NCBI GenBank assembly: GCA_044868105.1
Contig: JBIOWC010000196.1
Location: 198 to 64,197, forward strand
Direction of reading: 5' to 3'
Source of the DNA: Blastocatellia bacterium
GTDB taxonomy: Bacteria; Acidobacteriota; Blastocatellia; UBA7656
Length of the DNA: 64,000 nucleotides
Below the pieces are notes generated by a model, which worked only from the letters and a program-made list of their open reading frames with translations, was not told the origin of the DNA and did no database searches. Shown one piece after another: positions 1 to 64,000 of the stretch; positions within the stretch are counted from its first letter, which is position 1, and each line of letters opens with the position of its first letter. The position numbers were made by a program, and so were the translations under genes.

Positions 1-2184
1 AAACCGGTTAATGCCGTCGCCTTTTCACCGGATGGAAAATATGTGCTGACGGGAAGCGATGACCATAGCGCGCGTTTATGGAATGTTAAAACGGCTAAGG
101 AAGTACGCCAATTCAGAGGGCATACCAGTCCGATTAACTCCGTCGCTTTTTCGCCTGACGGCCGATTGGTTTTAACCGGAAGCGGCGAAGCTTTTAAGCT
201 GCATAACGATAACCAAGCGTGCTTATGGGATACCCTGAGCGGTAAACAATTGCGGAGTTTTCCGGCGCTTTCGCCCTCGGTCAGCAGTGCAATATTTTCT
301 CCGGACGGCCAGTATGTTCTCACCTGTAATAGCGCCGGGCTGGTTGGCAAAGCCCACAACGCTGTACAGATGTGGAGTGTGCAAACGGGAAAAGAGGTCA
401 GGCGATTTAGCGGTCTTTCGACGTCCGTCAATGCCGTGGTGATGTCGCCTGATGGCAAGTATGTGTTTGCCGGGGGCGATGATTACCTCACCATGGTATG
501 GGACGCTTCAACGGGTAAGGAATTATGTCGTCTATTATCGTTCCAAAATGGCGACTGGGTCGTCGTGGATTCCGTCGGACGCTTCGATACCAACAATCTT
601 GAAGAGGTCAAAGGATTACATTGGATTATGCCTGATGATCCGCTGCGCCCTTTGCCGCTTGAGATTTTTATGCGCGATTACTATGAACCCCGCTTGTTAC
701 CGAGAATCCTGCGCGGCGAGCGCTTTAGCGAACCGAAAAGACTTTCCGAGGTGAACCGTGCCCAACCAAAGGTTGAGATTGTCGGCATCGAAAAATCGCC
801 AGACTCATCCGATTCGGTAACCGTTACCGTAAAAGTATCCCGGTCATCAGAAACGTTTGGCATCGGCGATAAGCGCATAAAACGCGAGACCGAAGTCTAT
901 GATTTGCGATTGTTTCGCAACGGGCAAATCGTCGGGCAATTTCCGGAGTATGAAAATTCCTCTCTGGTTTCTCGTCAAGCCATGTCATTCGCAGAAGAGT
1001 TAATGGTTTGGAGAAAAAACTCGCAGATCAATCTCAACCCGGGTGGCAGTAGAACCATTAAATTTGAAAAGGTGAAACTGCCCCGCACAAGCGATTCCGG
1101 CGAGCTAGAGTTTTCCGCTTATGCGTTTAATGACGATCGTATAAAAAGCCCGTTGTCCCGGATGACGTATGAAAATCCGGAATCGGCATCACCCGTGAAA
1201 GGGCGCGCCTATGTGGTAATGGTAGGAGTCAATGCTTACGAAAATTCCGATTGTGATTTGGCATTTGCAGCCAATGATGTGCGACAGATGCGAAATACGT
1301 TTGTCAAAAAAATCAAAGAAAACGGACAGTATGAAGAGGTAGTCGAAATCCCCCTTACCTCAGATTATGAAGAGAGCGCCAACGGGATTCACCGAGTCAC
1401 CCAACAGCTAGCGACCAAACGTAATATCAAAGCGGTTTTAGATTTGCTTGGCGGTAAACCGCTTGATGAAAAAGTAGCAAAAGGACTACCCAACGTCGAA
1501 AAGATAAGACCGGCGCAACCGGACGATTTGGTCTTGATATTCTTTTCCGGTCATGGCTACGCCGACGAAAAAGGCAATTTTTTTATTGTCCCTTATGATG
1601 TTGGCAAAGGTCGGGTCTGCGCTTTAACGGATGATCTCTTAAATCATTCGATAAACAGTGAAGAGTTAAGCGCCTGGCTTAAATATATAGACGGAGGAGA
1701 AATGTTGATGATTGTGGATACCTGCTATGCGGCGGCGGCGGTCGAGAATAAGCTTTTCAAGCCCGGTCCGATGGGCAGTCGCGGACTCGGGCAATTGGCT
1801 TATGATAAAGGCATGAAAATTCTGGCATCCACACAGGAGGATAATATCGCTGGAGAGATCCGCACGGTTGGGAAAGCGCTGGTCGAACAAGGGTTGTTAT
1901 CTTATGTGCTCACCAGAGAGGGAATAGAAGAAGGCTTGGCTGATTTCAAGCCGAAGGATGGTGTGATTACCATCAGTGAATGGCTGTTATATAGTGTTGA
2001 GCGCGTGCCGCAAATATATAAGGCTAAGTTACAGGAACTCGCTCAACGAGACCAAGACAATAAAGCCAATCCACTTAAACAACAAAGCGGAAAACCCGCC
2101 ATAGAAGTTAATGAGCCTATACAGCAACCTTCATTATTTGATTTCACGAGGAATCGCAAAGACCAGGTATTATTCAAGAAGTGA
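1..2184 (+). CDS. WD40-repeat protein fused to a caspase-like (peptidase C14) domain; 5'-partial because the reading frame is open to window position 1
   Basis: Frame 1 stays open from nt 1 (KPVNAVAFSPDGKYVLTGSDDHSARLWNV...). The N-terminal half has repeated WD40 units (SPDG..V(L/F)TGS, LWD, MWSV). The C-terminal half has a caspase His/Cys dyad context (LIFFSGHGYADEKGNFFIV, then MLMIVDTCYAAAAV). Confidence 0.75.
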   Translation, partial: KPVNAVAFSPDGKYVLTGSDDHSARLWNVKTAKEVRQFRGHTSPINSVAFSPDGRLVLTGSGEAFKLHNDNQACLWDTLSGKQLRSFPALSPSVSSAIFSPDGQYVLTCNSAGLVGKAHNAVQMWSVQTGKEVRRFSGLSTSVNAVVMSPDGKYVFAGGDDYLTMVWDASTGKELCRLLSFQNGDWVVVDSVGRFDTNNLEEVKGLHWIMPDDPLRPLPLEIFMRDYYEPRLLPRILRGERFSEPKRLSEVNRAQPKVEIVGIEKSPDSSDSVTVTVKVSRSSETFGIGDKRIKRETEVYDLRLFRNGQIVGQFPEYENSSLVSRQAMSFAEELMVWRKNSQINLNPGGSRTIKFEKVKLPRTSDSGELEFSAYAFNDDRIKSPLSRMTYENPESASPVKGRAYVVMVGVNAYENSDCDLAFAANDVRQMRNTFVKKIKENGQYEEVVEIPLTSDYEESANGIHRVTQQLATKRNIKAVLDLLGGKPLDEKVAKGLPNVEKIRPAQPDDLVLIFFSGHGYADEKGNFFIVPYDVGKGRVCALTDDLLNHSINSEELSAWLKYIDGGEMLMIVDTCYAAAAVENKLFKPGPMGSRGLGQLAYDKGMKILASTQEDNIAGEIRTVGKALVEQGLLSYVLTREGIEEGLADFKPKDGVITISEWLLYSVERVPQIYKAKLQELAQRDQDNKANPLKQQSGKPAIEVNEPIQQPSLFDFTRNRKDQVLFKK

Positions 2185-2329
2185 ACCTGATATCGGAGAC
2201 GAACTGCACATTTGGAAAGCTTGAAAGGATATGGCGCAAAGCGCCCTCCTCTTTGACGGGCAAATTAGCCTCCGTTATCTTGGCGATGCCTGAAGCTAGA
2301 ACCGCTGGCTCATCGGAATACTGAAAGGT

Positions 2330-2700
2330 GGGCGCAGGGGGCAAAGCTCGTGATGGAAAACCACCAGGCTCACGGTCCTGATTCCCAAAGACTGCGGGAA
2401 CCGTTAGGCTCGTAATGGAAAACCACCGGGCTCACCATCAGGGCTCAACTTCCCCGCTGATCGGGCGGAGGCGGCCGGTGAACGCGGATTTTTAAGAGTC
2501 AAGCATCTACCTTGATCGCAAGGGTCAAGCATCCGCGTTGATGGTGAGGGTTAAGCATCCGCGTTGATCGGCACCATCAGCCTGATCAGCGGGGAAGCCC
2601 CAAGGTGAACCCCCGACTCGCTGATTTTCCCTGAGCCCGCTCACCTTTACTCCCACCGCTCGCTAATTTTTCCTGAGCCCTCGCGGCCTCTTCAAAGAGC
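2330..2700. repeat. Repeat-dense non-coding region (several direct, tandem and inverted repeat families) downstream of the WD40-caspase gene
   Basis: Direct repeats GCTCGTGATGGAAAACCACCAGGCTCAC (2346-2373) and GCTCGTAATGGAAAACCACCGGGCTCAC (2408-2435). Three tandem ~23-bp units GTCAAGCATC(TA/CG)C(CT/GT)TGAT(C/G)G (2498-2570). Inverted pair TTCCCCGCTGATC / GATCAGCGGGGAA (2450-2462 / 2584-2596). Direct repeats CTCGCTGATTTTCCCTGAGCCCGCTCACC / CTCGCTAATTTTTCCTGAGCCCTCGCGGCC (2608-2688). Confidence 0.6.
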
Positions 2701-2781
2701 ACTCCGCCGAAGCGCAGCACCAGGGTTCTTGCGGCCACCCCTTATAACCAATCGCCATTCGCCATAGTCACGCGATTTAAC

Positions 2782-4791
2782 TTGAGCGTGGGTGACGTAT
2801 TGACTATGCTAGCTGCGCGATTTATGGCAAAGATTTCCTCGCGACTACGATTCTTGACTGAGATAAGCGAATGGTTATCCCGTAGCATCGCCAAACCATC
2901 AGCAGCAAAACCACGTCGTAAACAATGGCTCATCATCTGTGTCAGTATTTTTCTCATCGGGGTCGGTGTGCGCTTGTTGCACTGGCAAGACCTCACGGTT
3001 GAGCTTCAGCAGCAAGAAGAGATGATGCCCGGTCTGGCAAAACATTACAAACAAGAAGCCAAACAGATGCTCGACGAGGGCTACCTCCTTTATCCGGCAA
3101 GCCCGGTTGACCCGGGCGATGCGCGACTCATCTTGCATCCGCCGGGATATGCGTTTTTGATGGCCATCATTTTTCGGCTTTCCGGCGCAATTGATTCGCC
3201 GATCAGGCTGGCGCAAATCATCGGTGACTCACTTGCAGCGGTGTTGATTTTTTTCATTGCTGCAGAATTGTTTCGCCAAGCGATTGCCGTGCTTGCCGGA
3301 TTTCTGGTCGCCTTGTCGCCGCATTTTGCTCACTACTCGCTCTGGCTTTCACCCGATACCTTGCCGGTCTTACCGATATTGATTGCCGCATGGCTTATCA
3401 TTAAAGCGAGCCAGCGACCACGCCTCCCGACGGTCATTCTTGCCGGGGCTATGCTCGGATTATCCTGCTGGCTGCGCGCCAATGCCCTGTTGATTGCCCC
3501 GTTTTTTGCGGTCGCCGTTTTTTTTACCATTGAGCGCAGTAAACGCCTGCTCTATCCTGTCGCGCTGGTTGGCGCGATGGTCGTGGTGATTTCGCCAATC
3601 ACCATTCGCAATTGGATTCTCTATCATCACTTCATTCCAGTTTCGATAGCCGGAGGTGAAAACCTGGTGGTCGGTATTGCCGATGTTGATAAAGAAAAGC
3701 GTTTCGGGATGCCGGCATCGGATGATGAAGCTTCTGACAAAGATGCCGAGTGGCACAACCGCCCGGATTATGCGGTGAGCCTCTGGTCGCCCGATGGCAT
3801 TGAACGCGACCAGTATCGTTACCGGCGCGGGCTTGAAGTCATTCGCGCCAACCCCCGCTGGTTTTTAGGCGCGATGGCTAAACGCGCTATCTTTATGTTG
3901 CGCTATAACGATGCAATTCCTTCGACCTGGCCCTTCAATACGGCTAACGTGCCGTTGGTTGCTGCTGAACCCTCGGTCGGGCAAGCCCCCCTAAGCTTTG
4001 CGGACCAACAACCCACCTGGTCAGCCGATGCCAATCAATTACTGGCTGAAGGAGAACAACTGGCGAAAGCGGCTGAACTAGCCAGCGACGCAAGTGGGCT
4101 CGCGCTACGCGGTGACGGCTCGGCATTTGGAGATCAGTTTCAATCCACAAAGCTTGCGGTTGAACGGCACACCGATTACGCCATCACCTTTTCGGGAAAA
4201 GTCGTGCAGGGTGAAATGGGCATCAAAGTAACCGACGTGAACCGACGCATCACTCTCGATTCGATAATTTTTGCGCAAGACGAAAAAGTAAAGCAGAACG
4301 CTACAAATGGAGAGAGCGAGCCAGCCAAGCAAACGCGCACCCTGTTGTTTACCAGTGGCAACCGTTCGGAAGTGCGTCTGGTGATAAGCAACGATAGAGC
4401 CGATGCCAGGCATCCCGAAATTCGCATCGCAGAGGTTAAATTGTTCAATCTCGGGCCAACTCCCTATCGCTGGACGCGCTATCCGCGTTTGCTGGTTCGC
4501 GCCATTCAGAAAAATATTTTTCAGACGAAATTTTTATTGCCGTTGGTGATTGTCGGTGTGGCGTTGTTGATTTGGGCGCGGGCGCGAAAGTCATTGATTT
4601 TTTTACTCACCGTGCCAACTTACTATATGCTCATCCATTCAGCGTTAAGCACAGAGTATCGTTACATTCTCGCCATTCATTATTTCTTCTTTATCATCGC
4701 CAGCGTGACGCTGTGTTGCTTAAGCCTCGCCGTCAAACAAAGCGCAACCTATTCGCTGAACAAATTCAAAGCTGTCAAAAGCTCGTCCTGA
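2782..4791 (+). CDS. Polytopic membrane glycosyltransferase, family 39 (ArnT/PMT-like) architecture, with a long C-terminal soluble region and a terminal TM segment
   Basis: The 669-aa ORF has more than 10 predicted hydrophobic helices in its first ~300 aa. GT39-like N-terminal loop motifs are present (DEGYLLYPASP..., HPPGYAFLMAIIFRLSG). A hydrophilic ~250-aa domain follows, then a final hydrophobic stretch. Confidence 0.5.
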   Translation: MSVGDVLTMLAARFMAKISSRLRFLTEISEWLSRSIAKPSAAKPRRKQWLIICVSIFLIGVGVRLLHWQDLTVELQQQEEMMPGLAKHYKQEAKQMLDEGYLLYPASPVDPGDARLILHPPGYAFLMAIIFRLSGAIDSPIRLAQIIGDSLAAVLIFFIAAELFRQAIAVLAGFLVALSPHFAHYSLWLSPDTLPVLPILIAAWLIIKASQRPRLPTVILAGAMLGLSCWLRANALLIAPFFAVAVFFTIERSKRLLYPVALVGAMVVVISPITIRNWILYHHFIPVSIAGGENLVVGIADVDKEKRFGMPASDDEASDKDAEWHNRPDYAVSLWSPDGIERDQYRYRRGLEVIRANPRWFLGAMAKRAIFMLRYNDAIPSTWPFNTANVPLVAAEPSVGQAPLSFADQQPTWSADANQLLAEGEQLAKAAELASDASGLALRGDGSAFGDQFQSTKLAVERHTDYAITFSGKVVQGEMGIKVTDVNRRITLDSIIFAQDEKVKQNATNGESEPAKQTRTLLFTSGNRSEVRLVISNDRADARHPEIRIAEVKLFNLGPTPYRWTRYPRLLVRAIQKNIFQTKFLLPLVIVGVALLIWARARKSLIFLLTVPTYYMLIHSALSTEYRYILAIHYFFFIIASVTLCCLSLAVKQSATYSLNKFKAVKSSS

Positions 4792-4794
4792 AAC

Positions 4795-5733
4795 TTACCC
4801 CGTGGCGCTTGCGCACTGTAACGGCGTAAAGGGAACGAAGGCCTTTTCGCGTTCCAGTTTTTCTAAAATCACCTCGGCATGGGCGGCCTCGCGAATTAAA
4901 GATTTGAGCGTTGCAATTTGCCTGGCGGTTTCCAATTCGCATTGTAATTCGGCAAAAATTTGTGTCCGCTGCGCTCTTGAGAGGTGACCTTTGACGCGCT
5001 CGATTTGGGTGACCACCCCTTGCTGACCAACTTGCACCAGGCGGAAAAAGCTCATGAGGATTTCGAGAAGGCGTTCCAACTGAGGGTTCAACAACCTCTT
5101 TTCACTAAAGAGTAGCAATCCGCTGCCGTGATGGCGCGCTTCGTCTTTCAGGATATTTTCAAATACTTGTTTGAGCGCTGCGCTGTGGCACCCCTTCATC
5201 AGGGCGTTGTAATGCTTGATTCCCCAACCTTCGAGGATGACCTGGACGACATAAGTCAAGGTGGTTTTATCTTCGTGTTGCAAAATTTCACTGAGCAGTT
5301 GAATGAACGGCTGGTGCAGGCAATCGGCAATCGCGTCTTGCGCGGTGAATTTTGCAAGCCAACTGAAATGCGTCGCTTCGTCTGCAGCAAACAAACTATA
5401 GAGCATCTTCTCTTGAGTGGTTTCGGCAAGCAGACACATCTTCGGCGCGAAATACATTCCGCATTTTTCAATGTAATAAGATTCAGCCAACAGGCTGGCG
5501 CTGCACGCTCGCAATATTTTTTCTCGCTCTTCATCGCTTGATTGTTGGAATATCGCAACCCTGTTCAAACGGAACTGCTCGGCCGGCCAAAAGGCCTGAG
5601 AGGTCAGGTCGCCAGGCGTTTGAAAAGCCGTTTTACTTTTCAACGCGGATGCGAGAATGGGGTTGAGAAGATGCGCTGCGCCGGAGTCGGGTGAATCAAG
5701 ACGGGGTTCAATTTGAATGGTTGCTTCGGTCAT
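4795..5733 (-). CDS. Ferritin-like di-iron carboxylate protein (AurF/desaturase-like oxygenase fold), last gene of the oxygenase operon
   Basis: 312 aa with two E...EXXH half-sites (LLAESYYIEKCG / ADEATHFSW and VILEGWGIKHY / KDEARHHGSG). The 36-bp gap to the upstream SDR gene suggests co-transcription. Confidence 0.55.
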   Translation of the reverse strand: MTEATIQIEPRLDSPDSGAAHLLNPILASALKSKTAFQTPGDLTSQAFWPAEQFRLNRVAIFQQSSDEEREKILRACSASLLAESYYIEKCGMYFAPKMCLLAETTQEKMLYSLFAADEATHFSWLAKFTAQDAIADCLHQPFIQLLSEILQHEDKTTLTYVVQVILEGWGIKHYNALMKGCHSAALKQVFENILKDEARHHGSGLLLFSEKRLLNPQLERLLEILMSFFRLVQVGQQGVVTQIERVKGHLSRAQRTQIFAELQCELETARQIATLKSLIREAAHAEVILEKLEREKAFVPFTPLQCASATG

Positions 5734-5769
5734 TGGGTCAGCTATTTCTGTTAGGGCAGAGTCAAACTC

Positions 5770-6630
5770 TTATGTCTCACCCGAAAAAATCTTTTTGTAC
5801 ACCGAAGAAAAAACTACGGTTTGCAAAGCTTCGGGCAAAGCGCGTTTTGCTGCGTAAACACTTTTTGCATCCTTGCCGCACCGCACCCGCAAGGGCATCC
5901 GTTTCATAGAAGCGAGTCGCATCACGGCACGAATAACCGGCGCCGGTGAGTTGCCTGTTCCCATCGCGCGCTGCTCACGGTAACGCCGGTAAGCTTCACT
6001 TTGCTTTCGATAAACCGAATGTTCATCAAAGCAGTGCGCGCCCCAGACCAGTTTTTCGGCAAAGCCGGTGCGAAAAGCGCCCGGTTCAACCAGGGCAACT
6101 TGTACGCCGTGCGGGCGAAGTTCGTGATATAACCCTTCGGAAAAACCTTCGACGGCAAATTTGCTGGCACAGTACAGCGTTGACATCGGCATCGCCGTAT
6201 AGCCCAGCACAGACGAAAGGTTGATAATGCGCCCGCGCGCTTTTCTAATTTGCGGCAACAGGCTGCGGGTCACGGCAACCAGGCCGAAAAAATTGACTTC
6301 CATCTGCGCGCGAATCTGTTCGTCGGATAAATCTTCGACAGCGCCAAACAAACCATAACCGGCGTTGTTGACCAGACAATCTAATTTGCCATCGAAATGT
6401 TTTTCAATAAACTCGAAGGCGGTTTGGCGTTCCGCTTCGCTTGTCACATCCAGGGAAAGCAAAAATAACCGTTCGGCATGCGCAACCATCTCCTCTTTGA
6501 AAATCTCGCGACGCGCTGGCGCCTTGCGCATCGTCGCAATAACCGTCCAGCCATCGCGTAGAAATTCCGGCACTAACAAACGACCAAATCCCGATGAGCA
6601 GCCGGTTATCAAAACGGTTTTGTTATTCAT
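5770..6630 (-). CDS. Short-chain dehydrogenase/reductase (SDR) family oxidoreductase
   Basis: N-terminal TGCSSGFG Rossmann motif, NNAG, catalytic S...YCASK tetrad context, 286 aa. Confidence 0.85.
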   Translation of the reverse strand: MNNKTVLITGCSSGFGRLLVPEFLRDGWTVIATMRKAPARREIFKEEMVAHAERLFLLSLDVTSEAERQTAFEFIEKHFDGKLDCLVNNAGYGLFGAVEDLSDEQIRAQMEVNFFGLVAVTRSLLPQIRKARGRIINLSSVLGYTAMPMSTLYCASKFAVEGFSEGLYHELRPHGVQVALVEPGAFRTGFAEKLVWGAHCFDEHSVYRKQSEAYRRYREQRAMGTGNSPAPVIRAVMRLASMKRMPLRVRCGKDAKSVYAAKRALPEALQTVVFSSVYKKIFSGET

Positions 6631-6646
6631 GCCTTTCCTCTAAAGC

Positions 6647-7486
6647 TTAACGCAGACGTTTGCCAACGGCGCCTTGCTTGACCGCCGGACTGCCGATTTT
6701 TTGTCCCCACCGGGCTAGGGGTTTTATCAAGCGGTCAACGATGAAACCCTTTATTGCGTATTGAAATGGCATCCGCAGCGTCATGCGGGCAAGGCACGCG
6801 AGTTCCAACCCTTGTTGCCAACCGGGATTCGCGCTTTGAAAAAAAGCGATTTTCGGATTCGTCTCAACCAGCGATGCTGAAATATTCGCCACCCCGGTTT
6901 TCAAATGACACGCCGCTTCCTGCGGATGAATCAACCCGCTGGCCGCGTCATATTCACCTGGATAAAGCAGCGAATAAAATCTATTCATCAGTGTTTTTTT
7001 ATCTTCAGGCGTTGGCTTATTAAAACGCGGGTAATAGTCAGTGAAATTATTCGCCATCATCAGGTAGGTTTTGTAACCCTTGCTGATTAATAACCAGTAG
7101 AGCGGTGAAGCAGGTCGCCGCAATTTTTCTTTAAAGAGATACCCAAGAAACGCTTTGCCGAGCGTGCGCTGTCCCCAGAACGATTTTTCCAGCACCGTGT
7201 CGCCGCTGAAGATGGCGCGATATTCTTTGCCGCCCAGCTCGACGCTGAGTTTCATTATTGTAGAAAAGCCTTGAACCTGTTGGTTGCGCTCGTCGAGTAA
7301 AAGAATTACGTCATGCTTTTTCGCGAGGTCTTTTAAGAATTGTTCGCGGGTCACCGGCTCATAATAGTTCTGCATCAATTCAAACATGCGCATTTTGTGA
7401 GCCAGTGTGAGCTTTGTAGCAGGCACCACCTGAGCTTTCAATTTGCCATTCGCACGACGAGTTGAATCACTATTTTGCTTATTCAT
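6647..7486 (-). CDS. Hypothetical protein, possibly a GNAT-fold acyltransferase; function uncertain
   Basis: 279-aa soluble ORF, translationally coupled to its neighbours (16-bp gap to the SDR, 4-bp overlap with the Rieske gene). I recognise no catalytic motif with confidence. The size and context resemble N-acyltransferases found in lipid-tailoring clusters. Confidence 0.3.
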   Translation of the reverse strand: MNKQNSDSTRRANGKLKAQVVPATKLTLAHKMRMFELMQNYYEPVTREQFLKDLAKKHDVILLLDERNQQVQGFSTIMKLSVELGGKEYRAIFSGDTVLEKSFWGQRTLGKAFLGYLFKEKLRRPASPLYWLLISKGYKTYLMMANNFTDYYPRFNKPTPEDKKTLMNRFYSLLYPGEYDAASGLIHPQEAACHLKTGVANISASLVETNPKIAFFQSANPGWQQGLELACLARMTLRMPFQYAIKGFIVDRLIKPLARWGQKIGSPAVKQGAVGKRLR

Positions 7487-8565
7487 TTTGCTTCTCGCTC
7501 AAGATAATTTTGTGCCCGGACGCTGGGAATAACTTTCAGACGCGGCGGCTCGCTCTTGGGTTCGCTGTCCAACGGCAAGCCCCAATCCAGGGTTGTTTGC
7601 CCTTCTGCGTGTTGAATGAATTGAATGATGGCGGCATCGGCTTTAATCGGTGTACGCAGATTAAATTTAATGGTTTTGAAAATCAGCGTGTCGCCTTTTG
7701 CAAAATAGGCGCCGACAATGCGGGTCAGGACGAGCAACACCAAGCTGAACAATTTGCCGAATAAACCTTGCCGTTTTTTGGTCAGCAAGATGGTTTGTCC
7801 CTCACTCTGCCCGTCTTTTGTTGGTCGCAGAGCAAACATAATATGAAAGTGTAAGAAATCAGGTCCCACGGTCACCGTACCGGTGCTGGCAAAAAAATAG
7901 CAGAGGTCATAGGTCAAACGCTGGCGATAAAAATGCCCGAGAAAGCGCGTCCACCAGCGCGACTGGGGAATCGCTGTGGTATTGGTAAATTTGATGCAGC
8001 TCTGGCTGATGATAGTCGGCTCAAGATTTAAATCAACTGGAAGATGATGAACCGAATTGAAATGCTGTGCGTCAATGGCGTTAATCATCATGACATTCGG
8101 ATGACAGGCTTTGACGAAGCGGTTAGCAAGCCGGTAATCACAGGCGGGAGTTTCAAGTTCGGGCACGAACGGCAACGGGTGCGCCGGCCCCTGCCCGGCC
8201 CAAATCCAAATCAAGCCATACGCTTCTTCAACGCGCCAGGTTTGCAGTTGCGGAACGAACGAACAATTGTCCTGGCAGGGAATCTCCAGGCAACGACCAT
8301 CGCTATTGTATTTCCAGTAATGAAACAGGCAACGAATCGCTTCACCTTCGATTTTGCCTTCGGCAAGATGTGCGCCCATATGCGGACAAAAAGCATCCAT
8401 TGCGTAAACGCGCCCGCTTTCTCCGCGATACAAAACCAGCTCGCGCCCGAAAAAATTGCAGGCTCGCGGGCGCGGGTGTTTAAGCTGGCGTGAAGGCATA
8501 ACCCAATACCAACCTTCAATAATTTTTTCAGCGTTGTTGAAGGTTCGCGTGTTTGTCCGTGTCAT
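7483..8565 (-). CDS. Rieske [2Fe-2S] non-heme iron oxygenase (PAO/KshA-like single-component alpha subunit)
   Basis: Rieske ligands CPHMGAHL ... CLFHYWKY (CXH-X(15-17)-CXXH). The mononuclear-iron motif DAQHFNSVHH follows. The C-terminus is hydrophobic, suggesting a membrane-associated tail. 360 aa. Confidence 0.8.
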   Translation of the reverse strand: MTRTNTRTFNNAEKIIEGWYWVMPSRQLKHPRPRACNFFGRELVLYRGESGRVYAMDAFCPHMGAHLAEGKIEGEAIRCLFHYWKYNSDGRCLEIPCQDNCSFVPQLQTWRVEEAYGLIWIWAGQGPAHPLPFVPELETPACDYRLANRFVKACHPNVMMINAIDAQHFNSVHHLPVDLNLEPTIISQSCIKFTNTTAIPQSRWWTRFLGHFYRQRLTYDLCYFFASTGTVTVGPDFLHFHIMFALRPTKDGQSEGQTILLTKKRQGLFGKLFSLVLLVLTRIVGAYFAKGDTLIFKTIKFNLRTPIKADAAIIQFIQHAEGQTTLDWGLPLDSEPKSEPPRLKVIPSVRAQNYLEREAK

Positions 8566-8622
8566 GATGCGCTCGCTTGCCTGATTGATAACACGCCCGG
8601 AAGTGTTTGTAGCGTTAGTCTC

Positions 8623-9066
8623 TCACAGTTCATCTATTGTGACAACGTCGAATTGTTGTTTGACTATGGCGACAAAAATCTCCGGCAAGTTAGCCGCATC
8701 GCCAGATAAGTTATCGCAGAAATACAGGCGGTCTTCTTCGATTGCCCGGTAGACATCAGGTTTTTTGCCATCTCGTTGATTTGCCAAATGCAGATTGTAT
8801 AGGTTGCAGGCTGAATTGTAAGCAACCTGAAAGGGCAATTTCTTGACCCGCACCTCGGCCACTTTTAAATCCATCGCCGGGATGCGGATTTTGAATTCAA
8901 GGCCTATTTCACCTTTAAGAAAAACTGCATCTTGTGGAAAAGACCGAGAAAATTCTTCGCCAGAAAAGCCAATCACTAAACCATACCGTGTATTTTTAAC
9001 ATACGAGGTATGCCATTTCGTACAGCCTTTACAATGTTTTTGGCTTGTAATGAATGGGTACAGCAC
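8623..9066 (-). CDS. Hypothetical protein (first ORF of the oxygenase operon; start uncertain)
   Basis: 147-aa ORF, 57 bp upstream of the Rieske gene on the same strand. Only a CxxC pair is seen near the N-terminus (HCKGCTKWH); no other recognisable motif. Confidence 0.3.
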   Translation of the reverse strand: MLYPFITSQKHCKGCTKWHTSYVKNTRYGLVIGFSGEEFSRSFPQDAVFLKGEIGLEFKIRIPAMDLKVAEVRVKKLPFQVAYNSACNLYNLHLANQRDGKKPDVYRAIEEDRLYFCDNLSGDAANLPEIFVAIVKQQFDVVTIDEL

Positions 9067-9184
9067 AGCTATTTTTTGAAATATCGTGAATTATCCGATT
9101 CAGAGTGATATGCGTTTTGAGGCATCTGAATTGCTCATGCCATTTATCATTCGAATAAACCAGATTGAGGTGGAGGAAAAAATA

Positions 9185-9823
9185 ATGACCAGAGCAAATC
9201 GCATCATCGCTTTTTCTTTAGTTGCTGCCATTTTATTAACTGGCTTTGCAATCGGACGTTTCACGCAATCGGCCAGCACCAGCGCGGCCGATGAAACAAC
9301 CCCGGTCACGAGTACCGTACAACCCACGAATGAAACGACAACCTCTGAGGCGTCAACCCCTGCGGCGACAACCAAGGAACGCGATTTTTATTTAAGCGAT
9401 TTCAAGGTCGGATACACGGATGGCTATAACGCGGGCGTGTCAGGTCAAAACGCGGCGGTGCCGGAAACCTCGCGTCCGGGTTACAACGACGGCTACAAAG
9501 AAGGCTACACCGATTCCCTACAAGCGCAGGCTAAAACCGAAACGCCAGGGGTTACGGTTGCGTCGCAAGCCGGCACCCGAGAACGAGTGGTCTATCGCAC
9601 GGTTGACCGCCCGGTCTATCGCACCGTGTCGCGTCCGGTCTATGTCACGCCGCGTAAGCGAGGTTCCAAATTAAAAACCGCGCTGACGATTGCGGCGCCA
9701 GCGGCAATTGGCGCAGGTATCGGGGCTATATTTGGTGGTAAAAAAGGCGCCGGTATTGGGGCGCTGCTCGGCGGCGGCGGCGGCGCGATTTACCATTTAA
9801 GGAAGAATCGTTATCGCGATTAA
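9185..9823 (+). CDS. Secreted or membrane-anchored repetitive protein (Thr-rich linker, triple R-x-VYRTV-x-RPVY repeat, Gly-rich C-terminus)
   Basis: The ATG at 9185 is preceded by GGAGG. A signal/anchor helix follows (IIAFSLVAAILLTGFAIG). The linker is T/S-rich. The repeats are RVVYRTVDRPVYRTVSRPVYV. The tail is GAGIGAIFGGKKGAGIGALLGGGGG. An intrinsic terminator follows at 9857-9882. Confidence 0.55.
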   Translation: MTRANRIIAFSLVAAILLTGFAIGRFTQSASTSAADETTPVTSTVQPTNETTTSEASTPAATTKERDFYLSDFKVGYTDGYNAGVSGQNAAVPETSRPGYNDGYKEGYTDSLQAQAKTETPGVTVASQAGTRERVVYRTVDRPVYRTVSRPVYVTPRKRGSKLKTALTIAAPAAIGAGIGAIFGGKKGAGIGALLGGGGGAIYHLRKNRYRD

Positions 9824-9856
9824 TCGCTTGTGTGAATAAGTTCGGTTGAGATGAAA

Positions 9857-9882
9857 AGCTCGGGTGCATCCGAGCTTTTTTT
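9857..9882 (+). terminator. Rho-independent terminator
   Basis: AGCTCGG-GTGCAT-CCGAGCT hairpin followed by TTTTTTT, 34 bp after the stop of the 9185-9823 gene. Confidence 0.7.
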
Positions 9883-10007
9883 ATCTCCGCACCTCACTTA
9901 CAAAGAATAATTGCTCATCAGCTTTTAATCTTTTGCCTTACCCTCAAGCTTGTGTGTTATGATGCAAACAAACAAAGTTAAAGCTGCCAGTAGAGGTGGG
10001 GAAGCTT

Positions 10008-11294
10008 ATGTCACACGGCAGAAAGTTCAGACAGAGTAGGCGGATTCCTGAAACCGAGCGTTTCTTGTTCGAGCAAAAGTTGACCGGTCGTTATTCACGC
10101 ACTCTTGACCGCACGGATGTCATCAACTTGATCAGAGGCGGTGAAGACACGCATCTGGAATTTAAGATTCGCCTGGTCAATACCGAAAAAATTACTGCTG
10201 AGATTGTCGCCATGGCAAATTCCGGCGGCGGCGCCATGATGTTCGGCGTCAACGACCAGCGCCGCATCGAAGGCCTGGACGACCCCGAATACGTCGAAGA
10301 CCAACTCATCGAAATATGCCGCAATCAAATTAAACCCGCGCTTTTGCCGCGCATTGATAAAGTCTTTTTCGATAACGGCGACCGCATTGTTGTCTTGCAG
10401 GTTGATGACCGTCGCGCTCCGCACGCAACCCCCGACAATCGCTATTTTGTTCGGGTTGGCTCCACCAAACGCGAAGCCGCTGCCGATGAAATCGCTGCCC
10501 TGTTTGCCAAATCGCGTATCCTTGGATACGAAGATTCGCCGCAGGTTCAAGTTGCGGTTGAAGAGATTGATGAAGCATTGGTGTGGAGTTACTTGCGCGA
10601 CCTGGAGGGTGAACTGTTCCGCGAACCTGCGGGTTTTCCGACCGCCCAAGCCCTGCATGATTTATATCTGGCAAAAGAGTACGCTGGCGGCATTAGACCA
10701 ACCCTGGCGGGCGTGTTGCTCTTTGGTCGCAGTGCCGCTGTACAAAAGGCGGCTCCGCAAAGCGCCATCTATTTAACGCGCTATTCGGGTACCACGCTCG
10801 ATTCGCCGGTGGTTGAAAAGAGTGAAGCCTCGGGCAATTTGAGCGTCATGTTTGACCGCGCCCTGGCCTTCATCAAGCGCTATATTGATGTTTGGGATGC
10901 AAAACCACCGAAGTCCCAGAACGGGCAACCAGAGCCGATTTCAGCCCGCGCTAACTATTCGCGCGAAGTAATCATTGAAGCATTGACCAATCTTTTGGTG
11001 CATCGGGATTATTCGATGATGAATTCGCCTTCGCGTATTCTGGTATTCGATGACCGCATCGAACTCATCAATGCCCGGCGAACCAATGGACTGACCCGTA
11101 AATCCGTCGAATATGGTGTGACGGCGCAACCTAATCCGCGCCTTCATCATATCTTCACAGAAGCTGAATACGGGTGCGTATCCTCGCTTCGCGGGATTCC
11201 GGCTTTACGCCGCGCACACTTCGCATTTGCCAAACGCGAGCCGCGCATTTCGCTTCTCAATGACGAATTTCGTTTGGAACTCAACGGAGTTTGA
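10008..11294 (+). CDS. Putative ATP-dependent DNA-binding regulator with AlbA_2 (Schlafen-like 'divergent AAA') and HATPase_c_4 domains (RecG-like C-terminal family)
   Basis: EDTHLEFK motif and the AEIVAMANSGGG hallmark of AlbA_2. The C-terminal IIEALTNLLVHRDYS motif is typical of HATPase_c_4. A SD (GAGGTGGGG) precedes the ATG at 10008. Confidence 0.7.
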   Translation: MSHGRKFRQSRRIPETERFLFEQKLTGRYSRTLDRTDVINLIRGGEDTHLEFKIRLVNTEKITAEIVAMANSGGGAMMFGVNDQRRIEGLDDPEYVEDQLIEICRNQIKPALLPRIDKVFFDNGDRIVVLQVDDRRAPHATPDNRYFVRVGSTKREAAADEIAALFAKSRILGYEDSPQVQVAVEEIDEALVWSYLRDLEGELFREPAGFPTAQALHDLYLAKEYAGGIRPTLAGVLLFGRSAAVQKAAPQSAIYLTRYSGTTLDSPVVEKSEASGNLSVMFDRALAFIKRYIDVWDAKPPKSQNGQPEPISARANYSREVIIEALTNLLVHRDYSMMNSPSRILVFDDRIELINARRTNGLTRKSVEYGVTAQPNPRLHHIFTEAEYGCVSSLRGIPALRRAHFAFAKREPRISLLNDEFRLELNGV

Positions 11295-11297
11295 ACC

Positions 11298-11603
11298 ATG
11301 CGATGGCGAGGTTTTATATGCCTGGCATTTTTATTTGTCGCTTGCCATCAACCGGCGCAAATGCAATCTGTACACCAACCACCGACAACGAATCGAGAAG
11401 CCGCGCAACCCTGTGTGAATTTGAATGTGGCAAGTCTTGAAGAATTAAAAGCGTTGCCGGAAATTGGTGACGCGCTCGCCGCCCGCATCATTGATTACCG
11501 CGAACGTCACGGCAATTTTCGCCGCCCGCAAGAGGTCATCATTATCGAAGGCTTTACTGAAAAGAAATACCGTACGATTGCTGACCGCCTTTGCGTTGAA
11601 TGA
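11298..11603 (+). CDS. comEA: ComEA-family helix-hairpin-helix DNA-binding (competence) protein
   Basis: Signal peptide, then NLNVASLEELKALPEIGDALAARIIDYRERHGNFRRPQEV, the canonical ComEA HhH module. 101 aa. Confidence 0.8.
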   Translation: MRWRGFICLAFLFVACHQPAQMQSVHQPPTTNREAAQPCVNLNVASLEELKALPEIGDALAARIIDYRERHGNFRRPQEVIIIEGFTEKKYRTIADRLCVE

Positions 11604-11619
11604 ATAACCGGTTCAATCC

Positions 11620-11850
11620 TTAATTCATCGAACAGGAGCCGGCGCCACGCGGATCGCCGCAACTGCCGCAAGGCGCCACTGACATTTCGCGTTGAACGGA
11701 ACCCGCGCCTTTACTGACCGCAGCAAAAACCGAGAGTTGTTTTTCAAGTTTTGCGCTCTTGCATTGCGGGCATTCAACCTTTGTTGACTCGCGAACCAGG
11801 AGTTCAAAATGATTTTTACAGCTTTGACAAACGTACTCGAAAATCGGCAT
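11620..11850 (-). CDS. FmdB-family zinc-ribbon regulatory protein
   Basis: MPIFEYVCQSCKNHFE...CPQCKS at the N-terminus (CxxC-X-CxxC) and a C-terminal Cys cluster (CGSCGDP..GSCS). 76 aa. Confidence 0.75.
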   Translation of the reverse strand: MPIFEYVCQSCKNHFELLVRESTKVECPQCKSAKLEKQLSVFAAVSKGAGSVQREMSVAPCGSCGDPRGAGSCSMN

Positions 11851-12191
11851 TCGATTTCACTCCTAAAAAGATTTTGTTGAGGGGAAACATAATCTACGCC
11901 GAGTGCACCAGGCAAGGTATTTCGCTACTCCATCGGTAAGCCCATTCTTCAATCAGCGTCGCACAGGTTTCGGTAAGCAGAGGAAACCCTGTATCAAAGA
12001 AAAAGTTTAACTTCCGAGTCGGCGGAAAGAGCAGATAGGGCAGCAAAAAAATCCGGTTAATTCATCTTCTCCGCCTCATTCGAGGTTAATTCCTTTGTTG
12101 GCAGCTTGCTTTCTTGACGAGACTGTAAAGACCGCCATCCCAATCACTGCTCACTCGCAATTCATTAATCGGTGCGCTAAAGTAACTGCAC

Positions 12192-13307
12192 GTGATGAGC
12201 AACACCAACCCACCCAATCCGATCTTAGTTGAAATCCGGCGCGGGGCAATTGTTGAAGCCGTGCATCGCGGCGCCATTGTCGCGCTTGAACCTGACGGCA
12301 ACCTCATTGCGGCGCTTGGCAACATTGATTTAATGACTTCAACGCGCTCGGCAATTAAACCGATTCAGGCAATCCCTTTTATCACCAGCGGCGCGGCTGA
12401 CCGCTTCAACGTCACCGGACGTGAACTCGCTGTGGTTTGCGCTTCGCATGACGGCGAACCTTTTCACACCGAAACCGTCGCGTCCTTACTTGATAAAATC
12501 GGGCTGAATGAAAGCGATTTGCGATGTGGCGCGCATCCGCCCTATCACGAAGCAACCGCCAGGCAACTTGAGCGCGACGGCATAAAGTTCACCCAGCTTC
12601 ACAACAACTGTTCAGGCAAACACGCGGGAATGCTGGCAACCTGCGTACATCGCGGGTTATCTACGGATGATTACACGGCAAAAGAGCATTCCGTTCAGCA
12701 GGAAATCATTGCTATCTTCAAGCGCCTTGCGGGGCTGGATGAACCTATCGCCATCGCAGTTGACGGTTGCAGTGCGCCGACCTTCGGGGTGCCGCTTCGT
12801 TCACTCGCGCTCGCATTTGCGCGGCTCGTTGAAGCTTCGGCCAACCACAACCGCGTAGATGAAAGCGGCTCCGGTAGCCAGTTTCAAGTTGAGCACCTAT
12901 CGCCACAACTCGCCGAAACGGCGCGCCGTGTGATGTACGCCATTGCCGCCAGACGAATTGTGGCAGCGATAACCGCGCATCCTGAAATGGTCGCTGGCAG
13001 CACCCGGCTCGACACCGATTTAATGCGTGTGGCGCGCGGTTCATTGATTTGCAAAGTCGGCGCCGAGGCGGTCTATTGCCTAGGCGTTTTGCCCTGCGCA
13101 ACCTATCCGCGCGGCCTGGGCATTGCCATCAAGATGGATGACGGCGCCTATAGAGGGATGAATCCCACGATTATCGAAACCCTTGCGCAACTCGAGGTTT
13201 TCGACAAAGCGCAGCAAGCGGAATTAACTGGCTATCATCAACCAACGGTGACGAATCACCGCGGCTTGAGAGTCGGCGAGATTCGCGCGGTATTTGAATT
13301 GAGATAG
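12192..13307 (+). CDS. L-asparaginase II family protein (Asparaginase_II, PF06089-type)
   Basis: The NNCSGKHAGML motif and overall similarity to the Rhizobium-type asparaginase II fold. 371 aa. Confidence 0.7.
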   Translation: MMSNTNPPNPILVEIRRGAIVEAVHRGAIVALEPDGNLIAALGNIDLMTSTRSAIKPIQAIPFITSGAADRFNVTGRELAVVCASHDGEPFHTETVASLLDKIGLNESDLRCGAHPPYHEATARQLERDGIKFTQLHNNCSGKHAGMLATCVHRGLSTDDYTAKEHSVQQEIIAIFKRLAGLDEPIAIAVDGCSAPTFGVPLRSLALAFARLVEASANHNRVDESGSGSQFQVEHLSPQLAETARRVMYAIAARRIVAAITAHPEMVAGSTRLDTDLMRVARGSLICKVGAEAVYCLGVLPCATYPRGLGIAIKMDDGAYRGMNPTIIETLAQLEVFDKAQQAELTGYHQPTVTNHRGLRVGEIRAVFELR

Positions 13308-13447
13308 GGGATAGGATTTAGGACGTAGGGTTTGGAGTTAGGCATTGTATGTTGCCTTGCAACAGGCTCCAGAAGCCAATTACAAGGTAATAGTTTCGCA
13401 CTCTACATCCGGAATCCTACCTCCTAAATCCTAAATCCTAATTTCTG
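13308..13447. repeat. Palindromic intergenic element, copy A: inverted heptamer-repeat arms flanking a conserved core
   Basis: Left arm GATAGGA-TTTAGGA-CGTAGGG-TTTGGAG-TTAGG. Right arm CCTACCT-CCTAAAT-CCTAAAT-CCTAAT (reverse-complementary heptads). The core contains AACAGGCTCCAGAAGCCAATTAC...TAG...CTCTACATCC, which is shared with copy B. Confidence 0.7.
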
Positions 13448-13453
13448 ACGATT

Positions 13454-14578
13454 ATGAATCAAGAAATTCGTTCCCTCTTTCCGGTTACGGAAAAATTTAT
13501 CTACTTCAATCACGCGGCGGTTTGCCCGCTGTCCACTCGTGCGCGCGATGCGATGACCTGGTTGGTTGATGATGTCACCATCAATGGCTCGTTCCATTTT
13601 TTCGATTGGTGCGACAGGTATGAAGCGGTCAGGGCGCAAGCGGCGCGACTGGTAAACGCTAACCCGAGCGAGATGGCCTTCATGAAAAACACTTCCGACG
13701 GGCTTTCGACTGTAGCCAACGGCCTCCCTTGGCGCGCCGGCGATAATGTCATCACCACGAATGTTGATTTTCCGTCAAATGTCTATCCCTGGATGCGCTT
13801 GCAACAAGAACAAGGCATTGAGATGAGAATGGTCGCTGAACGCGACGGACGTATTGATGCCGATGACGTCATTTCAATGATTGATGAACGTACGCGCATC
13901 GTGAGCCTCAGTTGGGTGCAATTTTCGAGCGGTTTTCGCGCTGACCTTGCGACCATCGGTAAAGCTTGTCGCGCGCGCGACGCGATTTTTATGATTGATG
14001 CGATTCAAGGACTCGGCGCGCTTAAACTGGATGTTGCGCGCGATTATGTAGATGCGTTTGCTGCCGACGCGCACAAGTATTTGCTGGGTCCCGAAGGGGT
14101 GGCATTGTTCTACGTTTCCGAACGCATCCTTGAGCGCATCAAACCTACGGTTGTCGGTTGGATGTCGGTCAATGATTTCACCAATCATCTGGATTACCGA
14201 TTGAGTTACCGCCCCGGAGCGCTCAGATACGAATGTGGCACGGTCAATACCGTAGGCATTTACGGATTGGGCGCCGCAATTGACCTGTTTTTAGAGGTCG
14301 GCTTAGAAAAGATTGAAGAACATATTTTGGATTTAAGCGATTATCTTGCCGGACGATTAGAAGAGAAAGGCTATCGCGTTTATGGTTCGCGCAAGCACTC
14401 CGAGATTTCGGCAATCGTGACCTGCACGCATGAACGTTACACCCCAAAAGCGCTTTATCAACGGCTTCATGAAAAGAACATCATTACGGCGCCGCGGGTC
14501 GGACGGCTGAGAATTTCGCCACACTTTTATAACACCCGCGAAGAGATTGACGCCTTGATTGAGGCGTTGCCAGAGTAA
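13454..14578 (+). CDS. Class V aminotransferase (PLP-dependent; cysteine desulfurase / isopenicillin-N epimerase-like)
   Basis: PLP-lysine context ADAHKYLLGPEGVALFY. Fold-type I aminotransferase spacing. 374 aa. Confidence 0.8.
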   Translation: MNQEIRSLFPVTEKFIYFNHAAVCPLSTRARDAMTWLVDDVTINGSFHFFDWCDRYEAVRAQAARLVNANPSEMAFMKNTSDGLSTVANGLPWRAGDNVITTNVDFPSNVYPWMRLQQEQGIEMRMVAERDGRIDADDVISMIDERTRIVSLSWVQFSSGFRADLATIGKACRARDAIFMIDAIQGLGALKLDVARDYVDAFAADAHKYLLGPEGVALFYVSERILERIKPTVVGWMSVNDFTNHLDYRLSYRPGALRYECGTVNTVGIYGLGAAIDLFLEVGLEKIEEHILDLSDYLAGRLEEKGYRVYGSRKHSEISAIVTCTHERYTPKALYQRLHEKNIITAPRVGRLRISPHFYNTREEIDALIEALPE

Positions 14579-14598
14579 GTTTACAAAATCCGAAATTA

Positions 14599-15537
14599 TT
14601 GGAATTTCCCCTCTGGTTCACAACGGCATTGCCGGAAATTAAACAATCAAGTTTCCCGGCCTCCGCGCTCACCTTCTATAATGCTGGGGTGAGCCATAAA
14701 CACAAGCCTGAGCATTTAGTGCAGTTCAACGTCATCAACCCGAAATCCGTGCTCAATCCTTCGAGTATGGGTGGCTTTACGCTGAACCCATACGTCAGTT
14801 GCACAGTTGGCTGTTCCTACTGTTATGTACCGCATATGCGCCACAAACAATTGGAGACCAGAAAATGGGGGGCCTATGTTGACATTAAAGAGGGCGCTGT
14901 GGAATTGCTCGACCGTCAACTTGCGCGGTTGCGAAAGCCGACGACGATCTTTATGTCAACGGCGACCGATCCGTATCAGCCGGTTGAAGCGCGCTACGAG
15001 ATTACGCGGCGCATGCTGGAAGTCTTCCGACGCCATCCGCAACATGCTTTGTATATTCTTACTAAACAAGCGCTGGTTGAGCGCGACGTTGATCTGCTCA
15101 GACAACTGCCGCGCGTCGCCGTCGGCATGAGTATAGCGGTTATGGATGATCGCCTGGCACAACTGATTGAGCCGTGGGCTCCGATTACCAGTGACCGCCT
15201 TGCGCTCATCAAACGTTTATCCGGGCAGGGCATTCCAACTTATCTGCTCTGGGCACCTGCGATTGTACCCGTCGCCCTGAGCGAGACGTTTATTCGCTCG
15301 GCGGTTGAAGCAATTGTTGCAAGTGGCGCCGGCGCTTTGTCCATCGACACCATGAATTATCGTTCCAGCCAATCAGCGGGGCTGTTTCGCAGGTTGAGAC
15401 GTGAGGGACATGTGGCCGCCAACAAAGCCCAGACCCTCAGGATTCGCGCTGAGGCTGATCGCCGGGAGTTGGGTCGCCGGCTTGCGCTGGTTGAACCTGC
15501 GACAATCGAGGAAATGGCTCCCTTGTTGCCTTTCTAA
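14599..15537 (+). CDS. Radical SAM protein, SPL/DNA-photolyase-like (SplB COG1533 type); the true start is probably internal
   Basis: The LNPYVSCTVGCSYCYVP motif gives the CX3CX2C radical-SAM cluster in the SplB-like context (NPY.GC...C.YCY). An alternative start lies at about 14767. Confidence 0.6.
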   Translation: MEFPLWFTTALPEIKQSSFPASALTFYNAGVSHKHKPEHLVQFNVINPKSVLNPSSMGGFTLNPYVSCTVGCSYCYVPHMRHKQLETRKWGAYVDIKEGAVELLDRQLARLRKPTTIFMSTATDPYQPVEARYEITRRMLEVFRRHPQHALYILTKQALVERDVDLLRQLPRVAVGMSIAVMDDRLAQLIEPWAPITSDRLALIKRLSGQGIPTYLLWAPAIVPVALSETFIRSAVEAIVASGAGALSIDTMNYRSSQSAGLFRRLRREGHVAANKAQTLRIRAEADRRELGRRLALVEPATIEEMAPLLPF

Positions 15538-15644
15538 AGGCTCAGGTTCATCAGGTGAGCTGATTATTTGAAATTTAATAGTATTCTAATTTTGTGTTGC
15601 CGAATCGATTTGCTGTTCTATAAAGTTTTAGGACAAATCAAGGT

Positions 15645-15989
15645 ATGGGAGAAAATTCGACAAATCTTGCTGCCGAGCTTACCGTCTTCCACCAAGACGA
15701 AGGCGACTACACGAGCCGCACCATATACATCTCCGTCGATGGCAAGAAAATCGCCAGCGTAAAATCGGGAGCTTCCGTCACCGTGGAGATCACGCCGGGT
15801 AAGCACATTCTTCAAGCGGACAATACTTTCACGAAGAAGCGAGAACCCTTTGAAGCGCATCCCGGTGAAAAACTGCGTTATGTGACCCGCAATCGTATCG
15901 GCTTCGGCTCATCGCTAATCAGCATTCTCGGCGCGGGACCGGTCTACCTCATTTTGCAGAGAGAAGCCGAAGCGGCAAGCTCAAATTAG
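15645..15989 (+). CDS. Hypothetical protein
   Basis: 114-aa ORF in an AT-rich patch. It has a C-terminal hydrophobic segment (GFGSSLISILGAGPVYLIL) and no recognisable motif. Confidence 0.3.
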   Translation: MGENSTNLAAELTVFHQDEGDYTSRTIYISVDGKKIASVKSGASVTVEITPGKHILQADNTFTKKREPFEAHPGEKLRYVTRNRIGFGSSLISILGAGPVYLILQREAEAASSN

Positions 15990-16043
15990 CACCACACAGG
16001 ATTAGGACACTAACCTAATGCTACTTGCCCGGCTCAAGGCACT

Positions 16044-16874
16044 TTGATAGAACAGGATTATTTTGAGCTTATTTTTATTATGTTTGTTTTAGGTAAGGGA
16101 AAATCCACAGGTAAAATCGTCAATAGTCTGAGTGATGATGGAGTCATCATAAGCACGACACATTATTCGGTTGAAGAGTGTAACCAGGGACTGCATTACC
16201 ATGAAAATCCGCACCTCTGTTTCCTATTTCAAGGCGAAGATATAGAGAGCCGCAATAATCTTTCCTATCGGCGAAAAACCGGAGACATTTACTTTTATTA
16301 TGCCGGAGAGACGCACGCTTCGATTTCCCGTACAGGTATTTCAAAAAATACCAATATTGAATTTGGAGAAACTTTTCTAAAGAAATATGAGGTTTCAGAA
16401 TCCCAGATTGCCAGGGCGATAAAAGACAATTTAGATGCCAGGTTCCTCATCTTAAAAATGCAGCAGGAAATGTTAATTGGCGACCGTTGCAGCCGCCTCA
16501 CGATTCAGATGCTTTTACTCAATTTAATTCACGATGCAAATCCCACCTCTAACCAATCGCCTCCGAAATGGGTACAACGATTAGCTGAGTTGCTCGATGA
16601 GAAATGGAACCAACAAGTCACCTTACATGAACTTTCAATGGCGACCGAAGTGCACCCGGTAACCATTTCAAAATACTTCAGAAAGTACTTTTCCTGTACC
16701 TTAGGAGAATACCTGCGAAAACTAAAGATTGATAAAAGTATTTCATTAATTAAAAACACACGTATGTCACTTACCGAAATTGCTCTTTATTGCGGCTTTG
16801 CCGACCAAAGCCATTTCACCAGAAATTTCAAGCACCTGACCGGCTTTTCGCCCAAAGAATTCCGCAATATCTAA
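16044..16874 (+). CDS. AraC/XylS-family transcriptional regulator
   Basis: C-terminal double HTH (LTEIALYCGFADQSHFTRNFKHLTGFSPKEFR) and an N-terminal cupin-like sensing domain. The gene is conspicuously AT-rich (about 40% GC) against a roughly 58% background. Confidence 0.85.
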   Translation: MIEQDYFELIFIMFVLGKGKSTGKIVNSLSDDGVIISTTHYSVEECNQGLHYHENPHLCFLFQGEDIESRNNLSYRRKTGDIYFYYAGETHASISRTGISKNTNIEFGETFLKKYEVSESQIARAIKDNLDARFLILKMQQEMLIGDRCSRLTIQMLLLNLIHDANPTSNQSPPKWVQRLAELLDEKWNQQVTLHELSMATEVHPVTISKYFRKYFSCTLGEYLRKLKIDKSISLIKNTRMSLTEIALYCGFADQSHFTRNFKHLTGFSPKEFRNI

Positions 16875-17025
16875 ATTCCGCAGCTCGCTAATCTCATTCT
16901 ATTTTTTCCCAGTTCCTGCCCTATACTTGCTCTCAAAGCCTGGCCTGATAATGGGCTGCTGCCGTTCTGCAGCGCAGGTTACCATTGCAGAACTGGCTCA
17001 TAAAATATTTTGGGAAGCAAGTTGT

Positions 17026-18489
17026 ATGCATATCAATCTTATTCGGTCATATCGTTTTTTCACGCTAATGGCGTTGTGCTTGCTCAGCGTGCAGGGTAGC
17101 GCGGCACAGGCTCCAACCGCCAAACAAGTTGCCGCAAAAGTTGACGAGTATATGAATGCCGCCGTCAAATTCGACCAGTTCAGTGGTGCGGTTCTCATCG
17201 CAAGGGACGGCGCGCCCATCGTAAGCCGTAGCTATGGGATGGCAAACTACGAATTGAAGGTGCCGAACACGCCGAAGACGGTTTTCGAAACCGGTTCGGT
17301 TACCAAGCAATTTACCGCGATGGCGATTATGCAATTGCAGGAACGCGGGAAATTGAATGTCAATGATTCGATTTGCAAATATCTGGAAGACTGTCCGGCG
17401 GCGTGGCAATCCGTGACGATTCGTCATCTTTTGACGCACACTTCCGGCATTATGAACTATTCAAGTCTTCCCGATTGGGACGATAAAATTTCCCTGCTGC
17501 CTTACACTCGTGCAGGATTCGTGAAAGTGTTCCGCGATATACCGCTCGAATTTGTGCCGGGCGAGAAATTCAAATACAGCAATTCCGGATATTATCTGCT
17601 CGGCTTGATTATTGAACGCGCATCGGGCAAGTCATATCGGGAATTTTTGAGCGAGAACATTTTCGTGCCCTTAGGGATGAAAAGCTCGAGCTACAACGAC
17701 CCGCCTGCGCTCATCCCGAATCGCGCCACTGGTTACTATTGGGAATTAAATTCATTTATCAGCGCACCAAATGAAAATTTGGCGCTTGGCTTTGCAGCAA
17801 GTGGCATCTATACGACGATTGAAGATCTACTGCTATGGGACAAGGCGCTTTATACCGAAAAACTCGTCTCTCGTAAATCGCTGGATGAAATCTTTACCCC
17901 ATTCCTTGAGGAATACGGTTATGGCTGGCTAATCGGCAAAAAGTTTGACCGGCAGATGATAAGTCATAGCGGCAGACACAATGGTTTTAAAGCCTACATC
18001 GCCCGCTTTCCCGCCGCGCGGGTGACGGTCATCGTTTTGAGCAATAGCGACAGAACGTCTGCGACCAAGGCGGCAACTAATCTCGCCGCAATTGCCTTCG
18101 GCGCGCCCTACAAGCTGCCCATACTGCAGGGTTCGGATATGCTATCAGCAGCCATCGCGGAAAAAGGTATCGAGGCTGCTATGCGGCAATACCGTGAATT
18201 AAAACGCTCCCAACCAGAAAAGTATAATTTTAATGAACCGGAGCGGGCACTAAATGATTTAGGCTATGCTTTGCTCGGACGCCGAAAGGTGAAAGAGGCA
18301 ATCGAAGTTTTCAAATTGAATGTCGAGATGTTTCGGCAATCGGCCAACGCCTATGACAGTTTAGGCGAAGCTTATATGTTGAGTGGGAACAAAGAGCTGG
18401 CCATCGAGAATTATAAAAAATCGCTGGAACTTGACCCGCAAAATATCAATGCCGGCGATATGCTAAAGAAGTTACGAGAAAGCAAATAA
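17026..18489 (+). CDS. Secreted beta-lactamase-family serine hydrolase with C-terminal TPR repeats
   Basis: Signal peptide (MHINLIRSYRFFTLMALCLLSVQGSAAQA). The S-x-x-K active site is GSVTKQF, with a YSN-like motif (KYSNSGYYLL). The C-terminus has TPR-like repeats (ALNDLGYALLGRRKVKEAIEVFKLNVEMFRQSANAYDSLGEAYM...). Confidence 0.8.
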   Translation: MHINLIRSYRFFTLMALCLLSVQGSAAQAPTAKQVAAKVDEYMNAAVKFDQFSGAVLIARDGAPIVSRSYGMANYELKVPNTPKTVFETGSVTKQFTAMAIMQLQERGKLNVNDSICKYLEDCPAAWQSVTIRHLLTHTSGIMNYSSLPDWDDKISLLPYTRAGFVKVFRDIPLEFVPGEKFKYSNSGYYLLGLIIERASGKSYREFLSENIFVPLGMKSSSYNDPPALIPNRATGYYWELNSFISAPNENLALGFAASGIYTTIEDLLLWDKALYTEKLVSRKSLDEIFTPFLEEYGYGWLIGKKFDRQMISHSGRHNGFKAYIARFPAARVTVIVLSNSDRTSATKAATNLAAIAFGAPYKLPILQGSDMLSAAIAEKGIEAAMRQYRELKRSQPEKYNFNEPERALNDLGYALLGRRKVKEAIEVFKLNVEMFRQSANAYDSLGEAYMLSGNKELAIENYKKSLELDPQNINAGDMLKKLRESK

Positions 18490-18512
18490 CCTCAGCTCAA
18501 CATAAGAAAAGA

Positions 18513-18741
18513 TGATCGGTAGTCTACGAAAGTCGCATCGCTAGTGAGAACATAGCGCTTGCCGGGGTCGCAGACTTGGCGTTCTTGGCGAAAGCTTGGC
18601 GTCTTGGCGTGAAACCACCCCCGCGACCATCCCCTTTCTCGCCAAGACGCTATGCTCCGCAAAGCTCGCCAAGGAGGATAGCGCTTACCAACACGCATCG
18701 ACAGGAACTTGAGCAACACAACTTTAAGAGACTACCGAAAT
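18513..18741. repeat. About 230-bp imperfect long palindrome / structured element downstream of the beta-lactamase-family gene
   Basis: Outer inverted pair CGGTAGTCTACGAAA ... AGAGACTACCGAAAT. ATAGCGCTT(G/A)CC direct repeats. Triple CTTGGCG (18575-18611) opposed to CGCCAAG x2 (18641-18675), centred on GAAACCACCCCCGCGACCATCCCC. Confidence 0.55.
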
Positions 18742-18780
18742 TTCCTTGACCGGAAATCGCGCCAGCCTCTATGCTAACCG

Positions 18781-18885
18781 TGTATAGTGGTCGTGGTGAT
18801 TTAAAGCAAATTGCTCCACGTTAAAGATGTGCTAAATCGCAAGGAAAATTTTCAGGCCTTGTGCAAATTTAGCACAAGGCTTTTT
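18781..18885 (+). ncRNA. Candidate small RNA or leader/attenuator transcript upstream of the peroxiredoxin gene
   Basis: Putative promoter TTGACC (18746-18751) with a 17-18 nt spacer and CTATGCT. About 100 nt downstream is a strong intrinsic terminator, GCCTTGTGC-AAATTTA-GCACAAGGC + TTTTT (18856-18885). It is nested in a larger GTGCTAAAT/ATTTAGCAC inverted repeat and lies about 115 bp upstream of the prx start. Confidence 0.3.
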
Positions 18886-19000
18886 CGTTGGATGGCAGCG
18901 AAAATAAAAGCTGTTATGATTAATAGCCCATTCTTTCAAGGGTAGCCCCCTGAAAGTAGAGCTTAAAGTTCAAAATTTAATGAGAAAGGACGCAAACAAC

Positions 19001-19636
19001 ATGGCTCTGAGATTAGGAGACACAGCACCCGATTTTACTGCGGATACTACGGAAGGCACGATCAATTTTCACGAATGGCTCGGCGAAGGCTGGGGAGTTC
19101 TGTTTTCACACCCGAAAGATTTTACACCCGTTTGTACCACTGAACTTGGCGCGGCAGCACGACTCAAACCCGAATTTGAAAAACGCAATGTGAAAATAAT
19201 CGGTCTCAGCGTTGACCCGCTCGATTCTCACAAAGGTTGGGCATCAGACATCGAAGAGACGCAAGGCCAGGCGTTGAATTTCCCGGTCATCGCCGATGCT
19301 GACCGGAAAGTGTCAGACCTCTACGATATGATTCATCCCAATGCCAGCGACACCTTTACCGTGCGTTCCGTATTCGTCATCGGACCCGATAAGAAGGTCA
19401 AATTAACGCTGACTTATCCGGCAAGCACCGGTCGCAACTTCGATGAACTGCTGCGAGTGATAGATTCGTTGCAACTGACCGCCAAACACAGCGTGGCAAC
19501 CCCCGTAAACTGGAAACACGGCGAAGATGTCATCATCGTTCCGGCGCTTTCCGATGAACAGGCAAAAGAGAAATTCCCCGAAGGTTGGAAGACGCTCAAA
19601 CCTTACCTGCGCGTCGTTAAACAACCGGGAAATTAA
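19001..19636 (+). CDS. Peroxiredoxin (1-Cys Prx / Prx6 subfamily)
   Basis: FTPVCTTE peroxidatic-Cys motif. SD GAGAAAGGA lies before the ATG at 19001. An intrinsic terminator follows at 19663-19698. Confidence 0.85.
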   Translation: MALRLGDTAPDFTADTTEGTINFHEWLGEGWGVLFSHPKDFTPVCTTELGAAARLKPEFEKRNVKIIGLSVDPLDSHKGWASDIEETQGQALNFPVIADADRKVSDLYDMIHPNASDTFTVRSVFVIGPDKKVKLTLTYPASTGRNFDELLRVIDSLQLTAKHSVATPVNWKHGEDVIIVPALSDEQAKEKFPEGWKTLKPYLRVVKQPGN

Positions 19637-19662
19637 TCCCGCCAAAACGAATGAGCGAGACA

Positions 19663-19698
19663 AAAGGCTGCCGACATCGGCAGCCTTTTGTGATTTGC
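19663..19698 (+). terminator. Rho-independent terminator downstream of the peroxiredoxin
   Basis: AAAAGGCTGCCG-ACAT-CGGCAGCCTTTT hairpin followed by GTGATTTG. Confidence 0.65.
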
Positions 19699-19736
19699 GA
19701 TTTGAAAGCTGAGATTTGAAATTGAAATTTGAATAA

Positions 19737-20321
19737 CTAATCGCCGCTATCGGGCGCTTCCTTGAACTTGCGTTTGGCGAGTTGTTGCTTTACGCCTTCG
19801 GTATAGAGTTTGATAAATTCCAAAATCGAAAGGCGCTGCGGTTTGCCTTCGTAATAGAAGGTGCAAGCGTGTCCGATTTCGCGTTGCAGAAGTTTCAAAT
19901 CCAACGGGTCAAGCGGAAATTTCAAGCAGGCTTTTGGCGCGTGCGGCGATGTATATATCGAACAATGGGTGTTAAAGGGTCCTTCATCAACAAAGAAAGG
20001 ACACTCGAATTGAATCTTGCAACAGAGTCCGCAACGATTACATTCGCCTTTTTGATAGGCCTTGTAACGATGCACTAAATTATCGGGCAAGACATTTGAT
20101 AGGATGGTGCGTCGGAGGGCCGCCCAGGTGTGTAGAGAAAACGGGGCACGCGAAACCTTTTTCGCAACCGCTCTGGTCATTTGCAAATACATCCATTTGC
20201 GTGATGGCACCTCTTTGGGAAGTTGGGGGTCTGGGGCGGACGACGAGATGATATTCGTGAAAACGTGGATAACTCGCCCGCCTTTCTGTTTTTCTTGACT
20301 CATCAGATTAACCCTTTTCAA
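19737..20321 (-). CDS. YkgJ-family (UPF0153) putative zinc/iron-sulfur cluster protein
   Basis: The CNRCGLCC motif (CxxCxxCC) and additional Cys residues (CPFF..HC..C). 194 aa. Confidence 0.55.
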   Translation of the reverse strand: MKRVNLMSQEKQKGGRVIHVFTNIISSSAPDPQLPKEVPSRKWMYLQMTRAVAKKVSRAPFSLHTWAALRRTILSNVLPDNLVHRYKAYQKGECNRCGLCCKIQFECPFFVDEGPFNTHCSIYTSPHAPKACLKFPLDPLDLKLLQREIGHACTFYYEGKPQRLSILEFIKLYTEGVKQQLAKRKFKEAPDSGD

Positions 20322-20561
20322 TGTGAATTGATTGCTTGTCGTTTCGGAAGCTTGACTTAAGATTATACGAAACTTATTTGGGTAAAGCGTCTAACAACTA
20401 CGCGAAAACAGTATCATCATATTAGTGAGCAAAGCAACTTACAAGAGTTTTGATTTCCCGCCTGAAAACGCTATCTAATCAACTGGCAGTCATTTATGCA
20501 AAACCTTCTTTCTGTAAATTCAGGATTAAAAACGCTAGCTCCCGGCAAGCGGATAATAGGG

Positions 20562-20589
20562 TTGACCCGTTCATTGTTCGATTTATAAT
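20562..20589 (+). promoter_or_regulatory. Near-consensus sigma70-type promoter upstream of the M48 membrane-peptidase gene
   Basis: TTGACC (20562-20567), a 16-nt spacer, then TATAAT (20584-20589). It lies about 55 bp upstream of the start at 20643, inside an AT-rich divergent intergenic region. Confidence 0.45.
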
Positions 20590-20642
20590 CGTGACGTTCA
20601 CCACGATTTTAGCCCCTCAATCATTCACGAAAAAACCAATCG

Positions 20643-23504
20643 GTGAAACTTATGAAAGCAATCCCAGGGCGATTTTTTCGTTCGCTAACCTGTGTCTTTG
20701 GCGCTCTTTTCTGCCTGGTTTTCTTTGTTCAGGGCAATTACAGCTTAAACAAAGAGTCGGTGCGGCGTGACCTTGGATTAAATTTTCAGATTGATAAAAC
20801 CGGCAAGACGGAAATCTTCATCACTTTTTTCGCCGAGCCGCCGCCCGTCGAACGATTGCAAACGGCGCTGGCGGATTCGCTGGGCTGCGCGATTGAAAAC
20901 GCGAGCCTTGAAAAAATTGACCTCAAGGCTGACCCGGTTGATGCGGACGAAGACGAGTTCGATGAGGAGGGTTTAGACCCCGAAGACCAACCGGTTCCCT
21001 CCCAGGCGCAAAGCCCGGCCTTGCAATCCGCAGCGACAGAGTCGCCAAGCTCAATAACCTGCTACTGGGTATTTAAAGCGACAGCCGTTGCTTTCACCCA
21101 ACGGGGATTTTATTTTGCAGGCGCCATCCGTGTCGCGCCACTCCTTGAATTATTCAAAGCTTATGACATAAAAACTTTAACCGTTACCGTCATGCATCCG
21201 CGTTGGGGATCAGCCGATTGCACGACCGGCGAATCGGTATTCGGCAAAGGCGACCTCGGTTATCACCTCTACCGCCTTTCAGTTGATCATCCGTCATTGC
21301 CGACCATCAACATTGGCTTCGGTTACCAATCGTCGGCCTTCATCCTGCCGTTGGCGCTGACCGTCGCTTTTCTGATTCTGCCTGTCGTCCTGGTAAGCTT
21401 GCTGCGCTGGATGGTTTTACGCGCTCACGGTGACGCCCAGTACACGGCATGGGTGCGTTTGTGGCAGACGACCAGTTGGGTTTCAATTCTGGTCTGGGTC
21501 GGGTGGAGTTTTATTTTTTCATTCCGCTCGATGCTCGAAATATTCAGCCTGCTTTGGTCAACTGGCACGTCGGTCTTGCACGCAGGATTTAATATCGCCA
21601 TCTATCTTATCCCGCCCATTCTGGTCGTTGGAATCTGTTACGCCTTGATGCTCTCGGTGCACACACGTTTGCGCGGCATCATTTTTACCTGGAAAGATAT
21701 GGCGCGGCAGGTCTTGTTGGAACAGGTTGCTGGCATCATCCTTGTGCTTTTCGTTACCCTCGGCATCACCAATATTTTTACGGCGCCACGACGCGGCCTG
21801 TTGTGGTTAGTCGCCGCCTTTGCGAGCGCCTCAATCGTTGCCCAATTGAAAAAGCGGGGGTTGAACTTAAAGCCCTTTGCTCTGGAAGTCGGTGATTTGC
21901 GCGACCGAATATTTGAGCTGGCACAGCGTTGCGGCGTCAAATTGAAACAGGTCTATGTGCTGCCGGAAGATCAATTCAAAATGGTTAATGCGATGGCCAG
22001 CAATCAAGACCACATCATTTTGACCAACGCGCTGCTCACCAATTTAACCAAGCCTGAGGTAGATGCGGTGGTCGGCCACGAATTGGGGCATCTGAAACAC
22101 AATCACCCAAAAACCCTGGGGATGATTTTTGTTGGCGGAATTATGTTCTTGCAAATTGGTTCCGGCCTGGTCGAGGCCTTGCTGCGGGTAGATTTCGCCT
22201 TCAGCCTGTGCGTCCTGGTCTATTTGCTGACGACCAACTTCCTCTCGCGCAAGTTTGAATATACGGCGGATATGCATTCCGCTTATTTGATGGGCGATGC
22301 GCGCCCCTTGATTGCGGCGCTGACCAAAATGAATCGGCTGATGTTGCTACCCGTGAGCAGCAACAAAATGCATGAGTTGATTTCAACTCATCCGACGACC
22401 GCCAACCGCGTAGAAGCGTTGGCGCGTTTTGGCAACATTCCCGCCGAAGAGTTAAACGCCTTAGTCAGCGAATCTCCCGCGTCAGATGAACCGGCAACGG
22501 CGGCCTATCAAGCGCTCGCTGCTACTGAAGGCTATGACCTCGCGCCGATTGTGGCGAACGAAAGCCGAATTTTTTCTTCGGATTTCAAAAAGCGGCTATC
22601 AGCGCGCGTCACCTGGTTGATGATTGGCGCCCTGGTTCTGGTGCCGGCGCTGGTGGCTCTGGTCGCGCAAATTTTAAACATCAGTGGAGTGATGAAGTGG
22701 ATGGTGTATGGCGCAGGTTTTCTTGCGGCGCTCGCAGCCTTCTTTTGGGTAGCCAACGTGCCTCCGGTCTGGGGCTGTCAAGCGCTGATGAAAAAATGGC
22801 GCGAAAAATTAGAAAATGAAGGAATTTTTCCCGAAGCCTGGCAAGGAATTTTCGTCGGTCTATCGCCTTCACCTGAACTGATGACTTACGAAAATAATAC
22901 CGACTGGGATATTGGCTATCTCTTCCTTAACCGCGACCGACTCTGTTATGTCGGCGAGCAGGCCCGCTTTGCTTTGCGCTCGGACCAGGTTGTTGAAATC
23001 AAGCTGATGAATGATTCGCTCGGCTGGTTAAAGTACGAGCGCGTCCACATACATTGGTTCGACGCTGAGAAAAATGCCGTTAAGACTTTGAATATCCATT
23101 CCTGCGCGGCACGTTCAATTCTGGATGGCAATCGCCAATCGCGCGAGCTGGCGCAAAAACTGCGCGCCTGGAAAAGTCCTGCGACCCTAGGCCCGGAGCT
23201 TCAACCGCGGCTCGCTGATTTGCCCACGCCGAAGCTTGGCGAAGTCACCGGCACGCCTACAGGGCAATCCCTGGCACGAGGGAAATGGCTAATCAATTCT
23301 CTCTACCTGACGGGGATGGCCGCCGTTGCCGCCTTATTTTCGCAGTTATCATTTAATCCTCAAAAAGGTGGCGCAGCGCTCTATGTGGTAAGCGTCACCT
23401 GGTTGCTTTCTTACCTTCAGGCTCTGCCGGTGCTTGCCCGCAACCGAAAACAGAGAATGAAAGCCAAGCAACAAGCGCTCGCTTATTCCCAACCGGGAAG
23501 TTAA
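20643..23504 (+). CDS. Large polytopic membrane protein containing an M48 (HtpX/Ste24-like) zinc-metallopeptidase domain with N- and C-terminal extensions
   Basis: VVGHELGHLKHNH (HEXXH) followed by EYTADMHSA (third zinc ligand, ExxAD). Multiple TM blocks lie on both sides. 953 aa. A near-consensus promoter sits about 55 bp upstream. Confidence 0.65.
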   Translation: MKLMKAIPGRFFRSLTCVFGALFCLVFFVQGNYSLNKESVRRDLGLNFQIDKTGKTEIFITFFAEPPPVERLQTALADSLGCAIENASLEKIDLKADPVDADEDEFDEEGLDPEDQPVPSQAQSPALQSAATESPSSITCYWVFKATAVAFTQRGFYFAGAIRVAPLLELFKAYDIKTLTVTVMHPRWGSADCTTGESVFGKGDLGYHLYRLSVDHPSLPTINIGFGYQSSAFILPLALTVAFLILPVVLVSLLRWMVLRAHGDAQYTAWVRLWQTTSWVSILVWVGWSFIFSFRSMLEIFSLLWSTGTSVLHAGFNIAIYLIPPILVVGICYALMLSVHTRLRGIIFTWKDMARQVLLEQVAGIILVLFVTLGITNIFTAPRRGLLWLVAAFASASIVAQLKKRGLNLKPFALEVGDLRDRIFELAQRCGVKLKQVYVLPEDQFKMVNAMASNQDHIILTNALLTNLTKPEVDAVVGHELGHLKHNHPKTLGMIFVGGIMFLQIGSGLVEALLRVDFAFSLCVLVYLLTTNFLSRKFEYTADMHSAYLMGDARPLIAALTKMNRLMLLPVSSNKMHELISTHPTTANRVEALARFGNIPAEELNALVSESPASDEPATAAYQALAATEGYDLAPIVANESRIFSSDFKKRLSARVTWLMIGALVLVPALVALVAQILNISGVMKWMVYGAGFLAALAAFFWVANVPPVWGCQALMKKWREKLENEGIFPEAWQGIFVGLSPSPELMTYENNTDWDIGYLFLNRDRLCYVGEQARFALRSDQVVEIKLMNDSLGWLKYERVHIHWFDAEKNAVKTLNIHSCAARSILDGNRQSRELAQKLRAWKSPATLGPELQPRLADLPTPKLGEVTGTPTGQSLARGKWLINSLYLTGMAAVAALFSQLSFNPQKGGAALYVVSVTWLLSYLQALPVLARNRKQRMKAKQQALAYSQPGS

Positions 23505-23611
23505 GGCAAATCAATTGAGGGTTGCAAACGCTTGTTCTATTTGGCCGCAAAAGTTATCCTCAATTTCGCTGCAACCAATTGTCAAAAGCCCATCCGCTTC
23601 GGAGATTGAGG

Positions 23612-24070
23612 ATGTCCGTAAAAACGAAATATTGTTCGGAGTGCGGTCAAAAAATAAACCCTCGTCGCGCCAGGGTTTTGCCTTTACGTCTGCTTTGTCC
23701 CATTTGCAAGCCGCGCTTTTCCGCATTTCGTTTTGCGTGGTTTATGAGCTTCGTTGTCTGCCTGGTCAGTAGCTTTCTTATCGGGCGTTATACAGCGCCC
23801 GCCGAATCATTCAACTTTATTGGCACGCCTATCGAATTAGCAGCGCCCGTCTATCCCAATCAAATCAAACCCGAGCCCGCCCCAGCCCTGGTTAACGAAG
23901 ACCTTATCACCAGTTGCGGCGCGCCTACGAAAGCCGGTCATCCGTGCCGTCGCAAAGTTCACGGCTGGGGATATTGTTGGCAACATCGCGACAAGTTGGG
24001 CAAGAAACCTTTACCGAAAGAGCCTGAGCTGTTGAACAAAATCGAGAAAGCCGGAATTGTCGTGCAATAA
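23612..24070 (+). CDS. Membrane-anchored double zinc-ribbon protein (hypothetical)
   Basis: N-terminal ribbon CSECGQ..CPICKP, then a TM helix (FAWFMSFVVCLVSSFLIG). A C-terminal Cys/His cluster follows (HPCRRKVHGWGYCWQH). Only 18 bp separate it from the downstream kptA. Confidence 0.5.
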   Translation: MSVKTKYCSECGQKINPRRARVLPLRLLCPICKPRFSAFRFAWFMSFVVCLVSSFLIGRYTAPAESFNFIGTPIELAAPVYPNQIKPEPAPALVNEDLITSCGAPTKAGHPCRRKVHGWGYCWQHRDKLGKKPLPKEPELLNKIEKAGIVVQ

Positions 24071-24087
24071 TTTTGCTGTAGAATTTT

Positions 24088-24627
24088 ATGCGAAAAGAGT
24101 TAGTCAAGGTCAGCAAATTTTTAAGCCTGGTGTTAAGGCATCAACCGGAAAAAATCGGCCTCACGCTTGACGAAGCAGGATGGGTTGAGGTCACTGAACT
24201 GCTGCACGCCTGTCATGAAAACGGCTTCGTCATCACCCGCCCGGTGCTTGAAGAAGTTGTGCAAACGAATGATAAAAAGCGCTTCGCCTTCAGCGAAGAC
24301 GGTTTGAAAATCCGCGCCAGTCAGGGTCATTCAATCGAAGTGGAACTGGCTTATGCGCCCCTCACGCCGCCTGAAATTTTGTATCACGGCACGGCGACGC
24401 GATTTTTGGATTCGATAAAAGCGCAAGGCTTGTTAAAAGGCCAGCGTCACCACGTGCATCTTTCCGGCGACCAAGAAACCGCCACCCGTGTCGGCGCGCG
24501 TCACGGCAAACCGCTGGTGTTAATTATCGAATCCGGTCGCATGCATGCAGCTGGGTTCCCCTTTTACCAATCCGAAAACGGCGTCTGGCTCACCGACCAC
24601 GTGCCCAGTACTTACATTCGCTTTTAA
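24088..24627 (+). CDS. kptA: RNA 2'-phosphotransferase (Tpt1/KptA family)
   Basis: Canonical KptA N-terminal [25 protein letters not shown]...GWV and an HHVHL core. 179 aa. Confidence 0.85.
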
Positions 24628-24700
24628 TTCAGTTGCCAGTTGGTGGCGCAGCACTTTCATATTGCTGTTGGCGCGGCGAATCTCTAGAATTCTAAGCTTT

Positions 24701-25777
24701 ATGGACAATCTGGTTCTTGCCAATCTTTTCTATCGCAAAACGCGAACCATTACGACGGCGGCGGGCGTAGCGCTCGGCGTGGCGCTTGTGGTTTTAACCG
24801 TCGGCATCGTCAACGGATTTTTGAATGAACAGGGACGGCGCAATTCTGCGGTCACCGCCGAAATCATCTACTTTTCGCAAGGCGGCATTTTGAATCTCTC
24901 GCCGAGACTGGAAATTAAACAAGAGGTTTTGGAGCAGATTCGCAAAATCGAAGGCGTGACGGAAGTCGTCCCGCTCGGTCAACTCACGCAAGAAAACCGC
25001 AGCATCAATGGTATCGAGTACGAACCGTTCACGCGGGTTTCAGGCATGCGCGTCGTCGAAGGCCGGCCGTTTCAAGCGGCCGACGAAGCCATTGTTGACC
25101 GCGTGCTTGAGCGCGAACGAAAACTTAAACTTGGCGATGAAATCGAAGTCATCGGCAGAAAATTTCGCGTCGTCGGCATTTACGAACCCGAATCTTTTGC
25201 GCGCATTAAAATTCCGCTTTCAACCCTGCAAACCTATCTCAATCGGCCGGGGCTCTGTTCGCAAATCCTCATTAAAGTTAAAGACCCGAATACGCAGGAA
25301 GCGATTGCCCAACGCATCAAACAACAATTTCCCGATAGCGATATTCAACTGACTCGCGATTTGCCGATTTTATATGCTCGCGGCACTCCCGCTTTGCAAA
25401 CTTTTTTGCGCGTCGTCATCGGGCTTGCCATCGTCGTCAGTTCCCTGGTTATTCTGCTGGCCATGTACACCACGGTCGTTGAACGCACCCGTCAGATAGG
25501 TGTGCTCAAAAGTCTCGGCGCGTCGAAAGGCTGGATTGCCGGAGAGATTGAAAAAGAGGCGTTGCTGATTAGCTTAATCGGCGTGCTGTCGGGATTTCTC
25601 TTATCGCTTATCGGCGAACTGATTATTCAGCGCTTCTCATCCGTGAAAGTCGAACTCCAGCCGCTCTGGTTTTTGTACACCTTTATCATCGGGCTTGCCG
25701 CCGGTTGTCTTGGGGCTTTATACCCGGCAATTCGCGCCGCCAATCAAGACCCCGTCAAGGCTTTGAGTTACGAATAA
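24701..25777 (+). CDS. ABC-transporter permease of the FtsX/MacB type (MacB periplasmic core domain plus FtsX 3-TM module), with no adjacent ATPase
   Basis: An N-terminal TM (TAAGVALGVALVVL), then a ~220-aa periplasmic domain, then three C-terminal TM helices with FtsX-like spacing. The ending ...AIRAANQDPVKALSYE is typical of the family. Confidence 0.75.
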   Translation: MDNLVLANLFYRKTRTITTAAGVALGVALVVLTVGIVNGFLNEQGRRNSAVTAEIIYFSQGGILNLSPRLEIKQEVLEQIRKIEGVTEVVPLGQLTQENRSINGIEYEPFTRVSGMRVVEGRPFQAADEAIVDRVLERERKLKLGDEIEVIGRKFRVVGIYEPESFARIKIPLSTLQTYLNRPGLCSQILIKVKDPNTQEAIAQRIKQQFPDSDIQLTRDLPILYARGTPALQTFLRVVIGLAIVVSSLVILLAMYTTVVERTRQIGVLKSLGASKGWIAGEIEKEALLISLIGVLSGFLLSLIGELIIQRFSSVKVELQPLWFLYTFIIGLAAGCLGALYPAIRAANQDPVKALSYE

Positions 25778-25784
25778 AGAAAAA

Positions 25785-25834
25785 GGCAAAAGGTAAATGG
25801 GAATTTTCCCGGTTCACCTTTTGCCCTTTGTATT
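25785..25834. terminator. Bidirectional terminator hairpin between convergent genes (FtsX-type permease on + and the secreted protein on -)
   Basis: GGCAAAAGGT ... ACCTTTTGCC 10-bp stem enclosing a second GGGAA/TTCCC hairpin. T-rich tracts flank it on both strands. Confidence 0.55.
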
Positions 25835-25852
25835 GCCCGACGACTGACGCGC

Positions 25853-26938
25853 TTATTTCACGGCTGCTACCAGTTCATTAATTCTGAGTTTGACGGCGCT
25901 GGCAAATCCTGCGACTTCTTCATCGCTTGCGCCGGCGGCTTTAAATGCATCCTGCAATTGTTCGGGCGTCAGTTTCCCGATGATACCGGCAAACCATTTG
26001 ACATGGGCAATCGGCATTTTCTCCAAGACCCCGGACATCACGCCGCCATAAGTGAAATCAATCTTTTTCTTGCCCACTCGCTCAATGAATTTCTGTTTCG
26101 AGTAATCTTTCACATCCCATTTATTGTGCTTGAAGACCGAGCCGCTTTTGCCTAATGAGCCGCCCCAGTCTGCCGTAATGTACCATTCATTGATGGTCGA
26201 GCCATCGGCATCATACATGCCTAAGACTTCATTGTTATCTTCTTTGGTGTCCCAGTTGTTCAGCAGCATGATGAGCATCACGAGTCCTGAAAATTCTTTG
26301 GTGTTGCTAAACGGATTCGATACCCAGGACCAGGGTTTGTTGCGGCGGGCGATATTTTCCGGGCGTTTTTCAAACATCGCATTTTTGAATGAGCCATCTT
26401 TCCCGACATAAGGTTTGGCGCGGTCTAAACCTTTCACGCCGTTAATCTGACCAGAGGCGACAAAATAACTCTCTTCAACCATATAGCCGCAAGCCCAGAC
26501 GATGCGACTGCAAGCGACTTCGGCATGGACTTCTTCGGCAAATTTGACATTCCACTTGACGCCGTTGGCATCGGTAACTTTGATTTTGGGATTGGTTCCC
26601 GATGAATCTTCTTTATCGAAGGTGAAGGGCGCTTTAGGCGCTTGTTCTTCGCTGCCAATGCCCCAATACAAGTTGAGCGACGAGACGTCGCCCCGGTCTT
26701 GAAATAACGCCGGTTTGCCGGTGGCAACCGGGGCTTTCATGGGCATTGCCGGAGCAGATTCCACGGCCGGTTCAGACTTTTTGCTTTCTTTAGCAATTTT
26801 TTTATTCTCTTTTTTATCCTCATTTTTCAGTTTGTTCTTTTGCGCAGCATTCGCGCTAAAACCGGCTGGTGCAAAAATGTTGGTCAGCCCTAATAACACC
26901 ACGAGCAAAAACGTAAACGATGGTTTTTTATTGAACAT
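25853..26938 (-). CDS. Secreted hypothetical protein with a Lys-rich low-complexity N-terminal region
   Basis: Signal peptide (FTFLLVVLLGLTNIFAPAGFSANA). The low-complexity region is KNKLKNEDKKENKKIAKESKKSE. The globular domain contains MLIMLLNNWDTKEDNN and ITADWGGSLG, a faint atypical-kinase-like pattern that is unconfirmed. Confidence 0.45.
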   Translation of the reverse strand: MFNKKPSFTFLLVVLLGLTNIFAPAGFSANAAQKNKLKNEDKKENKKIAKESKKSEPAVESAPAMPMKAPVATGKPALFQDRGDVSSLNLYWGIGSEEQAPKAPFTFDKEDSSGTNPKIKVTDANGVKWNVKFAEEVHAEVACSRIVWACGYMVEESYFVASGQINGVKGLDRAKPYVGKDGSFKNAMFEKRPENIARRNKPWSWVSNPFSNTKEFSGLVMLIMLLNNWDTKEDNNEVLGMYDADGSTINEWYITADWGGSLGKSGSVFKHNKWDVKDYSKQKFIERVGKKKIDFTYGGVMSGVLEKMPIAHVKWFAGIIGKLTPEQLQDAFKAAGASDEEVAGFASAVKLRINELVAAVK

Positions 26939-27419
26939 TTATATTTCCTCCATTGTCGAATCTTAAGCGCAGCGATTCTACAAGTAATTTAATAAATCTC
27001 AAAGAGTAAGGTGAAAAACGGTTTCTAAAAACGAACCGTCACAATACGGCGATTACGGTATTCCCTTTTCGTCAGCAGACCAGGCGCCTGAGGTGACCTC
27101 CTGCGCGGCTTTCTTTGACTAGTGGCAATCACCGGAAATTCATGTCGCGTCCGGTTACTTTAAGGATGAACGCCAGGTGATGAAGAGCGTTTACCCTTTA
27201 TTGCCGAGGTGGCATATAACGATGCGAGCAATCGGATGTTGGTTCTGTCAACTCATCCTTCATTCACCGAATCGGCACACAAAGTTGAATGCCGAAAGGA
27301 GAAAGTTGCTGAACCTCGCGCCATATTACTGCCTGCAGAGAATGTTTTTTCGGGGTTCAGGCAGCGCCGGCATCCAGCGAAAGCGCCGCCTGGTCAGCAG
27401 CAGTTTGCTTGACGAATGT

Positions 27420-28697
27420 TTACAGGGTGGGATTTTCGCTTTGAGATTTCAGGCGATAGAGCAGTTCGCCAGCTTTTGGAACAAATAAAATCCCTTCGTC
27501 TTCGCGCCCTTGCCACTCTTCAAGAGTGATTTGATTCGGATTTAAATAATCAAGCCCGACACGCCGACAGCGGGCTTCGGAAATCTGTGTGGCAAGCGTC
27601 ACCTTAATGCGCGGCGTTTCCGTTCCAGTCGCCGCATCGTAGGTGCCCAGGCCGCGCAGATGGGTGCTATGCGCCAGCACGCCGCCGGGATAATCTTTGA
27701 ATCGTTGCCATTGTTTTTGAAAATAATCGCGCACATGATAGCCAATTTCATCAATCAGCACGCCGTGCGTATAACTGATTTCATTGATATGGGGCGCGTA
27801 AATAATGATTTCGCCACCATCGGCAATCACCGGTTCCAGTTTGTACATGCCCTTGGCCGCCGTCCAAATATCTTCGTACATTTGCGGCATCACCGAGAGC
27901 GCTCGCTTAAAGGGTTTCTCAACCCAGCGAATATGTAAGCGCGCCGAAAGTTCTGCGGCTCGCGCATAGGCTTCTTCGGGCAGACCGATGAAAAGACCGG
28001 CTAAGGCTTCGCCTTTGACCACCAGCGAAAAACAGAGTTTGGGTTTATGGATTAATGATGCGGCGCGATCAATAACCCGGCGCACCGGCGTATAGGGCGA
28101 GCCGATGACCGAATAACTGGTAATCATCGCGCCGAGCCAATGCGAAAAATTAATCACCTCTGCGCCGCCGATGCCGGGAAAGAAATATTTATTGCCGCCG
28201 GAAAAACCGACAACTTCATGCGGGAAGGTTGGCCCGCAAATTATCAGTTGGTCGTAATCTAAAATTAAGCGATTGAGTCGCACATCAACCGCTTCGCGCA
28301 TCAAGCCGTCGGTCAACTCGGCGATTTCGTGAGCTTTGATTTCGCCAAGACTCACAAACGTTTCCGGGCTGTCCCAACGGTGATTGAAAACGCCCACCTT
28401 CGCGTAACGCCCGGCGCGCGCTTCGGCCGTCACACCCAGCAATTGATTGATGGCCGGTTCTGAAAGAGGCTGGTGGGTGCCGAGGGCGATGAGGTAATCC
28501 AACTGCGCGACCCGCCGGTTGAGCAAGTCAAAAAAGAGGCGAAACATCAAAGGAATCGGCGCGGTGCGGGTTCTGTCGGGAATGATAATTAACACACGCC
28601 GATGGTCGAGCAGCAGGCTTTCGAGCGCCGTCGCCATTAACGCTTTTGTCTCGGCTTCCGAAAGGAAGCCATCTTCGCTGCCTTTGCCAATCACCAA
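27420..28697 (-). CDS. LarA-like (lactate racemase N-terminal domain, DUF2088) family protein
   Basis: IIPDRTRTAPIP, LIALGTHQPL and GFSGGNKYFFPGIGG motifs match the LarA nickel-pincer enzyme family. 425 aa. Confidence 0.65.
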   Translation of the reverse strand: MVIGKGSEDGFLSEAETKALMATALESLLLDHRRVLIIIPDRTRTAPIPLMFRLFFDLLNRRVAQLDYLIALGTHQPLSEPAINQLLGVTAEARAGRYAKVGVFNHRWDSPETFVSLGEIKAHEIAELTDGLMREAVDVRLNRLILDYDQLIICGPTFPHEVVGFSGGNKYFFPGIGGAEVINFSHWLGAMITSYSVIGSPYTPVRRVIDRAASLIHKPKLCFSLVVKGEALAGLFIGLPEEAYARAAELSARLHIRWVEKPFKRALSVMPQMYEDIWTAAKGMYKLEPVIADGGEIIIYAPHINEISYTHGVLIDEIGYHVRDYFQKQWQRFKDYPGGVLAHSTHLRGLGTYDAATGTETPRIKVTLATQISEARCRRVGLDYLNPNQITLEEWQGREDEGILFVPKAGELLYRLKSQSENPTL

Positions 28698-28776
28698 GGG
28701 ATCTCTTCTCCTTCAATCGTCACCGTCAAGTACGACTCAGTACGGGAAAGTTTAATCAGCAACCATCAACGCCTGG

Positions 28777-29709
28777 CTATCTGTCTTCTGCTGCAACGAC
28801 CGGATTGCGCAGCGTGCCCAGTTTTTCGATGGTCACTTCAAACACATCACCGGCTTTTAAGAGCACCGGCGGTTTGCGAAAAATGCCTACGCCTTCGGGC
28901 GTGCCTGTCGCAATCACATCACCCGGTTCAAGCGTGATGCCTTGCGAAATGTAGGATACCAGATAGGCAATTTTAAAAATCATCTTCGCGGTATTTGATG
29001 ATTGCATCACCTCGCCGTTCAAACGCCCTTCGATGTTGAGCGCTTGCACATCTTCGATTTCATCGCGCGTCGTAATCAGGGGACCGAGCGGCGCAAAGCT
29101 ATCAAGCCCCTTGCCGCGCACCCATTGCCCGTCACCGAATTGTAAATCGCGAGCACTCACATCGTTAATCAATGAATAACCGAAAACAAAATTCAGCGCC
29201 TCCGCTTCGCTTACCCGTTTGGCGCGACGACCGATGATGACCGCGAGTTCCGCTTCGTAGTCCACCTGAGCGCTGATGGTCGGCAGCACAATGGGCGCGT
29301 TGTGCGCGCTCAAGGCATTCGGCAGTTTATTAAAAATAAGCGGCGCGGCGGGCGGTTCCGACCCGCCTTCAATCGCGTGATCGGCATAGTTGCGCCCGAT
29401 GGCGAGCATCTTACCCGGAATGACCGGCGGCAAAAACTCGACGTCGTCAACGGCAAAAGCCAGCCCTTCATCTAGCAAATTTTCGTCGGCCTGCGCTTCA
29501 TTGACCAGGGCGCTGATTTCCATAAGCGCCTCGTCGCCGCCGCCGATAATTTCCATCATATCGTTGCTTTCAAGCAACCAGCTTGAAGCCTGTCCGCTTG
29601 TCGGGCTCAAAGCCCGCACCAGCGCCGCAAGGTCCAGCAATTTTTCTTCTCTGAGAATGCCAATGCGTCGCCTGTTTGATTCAGCGATTTTAAATTGTGC
29701 GAGTTTCAT
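28777..29709 (-). CDS. Fumarylacetoacetate hydrolase (FAH) family protein (2-keto-4-pentenoate hydratase / oxaloacetate decarboxylase-like)
   Basis: FAH C-terminal domain motifs: NYADH, VDYEAELAVIIG, FGYSLINDVSARDLQ, GKGLDSFAPLGP. SD AGAGGA precedes the ATG. Confidence 0.85.
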   Translation of the reverse strand: MKLAQFKIAESNRRRIGILREEKLLDLAALVRALSPTSGQASSWLLESNDMMEIIGGGDEALMEISALVNEAQADENLLDEGLAFAVDDVEFLPPVIPGKMLAIGRNYADHAIEGGSEPPAAPLIFNKLPNALSAHNAPIVLPTISAQVDYEAELAVIIGRRAKRVSEAEALNFVFGYSLINDVSARDLQFGDGQWVRGKGLDSFAPLGPLITTRDEIEDVQALNIEGRLNGEVMQSSNTAKMIFKIAYLVSYISQGITLEPGDVIATGTPEGVGIFRKPPVLLKAGDVFEVTIEKLGTLRNPVVAAEDR

Positions 29710-29728
29710 TTCAGTGTTCCTCTCAAAT

Positions 29729-29918
29729 CAGGAATTAGGAGTTAGGATGTAGGAATTAGGATATAGGAGTTGGGGAGGTAGAGGATTTAATGTTTCACCC
29801 GCCTGTTGACTTGAAACAGGCTCCAGTAGCCAGTTACGAGACCGTAGCAGTTCTACTTCATCCCTTCCGTATGCTGTATCCTAATTCCCATTTCCTAATT
29901 CCTATATCCTACATCCTA
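29729..29918. repeat. Palindromic intergenic element, copy B (same family as 13308-13447)
   Basis: Left arm AATTAGG-AGTTAGG-ATGTAGG-AATTAGG-ATATAGG-AGTTGGG... Right arm CCTAATT-CCCATTT-CCTAATT-CCTATAT-CCTACAT-CCTAG. The core AACAGGCTCCAGTAGCCAGTTAC...TAG...TTCTACTTCATCC is about 75% identical to copy A. Confidence 0.7.
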
Positions 29919-30857
29919 GCTAGCGGTTTCAAGTCGGCGACGTTGAAATTCGTCAAAGGTCACGGCCAGCACGATGACGGCGCCGATGATGACCTGTTGC
30001 GTAAACGACGAAATGCCGAGCAGATTCGCGCCGTTTGCCAGTACGCCCATAATCAACGAGCCGATAATTGTACCAATAACGGTTCCTTGCCCGCCGGCAA
30101 GTGAGCCGCCCCCGATGACGACGGCGGCGATAACGCGCAGTTCATAACCCTCGCCCGCGGTTGGTTGCCCGGTTACGAGCCGCGCCGATTCAATAGCTCC
30201 TGCCAAACCGGCAAGCGCCCCGAGAATGACGTAGAACATAATTTGATAACGCGAAACGCGAACCCCTGCGTAACGCGCCGCTTCGACATTACTGCCGATG
30301 GCATAACAATAACGACCCGCCTGGGTGCGGGTAAGCAAAAAATGGATGACCAGCGCGACCACCAGAACAATCAGTAGCGGCACAGGAAACACGCCAAACA
30401 GGTTGCCTTCGGCGAGATAACCGAAACTGTTTGGCAAACCGACAACCGCCGTGCCATCGGTGATGAGTAAAGCGACGCCGCGATAAATTCCCATCGCCCC
30501 CAGCGTGACAATAAACGGCGGGATTTTGAGCATCGCCACCGCCGTTCCGTTAATGATTCCAAACATCGCGCCCGCCGCTATACAGACCAGGATTCCCAAA
30601 AGCACCGGAGCGCCAGCGACCATCGAGAGCGCGCCAAGCACAGCGGTCAACGCCATCATCGAACCGACCGACAGGTCTATGCCGCCTGCGACCATCACCA
30701 TCGTCATGCCGATTGCCATGGTGGTAATCACTGCCGTCTGCCGCGCGACCCCGGCAAGGTTACCGGCGGAAAGAAATTTTGGCTCAAGCACGGCAATCAG
30801 AGTGCAGAGCGCCAGCAAGCTGACAAAAGGTAGAAAGCGTTTAATCCAATCCGACAT
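29916..30857 (-). CDS. Sugar ABC transporter permease (RbsC/branched monosaccharide type)
   Basis: 313 aa with about 10 TM helices. The conserved loop IPPFIVTLGAMGIYRGVALLITDG is typical of the ribose/xylose permease family. Confidence 0.85.
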   Translation of the reverse strand: MSDWIKRFLPFVSLLALCTLIAVLEPKFLSAGNLAGVARQTAVITTMAIGMTMVMVAGGIDLSVGSMMALTAVLGALSMVAGAPVLLGILVCIAAGAMFGIINGTAVAMLKIPPFIVTLGAMGIYRGVALLITDGTAVVGLPNSFGYLAEGNLFGVFPVPLLIVLVVALVIHFLLTRTQAGRYCYAIGSNVEAARYAGVRVSRYQIMFYVILGALAGLAGAIESARLVTGQPTAGEGYELRVIAAVVIGGGSLAGGQGTVIGTIIGSLIMGVLANGANLLGISSFTQQVIIGAVIVLAVTFDEFQRRRLETAS

Positions 30858-31022
30858 GGTTTCCTCTTGAGGGTTATTCAGCCTCGTTAGGCGAACGCCC
30901 GCTCATCCGTTTCATCCATTTCATCCGAGAACAAATTTTCAATCTTCGCTTGTACGTCGTTAGCTTTTAGGGCGAACACTGAAGGGCGGTGATTTCCCTG
31001 GCGCTTATTCATTTTTAGCAAC

Positions 31023-32561
31023 TTAAACTTCAGATGAAAACTCAGGCTCTGCATGCTTGACCTCTTCAACCGCCGCATAGCGCAACACCTCTTCCTGAGT
31101 AGTCTTGCGCGCTTCAAGTTCTGCAACTAAACGTCCGCGTCGCATGACGAGAATGCGGTTTGCCATGCCAAGCAACTCCGGCAAGTCCGATGAAACCATC
31201 ACCACTGCGGCGCCCGCTTCGGTCAATTGATTGATGGCGCGATAAATTTCGGCGCGCGCCGCCACATCAACGCCGCGTGTCGGTTCATCAAGCAGAAAGA
31301 CTTGCGAACCGGCAAATAGCCAACGCCCCAATAAAACTTTCTGTTGATTGCCGCCGCTCAGTCGCGCCACAGTCTTCGCCGGGTCAGGCGGGCGAATATG
31401 CAGTTTATCAATATACTGGCGAGCCGTTTCCTGCTCGCGTTTGTGACTGAGCCGCCAACCCTTAATCAGCGCGCGAACATTGGCAAGGGTGAGATTGTGC
31501 GCCAGCGACAGGTTAAGACACAGACCTGTATGCTTGCGGTCTTCCGTCAGTAAACCTAACCCCTGGGAGACGGAGCGCGCCGGTTGCCCCATAGAAAGCG
31601 GCGACCCATTTAAACGGATTTCGCCGCCGTCGGCCAGTCGCGCGCCGAAAATTGTTTCGACCAATTCCGTGCGTCCGGCTCCGGCGAGTCCCGCAATACC
31701 CACCACTTCACCAGCGCGCACGTTAAAGGTCACCTCGGCAAATTTTCCGGCCAGCGTCAGCCGCTCAACGCTCAATCGCAGTTCACCGACTTGAGTTTGG
31801 CGGGGCGGAAATATCTCTTTGAGTTCACGACCGGCCATGTAACGGATCACTTCATCTATTGAAAGTTCGCCCCAGGCGCCTGAATAGACCGCTTGCCCGT
31901 CGCGCAAGATGGTCACCCGGTCGGCAATCGCATCGAGTTCTTCAAGGCGATGCGAGATATAGATGATGGCGAGCCCGCGCGATTTGAGGTCACCAATCAA
32001 GCGAAACAGTTCTTCTACTTCGCGGGTGGTTAGCGAAGAGGTTGGTTCATCCATCACCAGGATGCGCCGGGCTTCCAAAGTGGCGCGCATAATTTCGACC
32101 ACTTGACGGTGCGCGGCACTCAACCGTCCGACGATGGCTTGCGGGTCAAGATTGAAGCCGTATTCCGAGAGCAAGCGGGCCGCCTGGTCATTCAATTTGC
32201 GCCGATTGATAACAGCGAGCGGCGTGAAACTGAGGGGTTCACGCCCAAGAAAAATATTTTCCGCGACCGTGAGATGCGGCGCGAGCGCGAGTTCCTGATA
32301 AATCATGGCGATACCTTCAGCGAGCGCCGCTGCCGGGTGAGCCAGTCGCGTGGGACGGCCTTCAATTAAAATCTCACCGCCATCGGGCTGATAAACGCCC
32401 GCGAGAATTTTCATCAAGGTGGATTTGCCCGCGCCGTTTTCACCGACGAGCGCATGAACTTCGCCCGCCCCGGCCGACAGATTGACCTCAGTGAGAACGG
32501 TATTTCCGGCAAATGATTTGGTAATGCGGCGCATTTCCAGCGCCGGTGTAATTGAAGTCAT
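31023..32561 (-). CDS. Sugar ABC transporter ATP-binding protein with duplicated ATPase domains (RbsA/MglA/XylG type)
   Basis: Two Walker A sites (GENGAGKST; GLAGAGRTE), the LSGGNQQK signature and Walker B LLDEPT. 512 aa. Confidence 0.9.
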
Positions 32562-32597
32562 GGATGATCTTTAAAAATCAAAAAATATTTTCTAAAA

Positions 32598-32782
32598 GCC
32601 CCGAAGGGGCGAGATTCAATAGCTTAGGGCAACGCCCGGAGAAATGCAGGTCTCGGTTCTCAAGCCCTGAAAGGGCGACATTAGCTACCCCGATTTATTT
32701 CGCCCTTTCAGGGCTTTTCGTTTTCATGCCCGACATTTCCCGGCGCGATACGCCGGGCTATTGAATTGCGCCCTTTCAGGGC
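32598..32782. repeat. Cluster of REP-like 13-nt palindromic hairpins (GCCCTGAAAGGGC and variants) in both orientations
   Basis: GCCCCGAAGGGGC (32598-32610), GCCCTGAAAGGGC (32664-32676), GCCCTTTCAGGGC (32702-32714), GCCCTTTCAGGGC (32770-32782), plus CCCGGCG-CGATA-CGCCGGG (32739-32757). All lie in the 308-bp spacer between the SUKH-like gene and the ABC ATPase start. Confidence 0.65.
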
Positions 32783-32869
32783 TTCGCTCAACTTTATAAA
32801 ACCGAACAAGGCTACTTACTTTCGGTGATTGAACATTCGCAATGCAGCGACCGGATTCATCATATGCGA

Positions 32870-33532
32870 TTAAATATTCTGTTCGACCCACAAAAAAAAG
32901 GGATCGTTAGAATTAGCATCATCCATTTTTGAAGGATACTTCACGATTTCATCAGCCAATTGGGGAATAGTAACGGAAAACGTATTTCTTACCCAATCCT
33001 GATAGGCGATGTTTGGATATACGAAGGTTTCATCAGCCGAATCCACATTGGGTGGTTTGTTGAAATTTTCGCTCCAACAAATCTCATCGTAACCGATGGC
33101 TAAGAGTCGCAGAAAATCAATAGGATCATCTGCCAATACACACACTAAGTCAGAGCCAGATCCCGACCCAAGATGCACTATTCTCTGTTTGTCATCGTTG
33201 TCTAACCAAAAAGCTGCCCTTGATCCATCGGCGCCAGTTTTTGCAAAAACACACAAGCGATTTAGTACTTCCGGTTTTTCATGACCAAACCAGTGCTTTA
33301 AGTTGCTATTGCCTTCTGCAAGGAACTCGATATTAGTTCCTACTGGCCTTTCGTATTCAGCCCATTCTGTTTTGAGCTTATTCTCCAAGAAGAGGTACCC
33401 GATTCGTCGGCCATCATTTGTAATGATAAACAGACCGTTACTTTCGATCCACGAAAACAGTAGTTCAAGAGGTTTCGGAATATACATATTTGGAAGCAGG
33501 GTACTAGCGAGTTCATCATATAGTGTTGCCAT
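32870..33532 (-). CDS. SMI1/KNR4 (SUKH-1)-like protein, a putative orphan immunity protein; a low-GC insertion inside the ABC transporter operon
   Basis: 220 aa. The N-terminal LPNMYIPKPLELLFSWIESNGLF resembles the SUKH 'LP..Y..fl...NGG' signature. GC is about 41-42%, against about 58-60% for the flanking transporter genes. Confidence 0.45.
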   Translation of the reverse strand: MATLYDELASTLLPNMYIPKPLELLFSWIESNGLFIITNDGRRIGYLFLENKLKTEWAEYERPVGTNIEFLAEGNSNLKHWFGHEKPEVLNRLCVFAKTGADGSRAAFWLDNDDKQRIVHLGSGSGSDLVCVLADDPIDFLRLLAIGYDEICWSENFNKPPNVDSADETFVYPNIAYQDWVRNTFSVTIPQLADEIVKYPSKMDDANSNDPFFLWVEQNI

Positions 33533-33575
33533 CGGTTAAATCCCGCTTGCTGTACATTAGATTTGACGAAGTTTT

Positions 33576-34529
33576 TTACGGCGCTTTAAGCAGCTTCTGC
33601 ATGTCGTCCGTATTGATATTTTCTTTGGTCAGTAGCTTCACGCCGGTATCGAGCACGCGCGGCGGCGTCTGTCCGTTGAGTTTAGCAACCAGACTTTTCA
33701 CGCCTTCGTAGCCCATCTTAAAAGGGTCTTGCAAAACCAGCGAATCAATCGCGCCGCCGTTTAAATCGTCAATTAAATTGGGACTGGAATCGAAACCGAC
33801 CAGCACAACTTTACCCGCGAGTCCTTTTTGTTTGATGGCCTGCACAGCGCCCACCGTCGAAGATTCATTGGACGCAAAGAAGCCATTTAAATCAGCGTTC
33901 GCCGTCAAAATATCGGTCGCGCGGTCTAAGGATTTCGCGCGGTCGGCATCGCCATATTGAAAAGCGACAATTTGAATGCCGGGATATTTCTGTTTGATGG
34001 TTTCCTGAAAACCTTGCTCGCGCTGGTCTGTGGAAACCGACCCGGCCTTGACGCCGAGTATCGCGACTTTCCCTTTGCCGCCCAGTTTTTCAGCCAGGCG
34101 TTCAGCCGCGACCACGCCGCCTTGATGATTATCCGTCGCCACATAGTTCAGATAATTTTCGGTGCTGATGCCGGAATCGAATATGGTTACGGGGATGCCT
34201 TCTTTGCTGGCGCGTTCAACGACCGGAACCAGCGCTTCGCCGTGTGACGGAGCGAGCACGATGCCATCAACCCGCCTATTTATAGCGTCTTCGACAATAT
34301 TGATTTGCCCAGTGTAATCGGTCTCTTGAGCCGGGCCTTTCCACATCACTTCGACATTTAATTCTTTGCCAGCCGCTTCCGCGCCGGCGTGAACCGTTTG
34401 CCAGAAGAAATGCGACACCCCTTTGGGGATGACGGCAATGACTCTTTTGCCGCCGCCTTCGCGACGACAGGCCGGGGCAAACAGGCAAACGAGAATGAGC
34501 ATTAACAGCATAAGTTTTAATCTATTCAT
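33576..34529 (-). CDS. Sugar ABC transporter periplasmic substrate-binding protein (RbsB / LacI-type PBP family)
   Basis: Signal peptide plus a type-I periplasmic binding fold ([46 protein letters not shown]). 317 aa. Confidence 0.85.
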
Positions 34530-34774
34530 AATTCCTCTTTAGAGCGCGTCTTAGGAGATGGTGACGATGCCTTGTCCATTCTCCATTGTCGGACAGAAGA
34601 AAATACCTGCGAAAAACCCTGAAAAAACCTTAAGCAATTTACCATTAAATCACGGTCTTTGACTTACCATTAAATCGCCGTCTTTGACCGCTTCCTCAAC
34701 CTCGGCAATGGGTTTCTCTGCTTCTCTGGTTTTTCAAAAATCGCGCGAACAGTAGTGCAAACGGCCAATGAATA

Positions 34775-36097
34775 TCAAGCGACCCAGAGCAGTGGTTGGC
34801 GAATGAAGAAATTGCGAATCACCTCTTCGACGGTTGAATCGGCAGGCAGAGTTTTCCAGAGTTTAAGATAGTCGCCACATTCAAACGCCAAACCGGCAAA
34901 CAACAAACTGCTTTGTCGCATCGGCCACTCCCTGTCATACATTACATCGGGCGCGAGCCGCCAACTTTTCTTATCCCTGATATAGGGAACCATAAACTGC
35001 ATCGCCCGGCGCATCCCGCGACCATCTGCGAGCTCAAATTGCCACAAATTATCTGCGGTGGTCGAAAGGATCTGGCACAGGCCAGCCATCGCCTCAAGGT
35101 TGAACAGCGAGTAGCCATAAGGTTTCGTGCGTCGCATCTCCTGCGGGAAACTGCCGTCGGCGGCCATCTGATTGGGTAACAACACGGTCTTGAACCGCCG
35201 ACGGCAATCATCCAGCAGTTCCCGGTTGCCAATCAGATGGGCGAACCCGGCGACCTGCAGGACCCAACAAGTCGCATGATTGTTCTTCGCGTCGCGCTCT
35301 TCAAGACCGTAAGGATGGGTGGTCATCCAATTCAGGTAATCGGCAAACCATTGTTTAATCAATTTCACTTCCGCAGCCGATAAGACGCGCGCCGGTTCTA
35401 ATACTTCAATGGCTCGCGCCACTTCAACCAGGTGAAGGGTATCAATAATGCCGGTGCCGCGCCCCGTCACCCGGCCCTGTATGGCCTGCGCATATTTGAG
35501 GTGGGGATTCATGCGTGTGTGCGGGTCAACAAACCAGGCCCGCAGATGTTGCGCTGCGTTCTTGGCGTAGCGCAGGTCGCGGGTAATCTTCCACGCGGCA
35601 ACCAGTGCCGGAACCTGCACGCTCAGACGCATCAAATAACGACGATGGTCTGTAAAATTGTCCGGGTTCGACCGGCCGTCGCGTTGAATGTAAGGACCCT
35701 GCGGGTTATTGGGGTCGGGCCACCAATAATCGCCTTCGGAAAAAAAATCTTGCGCGCCGCCAGCGCTACGCGGACTCCTGGATGCCGTAACCGTAATCGG
35801 TTTTTCCGACAGGTATTGATTGGCGGCTCGCAATACCCGCGCCCGCTCAAACGCCACCAGGTCGAAATGGTTTTCTTGAGCCAACGCCGAAGCGGGTAAC
35901 AGCAACATCGTACTCACCAAAAGGCCCAGTAGAAAAGCAGTAGTGAAGGAGTGAAGAGGTGACTGCGATTTAAGAGACCTGTGGTCAATGGCGGTCTGGC
36001 CTATTAAAAACAGCTGACCACAAGCCGTTTGAGAATGGACAAAATACTTGCTCACCCCTTCTCCCTTTCTTGATTTCTGGGCGGCGCCCCTGCTCAA
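34775..36097 (-). CDS. Alginate-lyase-family (PF05426-like) polysaccharide lyase domain protein; paralog of 57036-58289
   Basis: KNNHATCW (the NNHxxW motif of AlgL-type lyases) and WFVDPHTRMNPHLKYAQAIQG. There is a 4-bp overlap with the upstream dehydratase gene. Confidence 0.5.
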   Translation of the reverse strand: MSRGAAQKSRKGEGVSKYFVHSQTACGQLFLIGQTAIDHRSLKSQSPLHSFTTAFLLGLLVSTMLLLPASALAQENHFDLVAFERARVLRAANQYLSEKPITVTASRSPRSAGGAQDFFSEGDYWWPDPNNPQGPYIQRDGRSNPDNFTDHRRYLMRLSVQVPALVAAWKITRDLRYAKNAAQHLRAWFVDPHTRMNPHLKYAQAIQGRVTGRGTGIIDTLHLVEVARAIEVLEPARVLSAAEVKLIKQWFADYLNWMTTHPYGLEERDAKNNHATCWVLQVAGFAHLIGNRELLDDCRRRFKTVLLPNQMAADGSFPQEMRRTKPYGYSLFNLEAMAGLCQILSTTADNLWQFELADGRGMRRAMQFMVPYIRDKKSWRLAPDVMYDREWPMRQSSLLFAGLAFECGDYLKLWKTLPADSTVEEVIRNFFIRQPLLWVA

Positions 36098-37821
36098 TGA
36101 ATTTCCGGCTCAGGGGTTTCCGCGCCGTCGTGTAGAAAATCGAAATCACAACCTTCGTGCGCCTGGGTCACGTGCGTGGTGTAGAGGGCGCTGAAGCCGC
36201 GCGCGTATCTCGACACCGGCGGACGCCACGCGGCGCGGCGTTCTGCGAGTTCTGCGTCGCTCACCTGTAAGTGTAACCTTCGACCCGGCACGTCCATCTC
36301 TATCACATCGCCATCGCGCACCAGCGCCAGCGGGCCGCCAACGTAAGATTCCGGCGCAACGTGCAGGACGCAGGCTCCGTAAGAGGTGCCGCTCATGCGC
36401 GCATCGGAAATTCGCACCATATCGCGCACGCCGCGCTGCAACAGTTTTTGCGGAATCGGCAACATCCCCCACTCCGGCATGCCCGGTCCGCCGATGGGTC
36501 CGGCGTTTTGCAATACCAGGACCGACGTCTCATCTACGGCGAGCGCTTCATCGTCAACGCGCGCGGCAAGGTCATTATAGTCCGTAAAAACCACGGCTCG
36601 CCCCGCGTGTTTCAGTAAACGGGGTTCGGCCGCCGTCGGTTTGATGACCGCGCCGTCGGGCGCCAGATTGCCGTACAAAATTGCCGTGCCGCCTTTTGAG
36701 GAAACGGGATTGGCGAGCGAGCGAATCACCTCGCCGTTAAACACCTTCGCCGTTTCCAGGCCGTCGCCAAGCGGCTTACCGGTAACCGTCAGGCAATCCA
36801 GGTTGAGTAATTCTTTCATCTCTCCCATCAGGGCGCGGAGGCCCCCGGCGTAATAAAAATCTTCCATCAGGTAAGCGCCCGACGGACGCAGATTGGCAAT
36901 CATCGGCGTATGTTGAGAGATGGCATCGAATTTCTTGAGTTCAAGCTTCAGCCCGGCGCGACCGGCGAGCGCAACCAGATGAATAATGGCGTTGGTCGAA
37001 CCTCCGATTGCCATATCAACAGTGATGGCGTTTTCAAAAGCGGCTTCGGTCAAAATATCGCGCGGTTTCAAATCGTCCCAGACCAGGTCAACAATGCGTC
37101 GCCCACAAGCGGTCGCCAGGCGTTGATGATTGGCATCTACTGCGGGAATGGATGAAGCGCCCGCCAGCGTCATTCCCAGGGCTTCGGCAATCGCCGTCAT
37201 CGTTGAAGCCGTCCCCATGGTCATACAATGACCGGCCGAACGCGCAATGCCGTTTTCCATCTCGGCCCATTCGCAATCGCTGATATTTCCGGCGCACTTT
37301 TCCGCCCAGTATTTCCACATGTCGGTGCCGCTACCGAGCACCTCGCCGTTCCAGTTGCCGCGCAACATCGGTCCTGCCGGTAAATAGATCGCTGGCAAAT
37401 TCATGCTGATGGCGCCCATCAAAAGTCCGGGTGTGGTTTTATCGCAACCGCCCATGAGCACCACGCCATCAACCGGCTGACTGCGCAATAACTCTTCGGT
37501 TTCCATCGCCAGGAAATTGCGATACATCATCGGGCTGGGCTTCATGTAGGTTTCATTGACGGGCATTGCCGGGAGTTCGACGGGAAAGCCCCCGGCTTGC
37601 CACACGCCGCGTTTGACTTCCTCGGCGCGGGTGCGGAAATGGCTGTGGCAAGTCGTCAAATCGCTCCACGTGTTGACGATGGCGATGACCGGTTTGCCGG
37701 CAAAATCGCTCGCCCCATAGCCCATCTGTTTGGCGCGAGCGCGATGACCGAACGAGCGCAAATCGCTGACCCCGAACCAGCGATGACTGCGCAACTCTTC
37801 AGGATTTTTTTTTCGTGACAT
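36094..37821 (-). CDS. IlvD/EDD-family dehydratase (sugar-acid dehydratase, e.g. arabonate/xylonate/galactonate type)
   Basis: CMTMGTASTM [Fe-S] ligand region, SGAYLMEDFYYAGG, and family-typical length. The start was chosen at the ATG at 37821, which is preceded by GGAG. Confidence 0.85.
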   Translation of the reverse strand: MSRKKNPEELRSHRWFGVSDLRSFGHRARAKQMGYGASDFAGKPVIAIVNTWSDLTTCHSHFRTRAEEVKRGVWQAGGFPVELPAMPVNETYMKPSPMMYRNFLAMETEELLRSQPVDGVVLMGGCDKTTPGLLMGAISMNLPAIYLPAGPMLRGNWNGEVLGSGTDMWKYWAEKCAGNISDCEWAEMENGIARSAGHCMTMGTASTMTAIAEALGMTLAGASSIPAVDANHQRLATACGRRIVDLVWDDLKPRDILTEAAFENAITVDMAIGGSTNAIIHLVALAGRAGLKLELKKFDAISQHTPMIANLRPSGAYLMEDFYYAGGLRALMGEMKELLNLDCLTVTGKPLGDGLETAKVFNGEVIRSLANPVSSKGGTAILYGNLAPDGAVIKPTAAEPRLLKHAGRAVVFTDYNDLAARVDDEALAVDETSVLVLQNAGPIGGPGMPEWGMLPIPQKLLQRGVRDMVRISDARMSGTSYGACVLHVAPESYVGGPLALVRDGDVIEMDVPGRRLHLQVSDAELAERRAAWRPPVSRYARGFSALYTTHVTQAHEGCDFDFLHDGAETPEPEIH

Positions 37822-37838
37822 AGCTTTCTCCAACCCTC

Positions 37839-39152
37839 TCAAGCAAGTTGATTTTGCTCGGCGGTCTTTAACACAACTTTATCGGTAATCAGAAACCAGT
37901 AAGCGAACATTCCAATGACCAGCACCACACCGGCAACCCCGAAAGCCAGCGCGAAAGAATTTGTTTTATGGGCGATAAAACCTGTGAGAGCAGGCGCAAT
38001 GATGCCGCCGATGTTGCCGCCGAAGTTCTGTATGCCGGTGACCGTCCCGACGATCTTTTTATCGCAAACGGCTTGGGTGAGCGTCCAGGTATTGGGCGAG
38101 CACATCCCCAAGCCGCACAGCGAAATGGTCAGCAACCAAACAGCGGTCATTTTATCCTCGACCATTCCGGCTGGCACAATCAAGCTGCCAATGGCGAGCC
38201 CGATGATGATGAGAATCTTGCGAACCTTGATCTCTTGGTAACCGCGCCGCACCAGCCAATCGCTCAGGATGCCGGTTAAGACGATGATGCCAGACATCGG
38301 CAGATAAGGAATCGAACTGTAAAGGGCCAGTTCTTTCGGGGTGAATTGGCGCTCGATTGACAAATAACCCGGCAACCAGGTGGTAAAAAGGAACCAGACA
38401 TAATCGTAAGCGAAAAAGCCTAAAAAGACCCCAAACACGCTGCGATACTTGAGGAGTTTGAAGCTCTCAAAAAACGCCAGGTTTTTACCGGTTGCAGTAG
38501 CCCGCTCGCCCGTAACCGGGGTTTCCCATTTCCCTAAAAATTTCATCCAGGGCAGCAGCCAGATCAGCGGAATGAAGCCGGTTACCAGAAAGAAAAGTTT
38601 CCAATTACGATGGGTTAAAAAATACAATCCGCCAATCGAGTTGATCAGCGCAGTGCCAAAACGCACCCCCGTAAGATAGATGCCGGTTACCGTGCCGCGC
38701 TCGCGCTGTTGAAACCAATTGGCGACGGCCCGGGCGCTGGCCGGGAAAGTGACCGCTTGTCCGGGTCCGAGTGCGACGCGTAGCCCAATCAGCGAACCCA
38801 TGCCGGTGGCCAAACCGGTTAATCCGGAAGCCAGCGACCAGAAGATGAACCCCAGTGAATAAGCCCGCCTTACGCCAAATCGGTCAACCAGCCAGCCCGC
38901 GGGCACCTGCATGAAGGAATAGACCCAGAAGAATGCCGAAAGGATGATGCCAATGTCAGCTTTAGACAGATTGAGGTCTTGACTCATAAATGGCGCCGCC
39001 ACACTCAAGGCGCCGCGATGCGCATAGCTGATTAACATGGCAATGAAAAGCAAGGCTAACAACCACCAGCGTTGCGGCGAGTGTTGAAGCGCCGGCCGGT
39101 CGTCGGGTTGATGCACGGCATCAAGGACGATGTTCGCTTGCGGGGTTGTCAT
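37839..39152 (-). CDS. MFS transporter, anion:cation symporter (ACS) family (hexuronate/galactonate/glucarate-type)
   Basis: 12 TM helices. The ACS-family N-terminal motif is LALLFIAMLISYAHRGALSVAAP. The start was trimmed to the ATG at 39152 (SD AAGGGA), which avoids a 73-bp overlap with the upstream gene. Confidence 0.8.
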   Translation of the reverse strand: MTTPQANIVLDAVHQPDDRPALQHSPQRWWLLALLFIAMLISYAHRGALSVAAPFMSQDLNLSKADIGIILSAFFWVYSFMQVPAGWLVDRFGVRRAYSLGFIFWSLASGLTGLATGMGSLIGLRVALGPGQAVTFPASARAVANWFQQRERGTVTGIYLTGVRFGTALINSIGGLYFLTHRNWKLFFLVTGFIPLIWLLPWMKFLGKWETPVTGERATATGKNLAFFESFKLLKYRSVFGVFLGFFAYDYVWFLFTTWLPGYLSIERQFTPKELALYSSIPYLPMSGIIVLTGILSDWLVRRGYQEIKVRKILIIIGLAIGSLIVPAGMVEDKMTAVWLLTISLCGLGMCSPNTWTLTQAVCDKKIVGTVTGIQNFGGNIGGIIAPALTGFIAHKTNSFALAFGVAGVVLVIGMFAYWFLITDKVVLKTAEQNQLA

Positions 39153-39168
39153 GGCTTTCCCTTTAACA

Positions 39169-40095
39169 TTAATCGGCGGACAAAAACGGTTGCCACACAT
39201 CAAGTAGGGTTTGTAGTTCGGCTCTCTCTTCGGCTCGCACATTGACCAGGGGCGGACGCACTGCGCCGCCCGCGAGGCCGGCCATATCCATCAGCGCTTT
39301 CATTGCTGATACTTCATAGCCTTTGCGTCGCGCCCGCAAAGCGTAAAGCGGAATGACACAGCGGTGCATCAAGTCCGCAAGTTCATCCGTGCGACCGCTC
39401 GATGCTGTTTCATGCAGCTTGAGCGAAAGACGCGGCGCAACGGTCGCAATGCTCGACGTGTAGGCGCGTATGCCAATGCTGTAATAACCCGGCACGGCGT
39501 CATCGCCCGCGCCACCTATCCACGCCAGCCGCTGACCAACGCGGTTCATAATCATCTGATAGCGCCGCATATCGCCTTGCCCGTCTTTCCAGGCGATGAG
39601 GGTCGGAAGGCTCGCCAGTCGCTCGACCATCATTGGAGAACAGTTCACCCAGTCGCGGCTGTAAATGAGCATACCGAGTCCGGTCGCCGCGCCAATCGCC
39701 TGGTAGTAGGCAAACATGCCGTCGTCATCAGCCTGCGGATAATAAGGCGGCAGCGCCAAAATCCCGTCTGCACCGGCTTCGGCCGCCGCGCGCGCCATTT
39801 CAATGGCCAGTGGCTGATTGAAACCGACGCCGGCAATCACCGGGGCGCGACCTTTGATGGTGTCCACGGTTATCTTGATAACTTCGAGGTGCTCGGCAGG
39901 CGTCAGCGAATACATCTCGCCCGTGCCGCCTGCGGCAACCACCGCGCAGACGGAATGCTCAATGAGCTTCGTCAAGTTATCGCTGAGGCCCGCTGCGTCA
40001 AGCGATAAATCATTTTTGAAAGGCGTGACCGGGAAAGCAATCACGCCTGAAAATCGGCTGCGTAGTTCTTCGGGTTCCATCTGGGGTTTCATCAT
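39169..40095 (-). CDS. DapA-family class I aldolase/dehydratase (5-dehydro-4-deoxyglucarate dehydratase KdgD-like or 2-keto-3-deoxy-sugar-acid aldolase)
   Basis: GVIAFPVTPF, AAGGTGEMYSLT and the Schiff-base lysine context of the DapA fold. 308 aa. Confidence 0.7.
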   Translation of the reverse strand: MMKPQMEPEELRSRFSGVIAFPVTPFKNDLSLDAAGLSDNLTKLIEHSVCAVVAAGGTGEMYSLTPAEHLEVIKITVDTIKGRAPVIAGVGFNQPLAIEMARAAAEAGADGILALPPYYPQADDDGMFAYYQAIGAATGLGMLIYSRDWVNCSPMMVERLASLPTLIAWKDGQGDMRRYQMIMNRVGQRLAWIGGAGDDAVPGYYSIGIRAYTSSIATVAPRLSLKLHETASSGRTDELADLMHRCVIPLYALRARRKGYEVSAMKALMDMAGLAGGAVRPPLVNVRAEERAELQTLLDVWQPFLSAD

Positions 40096-40144
40096 CTAGC
40101 GATTCAATTCGTCTTTTTATGGGTACTGCTTCAACCGTTTTCAC

Positions 40145-40969
40145 CTAGGCCTTCACGCCGCCGTTGACCGTCCAGCCGCCATCAACAACAATCGTTTGTC
40201 CGGTGATGTAGTCGCTCGCGTCCGAGGCCAGTAAAACCGTGGCGCCCGCTAAATCCGCAGCCGTGCCGGGGCGACCCAGCGGAATGGGCGCAACGGCGCT
40301 CTCATAAAGCGCGGCATCGGAAAAGACTGCGTCGGTCATCTTTGTCCAGAACCGGCCGGGCGCAAGAGCATTCACACAGATGTTATCGCTCGCCCATTCG
40401 ACGGCAAGACTGCGCGTCATTTGGCGCATCCCGCCTTTGCTGATGGCATAAAGCGCAATGTTGGGCACAATGATTTCAAAGGCCACCGAACCGACATTGA
40501 TGATTTTGCCTTTGCCCTGCCGGCGCATAATGCGCGCCGCTTCCTGACAGGCAAAAAACGCTCCCCGCAGATTGACGGCCATCAATTTGTCCCAATCGTC
40601 TTCGGTAAATTCGTCAGCCGGTTGGCGTATGTTGATGCCCGCGGCATTGACCAATATATCCAGGCGCTCGAAACGCGCCGCGGTTATCTGCACCATGGTT
40701 TGTATCGCGGTCACATCGCTCACGTCCGTAGGCAAGACAAAAGACTCACGCCCGACGGCGCGAATCAGCGAGGCGGCTTCTTCGAGTTCGCTCGCGGTAC
40801 GCGCGGCCAGCGCAACATCGGCTCCGGCGTGCGCCAGCGCCAGCGCCATCCCTAACCCTAAACCGCGACTGCCGCCCGTCACCAGCGCCACGCGCCCATC
40901 CAAGCGCAGGCTCGGCATCACAAATTCCGTTGCCATCGTTGGGTTACTGCTCATAAATAAGTTCCTCAA
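40145..40969 (-). CDS. SDR-family oxidoreductase (sugar / 2-keto-3-deoxy-sugar-acid dehydrogenase-like)
   Basis: TGGSRGLGLG Rossmann motif, NAAG, YAISK. 274 aa. It overlaps the upstream ADH gene by 4 bp. Confidence 0.85.
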   Translation of the reverse strand: MRNLFMSSNPTMATEFVMPSLRLDGRVALVTGGSRGLGLGMALALAHAGADVALAARTASELEEAASLIRAVGRESFVLPTDVSDVTAIQTMVQITAARFERLDILVNAAGINIRQPADEFTEDDWDKLMAVNLRGAFFACQEAARIMRRQGKGKIINVGSVAFEIIVPNIALYAISKGGMRQMTRSLAVEWASDNICVNALAPGRFWTKMTDAVFSDAALYESAVAPIPLGRPGTAADLAGATVLLASDASDYITGQTIVVDGGWTVNGGVKA

Positions 40970-42018
40970 GATTGGCTTGGCAACAACACGGCTTTGATGT
41001 CATTGCCTTGCGCTGACATCATGCGGCGAAAGGCCTCGACTCCCTCAACCAAAGGAAAGGTCTTAATCCAACTCATCGCATCCACCCGCCCCGTTGCCAG
41101 AAGGTTTACGGCAACTTTGAGTTCATCAAGCGAAGCCGCATAACTTCCCTGCACTCTTCTTTCCGTAAGGGTTACATCGTAAGAATCCAGGGAGATGGTG
41201 TTTTCGTGCGTGCCAATCCACACGGTAATACCGCCGGGACGCGTCGCGGCTATCGCTTGTTGCTTGGACACGCCGCTGCCGACAGCATCCACCACAATAT
41301 CCGCGCCTTCGCCTCGGGTAAAGGTATCTACCTCGCCAAGAAAATCTTCGTAGCTTGAATTGATAATCTGTTTTGCGCCGAGCGCGCTGGCCACACTCAA
41401 ACGGTCTTGAAGCAAATCGGCAACAGCGGTTTCGGCAGTGGTCAAACATTGAAACGCCTGTTGGCAAAGCAGACCAATCGGTCCCGCGCCAACGATGACC
41501 ACCCGGCTGGGAATGAGTTGCCAGGTCAGCCCGACAACATGAACGCCATTCGCCAAAGGTTCGGCTAAACTCGCTGCCGCCGCCGGCAACCCGTCGGGCC
41601 AAGCCACCAGGCATTTTTCAGGAACCGTGACAAACTCGGCAAAGCCGCCCTGCCGGTTCATGCCAAATAGCTGGCGATTGGCGCACAGGTGCGTGTTGCC
41701 GCGCATGCAGCGCACACATTTGCCGCAGCCAAACAACGAGTGCGATACCACACGCTGGCCGCTACTGAACTGGTGAATCTGGGGGCCGACGGCTTCAATC
41801 ACGCCGCAGAATTCATGCCCCATCACCAGCGGCGGCACCCGTCGCGGGCTGCGTTTTCTAAAGGCTTCAAGTTCGCTGCCACAAATGCCGCAAGCTTCAA
41901 CGCGCAGCAAGACTTCGCCGGCGCCCGGCTCAGGCCGGTTTTGGTCAGCAATCTCCAATTGGTCAAATGCAGGATAAAGTAAGGTTTTCATAAGGCAAAT
42001 CGCGCAACAATCACACAA
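40966..42018 (-). CDS. Zinc-binding medium-chain alcohol dehydrogenase (sorbitol / L-idonate dehydrogenase-like)
   Basis: GHEFCGVIEAVG zinc motif, structural-zinc Cys cluster (CGKCVRCMRGNTHLC) and GAGPIG NAD motif. Confidence 0.85.
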   Translation of the reverse strand: MCDCCAICLMKTLLYPAFDQLEIADQNRPEPGAGEVLLRVEACGICGSELEAFRKRSPRRVPPLVMGHEFCGVIEAVGPQIHQFSSGQRVVSHSLFGCGKCVRCMRGNTHLCANRQLFGMNRQGGFAEFVTVPEKCLVAWPDGLPAAAASLAEPLANGVHVVGLTWQLIPSRVVIVGAGPIGLLCQQAFQCLTTAETAVADLLQDRLSVASALGAKQIINSSYEDFLGEVDTFTRGEGADIVVDAVGSGVSKQQAIAATRPGGITVWIGTHENTISLDSYDVTLTERRVQGSYAASLDELKVAVNLLATGRVDAMSWIKTFPLVEGVEAFRRMMSAQGNDIKAVLLPSQS

Positions 42019-43430
42019 AAATAGACCACCGCACCAATGGCCAAGGCCACGGCAAAGATTTTATTCGGTCGAAGAATGGAACGCGCTTCCGCAGAGAGCA
42101 AGTTCGGCAACACCACATACATCGCCACCAGCGCGCCGAGCCCTTGCAGCGGCAGTAAGAGCACGCCTTCAATAAACGCGGCTGATTGAATGAGCTTCAC
42201 GGGGCCACCGCCGAGCGCATAGGTCACCAGAAAATTGATCGCCAGCAGTCCGACGAGAAAGAGCCGAAACTGTGTCGTCCATGCCAGCCGTCCGAATTTC
42301 GGCAGACAAATTCTTGAGCCGTCTGAAAGCAACCGCGGCCAGCCCGCCAGTTGCCCAATCAGCGTGCTAAAGAGCGCCGTACAACCTGCAAGGATGAAAA
42401 GGATTTCGCCGCTTCGGCCCCATTGTGCGCCAAAGATAGCCGCCAGGTCAAAAGCCACGCTCGGCCCGTCGGGAACCACTTTGCGAGGACCAAGAATCAT
42501 CGCCCCGGCGGTCATAAAACTGAGGGTTGCGGCCAAACCGATAAACAGCGCGGTCGTCGCATCCGCGTAAACCACCCGACACCATCCGTGGACTTTGGTG
42601 GCGGTCTCCGTGGTCATCTGTTTGAGCGCTTCAACATCGGCGGCCTGACCATAGGGGCGGTCGTGCGCCATGCCGTATCCGGCTCCGAGCACCCAGTAGG
42701 TGTACCAGACCTGTGAAGCAAATCCGCCTCCGGCCCAACCCATAATCGGCGCCAGTTCATGCCAGGTGTTATTGCCAATTCGCCCGGTAGCAATTGCCCA
42801 ATCGGGAATGTCAGGCACCTGAAATCCAAAAAGCCCTTTCAGGAAGGCGCCAAGTTCAGGCGAAGATTTCAACGCCACATAACCTACCCCGCAAATCATG
42901 ATGGTGACCAGAATGCTCATCACCCGCTTTAAAGCATCAAATTTCCCCGACCACACGACGGCCACCGCCAGGGCTGCCAAAATCCAGCTCCAGGCGTAGG
43001 CCGGTAGCCAGGGGAACAAGGCATGAACAAAGGTGCCGCAGGCTACGGCCAGGCCTCCTGTCGAAATCGTCGCGGCAAAAGCTTGCGCCAATAAAACCAC
43101 CCACACCGCCCAGTTCTTCGCTCCCGGCAGACGGCTGAACATATCCATCATGCCTTCGCCCGTGCAGACCGTGTAACGCGCCCCGGCCATCCCCATCCAA
43201 TACTTCAGGAAGATGGCCGTAGCCGGAACCCACAACACCGCCGTTCCCAGAACGGCGCCAAATCGCGTTGACAAAATCACCTCGCCGGAACCGATGGCTT
43301 CGCCCATCCAGACAAACGCCGGGCCAATCATCATCACCAGAGCCAGGCCGCGCGGCGCAACGGGGACGGTCGGCAAAGAAGCGGGTTTCGTTTCAAGGTC
43401 TGCTTTTATCGTTTTCTGTTGTTCTATCAT
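41988..43430 (-). CDS. Divergent Nramp-superfamily-like membrane transporter (the canonical DPGN metal site is not conserved)
   Basis: 480 aa with 11-12 TM helices. IGPAFVWMGEAIGSGE aligns to the Nramp GPGFL...DPGN region but with DPGN replaced. RYTVCTGEGMMD resembles the Nramp GxATGKdLAE segment. Confidence 0.4.
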   Translation of the reverse strand: MIEQQKTIKADLETKPASLPTVPVAPRGLALVMMIGPAFVWMGEAIGSGEVILSTRFGAVLGTAVLWVPATAIFLKYWMGMAGARYTVCTGEGMMDMFSRLPGAKNWAVWVVLLAQAFAATISTGGLAVACGTFVHALFPWLPAYAWSWILAALAVAVVWSGKFDALKRVMSILVTIMICGVGYVALKSSPELGAFLKGLFGFQVPDIPDWAIATGRIGNNTWHELAPIMGWAGGGFASQVWYTYWVLGAGYGMAHDRPYGQAADVEALKQMTTETATKVHGWCRVVYADATTALFIGLAATLSFMTAGAMILGPRKVVPDGPSVAFDLAAIFGAQWGRSGEILFILAGCTALFSTLIGQLAGWPRLLSDGSRICLPKFGRLAWTTQFRLFLVGLLAINFLVTYALGGGPVKLIQSAAFIEGVLLLPLQGLGALVAMYVVLPNLLSAEARSILRPNKIFAVALAIGAVVYFCVIVARFAL

Positions 43431-43767
43431 TGAACAGGCCAGGGCGCATATCTTTTTCTGCGATGCGCCGCTTTCTCATGAAAAAGTGTTGAAGATTTGT
43501 CGCCCGTAGAGGTGTCATATATAACACGCGGATGGTTTATACAAAAGCTTTTGCGCTTCTCGTCTTTCAACCGGGGTACTGCACTAATGAAGCCAGCGCT
43601 TTTGTGGGCATGGTGTCTTTTGTGGTCTTTGTGAGAAATCCGCGTTGCAAGCTTGACTCTCTTCATTATCAAGAAAGGTTCTTGCAAAGTGCACGAAGCT
43701 CACCAAGCTCACCATGATTTTTCTTGCCCCCAGCCGCCCGGCAACGGTTGCCGCTGTTTTTTTACGC

Positions 43768-44877
43768 TCAAGCGATATGCGCGCCTTGGGTTTCCACATA
43801 CACCGCATATAGCGACTGGCTGGCGGTGATGAACAAACGATTGCGTTTCGCGCCGCCGAAACAGATATTGCTGGCGGTTTCCGGAAGCAGAATCTGCCCG
43901 ATGCGTTCGCCTTCCGGGGTGAAGACGTGAACCCCGTCAAAGCCGGCGCCGGCCCAGCCGCCACTCGCCCAGATATTGCCATCCACATCTGCCCGTATGC
44001 CATCCGAACCGCCCGCCAGCTCTCCGTCCCTGGTCTTCAATTTCATTGTCGTGAAGACCCGTCCGTTGCTCAATCGCTTTCCATCCGTCACCTCCCAAAC
44101 CTTGATGTGGCGCGGCGCTTCTCCGTTTGGCGCAACACCCGTGTCAACGATATAGAGTTTTTTATAATCGGGCGAAAAACATAGCCCGTTGGGCTTATAG
44201 AGTTCGTCCGTAACTAAATCTACCTTTGCCGTCTTGGCGTCAATGCGATAGACGGCTTCCTTGATGTAGAGTTCACCTTTGTTGCCTTCATAGGCCTTCA
44301 TCGTGCCGTAGCCGGGGTCGGTAAACCATATGCCGCCATCCGGGTGAACGACGATGTCATTGGGCGCATTGAACGGTTTGCCCTGCCATTTGTCTGCGAG
44401 TACGGTGATGGCGCCGCCCGGTTCGTAGCGCACGACGCGGCGCGTCCCGTGTTCGCAGGAGAGTTGCCGCCCTTGGTAATCAAAGGTGTTGCCGTTGCTG
44501 TTATTGGCTGGGTTGCGAAAGGTGCTGACATGCCCATCTTCGGCCAGCCAGCGACATTGAAGGTTATTCGGGATGTCGCTCCAAACCAAATATTGCCCAT
44601 TGCCATTCCACGCCGGCCCTTCAGCCCATAACATCCCGGTGTGTAGCCGCTGAATCGCGGTGTTGCCGATTTTGTATTTCTCGAACCGCTTATCGAGCAC
44701 CACAATATCCGGGTCAGGGTAGCGCACCGGCGGCGCTCCCTGCTCGTAGTTGCGTTGCTGCGCGAAATTTGTAGCCGCGAAAGCCGTCGCCGCCGTACTG
44801 GCTACAAAGGCGCGCCGGCTCAGCTTCGTTGATGAATTTAAGTTGAGATTTTCTGATAGTTGTTTTTTTCGTCTCAT
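43768..44877 (-). CDS. SMP-30/gluconolactonase/LRE-family sugar lactonase (Tat-exported)
   Basis: Twin-arginine leader SRRAFVASTAATAFAA. Six-bladed propeller lactonase motifs (EGPAW, NGQYLVWSDI, NDIVVHPDGGIWFTDP, PNGLCFSPD). Confidence 0.8.
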   Translation of the reverse strand: MRRKKQLSENLNLNSSTKLSRRAFVASTAATAFAATNFAQQRNYEQGAPPVRYPDPDIVVLDKRFEKYKIGNTAIQRLHTGMLWAEGPAWNGNGQYLVWSDIPNNLQCRWLAEDGHVSTFRNPANNSNGNTFDYQGRQLSCEHGTRRVVRYEPGGAITVLADKWQGKPFNAPNDIVVHPDGGIWFTDPGYGTMKAYEGNKGELYIKEAVYRIDAKTAKVDLVTDELYKPNGLCFSPDYKKLYIVDTGVAPNGEAPRHIKVWEVTDGKRLSNGRVFTTMKLKTRDGELAGGSDGIRADVDGNIWASGGWAGAGFDGVHVFTPEGERIGQILLPETASNICFGGAKRNRLFITASQSLYAVYVETQGAHIA

Positions 44878-45065
44878 AGCTCTCTCGGTCTTTCCCGTGT
44901 CCTCCAGTTACATACTTTTTGTCAGTGCTCATCTATCATTGCGCCCCAGTCGTTGTCCATGGACAAGGAAGAAAATTGCCGGCGTCAGCCCGGCGACCGT
45001 GCGCCTCAACGCCGCCTTGAATTAAGGCGAGGCGCTTTACCAATAAGCGGCGGCTCTTTTTGCCT

Positions 45066-45172
45066 TTTGTGCCGTTTGTGAAATTTGTGAGCTGGGTGAG
45101 ACATCTGCATTGGGAAAGCGAATCTCTCGCGATTGCAAAAATGGTTCTCACAAATTTCACAAACGGCACAAA
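45066..45172. repeat. 26-bp perfect inverted repeat with a 55-nt spacer, between the TonB-dependent receptor 3' end and the lactonase/sugar-acid operon 5' end
   Basis: TTTGTGCCGTTTGTGAAATTTGTGAG (45066-45091) and CTCACAAATTTCACAAACGGCACAAA (45147-45172), followed on + by a T-rich run (GATTTTTG). Confidence 0.7.
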
Positions 45173-45228
45173 GATTTTTGTCCTGCAAATAACCCGCATC
45201 ACTGGTAAAACGCCACGCGTGAACCGGC

Positions 45229-48200
45229 TCAAAAAACAATCTTCGCTCCGATTTGTACATTGCGCGGCAGGTTGTTCTGGCTCGTCACCTTGCCGAAGTT
45301 TGAACTCGTCGGGTCGGTATTGGGGTCGCCGAACTGCGGGTGATTGAAGGCATTGAGGAATTCGCCGCGCAGTTGAAATTTCACCTTTTCGGTTATCGAA
45401 AAGTTCTTGATAACCGAAAGGTCCCACAGATTGAGCGGTTGACGACGGAAGCCGGTCAGGCGCGACGGGAAGACGCGCACATTATTGACCAGTCTGATGC
45501 GTTGGTCGGCGCGCTGTTTCGCAGGGTCTACGACCCCATTGGTCTGCACCGCCGCATCGCTGAAATAGAACCCGCTGGTATCAAAGGTTCCCTCTACGGT
45601 GTTGCCGGTGATGTCGGCGCGCAGCTTACTGGGGTCGCCATTGAAATAGACATTGCGGTCGCTGAGGTCAATGGGGCGACCGCTCTGCCATTGATAAATG
45701 CCTTGCACCTGCCAGCCGCCGATGAAGGCATCAACCAGGCCGTTCCAATCGGCGCCCAACTTGCGCCCCCGGCCAAACGGCAATTCCCAGATGCCGCTCA
45801 CCACGACGCGATGCGGAATGTCATCCGAGCCGATGCGCCGCTCGTACGTCGTATCCGACTCGTTCAGGAAGGTCACCTCTTCAATCACCTTCGACCAGGT
45901 GTAGTTTCCAAGCAACGTAAAGCCACCGGTGAAGCGCCGTTCGATGCGAAATTGCGCGCCGTGATAGATGGCCGTGCCATCGTCACGCCGCGTCCGTATG
46001 CGACCGAACTGCGGGAAGGGGCGCAGCAGTTGTTGCCGTTGGATGGTTGAGCCGTTGAAGTTGGTGCCTGGCAGTAACCCTTGGAAGGGGTTTTTGACGT
46101 TGGCGGTCAGGGCGTTATTGGTCGCATCATCGCGCACCGAACTGGTTGACAGATATTGGCGCGGGATGGCGTTTGTCACGATGTTGTCATTCGAGGCATT
46201 GCCGGTCGTGATGGCGTAAGCGCGGTTGCCGATATAGGCCGCCTCGACCAGCCATTCGCCCGGCAGTTCACGTTGAAGGCTCAATTCCCAGCGCGCCGTC
46301 TGCGCGTTATCTCTATCGGTCGGGTAAAAGTCAAGGTCCCGGCCGAGAAAGGTCGCCAGCCCCAGGGTCGCGCCCGGCGGCTCGGCAACGCCCGTCGGGA
46401 AGGGGTTGAAGAGATTGCCGCAGCTCGCGCAAGCCGGCGCAAACGTCAGCCCGGCATTCAAGGTCGGCACAATGTTGGTCGCTTGCGAGAAACCCGTCTG
46501 CATGACGCCGTCAATGACGAAAGGCGCCGTGTAGATGCCGAAGCCGCCGCGCGCGACCGTCTTATCATTTACCTGATAAGCAAAACCGACGCGCGGTTGG
46601 AAATTGTTCTTGTCGGCCACCCAGAACCCCCGATTGCGTTTGTCGGCAAAAAGCAAGCCGCCTTTCACACTGAAACCGCTCACCGGAATTTCGGGAATCG
46701 GGTTTGCCGCGTAGGCAGCTTTTGCCGCCGTTTCTATGGGGCTGCTGGCGGTTTCATCAAAACCGCGAAGGTTGCGGTCGAATCGTTCTGTGGTCGCGCC
46801 TTCGACCTCATAGCGCAGACCGAGATTCAAGGTCAGTTTGCGACTGACCTTCCAATCATCGTGAAAGAAGAGGCCGCTATAGAGGGTTTGATTCGAGCGC
46901 GCCGCGTTGCGGTCAATAAATCCGCCGGTCGGCAGTCCCAGTAAGAAGGAGGCGAATTCCTGACCGATGGCCGCAGCAGTTGAGTTATCGAGCGGGCCGC
47001 GCGTGAAGTTGGTGCTGAAGTCGTAGCGTCCGGCCGCGTGAGCCGCGGGACTGCTGTTTTCCCTGTAGGAGCGGAAATCGTAGCCCATCTTGAACGAGTG
47101 GCTGGCGACAATTTTAGTCAGCGTCGGTTGCACCGAGTAGATATTGTGCGTGCGGATGTCGCCGCGACTGTCGCCGATGTTGGAAAAGCTGCCCGCAGGA
47201 AATTCAAAACGCGGCAGATATTTTCCGGTGCCGAAAAAGCCTACCGATTGCGGCGAGAAACCGAGACTCGCAGGCTCGAAGGTGCCTTCGTGCTGACGGA
47301 CGTTGGTTTCGAGAAACCGCGAAAAGCCGAGGCGAAAATCTAAAATCATGGTCGGCGAAAAGGTGTACACGTGGTCGTAGCTGAAGCCATCGTTTTTACG
47401 CGTCAGGAAATTGCCCGTCGATAGCAGGCCATTGACCTCGCCCGACCAGTTGCTGCGCGCCTCTAAGCGATTGTTATGCGTATAGCGGAAATAAAATTTC
47501 TGTTTGTCGCTGACCGTCTGGTCAAAGCGATAACTTTCGGAATGGAAGCGGTCGGTGCGCGGTTGTCCGCTGATGAAATTGTTGCGCCCCTGTGAATCGC
47601 CCGGCTGGTTGGGCAACGGGTAATATTTCAGATAAGCCAGGGCAATCGGGCTCAGCAGGTTTTGCGGAATCTTATTGCCGGGGAAAGGGTCGCGGCGTAT
47701 GCGTGAGCCTTCTGCCCGGGCGGTGAACGGGTTATAAATCTGGAAACTGGCGTTAACGGCGAGCAGCGCCGACAGGTCGCCGTTGCGCTCGGCTTCGGTC
47801 GGAACCGTAAACAGCGCCGGCTCCGGGAAGACATCTTTCAGGCGCTCATAGGCAAAGAAGAAGAAACTGCGGTCGCGCCCGTTATAGATTTTCGGAATAT
47901 AGATGGGACCGCCGAGGGTCGCGCCGTAGCGGTTGTAACGCAGCGGGTCGCGGTCGGCTTTGCCATCCTTGTCCTTGTCGCGCGCCGGGTTGGCCGCCAG
48001 ATTGGTGCGATTGATAAAGAAGTCATTGGCCGAGAGCACATCATTGCGGACAAATTCATAGACCGTGCCGTGCAGACTGTTGGTGCCGCTGCGCAAGGCG
48101 ACATTGACGGCCGCGCCCGCCCCGTGTCCTTGCTGGGCATCGAAACTCGCGGTCTCGACTTTGAACTCCTGCACGGCGTCGGCCGGCGGAATAAAGGCAA

Positions 48201-48852
48201 CGCGATTGCCGCCGCTGCCGTTATCGTCGGTGTTGGGCACGCCGTCGAGCGTGAATTCGTGACCGCCGACTCGCGGCACCCCGTCCGAAATGAAATCCGA
48301 ACTCCCGTTATTATCGAAGGGTCGCGAAAATTTGAGGTCGCCAACGTAGCCGATGCCCGGCGCCAGCCTGGTCAGCGTGAACGGGTTGCCGTCCGAAAGC
48401 GGCAATTCCGAGATGCGCCGCCGGTCAATGACCTGCCCTGCTGATGCCGAGCTGGATTCGAGAAGCGGCGCCGACGCGACGACGCTGACGGTCTGCTCGA
48501 CGCCGCCCACTTCAAGCGCCAGGTCGAGGGTTAATTTATCGCCGACGCGCACCTCGATGCCCTGGTTGACGAATTTCTTAAATCCTTGCGCCTCGACCGT
48601 CACCGAATACTTGCCCGGCACCAGATAAAATACCGAATAGTTGCCGTCCCCGTCCGAGTTGACCGCGGTCGAGGTATTCATGTTGATATTGGTAATCGTG
48701 ATGCGCGCGCCGGCCACAACGGCGCCGGTGGCATCGCTGACGCGCCCGGTAATTGAGCCGCGCGATTCCTGAGCGGCAACGGTCGCGAGCAGTAGTTGCG
48801 AACCGAGCGCGACCGCAAGCAAGCAGCTAATGGTTTGATGTCTCCTTTTCAT
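45229..48852 (-). CDS. TonB-dependent outer-membrane receptor with an N-terminal carboxypeptidase-regulatory-like (CarbopepD_reg) domain
   Basis: Signal peptide, then GSITGRVSDATGAVVAGARITITN...GDGNYSVFYLVPGKYSVTVEAQGFK (the CarbopepD_reg fold). A plug domain and a long beta-barrel follow, ending in a C-terminal aromatic residue (..IGAKIVF). 1207 aa. Confidence 0.9.
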   Translation of the reverse strand: MKRRHQTISCLLAVALGSQLLLATVAAQESRGSITGRVSDATGAVVAGARITITNINMNTSTAVNSDGDGNYSVFYLVPGKYSVTVEAQGFKKFVNQGIEVRVGDKLTLDLALEVGGVEQTVSVVASAPLLESSSASAGQVIDRRRISELPLSDGNPFTLTRLAPGIGYVGDLKFSRPFDNNGSSDFISDGVPRVGGHEFTLDGVPNTDDNGSGGNRVAFIPPADAVQEFKVETASFDAQQGHGAGAAVNVALRSGTNSLHGTVYEFVRNDVLSANDFFINRTNLAANPARDKDKDGKADRDPLRYNRYGATLGGPIYIPKIYNGRDRSFFFFAYERLKDVFPEPALFTVPTEAERNGDLSALLAVNASFQIYNPFTARAEGSRIRRDPFPGNKIPQNLLSPIALAYLKYYPLPNQPGDSQGRNNFISGQPRTDRFHSESYRFDQTVSDKQKFYFRYTHNNRLEARSNWSGEVNGLLSTGNFLTRKNDGFSYDHVYTFSPTMILDFRLGFSRFLETNVRQHEGTFEPASLGFSPQSVGFFGTGKYLPRFEFPAGSFSNIGDSRGDIRTHNIYSVQPTLTKIVASHSFKMGYDFRSYRENSSPAAHAAGRYDFSTNFTRGPLDNSTAAAIGQEFASFLLGLPTGGFIDRNAARSNQTLYSGLFFHDDWKVSRKLTLNLGLRYEVEGATTERFDRNLRGFDETASSPIETAAKAAYAANPIPEIPVSGFSVKGGLLFADKRNRGFWVADKNNFQPRVGFAYQVNDKTVARGGFGIYTAPFVIDGVMQTGFSQATNIVPTLNAGLTFAPACASCGNLFNPFPTGVAEPPGATLGLATFLGRDLDFYPTDRDNAQTARWELSLQRELPGEWLVEAAYIGNRAYAITTGNASNDNIVTNAIPRQYLSTSSVRDDATNNALTANVKNPFQGLLPGTNFNGSTIQRQQLLRPFPQFGRIRTRRDDGTAIYHGAQFRIERRFTGGFTLLGNYTWSKVIEEVTFLNESDTTYERRIGSDDIPHRVVVSGIWELPFGRGRKLGADWNGLVDAFIGGWQVQGIYQWQSGRPIDLSDRNVYFNGDPSKLRADITGNTVEGTFDTSGFYFSDAAVQTNGVVDPAKQRADQRIRLVNNVRVFPSRLTGFRRQPLNLWDLSVIKNFSITEKVKFQLRGEFLNAFNHPQFGDPNTDPTSSNFGKVTSQNNLPRNVQIGAKIVF

Positions 48853-48975
48853 AGATTGCCTCCCTGGGTGAACGGAGTTCGGGCTGCGCCACCCGAACTT
48901 CTCCTCCGGATGTACTGCATAATGGTTCGGCGCGACGCTTCGCCTATACCTGCTGCGTCGCCCGTTTTTCCGAGC

Positions 48976-49920
48976 CTATTCAATCCTTGTTTGGTTTCGT
49001 TCGCTGAGCGCGCGGGCAACCGGCGCGAGGCGCTCCTGTTGCCCGACGGATAAATCTGAAAGATAAGGCGGAACCGCGCCGGTCCGGGCTATCCCTGCGC
49101 CTTCGGTTGCAAAATGTAGGACCTTCGCCGGACTCCAGGCGTCGCGCAAATCTTCAAGCGGTAGAAAGTGAGCGCGCAAGATTTCGGCTTGCTCGAAATC
49201 CCCCGCCGCACAAGCCTCAAATAACGCCTGACTGAGTCGCGGCCCAAGGCAGCCCGAACCGGTGGTGAAACCGGCCAACTGCCAGTCGCGCAGATGCACG
49301 ACCGCCGGGCGTTCGCCAATGCCGCTCAGAATAAATCGCCGGTCAACCCGTCTCAGCAAAGCTTCAAGATAAGCATCGCGTCGCGGGTCGTGGCGCACTA
49401 CCGCATACTTGATGGCCGCGCATACTCCGTCTTCAACCAGCCGCGCGACCATATCAAGGCCCGCTTCTTTATCCGTGCCGAGGTTGTTTTCCTCTTTCAG
49501 ATAAACCATCAGTTGGGTCTTAGCGGCTGCGGCAAATTCTCGGTAACCCAGCTCCAGGCCTGCTATGTCGCGCGGGTCGTTGCACGGCAGCACCATCACG
49601 CAAGGAAATGCATAGCGGCCAATCATGGGCGCTTGATCCATCAGCCGCCCGTAAGCCGGTCCCGCACTCGGAATGGCCCATAACTCATCGTTGAATTTGC
49701 TGAGCCAGTCGAGGAGCTGCTCGTACTCGGCAAGCGTCAGGTGATACAAAAACGCATTGCCGCCGTAAATGAATCGGGTAATGCCGCCTGCGGCAATGTG
49801 ACGGACAAGCAAATCGTTCTGCTCGAAAGCAAGCGAGCGGCGCGCGCCCTGGGCTCGCGCCAGGGGTGGCACGGCAAACACGCCGCGTAAATCTTCTGCT
49901 TGTACAGGTGTGGTTTTCAT
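48976..49920 (-). CDS. DapA-family (dihydrodipicolinate synthase-like) class I aldolase
   Basis: LRGVFAVPPLAR...LLVRHIAAGGITRFIYGGNAFLY parallels the DapA-family N-terminal barrel. 314 aa. Confidence 0.5.
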   Translation of the reverse strand: MKTTPVQAEDLRGVFAVPPLARAQGARRSLAFEQNDLLVRHIAAGGITRFIYGGNAFLYHLTLAEYEQLLDWLSKFNDELWAIPSAGPAYGRLMDQAPMIGRYAFPCVMVLPCNDPRDIAGLELGYREFAAAAKTQLMVYLKEENNLGTDKEAGLDMVARLVEDGVCAAIKYAVVRHDPRRDAYLEALLRRVDRRFILSGIGERPAVVHLRDWQLAGFTTGSGCLGPRLSQALFEACAAGDFEQAEILRAHFLPLEDLRDAWSPAKVLHFATEGAGIARTGAVPPYLSDLSVGQQERLAPVARALSERNQTRIE

Positions 49921-49933
49921 CTAGCGCCTCTTC

Positions 49934-52357
49934 TCATCGGAATAAAATTTGATACGGCTTTCCGGCCCTCAGCTTCAACCGCAGCGCGCCATCCGTCAGC
50001 TTAGATACCGGAAGACTTTTGCCGTCTTCTAAGACGCGTTCAATCTGTTGACCAGGTGGTGGGCGGAGTTTCTGCTCAAGGCTTACCTGAGGGCGCAACC
50101 TGGCAGTCGTCGCTTTGCCCGCTGCCCACTGCAAATCAACTTCAATTGCCCCGCGCGCCCGCAGTCCGTTGATTGACCCTGCGGCCCAGGCCGTCGGTAG
50201 CGCCGGAAGCAATTGCAGTTCTCCCGCCTGGCTTTGCACGAGCATCTCAGCCATACCGGCGGCGCCGCCGAAATTCCCGTCAATCTGAAAGGGCGGGTGA
50301 TTATCCAGCAGATTCGCAAGCGTTGATTTGGCGAGCAGCGCCACCAGGTTTTCATGCGCTAAATTCCCTTCTTCCAGTCGCGCCCAGAAATTAATTATCC
50401 AGGCCCGGCTCCACCCCGTGTGCCCGCTTCCGGCTTGCAGGCGGCGTTCCAGCGATAGGCGCGCGGCGTGTGCCAGTTCCGGCGTGCCGCGCAAGGTAAT
50501 TTGATTGCCCGGGTGCAGCGCGAACAGGTGCGAGATGTGGCGATGTCCGGGGTCGGCTTCGTCATAATCTTCAAGCCATTCCTGCAACTGCCCGTGTTTG
50601 CCGATGCGCAGCGGCGCCAGGCGCTCTAAAGCCGTGGTCGCGCGCGCCCTGAACGCTTCATCAATACGGAGCAGGCGGCTCGCTTCGACGACGCGGCTCA
50701 AGAGCGCCTGCGCAATCTCCGTATCCATCGTCGGTCCCATACACAATTTGACCGCCGCGCCATCCGGCGCCAGATAGCGATTTTCAGGCGAAAGCGACGG
50801 ACCGGTTATTAAATGTCCCTGGCTATCGGTGACCAGGTAATCGAGCAAAAATTCGGCGGCCTCTTTCATTACCGGGTAAGCCCGGCGCGCCAGAAATTCG
50901 CGGTTGCGCGTGAAATCATAATGCTCCCATAAATGTAAACTGAGCCAGGCCCCGCCCATCGGCCAAAGCCCTGCGTGAACGCCATCAATCGGCACGGCGT
51001 GCCCCCACAAATCCGTGTTGTGATGGATGACGAAGCCGCGCGCCCGGTAAAGATTTTTAGCAACCCGTCGCCCATCTTCGCGGGCCTGGTCGAGCAGATC
51101 GAATAACGGCGTGTGGAGCTCTGAAAGGTTGCCAACTTCGGCAAGCCAGTAGTTCATCTCGGTGTTGATATTGATGGTGTACTTGCTGTCCCAAGAGGGA
51201 CTGAGTTGCGCGTTCCACTTGCCTTGCAGATTTGCCGCCATGGCCCCCGGACGACTGCTTGAGATGAGCAGGTAACGCGCGAACTGAAAATATAGCGTTT
51301 CAAGCCCCAGGTCGCTTGCGCCCTCGGCGACCCGGCGCAATCGTTCGTCGGTCGGAAGCTCCAGGTTGGGCGCCGCAAGATGAAAGGTAAGGCGACGAAA
51401 GAGACGCTGATAATCGGCAACATGAGCGGCGCGCAGTTGGGCGTAAGGCTTGCGCGCGGCGGCAAGGTAGGCGTCACATTTTTCGGCCGGCCGCGCTGAG
51501 CGAAAATTGGTCGCCGCCGCAAAGATGAGCGTCGCCGCATCGGCGGTTTCGACTTTCACTTCGCTGCCCGTAACAGAGAGTCGCCCCCCTTCGGGAATCA
51601 CTTTGACTACACCTTGAAATTTGACGCCGACCTTGCGCTCAAGCTCGTGGCGTTCACCGCGCGCAATCGCTTCACCGCGAATTACCAAGCGGTCAGGCTT
51701 TGCCGTATCGGTCTGACTATCTTGTTCGCGGGTGAGCGTGGTCGAAAAACTGAGGCCGCCCGGCCGGTCACAGGTCAGGCGCATGACGATGACTTGATCA
51801 ACCGCCGAGGCAAAAACTTCGCGGCTAAATTGCGCTTCTTTGCAGCGGTAGGTTAGGCGTGCGATGCCGGTGTCGAGGTCTAACTGGCGAAGATAATCGC
51901 GCGCCTCTTCCTGACCCTGGAAACGCAGGAGCCAATCGCCGAGCGGTTGATACGGCGGCAGGCGCTTGGGAATCGCAATGAGAGTTCGCTCAGCGAGCGC
52001 CTCGGCCTCTTGCGGTTTGCCCGCAAAGAGCAGCCGCCGCACTTCGGCAAGCTGAGCTGCGCCTTCGGGGTTCAGGCGGTCACGTTTTTCTCCCGCCCAG
52101 ATGGTCTCTTCGTTCAATTGCAGGCGCTCGTTTTGAAGGCCCCCGAAGACCATCGCCGCCAGTCGCCCGTTGCCAATCGGCAGCGCCTCATTCCAGTTGG
52201 CGGCCGGCTGGCGATACCACAATCGCAGGGGTTGAGGAGTGGCCGTCAAGGCCGTAGTCGCGGTTGTCAATAGATGCCAAAGAAAAACGCCGGTAAATAA
52301 ACGCGGCAGAAAATTTTGGTTAAGGAGCGTCATCAAGGGCAGCGATTTTTTTCTCAT
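49934..52357 (-). CDS. Glycoside hydrolase family 95 (alpha-L-fucosidase / alpha-1,2-fucosidase-like)
   Basis: The N-terminal signature [30 protein letters not shown] is characteristic of GH95. 807 aa with a signal peptide. Confidence 0.8.
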
Positions 52358-52624
52358 GAAGGCGTCTCCCTGGGATTAGTCGAGGAGTAGAATTCGCCGC
52401 TATGCGGCGCTTGAATTTAGCCTGGTCTTTCAAGGCTGGGAACGCTGCATCGTTCAACAGGTTTCGTTGCTGACCCGACGCCACAATCTATCAATCAACG
52501 CGCAACCGGGCCTTAAAAGACCCAGCTCACTTCGTTTTGCGGCTCGTTGTATGTTGGTCCGCCGGCGGTTGATGCAAAAGCTTTGCTCCTTCCAGTCCTT
52601 TCAACTTAACGGCCGCTTGATGAT

Positions 52625-53896
52625 TCAGAATTTAATCACTTGTCCTGCTTCGATGGCTTGATTGGCAAGCAGCACAGACCGGGCGGCATTGTAACCGACC
52701 TGGAAATTCACTTCGGCCTGCTTACCCGAACGGATGCAGGAAACGAAAGACTCTAATTCCCGATAGACCGCGCTCGCCCGTTGTCGGTTTGGGGTCTCGA
52801 CTTGCGTCCCTGCTTGCTGACTCGGTTGTGAAGCTTTCATGGTTTCGCCGGTCGCGGTGATGACGGTCGCGCCATCGGCTTTAACGAGTTCGGGGGATTC
52901 TTTCTCGCGAAAATAGAGCGCTTGATTCCACCCCATTTCAATGGTGCCTTCGGTGCCCATAATAACCATCTTCTCGCCGTCATGCGCATTGGTTGTCGTC
53001 GAAGTAAACATCGCTTTTTGACCGGCGGGATAGCTGTAGACGACTGTCACATTATCGTAAGTTTCGCGCCCGTCTTTCCAGTAATCTATGCCCCCGAGGC
53101 CGGTCACCGAAGCCGGCGTTGAATCATAAATCAGGTTGACGATTTCAATCATATGGGCGCCGAGTTCGGCCATCAGTCCCTGCGAATAGCGTTTGTACAT
53201 GCGCCAGTTGATTAAGTGTTCAAGGTCCTCGTAGCCCCAGGGGCGCGGGTCGAAATCGCTTTTCGGAACCGGTCGCCGCCAGTTGCCATTGCGATGCCAG
53301 TGGCAGCGAATGTGTGTGACCTTGCCGAGCGCTCCGTCTCGCGACATCGCCAGGACTTTATGAATCACCGGGTCAAAGCGGTGCTGATGGCCGACCTGCG
53401 CGACCAGCTTGGATTGCGCGCGCGCGGCTTTGAGCATCTGTTCGCCTTGCGCAACTGAATAAGCCATGGTCTTTTCAACAAAGACATGTTTACCGGCGCT
53501 GAGCGCGGCGAGGGCGATCTCAGCATGCAGATGAAGCGGCGTGGCAATGACGACTGCATCCACATCTTTGCTGGCGATGAGCTTGCGATAATCGTTAAAG
53601 GTTTTCGGCGCGCCGCCCGCAAGCCCAACGGCTTTTTTCAAATTCGGTTCAAAGATGTCGCAGATTGCCGTGATGCGCGCATTCGTTACGGTTGCCAGAT
53701 TCCGTGTGAGTCCACTGCCCTGACCGCCGACGCCGATAAGGCCCACTTGAACCTGCTCGTTGGCGCTCGGCGCGGCCACCAAAACCTTTTCGCTTGCGGC
53801 GGTGAGCATCAACCCGGCCGCGCCGAGGGTTGTGGTCTCCAGAAAATTGCGTCTTGAGAACTTCTCTTGGTTTTTTGACATAACGGCTTCCTTCAA
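52625..53896 (-). CDS. Tat-exported Gfo/Idh/MocA-family oxidoreductase (periplasmic sugar dehydrogenase-like)
   Basis: Tat motif SRRNFLETTTLGAAGL, then Rossmann VGLIGVGGQG and the Gfo/Idh/MocA N- and C-terminal domains. It overlaps the upstream apbE by 4 bp. Confidence 0.85.
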   Translation of the reverse strand: MKEAVMSKNQEKFSRRNFLETTTLGAAGLMLTAASEKVLVAAPSANEQVQVGLIGVGGQGSGLTRNLATVTNARITAICDIFEPNLKKAVGLAGGAPKTFNDYRKLIASKDVDAVVIATPLHLHAEIALAALSAGKHVFVEKTMAYSVAQGEQMLKAARAQSKLVAQVGHQHRFDPVIHKVLAMSRDGALGKVTHIRCHWHRNGNWRRPVPKSDFDPRPWGYEDLEHLINWRMYKRYSQGLMAELGAHMIEIVNLIYDSTPASVTGLGGIDYWKDGRETYDNVTVVYSYPAGQKAMFTSTTTNAHDGEKMVIMGTEGTIEMGWNQALYFREKESPELVKADGATVITATGETMKASQPSQQAGTQVETPNRQRASAVYRELESFVSCIRSGKQAEVNFQVGYNAARSVLLANQAIEAGQVIKF

Positions 53897-54960
53897 AAAT
53901 TCACTCTTCGAGTGCCCAGGCGGCCATCCGCCTGGCGATAAAAAATCAACGCCCGCGTCGCCTGGCGCGTACTTAAAAAGGCCTGAGCTTTTTCAAGGCC
54001 TAAGACCATCAGGGCTTTTGAGAAGACCTCAGCATCCACGCCGCGCGGCGTGATAAGGGTGGCGCTCAAGAGGCCTTCGACCGGGTAGCCGGTGCGCGGG
54101 TTCATAATGTGACAATAGGTTTTCTCGCCGATTTCAAAAGATTTTTCATGGCAACCGGAGGTCGAGATGGATTGGTCTTTGAGTTCGAGAGTCGCCATCT
54201 GGCGCGAACGATTGGTCGGGTCACTGACCTCGACTTTCCACGCCGCTTGGTCAGGTGGCGTACCGATGGCGCAAATCGAACTGGTGCCTGCGGTGATGAG
54301 GGCTGAGCGCACGCCGCCCTCGCGTAAAATCTCGGCCGCTTTATCTACGGCATAACCTTTCGCAATGCCGCCCAAATCCAGTTCTACGCCTTCACGGTCA
54401 AAGCGAACCGAATGCTTGGCGTCGTTCAGTTTGACATGCTGATAACCGACGCGCGCCATCACAGAGGTTAACTCTTTCGGCTCCGGCACACGCCCCTGGC
54501 CTTTGAAAAACCCCCAGGCTTTCATCAGCGGCCCGACCGTGATGTCGAACGCGCCGTCGGTTGCGCGACTACAGTTCAGAGAGAATTTCAACAAATCGAA
54601 CAACTCTTTTTCGCAAGTGACCTCCCGGTGTGCGGCGTTGCGATTCAAGTAGGTGAGGTCGCTGGTTTCCGAGTAATTACTCATTTGATTATCCAGCCGT
54701 TCAATCTCTTCAAAAGCGGCTTCAGCGGCTTCGGCCAGGCGCGCGCGACTTTCGCCATAGGCGACAATCTCGAAGGTTGTCCACATCAACCGCCGCGACT
54801 GCTCATATCTGACGAGTTGCGCTTGCCGCGCCGCTAACTGAAACGGCAATCCGTTAACCAATAAGCTGATGAATAAAACCGAGACCTTCATCATAGTTTT
54901 TAACGACGCGCTGATTTTTTGCGCCCGAGTAGGTCGCTTGCACACGGCCCGTCTGGCCAC
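53893..54960 (-). CDS. apbE: FAD:protein FMN transferase (ApbE family), probably periplasmic
   Basis: LDLGGIAKGYAVDKAAEIL motif of the ApbE family. An internal alternative start (MMKVSVLFISLLVNG, at 54894) would give a signal peptide. Confidence 0.8.
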   Translation of the reverse strand: MARRAVCKRPTRAQKISASLKTMMKVSVLFISLLVNGLPFQLAARQAQLVRYEQSRRLMWTTFEIVAYGESRARLAEAAEAAFEEIERLDNQMSNYSETSDLTYLNRNAAHREVTCEKELFDLLKFSLNCSRATDGAFDITVGPLMKAWGFFKGQGRVPEPKELTSVMARVGYQHVKLNDAKHSVRFDREGVELDLGGIAKGYAVDKAAEILREGGVRSALITAGTSSICAIGTPPDQAAWKVEVSDPTNRSRQMATLELKDQSISTSGCHEKSFEIGEKTYCHIMNPRTGYPVEGLLSATLITPRGVDAEVFSKALMVLGLEKAQAFLSTRQATRALIFYRQADGRLGTRRVNF

Positions 54961-55018
54961 CCGAAGTAATCCCTCGTCTGTTCAACTGTCGTCTGAATAC
55001 ACCCTGGGCGCGTCATCG

Positions 55019-56965
55019 TCAAGTAAGACCATTCGATAATTTGGAAAACCTGCCAATAAAGCCGCCGCCGGCGCGTAAGTCAATCGTCAAAACGGTTGTC
55101 GCATTGACAGTGGCCTGCTCCAGGTTGACCGCCGCTGCGTCGTCCGGTTTATCGCGCACGAGCAGGGCTTGATACTTGGTCTTATCGAGGAATGAAAGCG
55201 CCACTTGAATGGTCTTTGCCGTTGCCCCATTGAGCACGGCGAGAAACCACCGGTCACCCTGGCGTCGAGCAAAAGCGGCGATTTCGCCAATTTCACAAAC
55301 CGGCAGCGCCAGGGTTTCATCCCAGACGCTCGGCAAACTTTTAATCATCTCGACCGCCGGATTCTCTAAAATATTTTTCGGGTGCGCGCCGTAAATGAGT
55401 ACCGGTGAGGTGAAGATGGCCGCCGTGGCAATCTGATGCGCCCAGGAAGTTTCCCGCCGGCGCTCGCCGAAATGCACAGGCGTGTAATCGGCGTGCCCGG
55501 CGAGCAGTCGTGTGAACGGCAACGTCGTATTGTGAACTGCCCGGGTTTGCATGTTGCGATATTCCAAGCCGCGAAGGCCTTCGCGGGTCATTTCATTTGG
55601 AAAGGTGCGCGCTTCGCCCGCGGGTTTATTCGCGCCATGAAAATTAACCATGATGCGGTGCCGGGCCGCGTCTTTGAGCATCGCTTGATAGAGGTCAATA
55701 ATCTCTTTCGCTTCGTGGTCAAAAAAATCTATCTTCGCGCCGACCACCCCAACCCGGTTGCAAAGCTCAAAAAAGTTCTGCCGCGCCGCGGCGCTTCGGA
55801 GTTCCTTGCTGTGTTTCCAAAACCACACGCCGACCTGTTGTTGCCGCGAATGCGCAACCAATTCGCGCATCTCATCTTCGCTCCACTTCTGCCAGAAGCC
55901 TTCGACGATGTTGTATTGAAAGCCCAATTTGCCCGCGAGGCTGGAGAAATTTTTCATCTCTTCAAGCGTGTTCTCGCCCCCATCGAGATATTTCCACACC
56001 GCCCGACCGGGCTTGACCCAATCGGTATGCAAGCCTTCAGGAAATAGTTGTTTGTCGGGTGGCGGCGAAACGTTGTGAACGATGTCGCAGTTGACCAGCG
56101 CATTCAAATCCGCACCGACCATCACCACCCGCCAGGGGGTGATAATCGTGCCGCTAATCACCGCCGGGCGCGACAACCGCTCAACATCGCTTTCGTAACG
56201 CAGCCTGAACGGATAACTGACCGGTTGCGCGTGTCCGAGTTGCGTTTGAAAACCCCCTTGCCCATCGGCGCGCAGTCCCATGCCGCTATAGCCTGCGAGC
56301 GCCGCTTCGGTGATTGCGGCATAGCCGACACCATTTGGCAGTTTGATGGTTAAAGGCGGCGCAGCCCATTCGCCGTTTTTTACATCGGCCATCGCTTTGC
56401 GCATGTGAATGCCTTCGTAATGTCCCTCAAAATCGTGATACCAGACGGTACTTCCGGGGGCAATCATAAAACCGGTCGCTTCATCCGGCAGGCGCTCTCC
56501 TTCACCCGGAATAACCTGGCGAAAAGCAATGCCGTTGTTGAAGGCGCGCACCTCAATGGTAAACCGCGTCTGGCTCGCTTTATGGAGCACAGAAATCTTC
56601 GCGCCGCTGGCGCGGTTGACGGCTTCGCTGTGGACGCCACGCCAGGGGTATTTTTCATTCACGTGGTAGGTCTCTCGTTTACCGAGTTCAACGTCGTAAC
56701 CGAGATTGACATTGTTGAGGAGAAGGCCGAGGGCTGAGGGTTCAATCACGGCTTTGCCGTTGAATAGAATTCGATAACCGAGTTGCGACGCGGCGCGCCA
56801 GAGCAGTTCAAATTGCACCTTGCCGTCGGGGCTGGCAACTGTGATGGGGTTCGCGGCCAAGATTTTGAACGAAGGCCGAGCGAGTACCCCGATGGGCGCG
56901 GCAAATGTGGCGGCCAGAAAGCTGCGACGCGAAGGGATTCGTGGGTGTCGTTGGTTTTTTCTCAT
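55019..56965 (-). CDS. Glycoside hydrolase, GH97-like (alpha-glucosidase / alpha-galactosidase family), Tat-exported
   Basis: Tat leader SRRSFLAATFAAPIG. The TIM-barrel segment GVVGAKIDFFDHEAKE ... VNFHGANKPAGE resembles the GH97 GiKvDFmdR / HG..KPtG motifs. 648 aa. Confidence 0.5.
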   Translation of the reverse strand: MRKNQRHPRIPSRRSFLAATFAAPIGVLARPSFKILAANPITVASPDGKVQFELLWRAASQLGYRILFNGKAVIEPSALGLLLNNVNLGYDVELGKRETYHVNEKYPWRGVHSEAVNRASGAKISVLHKASQTRFTIEVRAFNNGIAFRQVIPGEGERLPDEATGFMIAPGSTVWYHDFEGHYEGIHMRKAMADVKNGEWAAPPLTIKLPNGVGYAAITEAALAGYSGMGLRADGQGGFQTQLGHAQPVSYPFRLRYESDVERLSRPAVISGTIITPWRVVMVGADLNALVNCDIVHNVSPPPDKQLFPEGLHTDWVKPGRAVWKYLDGGENTLEEMKNFSSLAGKLGFQYNIVEGFWQKWSEDEMRELVAHSRQQQVGVWFWKHSKELRSAAARQNFFELCNRVGVVGAKIDFFDHEAKEIIDLYQAMLKDAARHRIMVNFHGANKPAGEARTFPNEMTREGLRGLEYRNMQTRAVHNTTLPFTRLLAGHADYTPVHFGERRRETSWAHQIATAAIFTSPVLIYGAHPKNILENPAVEMIKSLPSVWDETLALPVCEIGEIAAFARRQGDRWFLAVLNGATAKTIQVALSFLDKTKYQALLVRDKPDDAAAVNLEQATVNATTVLTIDLRAGGGFIGRFSKLSNGLT

Positions 56966-57035
56966 ACCTTTTTCCTGAAAATTATTAAAAAAATGGCCCT
57001 GCCTGATTTCAACCCGGGTTTTGAAACCTGCGTTT

Positions 57036-58289
57036 TCACGCTTTCCCCTTGGTCTTTGGAAAGAGCAAATGGCTGCGCTCGGCGGCCTTCATTTCCGGCA
57101 GTTTCGCCAGTAAGGATTGATAGGGGTTATCGCTATATTTACTTGCGGCGCGCCGCAGCAGCGGGAATAACATCTGCGGCGGCCATTCGCCGAGTTGTTG
57201 ATACGGCCATTTCAGTTCGCCCATAGCAAACGGGATAAGAAAATCGAGCGCCCGTCGAATGCCGCGCCCATCGCGGGTTTGAAACTGCCACAAGTCCATA
57301 CCGACGCTTTCACCCAGGGCGGCGAGCTGCATCAAGCCATCAAGATTGCCGACACTGTAGCTCCAGGCTTTGGTGCGCGCCAGTTCCAGCGGTTGCCGAC
57401 CGTCGGGCTCAACTTGCAGGGCGATGCGTTTCGCTTTGGCGGTTTGCAAAATCCGCGTCGCAAGGTCGCGCTTGCCGAGAAAGAGCGCAAAGGAGGCCGT
57501 CTGTAGGTCATAATAAGTTCCGTGATTATTCTTGGCGGCGGCTTCGTCGCGTCCGTTTTTGCTCTCCAGCATCCACTCAAGGAATTTGGCGAACCAATGT
57601 TCAACGCCCTGTTGGTCGGCGCTTGTCCAGTTTTTAGAACCGGCAAGTAAGCCGATGGCGTCAACGACGCGCGTCAGGCCGCGCGTTTCAATGAGGCCAA
57701 TGCCGCGCCCGGTGTTGATGCCGGGGATGCCTTGCGCATATTGCAGATTCGCATTCATGCGGGTGGCCCGGTCGAGAAACCAGGCGCGCAGCAAGACCGC
57801 CGCTTTCGCCGCGTATGCTTCATCGCCTTTGAAGTAGTAAGCGAGCGCCAGGGTTTCGACTGCGGTCACCATTTTGTCGAGGCTTTGATGGTCGGAAATT
57901 TTGTTGATTTCAGGATTGCGTTCGCCGTCGCGCCGTAGGTAAGGCCGCCCGTCGGGAGTTTGCGGATTGCGCCAGAAATAGGGCGCTTGACTCATATAAT
58001 CGTGTTTATCGCCGCTCGGCGGGGTGGCGGCTTTCGTAACCACAGAGAAGCGTTCTGCGGCGAGCGCGTTTTGCGCTTCGCTTTCAAGTTTCGCAAGCGC
58101 CGGCGCCAGGCTTTTATCGCCGGCGCGCGCGCTCTCTCTTACCGCTTCAAGATGCTTGGCGTTGAGCAGAAAAATTCGCAATTGATGTGCTCGCACGACC
58201 GAAGCCGTGGGGGTGCGTTGAGAGGGGGCTGAAAGCGCCACCAGCAGAATCAGTAGACCGGTCTGTAACAGACATCCGATGGTTTTCAT
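57036..58289 (-). CDS. Alginate-lyase-family (PF05426-like) protein; paralog of 34775-36097
   Basis: KNNHGTYY and RAWFLDRATRMNANLQYAQGIPG align with the paralog's KNNHATCW / RAWFVDPHTRMNPHLKYAQAIQG. Signal peptide from the ATG at 58289 (MKTIGCLLQTGLLILLVALSA). Confidence 0.5.
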   Translation of the reverse strand: MKTIGCLLQTGLLILLVALSAPSQRTPTASVVRAHQLRIFLLNAKHLEAVRESARAGDKSLAPALAKLESEAQNALAAERFSVVTKAATPPSGDKHDYMSQAPYFWRNPQTPDGRPYLRRDGERNPEINKISDHQSLDKMVTAVETLALAYYFKGDEAYAAKAAVLLRAWFLDRATRMNANLQYAQGIPGINTGRGIGLIETRGLTRVVDAIGLLAGSKNWTSADQQGVEHWFAKFLEWMLESKNGRDEAAAKNNHGTYYDLQTASFALFLGKRDLATRILQTAKAKRIALQVEPDGRQPLELARTKAWSYSVGNLDGLMQLAALGESVGMDLWQFQTRDGRGIRRALDFLIPFAMGELKWPYQQLGEWPPQMLFPLLRRAASKYSDNPYQSLLAKLPEMKAAERSHLLFPKTKGKA

Positions 58290-58498
58290 ATCCGATTGGT
58301 AAACCGACTTCTCCTTTGACCACGATTTTCCGTCAATCCGCAAAAGGATGAAGAAGCGACAAGCTCAAAGGGTGAAGAGGCGATTGGGAAAAACCATCCA
58401 AACAATTTCTCAATCTTGATTCGCAAATCCCTCTGGTCGAAGAAGTGAATGACCATCGAATCGTCAGCTCTTCATTTTTTTCTTGTGCGCTGGCGACG

Positions 58499-59818
58499 CT
58501 AGACCTGGTCGCGCTCTCTTCGGCGCACGAAGAGTTCATCCTGTTTTGGTTCTGCGTCGCATTCAATGGCAATGGTCGTGATGGGCTCATCCGGCGCGCG
58601 CTCCGGTAGCCCCATAAACTGCACGCGATACTGATCCTGTTTAAATGCGACCTTCTGCCCGCTCGCCAGCAAACTTGCGGATTTGACTTTGTTCAGTAGT
58701 CCGGCGATAGCGACTGTACTGCCGGGCCAAAAATGGACGTGCAGGTAAAGCGTGTTGCCCTTGCGCGAGAAACTGCCAAAGCGGCAGCGGCGCGGCTGAC
58801 AACGGTCAGCGCCATAAAGCGAGCCACCGTTTTTATCCATCCACGCGCCAACGGTGGTGAGGATGCGCAGGGATTCTTCGGGCACTGAGCCATCCGCTTT
58901 CGGCCCGATGTTGATGAGGTAGTTGCCGCCATCATGCGCGCAAGTGATGAGGTTGCGAATCACCTGTTTCGGCGTTTTCCAGGCGTCATCGTTTTGGTGA
59001 TAACCCCAACTGTCGTTCATCGTCATACAGGATTCCCAGGCTTTGCCGCCTTCGGCCGCTTCGATGCGCTGTTCGGGGGTGGCAAAATCGCCGGGCAGTT
59101 TGTTGCGATTGTTGACAATAATGTCGGGCTGCAACTCGAAGACCATATGATTCATCTTCTCAGACTCCCAACCCTTGGCGTCCAGCGGCCACGAGACGTC
59201 GTACCAGAGAATGTCTATCTTGCCGTAATTGGTCATCAGTTCGCGCAGTTGCGTGTGAATGTAATCCACAAAACGCCGTCGCGCCGCTTCATCTTCGGCG
59301 CAGCGGGCGCCATCCGGGTGATGCCAGTCCATCAGCGAATAATAAAATCCCACGCGCAAGCCTTCGGCGCGCGCCGCTTCGACATACTCTTTCACCAGGT
59401 CGCGACCGGCAGCTTGTTTAGGAGCGCAGTAGGAGGTGGTTTTGGTGTCAAAGAGGCAGAAGCCTTCGTGATGCTTGGTCGTCATCACCATATACTTCAT
59501 GCCGGCGCGGCGCGCCAGACGTGCCCACTCGCGCGCCGCATTCGGTTTCGGTTTGAACTGTTTTGCCAGTTGCGCGTACTCCGTAACCGGAAGGCCTTCC
59601 ATCTCCATCACCCATTCGTGGCGCCCGACGACGCTGTAGAGCCCCCAGTGGATGAACATGCCAAACTTGGCCTCGTGCCACCATTGCAGGCGGCGAGCCC
59701 GGTCGCTTTGTTCGTCAGGGCTTGGTCGCGCCGCTGCAGTAGATAAATCGGCGGCGGCAAGCGCCGCCCCCGCTCCGAGTAATTTGAGATAATCACGTCG
59801 GGATAGGTCTTTGTGCAT
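58499..59818 (-). CDS. Glycoside hydrolase family 29 alpha-L-fucosidase (Tat-exported)
   Basis: Tat leader SRRDYLKLLGAGAALAAA. GH29 motifs WWHEAKFGMFIHWGLYSV, MKYMVMTTKHHEGFCLFDT and FYYSLMDWHHPD. Confidence 0.9.
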   Translation of the reverse strand: MHKDLSRRDYLKLLGAGAALAAADLSTAAARPSPDEQSDRARRLQWWHEAKFGMFIHWGLYSVVGRHEWVMEMEGLPVTEYAQLAKQFKPKPNAAREWARLARRAGMKYMVMTTKHHEGFCLFDTKTTSYCAPKQAAGRDLVKEYVEAARAEGLRVGFYYSLMDWHHPDGARCAEDEAARRRFVDYIHTQLRELMTNYGKIDILWYDVSWPLDAKGWESEKMNHMVFELQPDIIVNNRNKLPGDFATPEQRIEAAEGGKAWESCMTMNDSWGYHQNDDAWKTPKQVIRNLITCAHDGGNYLINIGPKADGSVPEESLRILTTVGAWMDKNGGSLYGADRCQPRRCRFGSFSRKGNTLYLHVHFWPGSTVAIAGLLNKVKSASLLASGQKVAFKQDQYRVQFMGLPERAPDEPITTIAIECDAEPKQDELFVRRRERDQV

Positions 59819-59860
59819 GGTAATTTGTCGCTCTCCTTACTTAAGAAGTTAATCCTCAAC

Positions 59861-62800
59861 TTAGAAGTTAATCCTCAACGAGCCTTGCATAATGCGCGGC
59901 GAGCGGGCCGAAATGGGCGCGCCAAACCGCGTATTGGTCTGTTTGCCAGCGGCATCGAAGGTCATCGCTCCATCAATGTCGCGGAAATTCACCCGGTTGA
60001 AAAGATTGTAAGTCTCCCAACGAAATTGCAAACGATGCCGCTCACCAAGCGGAATATTTTTGAAAAATGCCAGGTCGGTATTGAACGACGCCGGAAGACG
60101 AATCGAGTTCCTCCCCAGATTGCCAATGGCCCCGGCAGTTGTGGGCTTGACGAAACACGAGGTATCAATCAGGTACTCGGTTCCGGTCGGGTCGCGCAGA
60201 TAGGTTTTCTGATTCGGGTCACAAATCAGATTCGGACGGGCATTGATTGAACCGCCGGTGAAGTCTGTGATATTCGTCGCTCCCGCCGTCCCGGCAAAGG
60301 TCCAGTTCAACCCGGTGCCGGTGCCAAAGACTTTCGGTTTGCCGCTCGCATAAGAGGTGGTGCCGGAAATTTGCCAGCCATCGAAGAGCGCTTTGACGAA
60401 GCCCTTTTCCCACAGTCGGCTGAGCCCCGGCAGGTCCCAGATGTAGTTAATGGTAAAAATGTGCGGCTGATCGAAGTCCGCCGGCCCATAATTGAACGCC
60501 CGGTAAGGTCGCCCATTAAAAACATCCGAAGAATCGTCATTGGCATAATCAAAGGTCTTTGACCAGGTATAGGCAATGCCATACTGAAAGCCATGCGTAT
60601 AGCGGCGATTGACCTGAACCTGTAGCCCGTTATAGTTCGAGGAACCGGCGTAGACGACGGTGGTGATCGCCCCGTAACCTTGATAGGGTCGCAGGAAATT
60701 ATCGGCCAGGGCTCCGGTTTGATTCGGTCCGTTTATGCCGACCGCCGCAAACGGATTGCGATTTTCCGGGTGCAGATTCAGGAATTTCGCGCCGTCGGGA
60801 ACCTGATTAATATCGCGGCGCTCTCCGAGGTGTCGGGTGAGCGAGCCCACATAACTGACCTCCATCACCGTCTGCAAACCGATATCCTGTTGAATGCCGA
60901 ACGAGAAGTTGTAAGTTGTCGGGGTATGCGAGTGGCTCTCAACCGCATTGATTGAACTCGGCGAATTGAGCGCCGTGCCGACCAGATTAACCAGGTTGTC
61001 GATGTTGCCAAAATCAATTGTCAGATTGGTCTGAAACGGTTGGTTGTTGACCAGGTTGCCGCCCGTCGTGCCGCCACCGGCGCGCGGCGCATGATAGACG
61101 CCGCCCATCGCGCGTAGCACGGTCTTCCCTTTACCCAAAATGTCCCAGGCTAAACCGAAGCGCGGTTCCCAATCAATCGGCTGAACATCTTTGAAACCTT
61201 TGGGCGTACCCGATTCACCGGCTAGCGCTAGTCCATTATTCGGGTCGCCGCTTCCTAAAACGAAAGTGCCAACCAAGTTGGTGTTGGTAAACAGTTGCCC
61301 GGTACGCGGGTCCTGGGCGCGACGGTTAGCGGTTGCACAAGCCGCGGTCGCCGGCGTGCCGCCGACGCAGAACGGACGATAGAGCAGTTGCGCTTTGGCC
61401 GGGTCAAAGCGCACCGGATCAAAGTTTGAGGCCAGGTCATCGCGCTGTCGCCATTGCGTGTGATAGCCCAGGCGCAAGCCATAATTCAAGGTGAGTTGTC
61501 GGTTCACTTTCCACTGGTCCTGCGCGTACCACTGCAAAAGGACAATCTCCAGATTGGTAAAGGGACGTGAATTCGATTCCTGATAACTTCTGAAATTACC
61601 GGTGAGCGCATTTGCATAAGCATAGCCGGTGTTGCCAAGAGAGGCCGAGAAGGCGCTATCGGTGCCGCTGAAATTGAAGACTCCGGACCATTGCCCGCCC
61701 GGCGCTTCGCCGTTCAGCACCCGTTCATAATAGGCGCCGAATTTATAACTGTGCTCGCCGCGCGTGATGGACAGGTTATCGGCAAACGAAGGGCGAATAT
61801 AGTCATTGCCGGTTTCGCCCCAGCGGTCAAGCCAGTTGATGTTGGCCGGCGTACCTTGAACGCCGCTCCAATTGGTCGCTCTGGGGATGGTGCCGAGCCG
61901 GTTGTTATCGGGGAAGAGTTGCGGCGCCGTATAGTTCAAGGCGCTGCGTTGCAGGCGTTCAATCTCGCCATCGGAAGGCACAAAGCCTTCGGAATCATGG
62001 CGCATCCCAAAATTGAATTCATTAACCATCGTTGGACTGAAGATATGCACCCAGTTGGCCGACCAGCCATTGTCTTTGTAAAGGTAATGCGAACTGATGC
62101 CCCAGCGGTTTTCATCATTGCCGGGCCAGCCCGAAGTTCCGGTGCCCTCGTTATCCGATGTCCACCATTGCGCCTTCCAATAGATGCTGTCTTTATTCGA
62201 TGGCTTCACATCAAAACGAATCACCTGACTGCGTTTGGGAACATCAACCGGGCTTTGCACCACATAATTAAACGCCCCGCCGGTTGCGGTGCGCCCGCCG
62301 GGCGTATTGGGTAAGGGAAAATAATTGAGCAACGCTTGCCCGCTCTTATTAATGCGGGATTGCGGAATGATATTCAAGCCAAGGGGATTGGCGGCCGTGG
62401 CGCGCGACGGGTCGCGAAAACAGGCGCTTTGGTCGGTGGCGCTGCAGTTGCCCGTGCTAATCAACGGGTCGCGAACAAAAACTTTCGCGCCGGTCGAATT
62501 CACCGACTGCGAGAAATCGCCGGCGCGTTCGAGCGCTGTCGGCATCGTGACAAAACGCGGGTCTTGCGGCGTAATCTGGTGGGGTCTTTCATAGGAATAA
62601 AAGAAGAAGAGTTTATCTCTGGTCTTGTTGGGAAAGAGTTTCGGGACTTGCACCGGGCCGCCGAAATTCAGTCCCCAGATGTTGTGCCGATAGAGCGGCC
62701 GCCCGAGCCCCGCTTTGTTATTGAAAAAAGGCGCCGCGTTGAGCGCTTCGTTGCGAATGAAGTAGTAGCCGGAGCCGGCGTAGTGGCGATTGCCGCCTTT

Positions 62801-63547
62801 CGAGACCAGATTAATCAGCGCGCCGCCATTGTTGCCGTACTCTGCGTCATAGTTATTGCGCAAGACCTTGACTTCGGCGACCGCATCCTGATTGATCGTC
62901 ATACTCAATTTGTTTGAGCCGCTCGGTTCACTGGCATTCAATCCATCAACCGAAGCGACGGTGGAGCGGCCGCGTTGCCCGGAAATGTTCGGCAGGTCGG
63001 TGCCGAAGCCTTCGCCCACCGCTTCGATGTCGTCGTTATTCGAGGTTCCGGGTATCAGCCTGAGGAGCGAGGTCACATCGCGTCCTTTGGTCGAAATCAA
63101 GGCAATCTGATCGGCCGTCAACCGCGCCGTCAGGTCGCTTGATTGGGTTTCGATTCTTGTCCCTTCAGTGGTGATGCTGACCGTTTCGCTCACCTGTCCG
63201 GGTTTGAGTTCGAGATGACCAAGCGCCAGAATTTCGTTGGCGCTCAAAACAATTCTCTTTTGTTCGAGCGTCTGAAAACCCTGCTGTTCGATTATCACCG
63301 TATAGGTGCCTGGTTGAATTGCCGCGAAACTGAATCTCCCCTCATCGTTTGCCGTAAGCCCACGCACATTGCCCGTTTGTTCGTTGACCAGCTTGATGGT
63401 AGCTCCGGCAATAATAGCCCCCGAAGCATCAACGACGGTGCCGGAGATGGTGCCGGTAACCGTTTGACTGAAGGCCGCGCTCGCAGGCAGTCCGACCATC
63501 AGCAACGCCATGAAAACTGTTAAGCAGTTTTTCCTGAAATAAGCCAT
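59861..63547 (-). CDS. TonB-dependent outer-membrane receptor with N-terminal CarbopepD_reg domain (second copy in the locus)
   Basis: Signal peptide, then GTISGTVVDASGAIIAGATIKLVNEQTGNV...PGTYTVIIEQQGFQ, plug and barrel. The C-terminus is ...GSLRINF. 1228 aa. Confidence 0.9.
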   Translation of the reverse strand: MAYFRKNCLTVFMALLMVGLPASAAFSQTVTGTISGTVVDASGAIIAGATIKLVNEQTGNVRGLTANDEGRFSFAAIQPGTYTVIIEQQGFQTLEQKRIVLSANEILALGHLELKPGQVSETVSITTEGTRIETQSSDLTARLTADQIALISTKGRDVTSLLRLIPGTSNNDDIEAVGEGFGTDLPNISGQRGRSTVASVDGLNASEPSGSNKLSMTINQDAVAEVKVLRNNYDAEYGNNGGALINLVSKGGNRHYAGSGYYFIRNEALNAAPFFNNKAGLGRPLYRHNIWGLNFGGPVQVPKLFPNKTRDKLFFFYSYERPHQITPQDPRFVTMPTALERAGDFSQSVNSTGAKVFVRDPLISTGNCSATDQSACFRDPSRATAANPLGLNIIPQSRINKSGQALLNYFPLPNTPGGRTATGGAFNYVVQSPVDVPKRSQVIRFDVKPSNKDSIYWKAQWWTSDNEGTGTSGWPGNDENRWGISSHYLYKDNGWSANWVHIFSPTMVNEFNFGMRHDSEGFVPSDGEIERLQRSALNYTAPQLFPDNNRLGTIPRATNWSGVQGTPANINWLDRWGETGNDYIRPSFADNLSITRGEHSYKFGAYYERVLNGEAPGGQWSGVFNFSGTDSAFSASLGNTGYAYANALTGNFRSYQESNSRPFTNLEIVLLQWYAQDQWKVNRQLTLNYGLRLGYHTQWRQRDDLASNFDPVRFDPAKAQLLYRPFCVGGTPATAACATANRRAQDPRTGQLFTNTNLVGTFVLGSGDPNNGLALAGESGTPKGFKDVQPIDWEPRFGLAWDILGKGKTVLRAMGGVYHAPRAGGGTTGGNLVNNQPFQTNLTIDFGNIDNLVNLVGTALNSPSSINAVESHSHTPTTYNFSFGIQQDIGLQTVMEVSYVGSLTRHLGERRDINQVPDGAKFLNLHPENRNPFAAVGINGPNQTGALADNFLRPYQGYGAITTVVYAGSSNYNGLQVQVNRRYTHGFQYGIAYTWSKTFDYANDDSSDVFNGRPYRAFNYGPADFDQPHIFTINYIWDLPGLSRLWEKGFVKALFDGWQISGTTSYASGKPKVFGTGTGLNWTFAGTAGATNITDFTGGSINARPNLICDPNQKTYLRDPTGTEYLIDTSCFVKPTTAGAIGNLGRNSIRLPASFNTDLAFFKNIPLGERHRLQFRWETYNLFNRVNFRDIDGAMTFDAAGKQTNTRFGAPISARSPRIMQGSLRINF

Positions 63548-64000
63548 GCTACTTCTCCTTTCACAAGTATCCTCTTAGAGAGCCTGTCCAATTCCGGTTC
63601 AGGCAAAACGCGCGCGTGGTTCAGCTATGGCGCTTGCGCAAAGCCCTCTTCAATAAGCGCCTCGGTCTGCGCTTTTTTGTGGGATCATTTAGAGAGTACG
63701 ATTATGGATTTTGATTTCGCCGGCCGCGTTGAGTCGCGGCTTTCTCATAGCTTGAAGCTATGGGCGGACAACCAGGTCGGCGACAGTATAGTTGATTTTG
63801 TTACCGATAACAAGTACTATTTTTACCGGTAACATTACCAACAACGGGTTGCCGCCAAGCGCTACCTCGCGGCATATTTCCCCGCCACTTCCACGCCGCT
63901 TTGCAAGCCGTTTGCTGAGCATCGCCAAGCGGAGGTTTCCGGGTACCTGTCGTTGAACGGGGGTCGGGCGGCAGCTGACAACAAACTAAAGGCGATGGAG

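Follow-up and report, generated by a model that had tools for sequence, protein, structure and literature searches.

Background

SAM-II riboswitches, held in Rfam as SAM_alpha (RF00521) and also called the metA motif of alpha-proteobacteria, are H-type pseudoknots that are typically found in the leaders of methionine and SAM genes. The roles of the nucleotides of their ligand pocket, including the U-run of loop L1 and the (A/C)UUGC strand opposite GC-U-AAA, have been worked out (PMC6061858, PMC3303485), and a terminator-type expression platform is the majority type for the class (PMC6061858). The SAM-V riboswitches (metY/bhmT, marine alpha-proteobacteria) belong to the general class of SAM-II. 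They act on translation, with the Shine-Dalgarno sequence hidden in helix P2a, and have an extra P3 hairpin. In Listeria, the terminated SAM-I riboswitch RNAs SreA and SreB are reported to act in trans. On the protein side, the sulfate-starvation-induced gene set of Pseudomonas, which includes lsfA, is under protein regulators. The lsfA gene of P. aeruginosa owes its name to induction in low-sulfate medium (PMC4199769), and sulfur starvation raises its expression more than 45-fold (PMC12581299), although the rationale for inducing antioxidants under sulfur limitation is still open to debate (PMC12581299).

The locus described here lies in a 64-kb stretch of DNA, referred to below as the window, from a Blastocatellia-like member of the Acidobacteriota. 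Its element resembles SAM-II in forming an H-type pseudoknot with a 5-bp P1 and a U-rich L1 (GAUUU), in building P2 from AUUGC and GC-U-AAA while leaving one U unpaired to receive the SAM adenine, in its A-rich L3 (GUUAAA), and in its terminator-type platform. It differs from SAM-II in an Rfam score of 23 bits against a cut-off of 36, in an L3 one nucleotide shorter than the Rfam consensus, in a P2a of 2 bp where five G-C pairs are common, in belonging to an acidobacterial subtype that lacks the pair next to P1 (columns 33-49), in its host phylum, and in its regulated gene, a peroxiredoxin instead of a methionine or SAM gene. With SAM-V it shares an A.A pair next to the U:A.U triples, no more than two Watson-Crick pairs at the P1-proximal end of P2, and the 2-bp P2a. 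Unlike SAM-V, it lacks P3 and has as its platform an intrinsic terminator about 115 nt 5' of the start codon. The enzyme encoded downstream is of the same subfamily as LsfA (Prx6-type 1-Cys), and the regulatory logic would be similar by analogy, with expression going up when sulfur-containing metabolites are scarce; here, however, the proposed sensor is an RNA that would read SAM directly. The arrangement also recalls what is reported for SreA and SreB, in which a promoter-to-terminator riboswitch unit gives a discrete RNA of about 100 nt when SAM is bound, but the aptamer is of a different class and no trans target is known or predicted for the window element.

Results and discussion

A promoter-to-terminator unit upstream of a peroxiredoxin gene

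The unit sits in a 511-nt gap between a beta-lactamase/TPR gene and prx on the forward strand. The features of the locus outside the aptamer and its platform are as follows.

16927-18489, forward strand: beta-lactamase/TPR gene
18746-18775, forward strand: predicted promoter, with -35 TTGACC (18746-18751), an 18-nt spacer and -10 TATGCT (18770-18775), matching the consensus at 9 of 12 positions
near 18782, forward strand: probable transcription start, about 7 nt past TATGCT
18986-18990, forward strand: ribosome-binding site of prx, AAGGA, conserved
19001-19636, forward strand: prx, a Prx6-type 1-Cys peroxiredoxin of 211 aa with active site PVCTTE (Pfam AhpC-TSA and 1-cysPrx_C; NCBIfam peroxiredoxin)
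near 19666-19689, forward strand: prx terminator

The conserved AAGGA favours the prx start at 19001 over the ATG at 18980. The gene is monocistronic, the next gene lying on the opposite strand. Among solved structures, the best relatives of the protein are P. aeruginosa LsfA entries 6P0W and 7KUU (E=5e-98); because the enzyme is closest to LsfA and lsfA is induced by sulfate starvation, SAM-linked control of prx is plausible by analogy.

Consensus matches to promoters and terminators are, by themselves, weak evidence against chance. A consensus scan of a 3-kb region found seven promoter-like sites where 3.4 were expected and five terminator-like sites where 4.1 were expected. It is the comparison with relatives that makes these matches significant. 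The pattern of a TTGAC -35 box and a TAnnnT -10 box, 17-18 nt apart and 12-18 nt 5' of P1, is matched by 21 of the 34 acidobacterial aptamer copies among the matches listed, whatever gene is downstream, and in most of the remaining 13 a TTGAC is visible by eye. Upstream of prx itself, TTGAC and TAT(G/T)CT recur with the same 18-nt spacing at loci L001, L002, L006, L109 and L207 while the spacer sequence diverges. This conservation of boxes and spacing argues that the promoter at 18746-18775 is real. The original prediction had placed a TTGACC/17-18 nt/CTATGCT promoter and a terminator about 115 bp upstream of prx on the same strand. The promoter-like site is there with its spacing kept among relatives, and 116 nt separate the terminator from the ATG at 19001.

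A SAM-II-class aptamer between promoter and terminator

The original prediction recorded the promoter and the terminator correctly; it passed over the 50 nt between them, which hold a SAM-II aptamer. A permissive Rfam scan of 18400-19100 matches SAM_alpha (RF00521) at 18783-18855 with 23.0 bits (E=0.007 for the 701-nt search), and the alignment takes in every conserved box (CGUGGUGAUUU...CCACGUUAAA...GCUAAA). This score does not reach the gathering threshold of 36 bits, so standard annotation misses the aptamer, and a gathering-threshold scan of the window is blank at this place. The anatomy of the aptamer was mapped from the published SAM-II and SAM-V structures (PMC6061858, PMC3303485), and its elements are these.

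18792-18840, forward strand: aptamer, a SAM-II-class H-type pseudoknot (Rfam RF00521, covariance model R1 and published anatomy)
18792-18796 with 18816-18820, forward strand: P1, 5 bp, CGUGG with CCACG
18797-18804, forward strand: L1, the third strand, UGAUUUAA, with GAUUU at 18798-18802
18806-18807 with 18839-18840, forward strand: P2a, 2 bp, GC with GC
18809-18814, forward strand: P2 5' strand, AAUUGC (AUUGC at 18810-18814)
18821-18830, forward strand: L3, UUAAAGAUGU, with the A-rich GUUAAAG read at 18820-18826
18831-18837, forward strand: P2 3' strand, GCUAAAU (GCUAAA at 18831-18836), with U18833 unpaired

In the window, P2 can form a G-C and a C-G pair, two U-A pairs, an A.A pair and an A-U pair. 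When mapped onto the published structures (PMC6061858, PMC3303485), U18833 would be the equivalent of the unpaired U to which the SAM adenine pairs, U18811-U18812 with A18834-A18835 would supply the U-A pairs of the sulfonium-binding triples, and A18810 with A18836 would form the A.A pair in contact with the methionine end. The ligand-contacting positions are all intact, that is, the U of GC-U-AAA, the partners of the U:A.U triples, the A.A pair and the A-rich L3. The window copy accordingly has the H-type pseudoknot, the pocket nucleotides and the GUUAAA L3 of the SAM-II class, and from the intact pocket and the family relationship we infer that it binds SAM. Plain minimum free energy (MFE) folding cannot represent a pseudoknot and mis-pairs GAUUU with AAAUU; folding was therefore used only for the expression platform.

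Relatives of the aptamer in other genomes

One genome per species was scanned with the exact pattern GTGATTT-N10-18-CACGTTAAA-N5-GCTAAA, in which the GUUAAA loop is invariant by construction. At least 119 loci match, mostly in Gemmatimonadota and Acidobacteriota (Blastocatellia, Terriglobia), with a few in alpha-proteobacteria. SAM-II-class riboswitches are abundant in the two former phyla. Among the matches listed, the aptamer is always 5' of a gene and on the same strand. The downstream gene was taken as the longest open reading frame starting within 500 nt of the match, and these genes were then clustered. They encode MetH (at least 42 copies), a threonine-synthase-like (thrC-like) PLP enzyme (at least 21), a Cys/Met-metabolism PLP enzyme (Cys_Met_Meta_PP, metY-like; at least 10), a class I/II aminotransferase (at least 9), a MetX-like hydrolase, homoserine dehydrogenase and peroxiredoxin (at least 5 each), an SDR (at least 4) and PanB (at least 2). 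This is the set of genes expected for SAM riboswitches. The peroxiredoxin count of 5 includes the window, L001, L002 and L006, which were fetched separately via the Prx protein; L109 is, among the matches listed, the only prx-linked locus from the pattern scan itself. The typical SAM-II location, in the leader of a methionine or SAM gene, is that of most of the listed relatives and not that of the window copy.

Rfam scores are graded across these relatives. Against the cut-off of 36 bits, a sample of loci from Gemmatimonadota and alpha-proteobacteria scores 42-45, L039 from Terriglobia 36.2, L035 from Blastocatellia 30.2, and the prx-linked relatives of the window 23.6-24.6. The threshold is a criterion of annotation and not of structure; one and the same aptamer runs through this continuous range of scores.

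The pseudoknot is conserved as a structure. In an alignment of 113 distinct copies (A2), the positions of P1 and P2/P2a are paired in 93.6% of cases, against 26-48% when the partners are slid. Since the scan pattern fixed many of the aptamer columns, only the free columns carry covariation evidence. Both pairs concerned show compensatory changes across the 113 copies: pair 33-49 occurs as AU (43), GC (30), CG (2) and UA (1), and pair 22-60 as CG (26) and GC (23). A covariance model built from A2 (R1) gives the window 65.7 bits, as expected by construction, and gives 62.6 bits to L207, a locus outside the model.

The 49-nt core of the prx-linked copies in L002 and L006 is identical to that of a copy before a thrC-like gene in L120, a Blastocatellia MAG. 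The window core differs from the L120 copy at 2 of the 49 positions, one in L3 and one just 3' of the GCUAAA box, and both fall outside the SAM-contact positions as defined in PMC6061858. This identity argues for the same ligand, and it suggests that the prx copy may have originated by duplication.

Terminator and antiterminator

The expression platform consists of the following elements.

18854-18889, forward strand: intrinsic terminator, stem 18854-18864 with 18872-18882, loop 18865-18871, U-rich tail UUUUUCGUU to 18889
18828-18837 with 18867-18876, forward strand: antiterminator main helix, UGUGCUAAAU with AUUUAGCACA (folds and covariation)
18838-18844 with 18857-18863, forward strand: antiterminator extension, CGCAAGG with CCUUGUG

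The terminator stem (AGGCCTTGTGC, loop AAATTTA, GCACAAGGCTT) has 11 pairs, of which six are G-C, and by itself is worth -17.8 kcal/mol; a T-run and CGTT come after it. The stem is 96.5% paired in 18 acidobacterial sequences (alignment A3), with four pairs changed on both sides. A strong intrinsic terminator had been predicted at this place, and with its 7-nt loop, its T-run and its covariation across the 18 sequences it holds up well. The same can be said for the second, longer inverted repeat that had been noticed around it: GTGCTAAAT (18829-18837) is complementary to ATTTAGCAC (18867-18875), one extra pair extends the helix to 10 bp, and we identify it as the antiterminator. Its AUUUAGCACA side lies in the loop and 3' arm of the terminator, and CCUUGUG lies in the terminator 5' arm.

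The antiterminator excludes both the P2 pseudoknot and the terminator. The MFE structure of a transcript ending at 18876 is the antiterminator (-27.3 kcal/mol), and in folding of truncated transcripts it forms first. For the full leader there are two folds of nearly equal energy, the terminator at -30.9 and the antiterminator, when forced, at -30.7 kcal/mol. The main helix is 97.8% paired in the 18 acidobacterial copies of A3, and its pair 23-57, just after the AAA, covaries between CG (11 copies, AAAC/GUUU) and UA (3 copies, AAAU/AUUU). Among the matches listed, a downstream complement of 9-12 bp to the GCUAAA box is present in 45 of 122 relatives and one of at least 5 bp in 63 of 122, whereas shuffles give 2-5 bp. 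The leader therefore has a terminator and a mutually exclusive antiterminator that shares nucleotides with P2, the helix that ligand stabilises. As the antiterminator uses the GCUAAAU that SAM would lock into P2, ligand binding should free the terminator, which would make the element an OFF switch.

A 44-aa open reading frame in the leader (18811-18945) overlaps the aptamer and the terminator, and its TTG start falls in P2.

Linkage of the cassette to prx

Close homologs of the Prx protein come from Acidobacteriota and Blastocatellia MAGs. A cassette of promoter, aptamer, terminator, a conserved leader of about 110 nt and prx occurs on seven contigs, with prx 83-100% identical. These are the window, L001 (Prx 96%), L002, L006, L207 (88%), L109 (83%) and, in part, L005, whose contig is truncated; L109 and L207 carry an insertion of about 80 nt. 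In L001, L002, L006 and L207 the upstream neighbour is a class-V aminotransferase (Aminotran_5). In the window, that aminotransferase lies at 13454-14578, and a radical-SAM protein, an AraC regulator and the beta-lactamase/TPR gene stand between it and the cassette. Since the cassette stays by prx when the upstream neighbour changes, it belongs with prx and not with the upstream gene.

The linkage is not universal. The cassette is absent from L206, despite a 92% identical Prx and the same aminotransferase neighbour, and from L003 and L004 (Prx 88%). In 80 metagenomic prx loci (Prx 72-86% identical), 66 of them extending 300 nt or more upstream of the gene, the aptamer was found in none, either by regular expression or by covariance model. 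The expectation that the hairpin would be conserved 5' of prx orthologs is thus borne out on the seven contigs and fails at the more than 80 other prx loci. The association of cassette and prx is conserved but confined to a few lineages.

The leader downstream of the terminator

Three further features lie between the terminator and prx.

18891-18956, forward strand: conserved post-terminator leader (RNAalifold)
18891-18918, forward strand: hairpin A (AUGGCAGC...GCUGUUAU)
18933-18956, forward strand: hairpin B (CUUUCAAGGG / CCCCUGAAAG), with compensatory changes in L109 and L207

The DNA of hairpin A also reads as a promoter-like site, ATGGCA-17 nt-TATGAT with a TG-extended -10 (18892-18920), and the two boxes of this site are mutually complementary. 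The motif GGCAG-N-AAGCTGnTATnAT occurs, among the prx loci compared, only in those that bear the riboswitch. The region may be a second promoter or a structured 5' UTR. If the site is a real promoter, part of prx expression would bypass the riboswitch. A sigma-54 reading of TGGCAG...GC past the terminator was rejected, as GG and GC are 16 nt apart where 12 are expected.

Proposed mechanism and competing explanations

The reading that we prefer, at a probability of roughly 75%, is that the unit is the 5' leader of the prx mRNA and carries a SAM-II-class riboswitch acting by transcription termination. Transcription would start near 18782, and the first 60 nt or so would fold into the H-type pseudoknot. 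With SAM bound, GCUAAAU (18831-18837) would be held in P2 against AAUUGC (18809-18814), with the GAUUU loop in the groove. Because the box would then be occupied, the downstream RNA could form only the terminator (18854-18882) with its U-tract; polymerase would release an RNA with a predicted size of about 105 nt, and there would be no prx transcription from the 18746-18775 promoter. When SAM is scarce, the free GUGCUAAAU box would instead pair with AUUUAGCAC in the loop and 3' arm of the terminator, and CGCAAGG would also pair with the terminator 5' arm, so that the terminator would be blocked and transcription would read through about 115 nt into prx. Expression of prx would be predicted to rise when SAM, methionine or sulfur is limiting. 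Since the sensor is a SAM-II-class aptamer, the signal is most likely SAM, as a measure of methionine or sulfur status, rather than H2O2. Both the OFF logic in vivo and the physiological rationale, the latter by homology, are what we infer.

Several observations count against this reading. An Rfam score of 23 bits against 36 speaks against the SAM-II identification. Peroxiredoxin genes do not belong to methionine or SAM metabolism, and curated riboswitch surveys drop matches with unreasonable gene associations (PMC5473149). The patchy association with prx, with the cassette absent from L206, L003, L004 and the 80 metagenomic loci, is a further point against it.

The original prediction had left it undecided whether the unit is a small RNA or an attenuation leader. 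Attenuation is supported by the conserved promoter, the conserved terminator and the covarying alternative helix, whereas a small RNA gained nothing here. As a stand-alone sRNA gene, the transcript of about 105 nt would be functional, possibly in trans, and prx would be expressed from its own promoter past the terminator. The conserved promoter and terminator do bracket a discrete unit, a conserved promoter-like site with a TG-extended -10 does follow the terminator (18892-18920), and the terminated product of about 105 nt, present in the SAM-bound state, could in principle act in trans. However, over 100 relatives carry the same aptamer and platform directly 5' of metH, thrC-like, metX-like and related genes, as ordinary leaders acting in cis, and a conserved, covarying antiterminator would be purposeless unless read-through matters. 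The promoter-like motif past the terminator is self-complementary and folds as an RNA hairpin, and it occurs only where the riboswitch is present, so it may be just part of the leader. We hold a stand-alone sRNA to be unlikely. Somewhat less likely again is a decaying or orphan riboswitch, left before prx by a rearrangement and regulating nothing. The unusual target gene, the sub-threshold Rfam score and the lack of the cassette at many closely related prx genes, among them that of L206 with its shared synteny, would all fit such a relic. Against it stand the ligand-contacting positions, every one of them intact, and a core that is identical to copies before met-pathway genes or differs from them at only 2 of 49 positions. 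Promoter spacing, antiterminator and terminator are moreover kept with compensatory changes across prx genes down to 83% identity while the flanks diverge, and the cassette stayed attached to prx through the insertion of three genes upstream.

The two remaining explanations are, in our judgement, very improbable. In one, the aptamer fold has been re-purposed for another ligand, such as SAH or an oxidised sulfur metabolite. Riboswitch folds of other classes have changed specificity, and the gene context here is not methionine biosynthesis; the binding-site nucleotides are nevertheless unchanged, the L002 and L006 cores match the copy before the thrC-like gene of a related Blastocatellia, and the two differences of the window lie off the contact positions. 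The other, to which we give equally little credence, would have the hairpin do no more than end transcription of the beta-lactamase/TPR gene upstream (16927-18489), with the resemblance to a promoter due to chance. The hairpin is indeed downstream of that gene on the same strand, and the region is rich in promoter matches (7 against 3.4 expected). Yet 365 nt separate the hairpin from the stop codon; promoter, aptamer and terminator are kept in L001, L002, L006 and L207, where the upstream gene is the class-V aminotransferase; and acidobacterial copies keep the promoter at a set distance from P1.

Returning to the SAM-II-class riboswitch, the evidence inclines us, with less assurance than for the mechanism, towards a particular history. 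In a small clade of Acidobacteriota, a SAM riboswitch may well have come to control an LsfA-type 1-Cys peroxiredoxin, the probable source being a duplicated copy from before a thrC-like or met gene, such that falling SAM would directly turn antioxidant defence on.

A probable ordinary regulator in an unusual place

The window unit would be an ordinary regulator class, a SAM-II-class riboswitch, in an unusual place before an LsfA-type prx. As it belongs to a well-understood riboswitch class, no new mechanism is needed. The acidobacterial subtype scores below the Rfam cut-off and surveys discard matches with unreasonable neighbours (PMC5473149), which explains why such copies go unannotated. In the searchable literature, we found no SAM riboswitch linked to a peroxiredoxin, the one paper returned being about an unrelated ahpC leader motif (PBC-28-3). 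Searches of the same literature found nothing on SAM-II together with Gemmatimonadetes, and for SAM-II riboswitches with Acidobacteria they returned only NAD+-riboswitch papers or broad surveys. If the proposal is true, this would be the first riboswitch-controlled peroxiredoxin found in the searchable literature, and it would be an RNA version of the connection, so far unexplained, by which sulfur starvation induces antioxidants in Pseudomonas. A SAM riboswitch before an LsfA-type prx would tie peroxide defence to sulfur or methionine status by a simple, testable molecular route.

With regard to the window at large, no tRNA or tmRNA genes are present in its 64 kb, and a palindromic element at 18516-18738, considered as a member of a repeat family, has no second copy in the window or in any fetched locus. 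An Rfam scan of the whole window at the gathering threshold returns a single match, Acido-Lenti-1 at 32739.

Genomic neighborhood of the prx riboswitch

Four features are noted in the window, which carries the riboswitch and, downstream of it, the 1-Cys peroxiredoxin gene, prx.

14599-18489: three genes that separate a class-V aminotransferase gene (13454-14578) from the riboswitch-prx cassette
18516-18738: nested palindromic element of about 220 nt, located between the stop codon of the beta-lactamase/TPR gene and the promoter of the riboswitch
18891-18956: conserved leader between terminator and prx, with hairpins A and B
32739-32783 (+): Acido-Lenti-1 RNA (Rfam RF01687)

The leader that follows the terminator holds a motif confined to those prx loci that bear the riboswitch. 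Hairpin A, formed by AUGGCAGC...GCUGUUAU, can also be read as a promoter-like site (ATGGCA-17 nt-TATGAT, with TG). Hairpin B is formed by CUUUCAAGGG/CCCCUGAAAG; the riboswitch-bearing prx loci L109 and L207 have another hairpin in its position. The motif may be a second promoter or, alternatively, part of a structured 5' UTR.

In the riboswitch-bearing prx loci L001, L002, L006 and L207, the class-V aminotransferase directly adjoins the cassette. The intervening genes, which encode a radical-SAM/DUF5131 protein, an AraC-type regulator and a beta-lactamase-fold/TPR protein, look like a local insertion in the window's genome. The palindromic element is absent from the orthologous loci, and a search of the window and all fetched loci found no further copy. 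Its outer arms are TCGGTAGTCT.../...AGACTACCGA, its inner arms are made up of CTTGGCG repeats (18575-18614 with 18635-18673), and the intergenic fold scores z=-5.1. Scanning the whole window at the gathering threshold returned Acido-Lenti-1 as the sole Rfam hit (41.5 bits against a cut-off of 37 bits), which agrees with an acidobacterial host.

Other genes downstream of the aptamer

Among the matches listed, the commonest acidobacterial target of the aptamer is a threonine-synthase-like PLP enzyme of about 413 aa that matches TIGR00260 (thrC) at 290 bits, found in the Blastocatellia loci L010, L035, L067, L074, L089, L115 and L120 plus other loci in the cluster. SAM control of a ThrC homolog may point to a role in the methionine pathway, for example in a route that depends on phosphohomoserine, and not in threonine synthesis. 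The listed matches also place further non-canonical genes 3' of the aptamer in Acidobacteriota and Gemmatimonadota, as follows.

SDR-family oxidoreductase: at least four loci (L058, L060, L110, L111)
Ketopantoate hydroxymethyltransferase PanB: at least two loci (L016, L056)
Protein of about 1078 aa without a family match: at least two loci (L040, L068)
Protein of 353 aa without a family match: L071

Five carrier contigs (L008, L110, L125, L082 and L025) are labeled as Heliomicrobium, Heliobacteriaceae, Clostridia, Bacillota or Planctomycetota. Their aptamers and platforms are nearly identical to acidobacterial or gemmatimonadal copies, L110 for instance to L058, which comes from an Acidobacteria MAG; such contigs may have been mis-binned.

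L089 carries, at about 5109-5171 (-), a tandem duplication of ATGTGCTAAACCGCAAG, a segment comprising the P2 3' strand and the beginning of the platform. In L094 one aptamer lies on the minus strand (111-175) and another on the plus strand (1323-1387), with about 1.2 kb between them.

Follow-up and report, generated by a model that had tools for sequence, protein, structure and literature searches.

Between two genes of an acidobacterial operon, one stretch of DNA reads as a palindrome whose halves are each built from 7-base units, and the question is what such a structure is: a hairpin that shapes the operon's mRNA, an array of sites read at the level of DNA, a terminator, or a repeat that has lodged between the genes. 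The element, which we call copy B, measures 190 bp and lies at positions 29729–29918 of a 64-kb stretch of DNA (64,000 nucleotides; "the window" below means this whole stretch as analysed). It is a non-coding, hairpin-forming repeat in which both arms are runs of a 7-base unit, and two minus-strand genes, for a BPD_transp_2 ABC permease and a FAA hydrolase (FAH), lie on either side of the 206-nt gap that it occupies. The FAH Shine-Dalgarno sequence sits 5 nt outside the element. A preliminary description of this DNA had both the size of the gap and the position of the Shine-Dalgarno sequence right.

Specifically, copy B consists of about six TAGGANN heptads on the left, a 99-nt centre, and about six NNTCCTA heptads on the right (Table 1). 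The left arm had been described as an array of about eight heptads; it is indeed an array, with six clear units and one or two degenerate ones. Period 7 and period 14 are detected in both arms by Tandem Repeats Finder, and the motif TAGGANNTAGGA, allowing at most one mismatch, occurs 16 times in the window against 0.68 expected, with all 16 occurrences falling within copy B and a second element, copy A. The window has other tandem repeats, at 2494–2570 (period 26, three units), 34639–34688 (period 25, two units) and 59839–59879 (period 19, 2.1 units), which are unrelated to the heptad elements. No ORF of 60 or more amino acids lies wholly within copy B; two plus-strand ORFs, 29390–29752 and 29790–30104, merely clip its ends. 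The right arm had been said to encode the final residues of the permease, but only the stop codon lies in the arm; the permease C-terminus (..RRLETAS) is outside copy B and is as long as that of the orthologues.

Table 1. Positions of the repeat elements and adjoining signals in the window, and of PF05635 genes at heptad loci in other genomes.
Feature	Source	Position	Strand	Basis or remark
Copy B purine-rich arm, about six TAGGANN heptads plus degenerate units	window	29729–29777		sequence, inverted- and tandem-repeat finding, motif count, register test
Units of the copy B left arm: CAGGAAT TAGGAGT TAGGATG TAGGAAT TAGGATA TAGGAGT TGGG	window	29729–29774		
Copy B conserved asymmetric W core, GTTGACTTGAAACAGGCTCCAGTAGCCAGTTACGAGACCGTAG, within the 99-nt centre	window	29805–29847	+	23-mer exact; aligns to copy A, L121 and L122
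Copy B pyrimidine-rich arm, about six NNTCCTA heptads	window	29874–29918		sequence, inverted- and tandem-repeat finding, motif count
Stop codon TAG of the BPD_transp_2 ABC permease gene (29916–30857), supplied by the outermost heptad	window	29916–29918	-	ORF list, Pfam, orthologue C-termini
FAH start codon (29707–29709) and Shine-Dalgarno GAGAGGA (29717–29723)	window	29707–29723	-	sequence, ORF list, Pfam, fold
Copy A purine-rich arm (TAGGGGA TAGGATT TAGGACG TAGGGTT ...)	window	13303–13346		TAG 13305–13307 is the asparaginase II stop codon
Copy A W core	window	13351–13393	+	DNA orientation as in copy B, although its neighbours are plus-strand genes
Copy A pyrimidine-rich arm, ending about 5 nt ahead of the aminotransferase start codon (13454)	window	13405–13448		sequence, ORF list, fold
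PF05635 gene	L051	4293–4868		
PF05635 gene	L080	766–1224		
PF05635 gene	L111	3130–3574		
PF05635 gene	L114	4882–5382		
PF05635 gene	L060	3060–3328		

How the two arms pair bears on what the element can be. The best ungapped pairing found by the repeat finder spans 39 nt with 82% complementarity, and the arms are thus complementary, as had been proposed. They do not, however, form a unique base-by-base mirror: pairing reaches 67–79% in every 7-nt register and 13–37% out of register, and we therefore rejected a single mirror register, as all heptad registers pair about equally well. The complementarity of the arms is real and is derived mainly from the heptad consensus, and the arms act as a slippery zipper.

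Two heptad-armed elements occur in the 64 kb, and they have a 43-nt core and the type of heptad in common. Copy A (13303–13448) spans the 146 nt that separate two plus-strand genes, one for asparaginase II and one for a class-V aminotransferase, and in copies A and B alike the stop codon of the upstream gene is the TAG of the first heptad. A 23-mer, AACAGGCTCCAGnAGCCAnTTAC, is identical at 13361 and 29815, where no such identity is expected by chance; the block that can be aligned between the copies extends around it for about 43 nt and is asymmetric. The description of copy B as a second heptad-armed palindrome with a core that aligns to that of copy A is therefore borne out. We refer to this block as the W core. 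Both copies have it on the plus strand, so that relative to transcription it is sense in copy A and antisense in copy B. A near-copy of the W-core 23-mer is present at 12863–12885, inside the asparaginase II coding sequence and about 440 nt upstream of copy A, with four mismatches in the window and three in an orthologue (L127, 9393–9415) and with similarity that reaches about 23 of 34 nt. This near-copy is probably a product of chance; it could also be the origin of the core.

The transcripts of both elements are predicted to fold stably. The transcribed (minus) strand of copy B gives a fold of −69.6 kcal/mol (z = −4.1) and copy A one of −62 kcal/mol (z = −6.4). In copy B the predicted outer stem comprises about 29–33 imperfect base pairs directly after the permease stop codon and is shorter than the stem of more than 40 bp that had been envisaged. 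Such folds raise the possibility that copy B is a selected intercistronic mRNA element, a hairpin that evolved in place and tunes expression through processing, stability, coupling or occlusion of the ribosome binding site, with the heptads as an adjustable length. Two features of the folds fit this idea: in copies A and B alike the stem has the upstream stop codon at its base, and in the minimum-energy fold of copy B the last heptad is left unpaired, so that its UUCCU can pair with the AGGAA of the FAH Shine-Dalgarno sequence. Against it, the pairing is degenerate in register and is not that of a tuned structure, the W core recurs in copy A, at an unrelated junction whose genes are on the other strand, and the sense strand has no advantage in fold energy. 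Across seven ORF-less elements, the sense minus the antisense energy is −3.4, +12.7 (copy B), −3.4, −0.2, +0.2, +0.1 and +7.1 kcal/mol. We therefore rejected strand-specific RNA selection: these values contain no consistent signal, and copy B folds 12.7 kcal/mol better on its antisense strand.

A hairpin at this position might instead be a transcription terminator or attenuator between two transcription units, and a long stable hairpin just past a stop codon is what such a site would look like. In two relatives, L124 and L125, TTCTTTTT comes after the 3′ arm, and TTTT follows the short hairpin at the same junction in a third, L141. In the window, however, a consensus scan for intrinsic terminators finds none formed by the arms, and no T-run lies beyond copy A or copy B. 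The FAH start codon follows only 20 nt on, with its own Shine-Dalgarno sequence, and a promoter scan yields nothing attributable to the element and no promoter-like site for FAH within the gap; in addition, the element is palindromic and is found in both orientations. We consider a terminator or attenuator highly improbable. A sigma-54 or sigma-70 promoter in the core was likewise rejected; by eye, the spacings of the candidate hexamers do not fit.

Known RNA families offer no match for the element. At the gathering scores of Rfam 15, no family is assigned to it, and the only hit in the window, elsewhere, is Acido-Lenti-1; at a permissive threshold the best match is MIR2118, with 26.7 bits against the 85 required, which reflects merely a generic long hairpin. 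The Acido-Lenti-1 RNA motif (RF01687) is at 32739–32783 on the plus strand and scores 41.5 bits, above its gathering threshold of 37; it lies a short way upstream of the gene for the ABC ATPase in the operon that contains copy B, but on the opposite strand. Together with the best matches of the window's proteins, this RNA assigns the DNA to Acidobacteriota, close to Blastocatellia and Pyrinomonadaceae.

The earlier proposal that the stem would sequester or punctuate the polycistronic mRNA is weak, because transcription reads the core in one direction in copy A and in the other in copy B, because the signature of an intrinsic terminator is absent, and because the sense and antisense fold energies of the seven ORF-less elements have no consistent bias. 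The lack of a sense-strand fold bias and the orientation of the core favour a repeat that exists at the level of DNA, with the RNA hairpin as a by-product.

The corresponding junctions were also compared in related genomes. We refer to the junction between the permease and FAH genes as site B and to that between the asparaginase and aminotransferase genes as site A. At site B, three relatives whose FAH proteins are 80–85% identical (L124, L125 and L126) each have a heptad hairpin of 160–175 nt. The heptads of these hairpins are unlike those of the window (GTCAGAA/TTCAGGA and TACAGGA), and their core differs from the W core and is itself heptad-like (GATGAAC GATGAAC...). Alignment to a hairpin of this type suggests that the core in the window is an extra loop block of about 47 nt, an alignment to be read with caution since the sequence is repetitive. 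In a more distant relative (L141, 77% identity), site B is only 52 nt long and contains an 8-bp hairpin. L141 has no heptad hairpin at site B, but elsewhere in its version of this sugar-transporter operon two junctions hold heptad hairpins, of the AAAAGGC and ACAGGNN types (3684–3879 and 7187–7401). The notion that the heptad type is specific to a genome is weakened by these two types in one operon. Insertions are also present in relatives at further junctions of this gene neighbourhood; in L126, a small ORF and a PIN-domain gene lie between the FAH gene and a LarA-like gene (10982–11595).

The length of site A ranges from 0 to 163 nt; the window has the 146-nt TAGGA-type form. In L128 (84% identity) the site is empty and the genes overlap as ATGA, and there is thus a presence/absence polymorphism, with L128 empty and the window and L127 filled. 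In L143 (88%) and L144 (86%) the spacers are 22 nt long and contain a one-heptad mini-palindrome, CAGAATTCT, which looks like a collapsed hairpin. In L127 (81%), which comes from the same genome as L126, there is a 163-nt hairpin of the CAGGA type, and its core matches that of the site B element of that genome. The only candidates for a target-site duplication are GAT (copy A of the window) and ATGAA (L127), which are too short to trust, with boundaries blurred by the heptads. The radical-SAM gene that follows the aminotransferase gene in L128 (2611–4509) encodes 632 amino acids, with a faint intein match, and 312 amino acids in the window.

Because relatives have empty sites, footprints and hairpins of other types at sites A and B, the elements at these junctions are evidently gained, lost, expanded, collapsed and replaced. 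Cores are common to the sites within one genome rather than to orthologous sites. The number of heptads per arm at orthologous junctions ranges from 0 or 1 to about six, and the earlier proposal that arm length is labile holds in this wider comparison, which is consistent with slippage.

The same comparison bears on the idea of a hairpin that evolved in place for its effect on the mRNA. That a hairpin recurs at the same junction in L124, L125 and L126, with a short form in L141, is in its favour, as is the fact that the arms stay complementary while their consensus shifts (TAGGA/TCCTA, CAGGA/TCCTG and CAGAA/TTCTG). The aminotransferase gene that follows copy A lacks a Shine-Dalgarno sequence, and in the relative with the empty site the ATGA overlap couples its translation to that of the gene before it. 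In close relatives, however, site A is empty or holds a mere footprint while the genes are kept, and the core is flipped between orthologues. We consider a selected mRNA element unlikely.

The flip of the core emerged from searches for it elsewhere. The core pattern has no match in 185,579 species-representative genomes and none in viral contigs, and a blastn search of plasmids with the core returns none; in metagenomes there are three (L121, L122 and L123). In L121 and L122, both soil-metagenome contigs, the W core again lies between heptad arms, here of the NNCAGGA type. L123 has the core 23-mer without heptad arms and is probably a chance or unrelated match. L121 (640–800) and L122 (355–500) are orthologous loci, in which the flanks align plus to plus with 85–87% identity and the interior of the element aligns on the minus strand with 81%. 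Because the flanks have the same orientation and the interior is on opposite strands, the core must have flipped between these relatives, as expected if inverted arms recombine.

We conclude, with a probability of roughly 0.6, that copy B is ORF-less, slippage-prone, selfish or neutral DNA, one of a family of palindromic repeats with heptad arms that is dispersed over junctions between co-directional operon genes. Membership in a repeat family follows from three observations: the heptad motif is confined to the two copies, the 23-mer is exact, and L121 and L122 have the core between heptad arms. In such a family, the arms would grow, shrink and collapse through slipped-strand mispairing of the 7-nt units, the core would flip through recombination between the inverted arms, and new copies or cores would presumably spread by a process resembling transposition or gene conversion. 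TAG-bearing heptads would cycle through all three reading frames, such that a gene reading into the element should stop within three units; insertion at the ends of genes would therefore be tolerable. In the operon transcript, copy B is predicted to fold into an imperfect stem of about 30 bp right after the permease stop codon. By analogy, the most probable consequence would be post-transcriptional: RNase III would cut the stem, as it does in 23S rRNA intervening sequences, or the stem would hold back 3′ exonucleases, as REP sequences do. In both cases the hydrolase cistron would become uncoupled from those of the transporter. More speculatively, the hairpin of copy A may keep the stop and start codons close and so preserve the translational coupling seen as ATGA in the empty site, an idea prompted by the stop codon at the base of the stem and the start codon without a Shine-Dalgarno sequence 9 nt past it. 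Two considerations weigh against a selfish, mobile repeat. In the 64 kb of the source genome, we found no transposase, clear target-site duplication or autonomous partner, and the persistence of a hairpin at one junction across relatives with 77–85% identical proteins could mean a selected function.

Elements with arms of this kind extend well beyond the Acidobacteriota. Four consecutive TAGGANN units occur at no fewer than 120 loci (at least 120) in species-representative genomes of many phyla; among the matches listed, the hosts include Nostocales, Bacteroidota, Clostridia, Planctomycetota, Gemmatimonadota, Acidobacteriota and others. At least 15 of the loci have paired arms, and among the matches listed all of these are arranged as TAGG...CCTA and none is reversed. 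A period-7 detector that is independent of the motif finds 45 inverted pairs, with the purine-rich arm 5′ in about 36 and the order reversed in three. The same polarity, with a purine- or G-rich array 5′ and a pyrimidine- or C-rich array 3′ on either strand, is also observed in most of the four-helix-bundle cassettes described below.

Some of these loci contain a gene. In five among the 120 loci listed, a PF05635/TIGR02436 "four helix bundle" gene lies directly between or beside the heptad arms (Table 1). One of these loci, L114, also has two ORF-less elements with a common 100-nt core in opposite orientation, and their arms are 93–97% identical to the arms of the PF05635 cassette 1.5–4 kb away. 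For the converse test, we took 12 PF05635 genes from plasmids (L129–L140), chosen irrespective of any repeats. In 24 of 24 flanks, period 7 is stronger than any other period from 4 to 12, against a background of 2–7%; the flanks form an inverted repeat above all shuffles at 10 of the 12 loci, and every one of the 12 genes lies between inverted heptad arrays. These arrays abut the start and stop codons of the PF05635 genes, and the heptad sequence varies by genome. The sampled cassettes in L129 and L134–L140 sit between co-directional operon genes, often in defence operons. The defence junctions with a four-helix-bundle (4HB) cassette are HsdS–4HB–HsdR, helicase–4HB–methylase, DrmD–4HB–PglX, Cas2–4HB–Cas1 and DUF1156–4HB–Swt1 HEPN, and there is a non-defence junction, RND adaptor–4HB–RND permease. 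Our literature search, which was of incomplete coverage, found no paper that places PF05635 genes generally within inverted heptad arrays. PF05635 is homologous to Avd, an accessory protein of diversity-generating retroelements (PMC10053308).

Copies A and B have no PF05635 ORF, and copy B is too short to hold one. A local HMM built from 14 members of the family gives no match in any window ORF of 40 or more amino acids, and no PF05635 gene was found in the acidobacterial loci examined.

The near-constant embedding of PF05635 genes in heptad arrays invites another reading, in which the arms work as DNA: as iterated sites for a protein, such as an OB-fold or Csp-like single-strand binder or the four-helix-bundle protein itself, or as non-B DNA (a cruciform or a G-quadruplex-like structure) that affects replication or supercoiling. 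The strong polarity bias would fit this, as would the tendency for one heptad type to be common within a genome, seen in the two window copies, in both copies in GCA_040754075.1 and in the three L114 elements; moreover, the GGGAATC repeats of Xanthomonas form G-quadruplexes in vitro (PMC4692102). TAGGANN, however, has runs of just two G and is a poor quadruplex former, the two heptad types in one operon of L141 mean that a single genome-specific reader is not required, and the window contains no candidate binding protein. A 7-bp period would also misfit the phasing expected for binding to duplex DNA. We regard a binding array or non-B structure as distinctly improbable and retain the reading of copy B as a slippage-prone repeat.

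A broader synthesis can be put forward tentatively, at rather less than even odds: hairpins with heptad arms may belong to a single, pan-bacterial class of mobile cassettes that sit between cistrons, with the PF05635 form as the cargo-bearing member, the 23S rRNA intervening sequences as a special case that landed in rRNA, and ORF-less copies such as A and B as non-autonomous derivatives with exchanged or inverted loop modules. If this were true, the decades-old question of the origin and mobility of intervening sequences would become tractable by means of filled, empty and footprint sites.

Taken alone, copy B is just another palindromic repeat between genes, with a probably modest effect on the sugar-transporter/hydrolase operon. 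The class to which it belongs is widespread but poorly understood and lodges between the genes of bacterial operons; inverted heptamer arrays are on record from Xanthomonas and cyanobacteria, and heptamers from an rRNA intervening sequence. The acidobacterial lineage offers a graded series at two junctions (empty, a one-heptad footprint, and full hairpins of different types), together with a loop module that flips, which is material for asking how such elements arise, expand, collapse and spread. In addition, the link to PF05635 and its Avd homologues suggests a candidate trans-acting factor that can be tested.

Several known systems resemble these elements in part. REP/BIME and REPIN sequences are, like the window elements, short extragenic palindromes that lie between operon genes and form RNA hairpins, and dispersal in many copies is a further likeness. 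REP hairpins can stabilise upstream mRNA, as in the mal operon of E. coli. However, REPs, as summarised in one account (PMC3733652), are 20–40 bp long, carry a GTAG or CGTC head and are associated with a RAYT transposase, whereas the window elements are 146–190 bp long, have heptad arms of 40–50 bp around a core of about 100 nt, and have no consistent GTAG or CGTC head; in the parts of the window that were scanned, no RAYT was seen.

MITEs such as Correia, ERIC and Nezha share more of the overall design, being non-coding elements of 150–200 bp with inverted terminal arms, present in multiple copies and both orientations, with filled and empty sites among relatives. Despite these similarities, the terminal repeats of the window elements are tandem heptads of variable number and not a fixed transposase-binding repeat, no clear target-site duplication and no cognate IS were found in the 64 kb, and the same junctions are occupied by different variants of the family in different lineages.

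The paired heptamer arrays of Xanthomonas (GGGAATC) and cyanobacteria (STRR-type) are closer. Each Xanthomonas genome has 70–75 convergent GGGAATC pairs that are conserved in position, variable in length and without known function (Rehm et al. 2015; PMC4692102). Like the window elements, the Xanthomonas and cyanobacterial pairs are intergenic, consist of two convergent 7-nt arrays with the G-rich array first, and can form a stem-loop; pairs of the Xanthomonas type also share with them a position that is conserved among relatives and a length and sequence that vary. In contrast to the Xanthomonas pairs, the window heptad TAGGANN is not prone to form quadruplexes and the host is an acidobacterium, and the loop, unlike that of the Xanthomonas pairs as described, holds a conserved, asymmetric 43-nt core that is flipped between orthologues.

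The intervening sequences of 23S rRNA form the other close comparison. That of Coxiella encodes a PF05635 protein, and RNase III removes it at the first repeat (Warrier et al. 2016; PMC4990558), and two or three tandem heptamers, in strain-variable number, lie at its 5′ end (PMC4990558). In both the 23S intervening sequences and, by the folds predicted here, the window elements, an insert is enclosed by a long terminal stem. Elsewhere, heptad-armed hairpins hold a PF05635 ORF of the intervening-sequence type in their loop, and ORF-less and ORF-bearing forms share arms in one genome. Unlike the 23S intervening sequences, the window elements lie at mRNA operon junctions, are ORF-less and have no sequence homology to them, and the link is one of architecture. 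Among known systems, copy B is closest to the inverted pairs of heptamer repeats in Xanthomonas and cyanobacteria and to the intervening sequences of 23S rRNA.

Follow-up and report, generated by a model that had tools for sequence, protein, structure and literature searches.

A palindromic composite of Acido-Lenti-1 units within a transporter operon, and its counterparts flanking IS200-like Y1 transposase genes

Introduction

What is a cluster of short, near-identical hairpins doing between two genes of a bacterial transporter operon? In the 64-kb stretch of DNA analysed here, which we call the window, such a cluster lies in the spacer 32562-32869, separating two minus-strand genes. A first-pass annotation of the same sequence had read the cluster as a REP/BIME-like array with its own consensus, and had offered a role as stabiliser or terminator, or an origin as the remnant of a gene integration. 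We find that the hairpins are real and that they were read at too fine a grain: they are pieces of a larger, two-hairpin unit. The REP/RAYT-like interpretation was largely right, being correct in kind and wrong in detail.

The larger unit belongs to Acido-Lenti-1 (Rfam RF01687), which Weinberg et al. 2010 (PMC2864571) rated, on covariation, as probably an RNA of the non-cis-regulatory kind, from Acidobacteria and Lentisphaerae. Both Rfam, where its type is 'Gene; sRNA', and that paper treat the family as an sRNA with no assigned function that occurs in two phyla, 'sometimes near group II introns' (PMC2864571). In the Weinberg seed alignment the copies from Lentisphaera araneosa are clustered, 74-240 nt apart, in the same or in opposite orientation (PMC2864571). 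Here we describe the composite that these units form in the window, the nature of their conserved pairing, their association with a transposase gene in other genomes and the operon in which the window copy resides.

Results

A 189-bp composite of Acido-Lenti-1 units

Three exact copies of the hairpin GCCCTGAAAGGGC are present, at 32664-32676 in plus orientation and at 32702-32714 and 32770-32782 in minus orientation, together with the variant GCCCCGAAGGGGC at 32598-32610 and the hairpin CCCGGCG..CGCCGGG at 32740-32758, all within the cluster that the first-pass annotation had reported. A sixth, degenerate hairpin, GGGC-AAC-GCCC at 32627-32637, had been overlooked. The hairpins had been described as alternating in orientation, which does not hold, since their actual order is + + - -, a nested palindrome. 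The head-to-head pairing proposed at the same time is borne out by an inner inverted repeat (32662-32681 and 32697-32716; 20 nt, 95% complementary) and by two outer arms (32596-32646 and 32734-32784; 51 nt, 75% complementary according to the repeat finder).

Allowing up to two mismatches to the 13-mer, the window holds seven matches against 2.27 +/- 1.35 in shuffled sequence, a count reached by 0 of 100 shuffles, and four of the seven fall inside the 185 nt of the cluster. By our own arithmetic, about 0.002 exact copies would be expected by chance in 64 kb on both strands. It could be supposed that the cluster arose by chance, or by a purely local tandem or inverted duplication with no family behind it; the exact 13-mer does occur at this locus only within the 64-kb window, and the copies designated A and C below resemble each other, as do B and D. 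The result of the shuffles argues against this supposition, as do the match to a curated family and the recurrence of the unit with covarying stems in at least 120 genome stretches, and we regard it as practically negligible.

Scanning the window with Rfam at gathering level gave one match, to RF01687, at what we call unit A (32739-32783, plus strand; 41.5 bits against a gathering score of 37). Our own covariance model of the unit, R1, scores the same copy at 47.2 bits (E 1.3e-10). The hairpins seen in the cluster are parts of this 46-nt unit, which consists of hairpin 1, a GCTATTGAATnn linker and hairpin 2, and of which the cluster holds two full and two half copies. In unit A, hairpin 1 occupies 32740-32758 and hairpin 2 occupies 32770-32782, with the linker GCTATTGAATTG between them. 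A permissive RF01687 scan added the sub-threshold copies B, C and D, and also a solo copy, E; R1 returned the same five units and nothing further below E = 0.4 in the 64 kb.

Unit B (32597-32641, minus strand) is a full copy with a decayed hairpin 1, the pairing of which is reduced to GGGC/GCCC, and with hairpin 2 at 32598-32610. It scores 23.6 bits with RF01687, below threshold, over 32597-32638, and 29.1 bits (E 6.5e-06) with R1. The two half units, which cover only the 3' half of the RF01687 model, consist of the 3' part of the linker and hairpin 2. Half unit D (32663-32688, minus strand; hairpin 2 at 32664-32676) forms the head of the left arm and scores 21.0 bits with R1, in a match extending over 32663-32713, and 17.8 bits with RF01687; in alignments it corresponds to the half units nearest the gene in the transposase-flanking arms described below. 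Half unit C (32690-32715, plus strand; hairpin 2 at 32702-32714) forms the head of the right arm and scores 18.8 bits with RF01687 and 20.4 bits with R1, over model positions 24-45. The 24-nt gap from C to A equals that between half unit and full unit in L044, one of the transposase-associated loci. The solo unit E (52395-52440, minus strand) is diverged and lies in the spacer upstream of an 807-aa gene (RF01687 20.6 bits; R1 26.3 bits, E 3.3e-05). Units A, B and E match the model from position 1 to 46 and have the two hairpins, the 12-nt linker starting with CUA and the terminal CU of the family. All five units, at two loci in the 64 kb, are intergenic.

On the plus strand the units are arranged as B (-), D (-), C (+) and A (+), so that the whole composite, at 32596-32784 (189 bp), is made of two inverted arms placed head to head, each with one full and one half unit. 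Read as RNA from the operon-sense strand, 32596-32784 folds into one long hairpin of -105.2 kcal/mol (z = -7.98), and as DNA into a single hairpin of -56.3 kcal/mol (z = -7.4); in each case 0 of 200 shuffles reached the observed value. An inverted doublet that can be folded into one long hairpin is characteristic of REPINs, and terminal inverted repeats, here the 51-nt arms with 75% complementarity, are a feature of classical MITEs. As for the target-site duplication of classical MITEs, no direct repeat brackets 32596-32784, by repeat search and by eye, and a common target sequence for the element was not found.

The unit is widespread and extragenic

One genome per species was scanned with the pattern GCTAWT-N(0-6)-CGCCCYTTCRGGGCT, which represents the linker and hairpin 2, and at least 120 stretches matched, where chance was estimated to account for about 15 matches. 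Among the 135 matches listed, the gap is exactly 6 in 107, and in nearly all of these 107 a hairpin with covarying stems immediately precedes GCTA on its 5' side. The hosts among these listed matches include Acidobacteriota, Bacteroidota, Planctomycetota, Verrucomicrobiota, Desulfobacterota and Myxococcota, as well as Nitrospirota, Zixibacteria, Hydrogenedentota, Abditibacteriota and a few Proteobacteria. Some genomes carry multiple copies, in at least six tiles of Blastocatellia H3_16 and at least three tiles of MFD04935. One Blastocatellia genome has gene-less composites of the same build as that in the window at three loci, and others were seen in a second Blastocatellia, a Bacteroidales and an Isosphaeraceae genome; the window composite is collinear with the composites of these groups.

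Recurrence beyond this locus and a bias towards intergenic positions are what the first-pass annotation had anticipated of a genuine extragenic repeat, and across other genomes both are observed. The unit recurs in at least 120 genome stretches from at least eight phyla, and open frames of at least 150 aa fully enclose 37% of the units as against 84% of random positions.

Pairing statistics fit DNA hairpins better than RNA

Two sets of units were used for pair counts. A3 comprises 88 in-register 46-mers, of which 41 come from the scanned genomes and 47 are Weinberg seeds, and A5 comprises 136 units taken from metagenomic loci that were selected solely on their protein. A MAFFT alignment of 62 units (A2) was left out of these counts, as it places hairpin 1 out of register in those units that have 3-nt loops. 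In A3, 96.6% of cells are paired, a percentage inflated by the pre-selection of its 41 genome sequences for at least 7 of 8 pairs in hairpin 1, while slid controls give 25-54%; 12 of the 13 pairs change on both sides, with 273 compensatory cells against 72.8 +/- 6.2 in shuffles. A5 is free of that selection, although its units were fitted to the model, and here 98.1% of cells are paired (slid controls 28-46%), both sides vary in 11 of the 13 pairs, and compensatory cells number 280 against 64.8 +/- 6.1, a count that 0 of 500 shuffles reach. The letters G20, C21, T22 and A23, which follow hairpin 1 on its 3' side and read GCTA, or TAGC on the complement, are invariant.

The kind of pairs that are tolerated is informative as to the molecule under selection. 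G-T pairs make up 0.36% of cells in A5 and 1.05% in A3, and on the annotated strand A-C mismatches are three to four times commoner than G-U pairs (23:6 and 31:12). The near-absence of G-T pairs together with the excess of A-C is unexpected for a structure selected as RNA on the annotated strand, and DNA hairpins fit better; any wobble tolerance in the units fits a location on the complementary strand.

These data bear on the class to which Rfam assigns the family, according to which the units would be small structured RNA genes and the cluster several copies of such a gene. The Rfam type, a match at gathering level, the rating of the family as a probable RNA by Weinberg et al. in 2010 and the strong covariation in both helices all speak for that assignment. 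Pair statistics of the kind just given speak against it, and so do the occurrence of both orientations in one cluster, the truncated half units and the inverted placement of units on either side of an HUH transposase gene. In addition, a scan found no promoter-like site, and conservation does not extend to the U-run that follows hairpin 2. We consider it improbable that the units are small RNA genes.

Inverted units flank an IS200-like Y1/HUH transposase gene

A tblastn search of the 120 listed tiles revealed IS200-like Y1 genes beside units, which were first seen in the loci L099 and L126. In L099 the gene, at 2662-3108, encodes a 148-aa protein. The arm upstream of it is minus-oriented and reads hairpin 2, linker, AATAGC, hairpin 1, spacer and half unit; the plus-oriented arm downstream begins directly after the stop codon and reads half unit, spacer, hairpin 1, GCTATT linker and hairpin 2. 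With the L099 protein (P0241) as query, the gene was found in 14 of the 120 listed tiles, distributed over seven phyla. A correctly oriented adjacent unit is present in all 14 of the gene-carrying tiles listed, and on both flanks in nine.

An independent test used 80 metagenomic loci, retrieved solely on protein similarity (48-75% identity) and searched with R1. Within 250 nt of the Y1 gene, a (-) unit is present upstream in 56 of the 71 assessable loci and a (+) unit downstream in 66 of 75, and both inverted flanks are present in 47 of 66. Units in the wrong orientation were found near the gene in 14 of 71 loci upstream and 13 of 75 downstream. The median gap between unit and gene is 58 nt upstream and 54 nt downstream, and 165 of the 200 R1 matches fall within 250 nt of the gene. 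When Rfam models were applied to these flanks at gathering score, RF01687 gave 42 matches in 20 loci and no other family matched.

The arms in the window align collinearly with the Y1-adjacent arms of L044, L096, L099 and L126. Common to all is the order half unit, 20-25-nt spacer, hairpin 1, GCTATT linker and hairpin 2.

In the encoded protein, which carries a Pfam Y1_Tnp domain (73 bits), the motifs H.H and YI..Q..HH are invariant and the C-terminal segment FEEEFLAF is conserved. Against the NCBIfam IS200 model NF033573 it scores 50.7 and 54.9 bits, short of the cut-off of 55, and against the NCBIfam RAYT model NF047646 (REP_Tyr_transpos) 18 and 31 bits, short of the cut-off of 80. Its tyrosine motif is YI.SQ..HH and not the Y...NP of RAYTs. 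The first-pass annotation had suggested looking for a RAYT-type gene; a Y1/HUH transposase is indeed tied to the family, but it is not a canonical RAYT. Judged by the published motif signature (Y---Q--HH) and by C-terminal conservation, the predicted enzyme matches 'subclass 1.2' of Quentin et al. 2018. Proteins of this IS200-like Y1 subclass were reported in 2018 (Quentin) as lacking both flanking structures and the properties of an IS, and in the literature that we searched on the motif no link between Acido-Lenti-1 and a transposase was found. Given that subclass 1.2 was described without flanking structures, the association of the unit with the Y1 gene seems undescribed within that literature and is likely new.

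Neither the ten RAYT/TIRYT sequences used as tblastn queries nor P0241 and the L062 protein detected a Y1 gene in the 64-kb window, and none was found in L207, the related contig described in the next section.

Other candidate partners and repeat families were considered and set aside. Class 3 TnpA-Y1 enzymes have published flanking hairpins, CCGAGCCGCGACCGTAAGGGAGCGGA, that are unrelated to the unit. Homologues of the acidobacterial TIRYTs of the aba3477 type, identified with sequences from the supplement of Di Nocera, served as control Y1 loci of another type; at the three loci scanned, neither RF01687 nor R1 placed a unit close to the gene. The GTAG and CGTC families of REPs do not fit the unit in geometry or in tags.

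Operon context and the related contig L207

On the minus strand, the order of features is binding protein, 220-aa gene, element, ATPase and permease. The first transporter gene (33576-34529) encodes a sugar (ribose-type) periplasmic binding protein (Pfam Peripla_BP_4, E 1.8e-70), and the other members of its protein cluster are named ribose transport substrate-binding protein. The 220-aa accessory gene (32870-33532) lies upstream of the element. Directly downstream of the element follows the ABC transporter ATPase (31023-32561; Pfam ABC_tran, two domains, E 2.3e-53), and downstream of this the ABC permease (29916-30857; Pfam BPD_transp_2). The position given by the first-pass annotation, between the accessory gene and the start of the ATPase, is correct. 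Its label for that gene, 'SUKH-like', agrees with the names of homologues and not with domain searches: among 750 homologues of the 220-aa protein, some with 66-71% identity are named SMI1/KNR4 family by NCBI, with hosts in Blastocatellia, cyanobacteria, Vibrio and Pseudomonas, but Pfam finds nothing in the protein even at E <= 5. The names of these homologues also give a hint of Acidobacteriota (Blastocatellia-like) affinity.

A relative of the operon, L207, is a JGI contig reached through the binding-protein cluster. It has the same gene order, with coding genes 80-87% identical at the DNA level, and it carries a composite at the same site before the ATPase, collinear with that in the window. 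Divergence is seen in the spacer around the composite, but its hairpins are nearly unchanged; in arm A of L207, hairpin 1 differs from the window by a compensatory double change, C-G to T-A. The slot between binding protein and element holds an unrelated 275-aa ORF (zinc-ribbon-like) in L207 and not an SMI1/KNR4-like gene; neither this ORF nor the 220-aa gene has a Pfam or NCBIfam match. Homology between the window and L207 resumes within about 4 nt of the outer end of the element. L207 also has a second composite, at 9244-9416 between ATPase and permease, whereas the corresponding spacer of the window (30858-31022) contains no unit, so that these close relatives differ in the presence and absence of a copy. 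The filled spacer of L207 and the empty one of the window could not be aligned to define the boundaries of an insertion, and no transposition event with exact ends was seen.

The comparison also speaks to the suggestion that the SMI1/KNR4 gene, on integrating, left the hairpins behind as a scar or attachment site. The exchange of the neighbouring gene, with homology resuming so close to the outer end of the element, speaks for such a site. However, the element accompanies both neighbour genes, standing in L207 in the same place beside the unrelated one; the same composite occurs at many other loci without such genes; a 77% identical homologue of the SMI1/KNR4-like protein, in L001, has no unit nearby; and there is no integrase nearby. 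We judge an integration scar to be highly improbable.

A role in cis is a different matter, and one compatible with a mobile origin. The element could have been co-opted as a 3'-end protector, RNase III site or partial terminator that sets the ratio of binding protein to ATPase. REP and BIME elements of E. coli have cis-acting roles of this kind in malEFG and hisJQMP. Here, the element sits between cistrons of a co-directional transporter operon, its mRNA-sense hairpin is of exceptional stability (-105 kcal/mol, z = -7.98), the same site is kept in L207 with a compensatory change in an otherwise diverged spacer, and the second L207 copy lies at the next cistron junction. Against this, the operon strand of the element is without a terminator-like site in our scan, the L207 ortholog has no U-tract following hairpin 2 of unit B, and the family occurs in unrelated contexts of many phyla. 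We regard co-option in cis as possible, if somewhat doubtful. The terminator role named by the first-pass annotation, in particular, is not supported: the scan of the operon strand was empty, and the orthologous copy does not keep the U-run that follows the last hairpin. The sole site that the terminator scan placed in the element is on the plus strand, at 32702-32714, with a total of 2 sites against 1.2 in shuffles; terminator and promoter readings were both rejected, as the scans did not rise above shuffles.

Discussion

Because the units flank an IS200-like transposase gene inversely in other genomes, the copy in the window is most likely a gene-less, REP/REPIN-like mobile element. The cluster is, in our assessment, probably a 189-bp non-autonomous palindromic element, the gene-less counterpart of the arms that flank Y1 genes. 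Each arm consists, from the outside in, of a full unit (hairpin 2, linker, invariant GCTA and hairpin 1), a spacer of about 20-24 nt and a half unit. Elsewhere two such arms flank the 148-aa IS200-like Y1/HUH gene with their heads inward, and the window would represent the version minus the gene, comparable to a REPIN in relation to a RAYT, or to a MITE in relation to an IS. Units B, C, D and E are decayed, and the window copy may be an immobile fossil.

The chemistry of IS608 TnpA and of E. coli TnpA-REP, summarised in PMC6006769 and PMC3733652, allows us to hypothesise a mechanism by which such an element would move. By this analogy, the hairpins would fold in single-stranded DNA at the replication fork, where a putative Y1 enzyme encoded elsewhere in the genome would bind, as a dimer, hairpin 1 and its GCTA/TAGC foot. 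The enzyme would then cut and rejoin the strand, and the element would be moved or copied. As a side effect, the very stable mRNA hairpin between the binding-protein side and the ATPase may tune their relative expression.

Taken by itself, the locus in the window is one ordinary instance of a widespread repeat. Following it up, however, links two orphans, the Acido-Lenti-1 family, an Rfam sRNA since 2010, and the Y1 proteins of subclass 1.2. If this link holds, annotation pipelines should drop sRNA-gene calls for Acido-Lenti-1 units, and the REP/RAYT paradigm, largely proteobacterial, would be joined by a distinct system of different structure in Acidobacteriota, Bacteroidota, Planctomycetota and others. 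The 46-nt unit and the 148-aa protein would then also offer a substrate-enzyme pair for studying how HUH enzymes read hairpins, and the same pair would be useful for asking how repeats become fixed between the cistrons of operons. A bolder generalisation is that Acido-Lenti-1 is not an sRNA at all and serves as the single-stranded DNA recognition repeat of subclass 1.2 Y1/HUH enzymes, making a third REP-RAYT-like system whose composites, when retained in operons, act through their outer ends as expression-tuning hairpins and as hot spots for the swapping of accessory genes. We offer this full version as speculation, and as it stands we think it unlikely.

Several known systems invite comparison. 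Like REP/REPIN sequences and their RAYTs (REPtrons), the units are short extragenic palindromes, present in other genomes in many copies, their inverted doublets make a long hairpin, inverted copies flank a Y1/HUH gene and a conserved tetranucleotide stands beside the hairpin. Unlike REPs and REPINs they have no GTAG tag, the invariant tetranucleotide being the GCTA 3' of hairpin 1, and the unit is made of two hairpins and a conserved linker. The enzyme differs from RAYTs in being IS200-like, with the Y---Q--HH signature and 18 bits against the RAYT cut-off of 80. The unit also falls outside the GTAG and CGTC families of Di Nocera 2013, of which the CGTC members have stems of 8-9 bp and loops of 4-5 nt.

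A second parallel is with IS200/IS605 elements and PATEs, which share the Y1_Tnp domain, here closest to IS200 TnpA, presumed recognition hairpins in sub-terminal position and miniature copies devoid of the gene. The enzyme nevertheless falls just below the IS200 cut-off (50.7 and 54.9 against 55 bits). IS200/IS605 ends carry their hairpins on the same strand and have no terminal inverted repeats, while the flanks described here are inverted, (-) upstream and (+) downstream. With the BIMEs of E. coli the element shares the clustering of palindromic units between cistrons of transporter operons; it differs from them in having no Y and Z unit types, an order of - - + + without strict alternation and hosts in other phyla. 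The BIME-like part of the first reading is not supported, given this lack of alternation, and the GTAG tag of REPs is missing; what stands is a repeated extragenic palindrome with its own consensus and inverted pairs.

The class 3 TnpA-Y1/TIRYT systems of Acidobacteria and Planctomycetes (Quentin 2018; Di Nocera 2013) resemble the present one in that repeated secondary structures flank their Y1 genes, and they occur in the same phyla, but the class 3 hairpins are unrelated in sequence and the aba3477-type TIRYT loci are without an Acido-Lenti-1 unit near the gene. To RF01687 itself the likeness is close: the 46-nt build, the 8-bp hairpin, the 12-nt CUA linker, the 5-bp hairpin with a UUC-type loop and the final CU are all retained. 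Unlike the family as described, the units extend over at least eight phyla, occur as half units and palindromic composites and flank a Y1 transposase gene in inverted orientation; and in contrast to the sRNA label, the pair statistics obtained here point to DNA.

A minor observation concerns the linker of the units, where the shared GCTATTGAAT is a hint of Acidobacteriota (Blastocatellia-like) affinity.

Accessory gene slot and operon spacers

Comparison of the window with L207, a relative's contig carrying the same sugar-transporter operon, showed that unrelated genes occupy the stretch separating the binding-protein gene from the 189-bp palindromic composite (32596-32784) in these two close relatives (window 32789-33572 versus L207 6590-7441). 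The window encodes an SMI1/KNR4-like protein of 220 aa at this position, whereas the L207 ORF encodes a CxxC-rich product of 275 aa, for which no match was found in Pfam or NCBIfam. Similarity between the two sequences picks up again at most about 4 nt from the outer end of the element. The SMI1-like gene has its nearest homologue (77% identity) on contig L001 (493-891), in a different neighbourhood: a Y2_Tnp fragment adjoins it, and no Acido-Lenti-1 unit was found near it.

L207 also carries a second composite (9244-9416) between its ATPase and permease genes. The equivalent spacer of the window (30858-31022) is without a composite and holds, at that place, three GGATGAAAY 9-mers in tandem.

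Structure and folded strand of the unit

On the strand annotated by Rfam, A-C mismatches outnumber G-T pairs in both unit alignments (31 versus 12 among the 88 sequences of A3; 23 versus 6 among the 136 of A5). This excess is a hint that function depends on folding of the complementary strand, on which a 5'-TAGC foot precedes the hairpin. The loop of hairpin 1 accepts insertions of ~8-20 nt that lengthen the stem (L031, L047, L069, L086, L095, L096, L106, L145 and L171), with the stem base and GCTA unchanged.

Further matches in the window and in other genomes

A solo, diverged unit is present at 52395-52440 (-), scoring 26.3 bits with R1, our covariance model of the unit; an 807-aa gene (49934-52357) starts 38 nt downstream of it. 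Two sub-threshold Rfam matches in the window, to the SAM_alpha riboswitch (18783-18855 (+); 23 versus 36 bits) and CRISPR-DR16 (57685-57730 (-); 20.6 versus 35 bits), are probably due to chance.

Elsewhere, full units form tandem arrays adjoining genes for the IS200-like Y1 transposase, as in a Zixibacteria MAG (L057, 820-1081), where four units repeat every 72 nt, and in Blastocatellia AA13 (L096, 7246-7611), where five repeat every 78 nt. The Y1 gene of a Fimbriiglobus MAG (L126, 1-364 (-)) contains a frameshift, which points to a pseudogene or else to an error in the assembly. In Blastocatellia MFD04935 (L028, L048, L072) an additional inverted repeat, AATTCGACATAATRATCGAAGTAAA, flanks the composite on both sides, which suggests that the mobile unit there may be longer than the composite.
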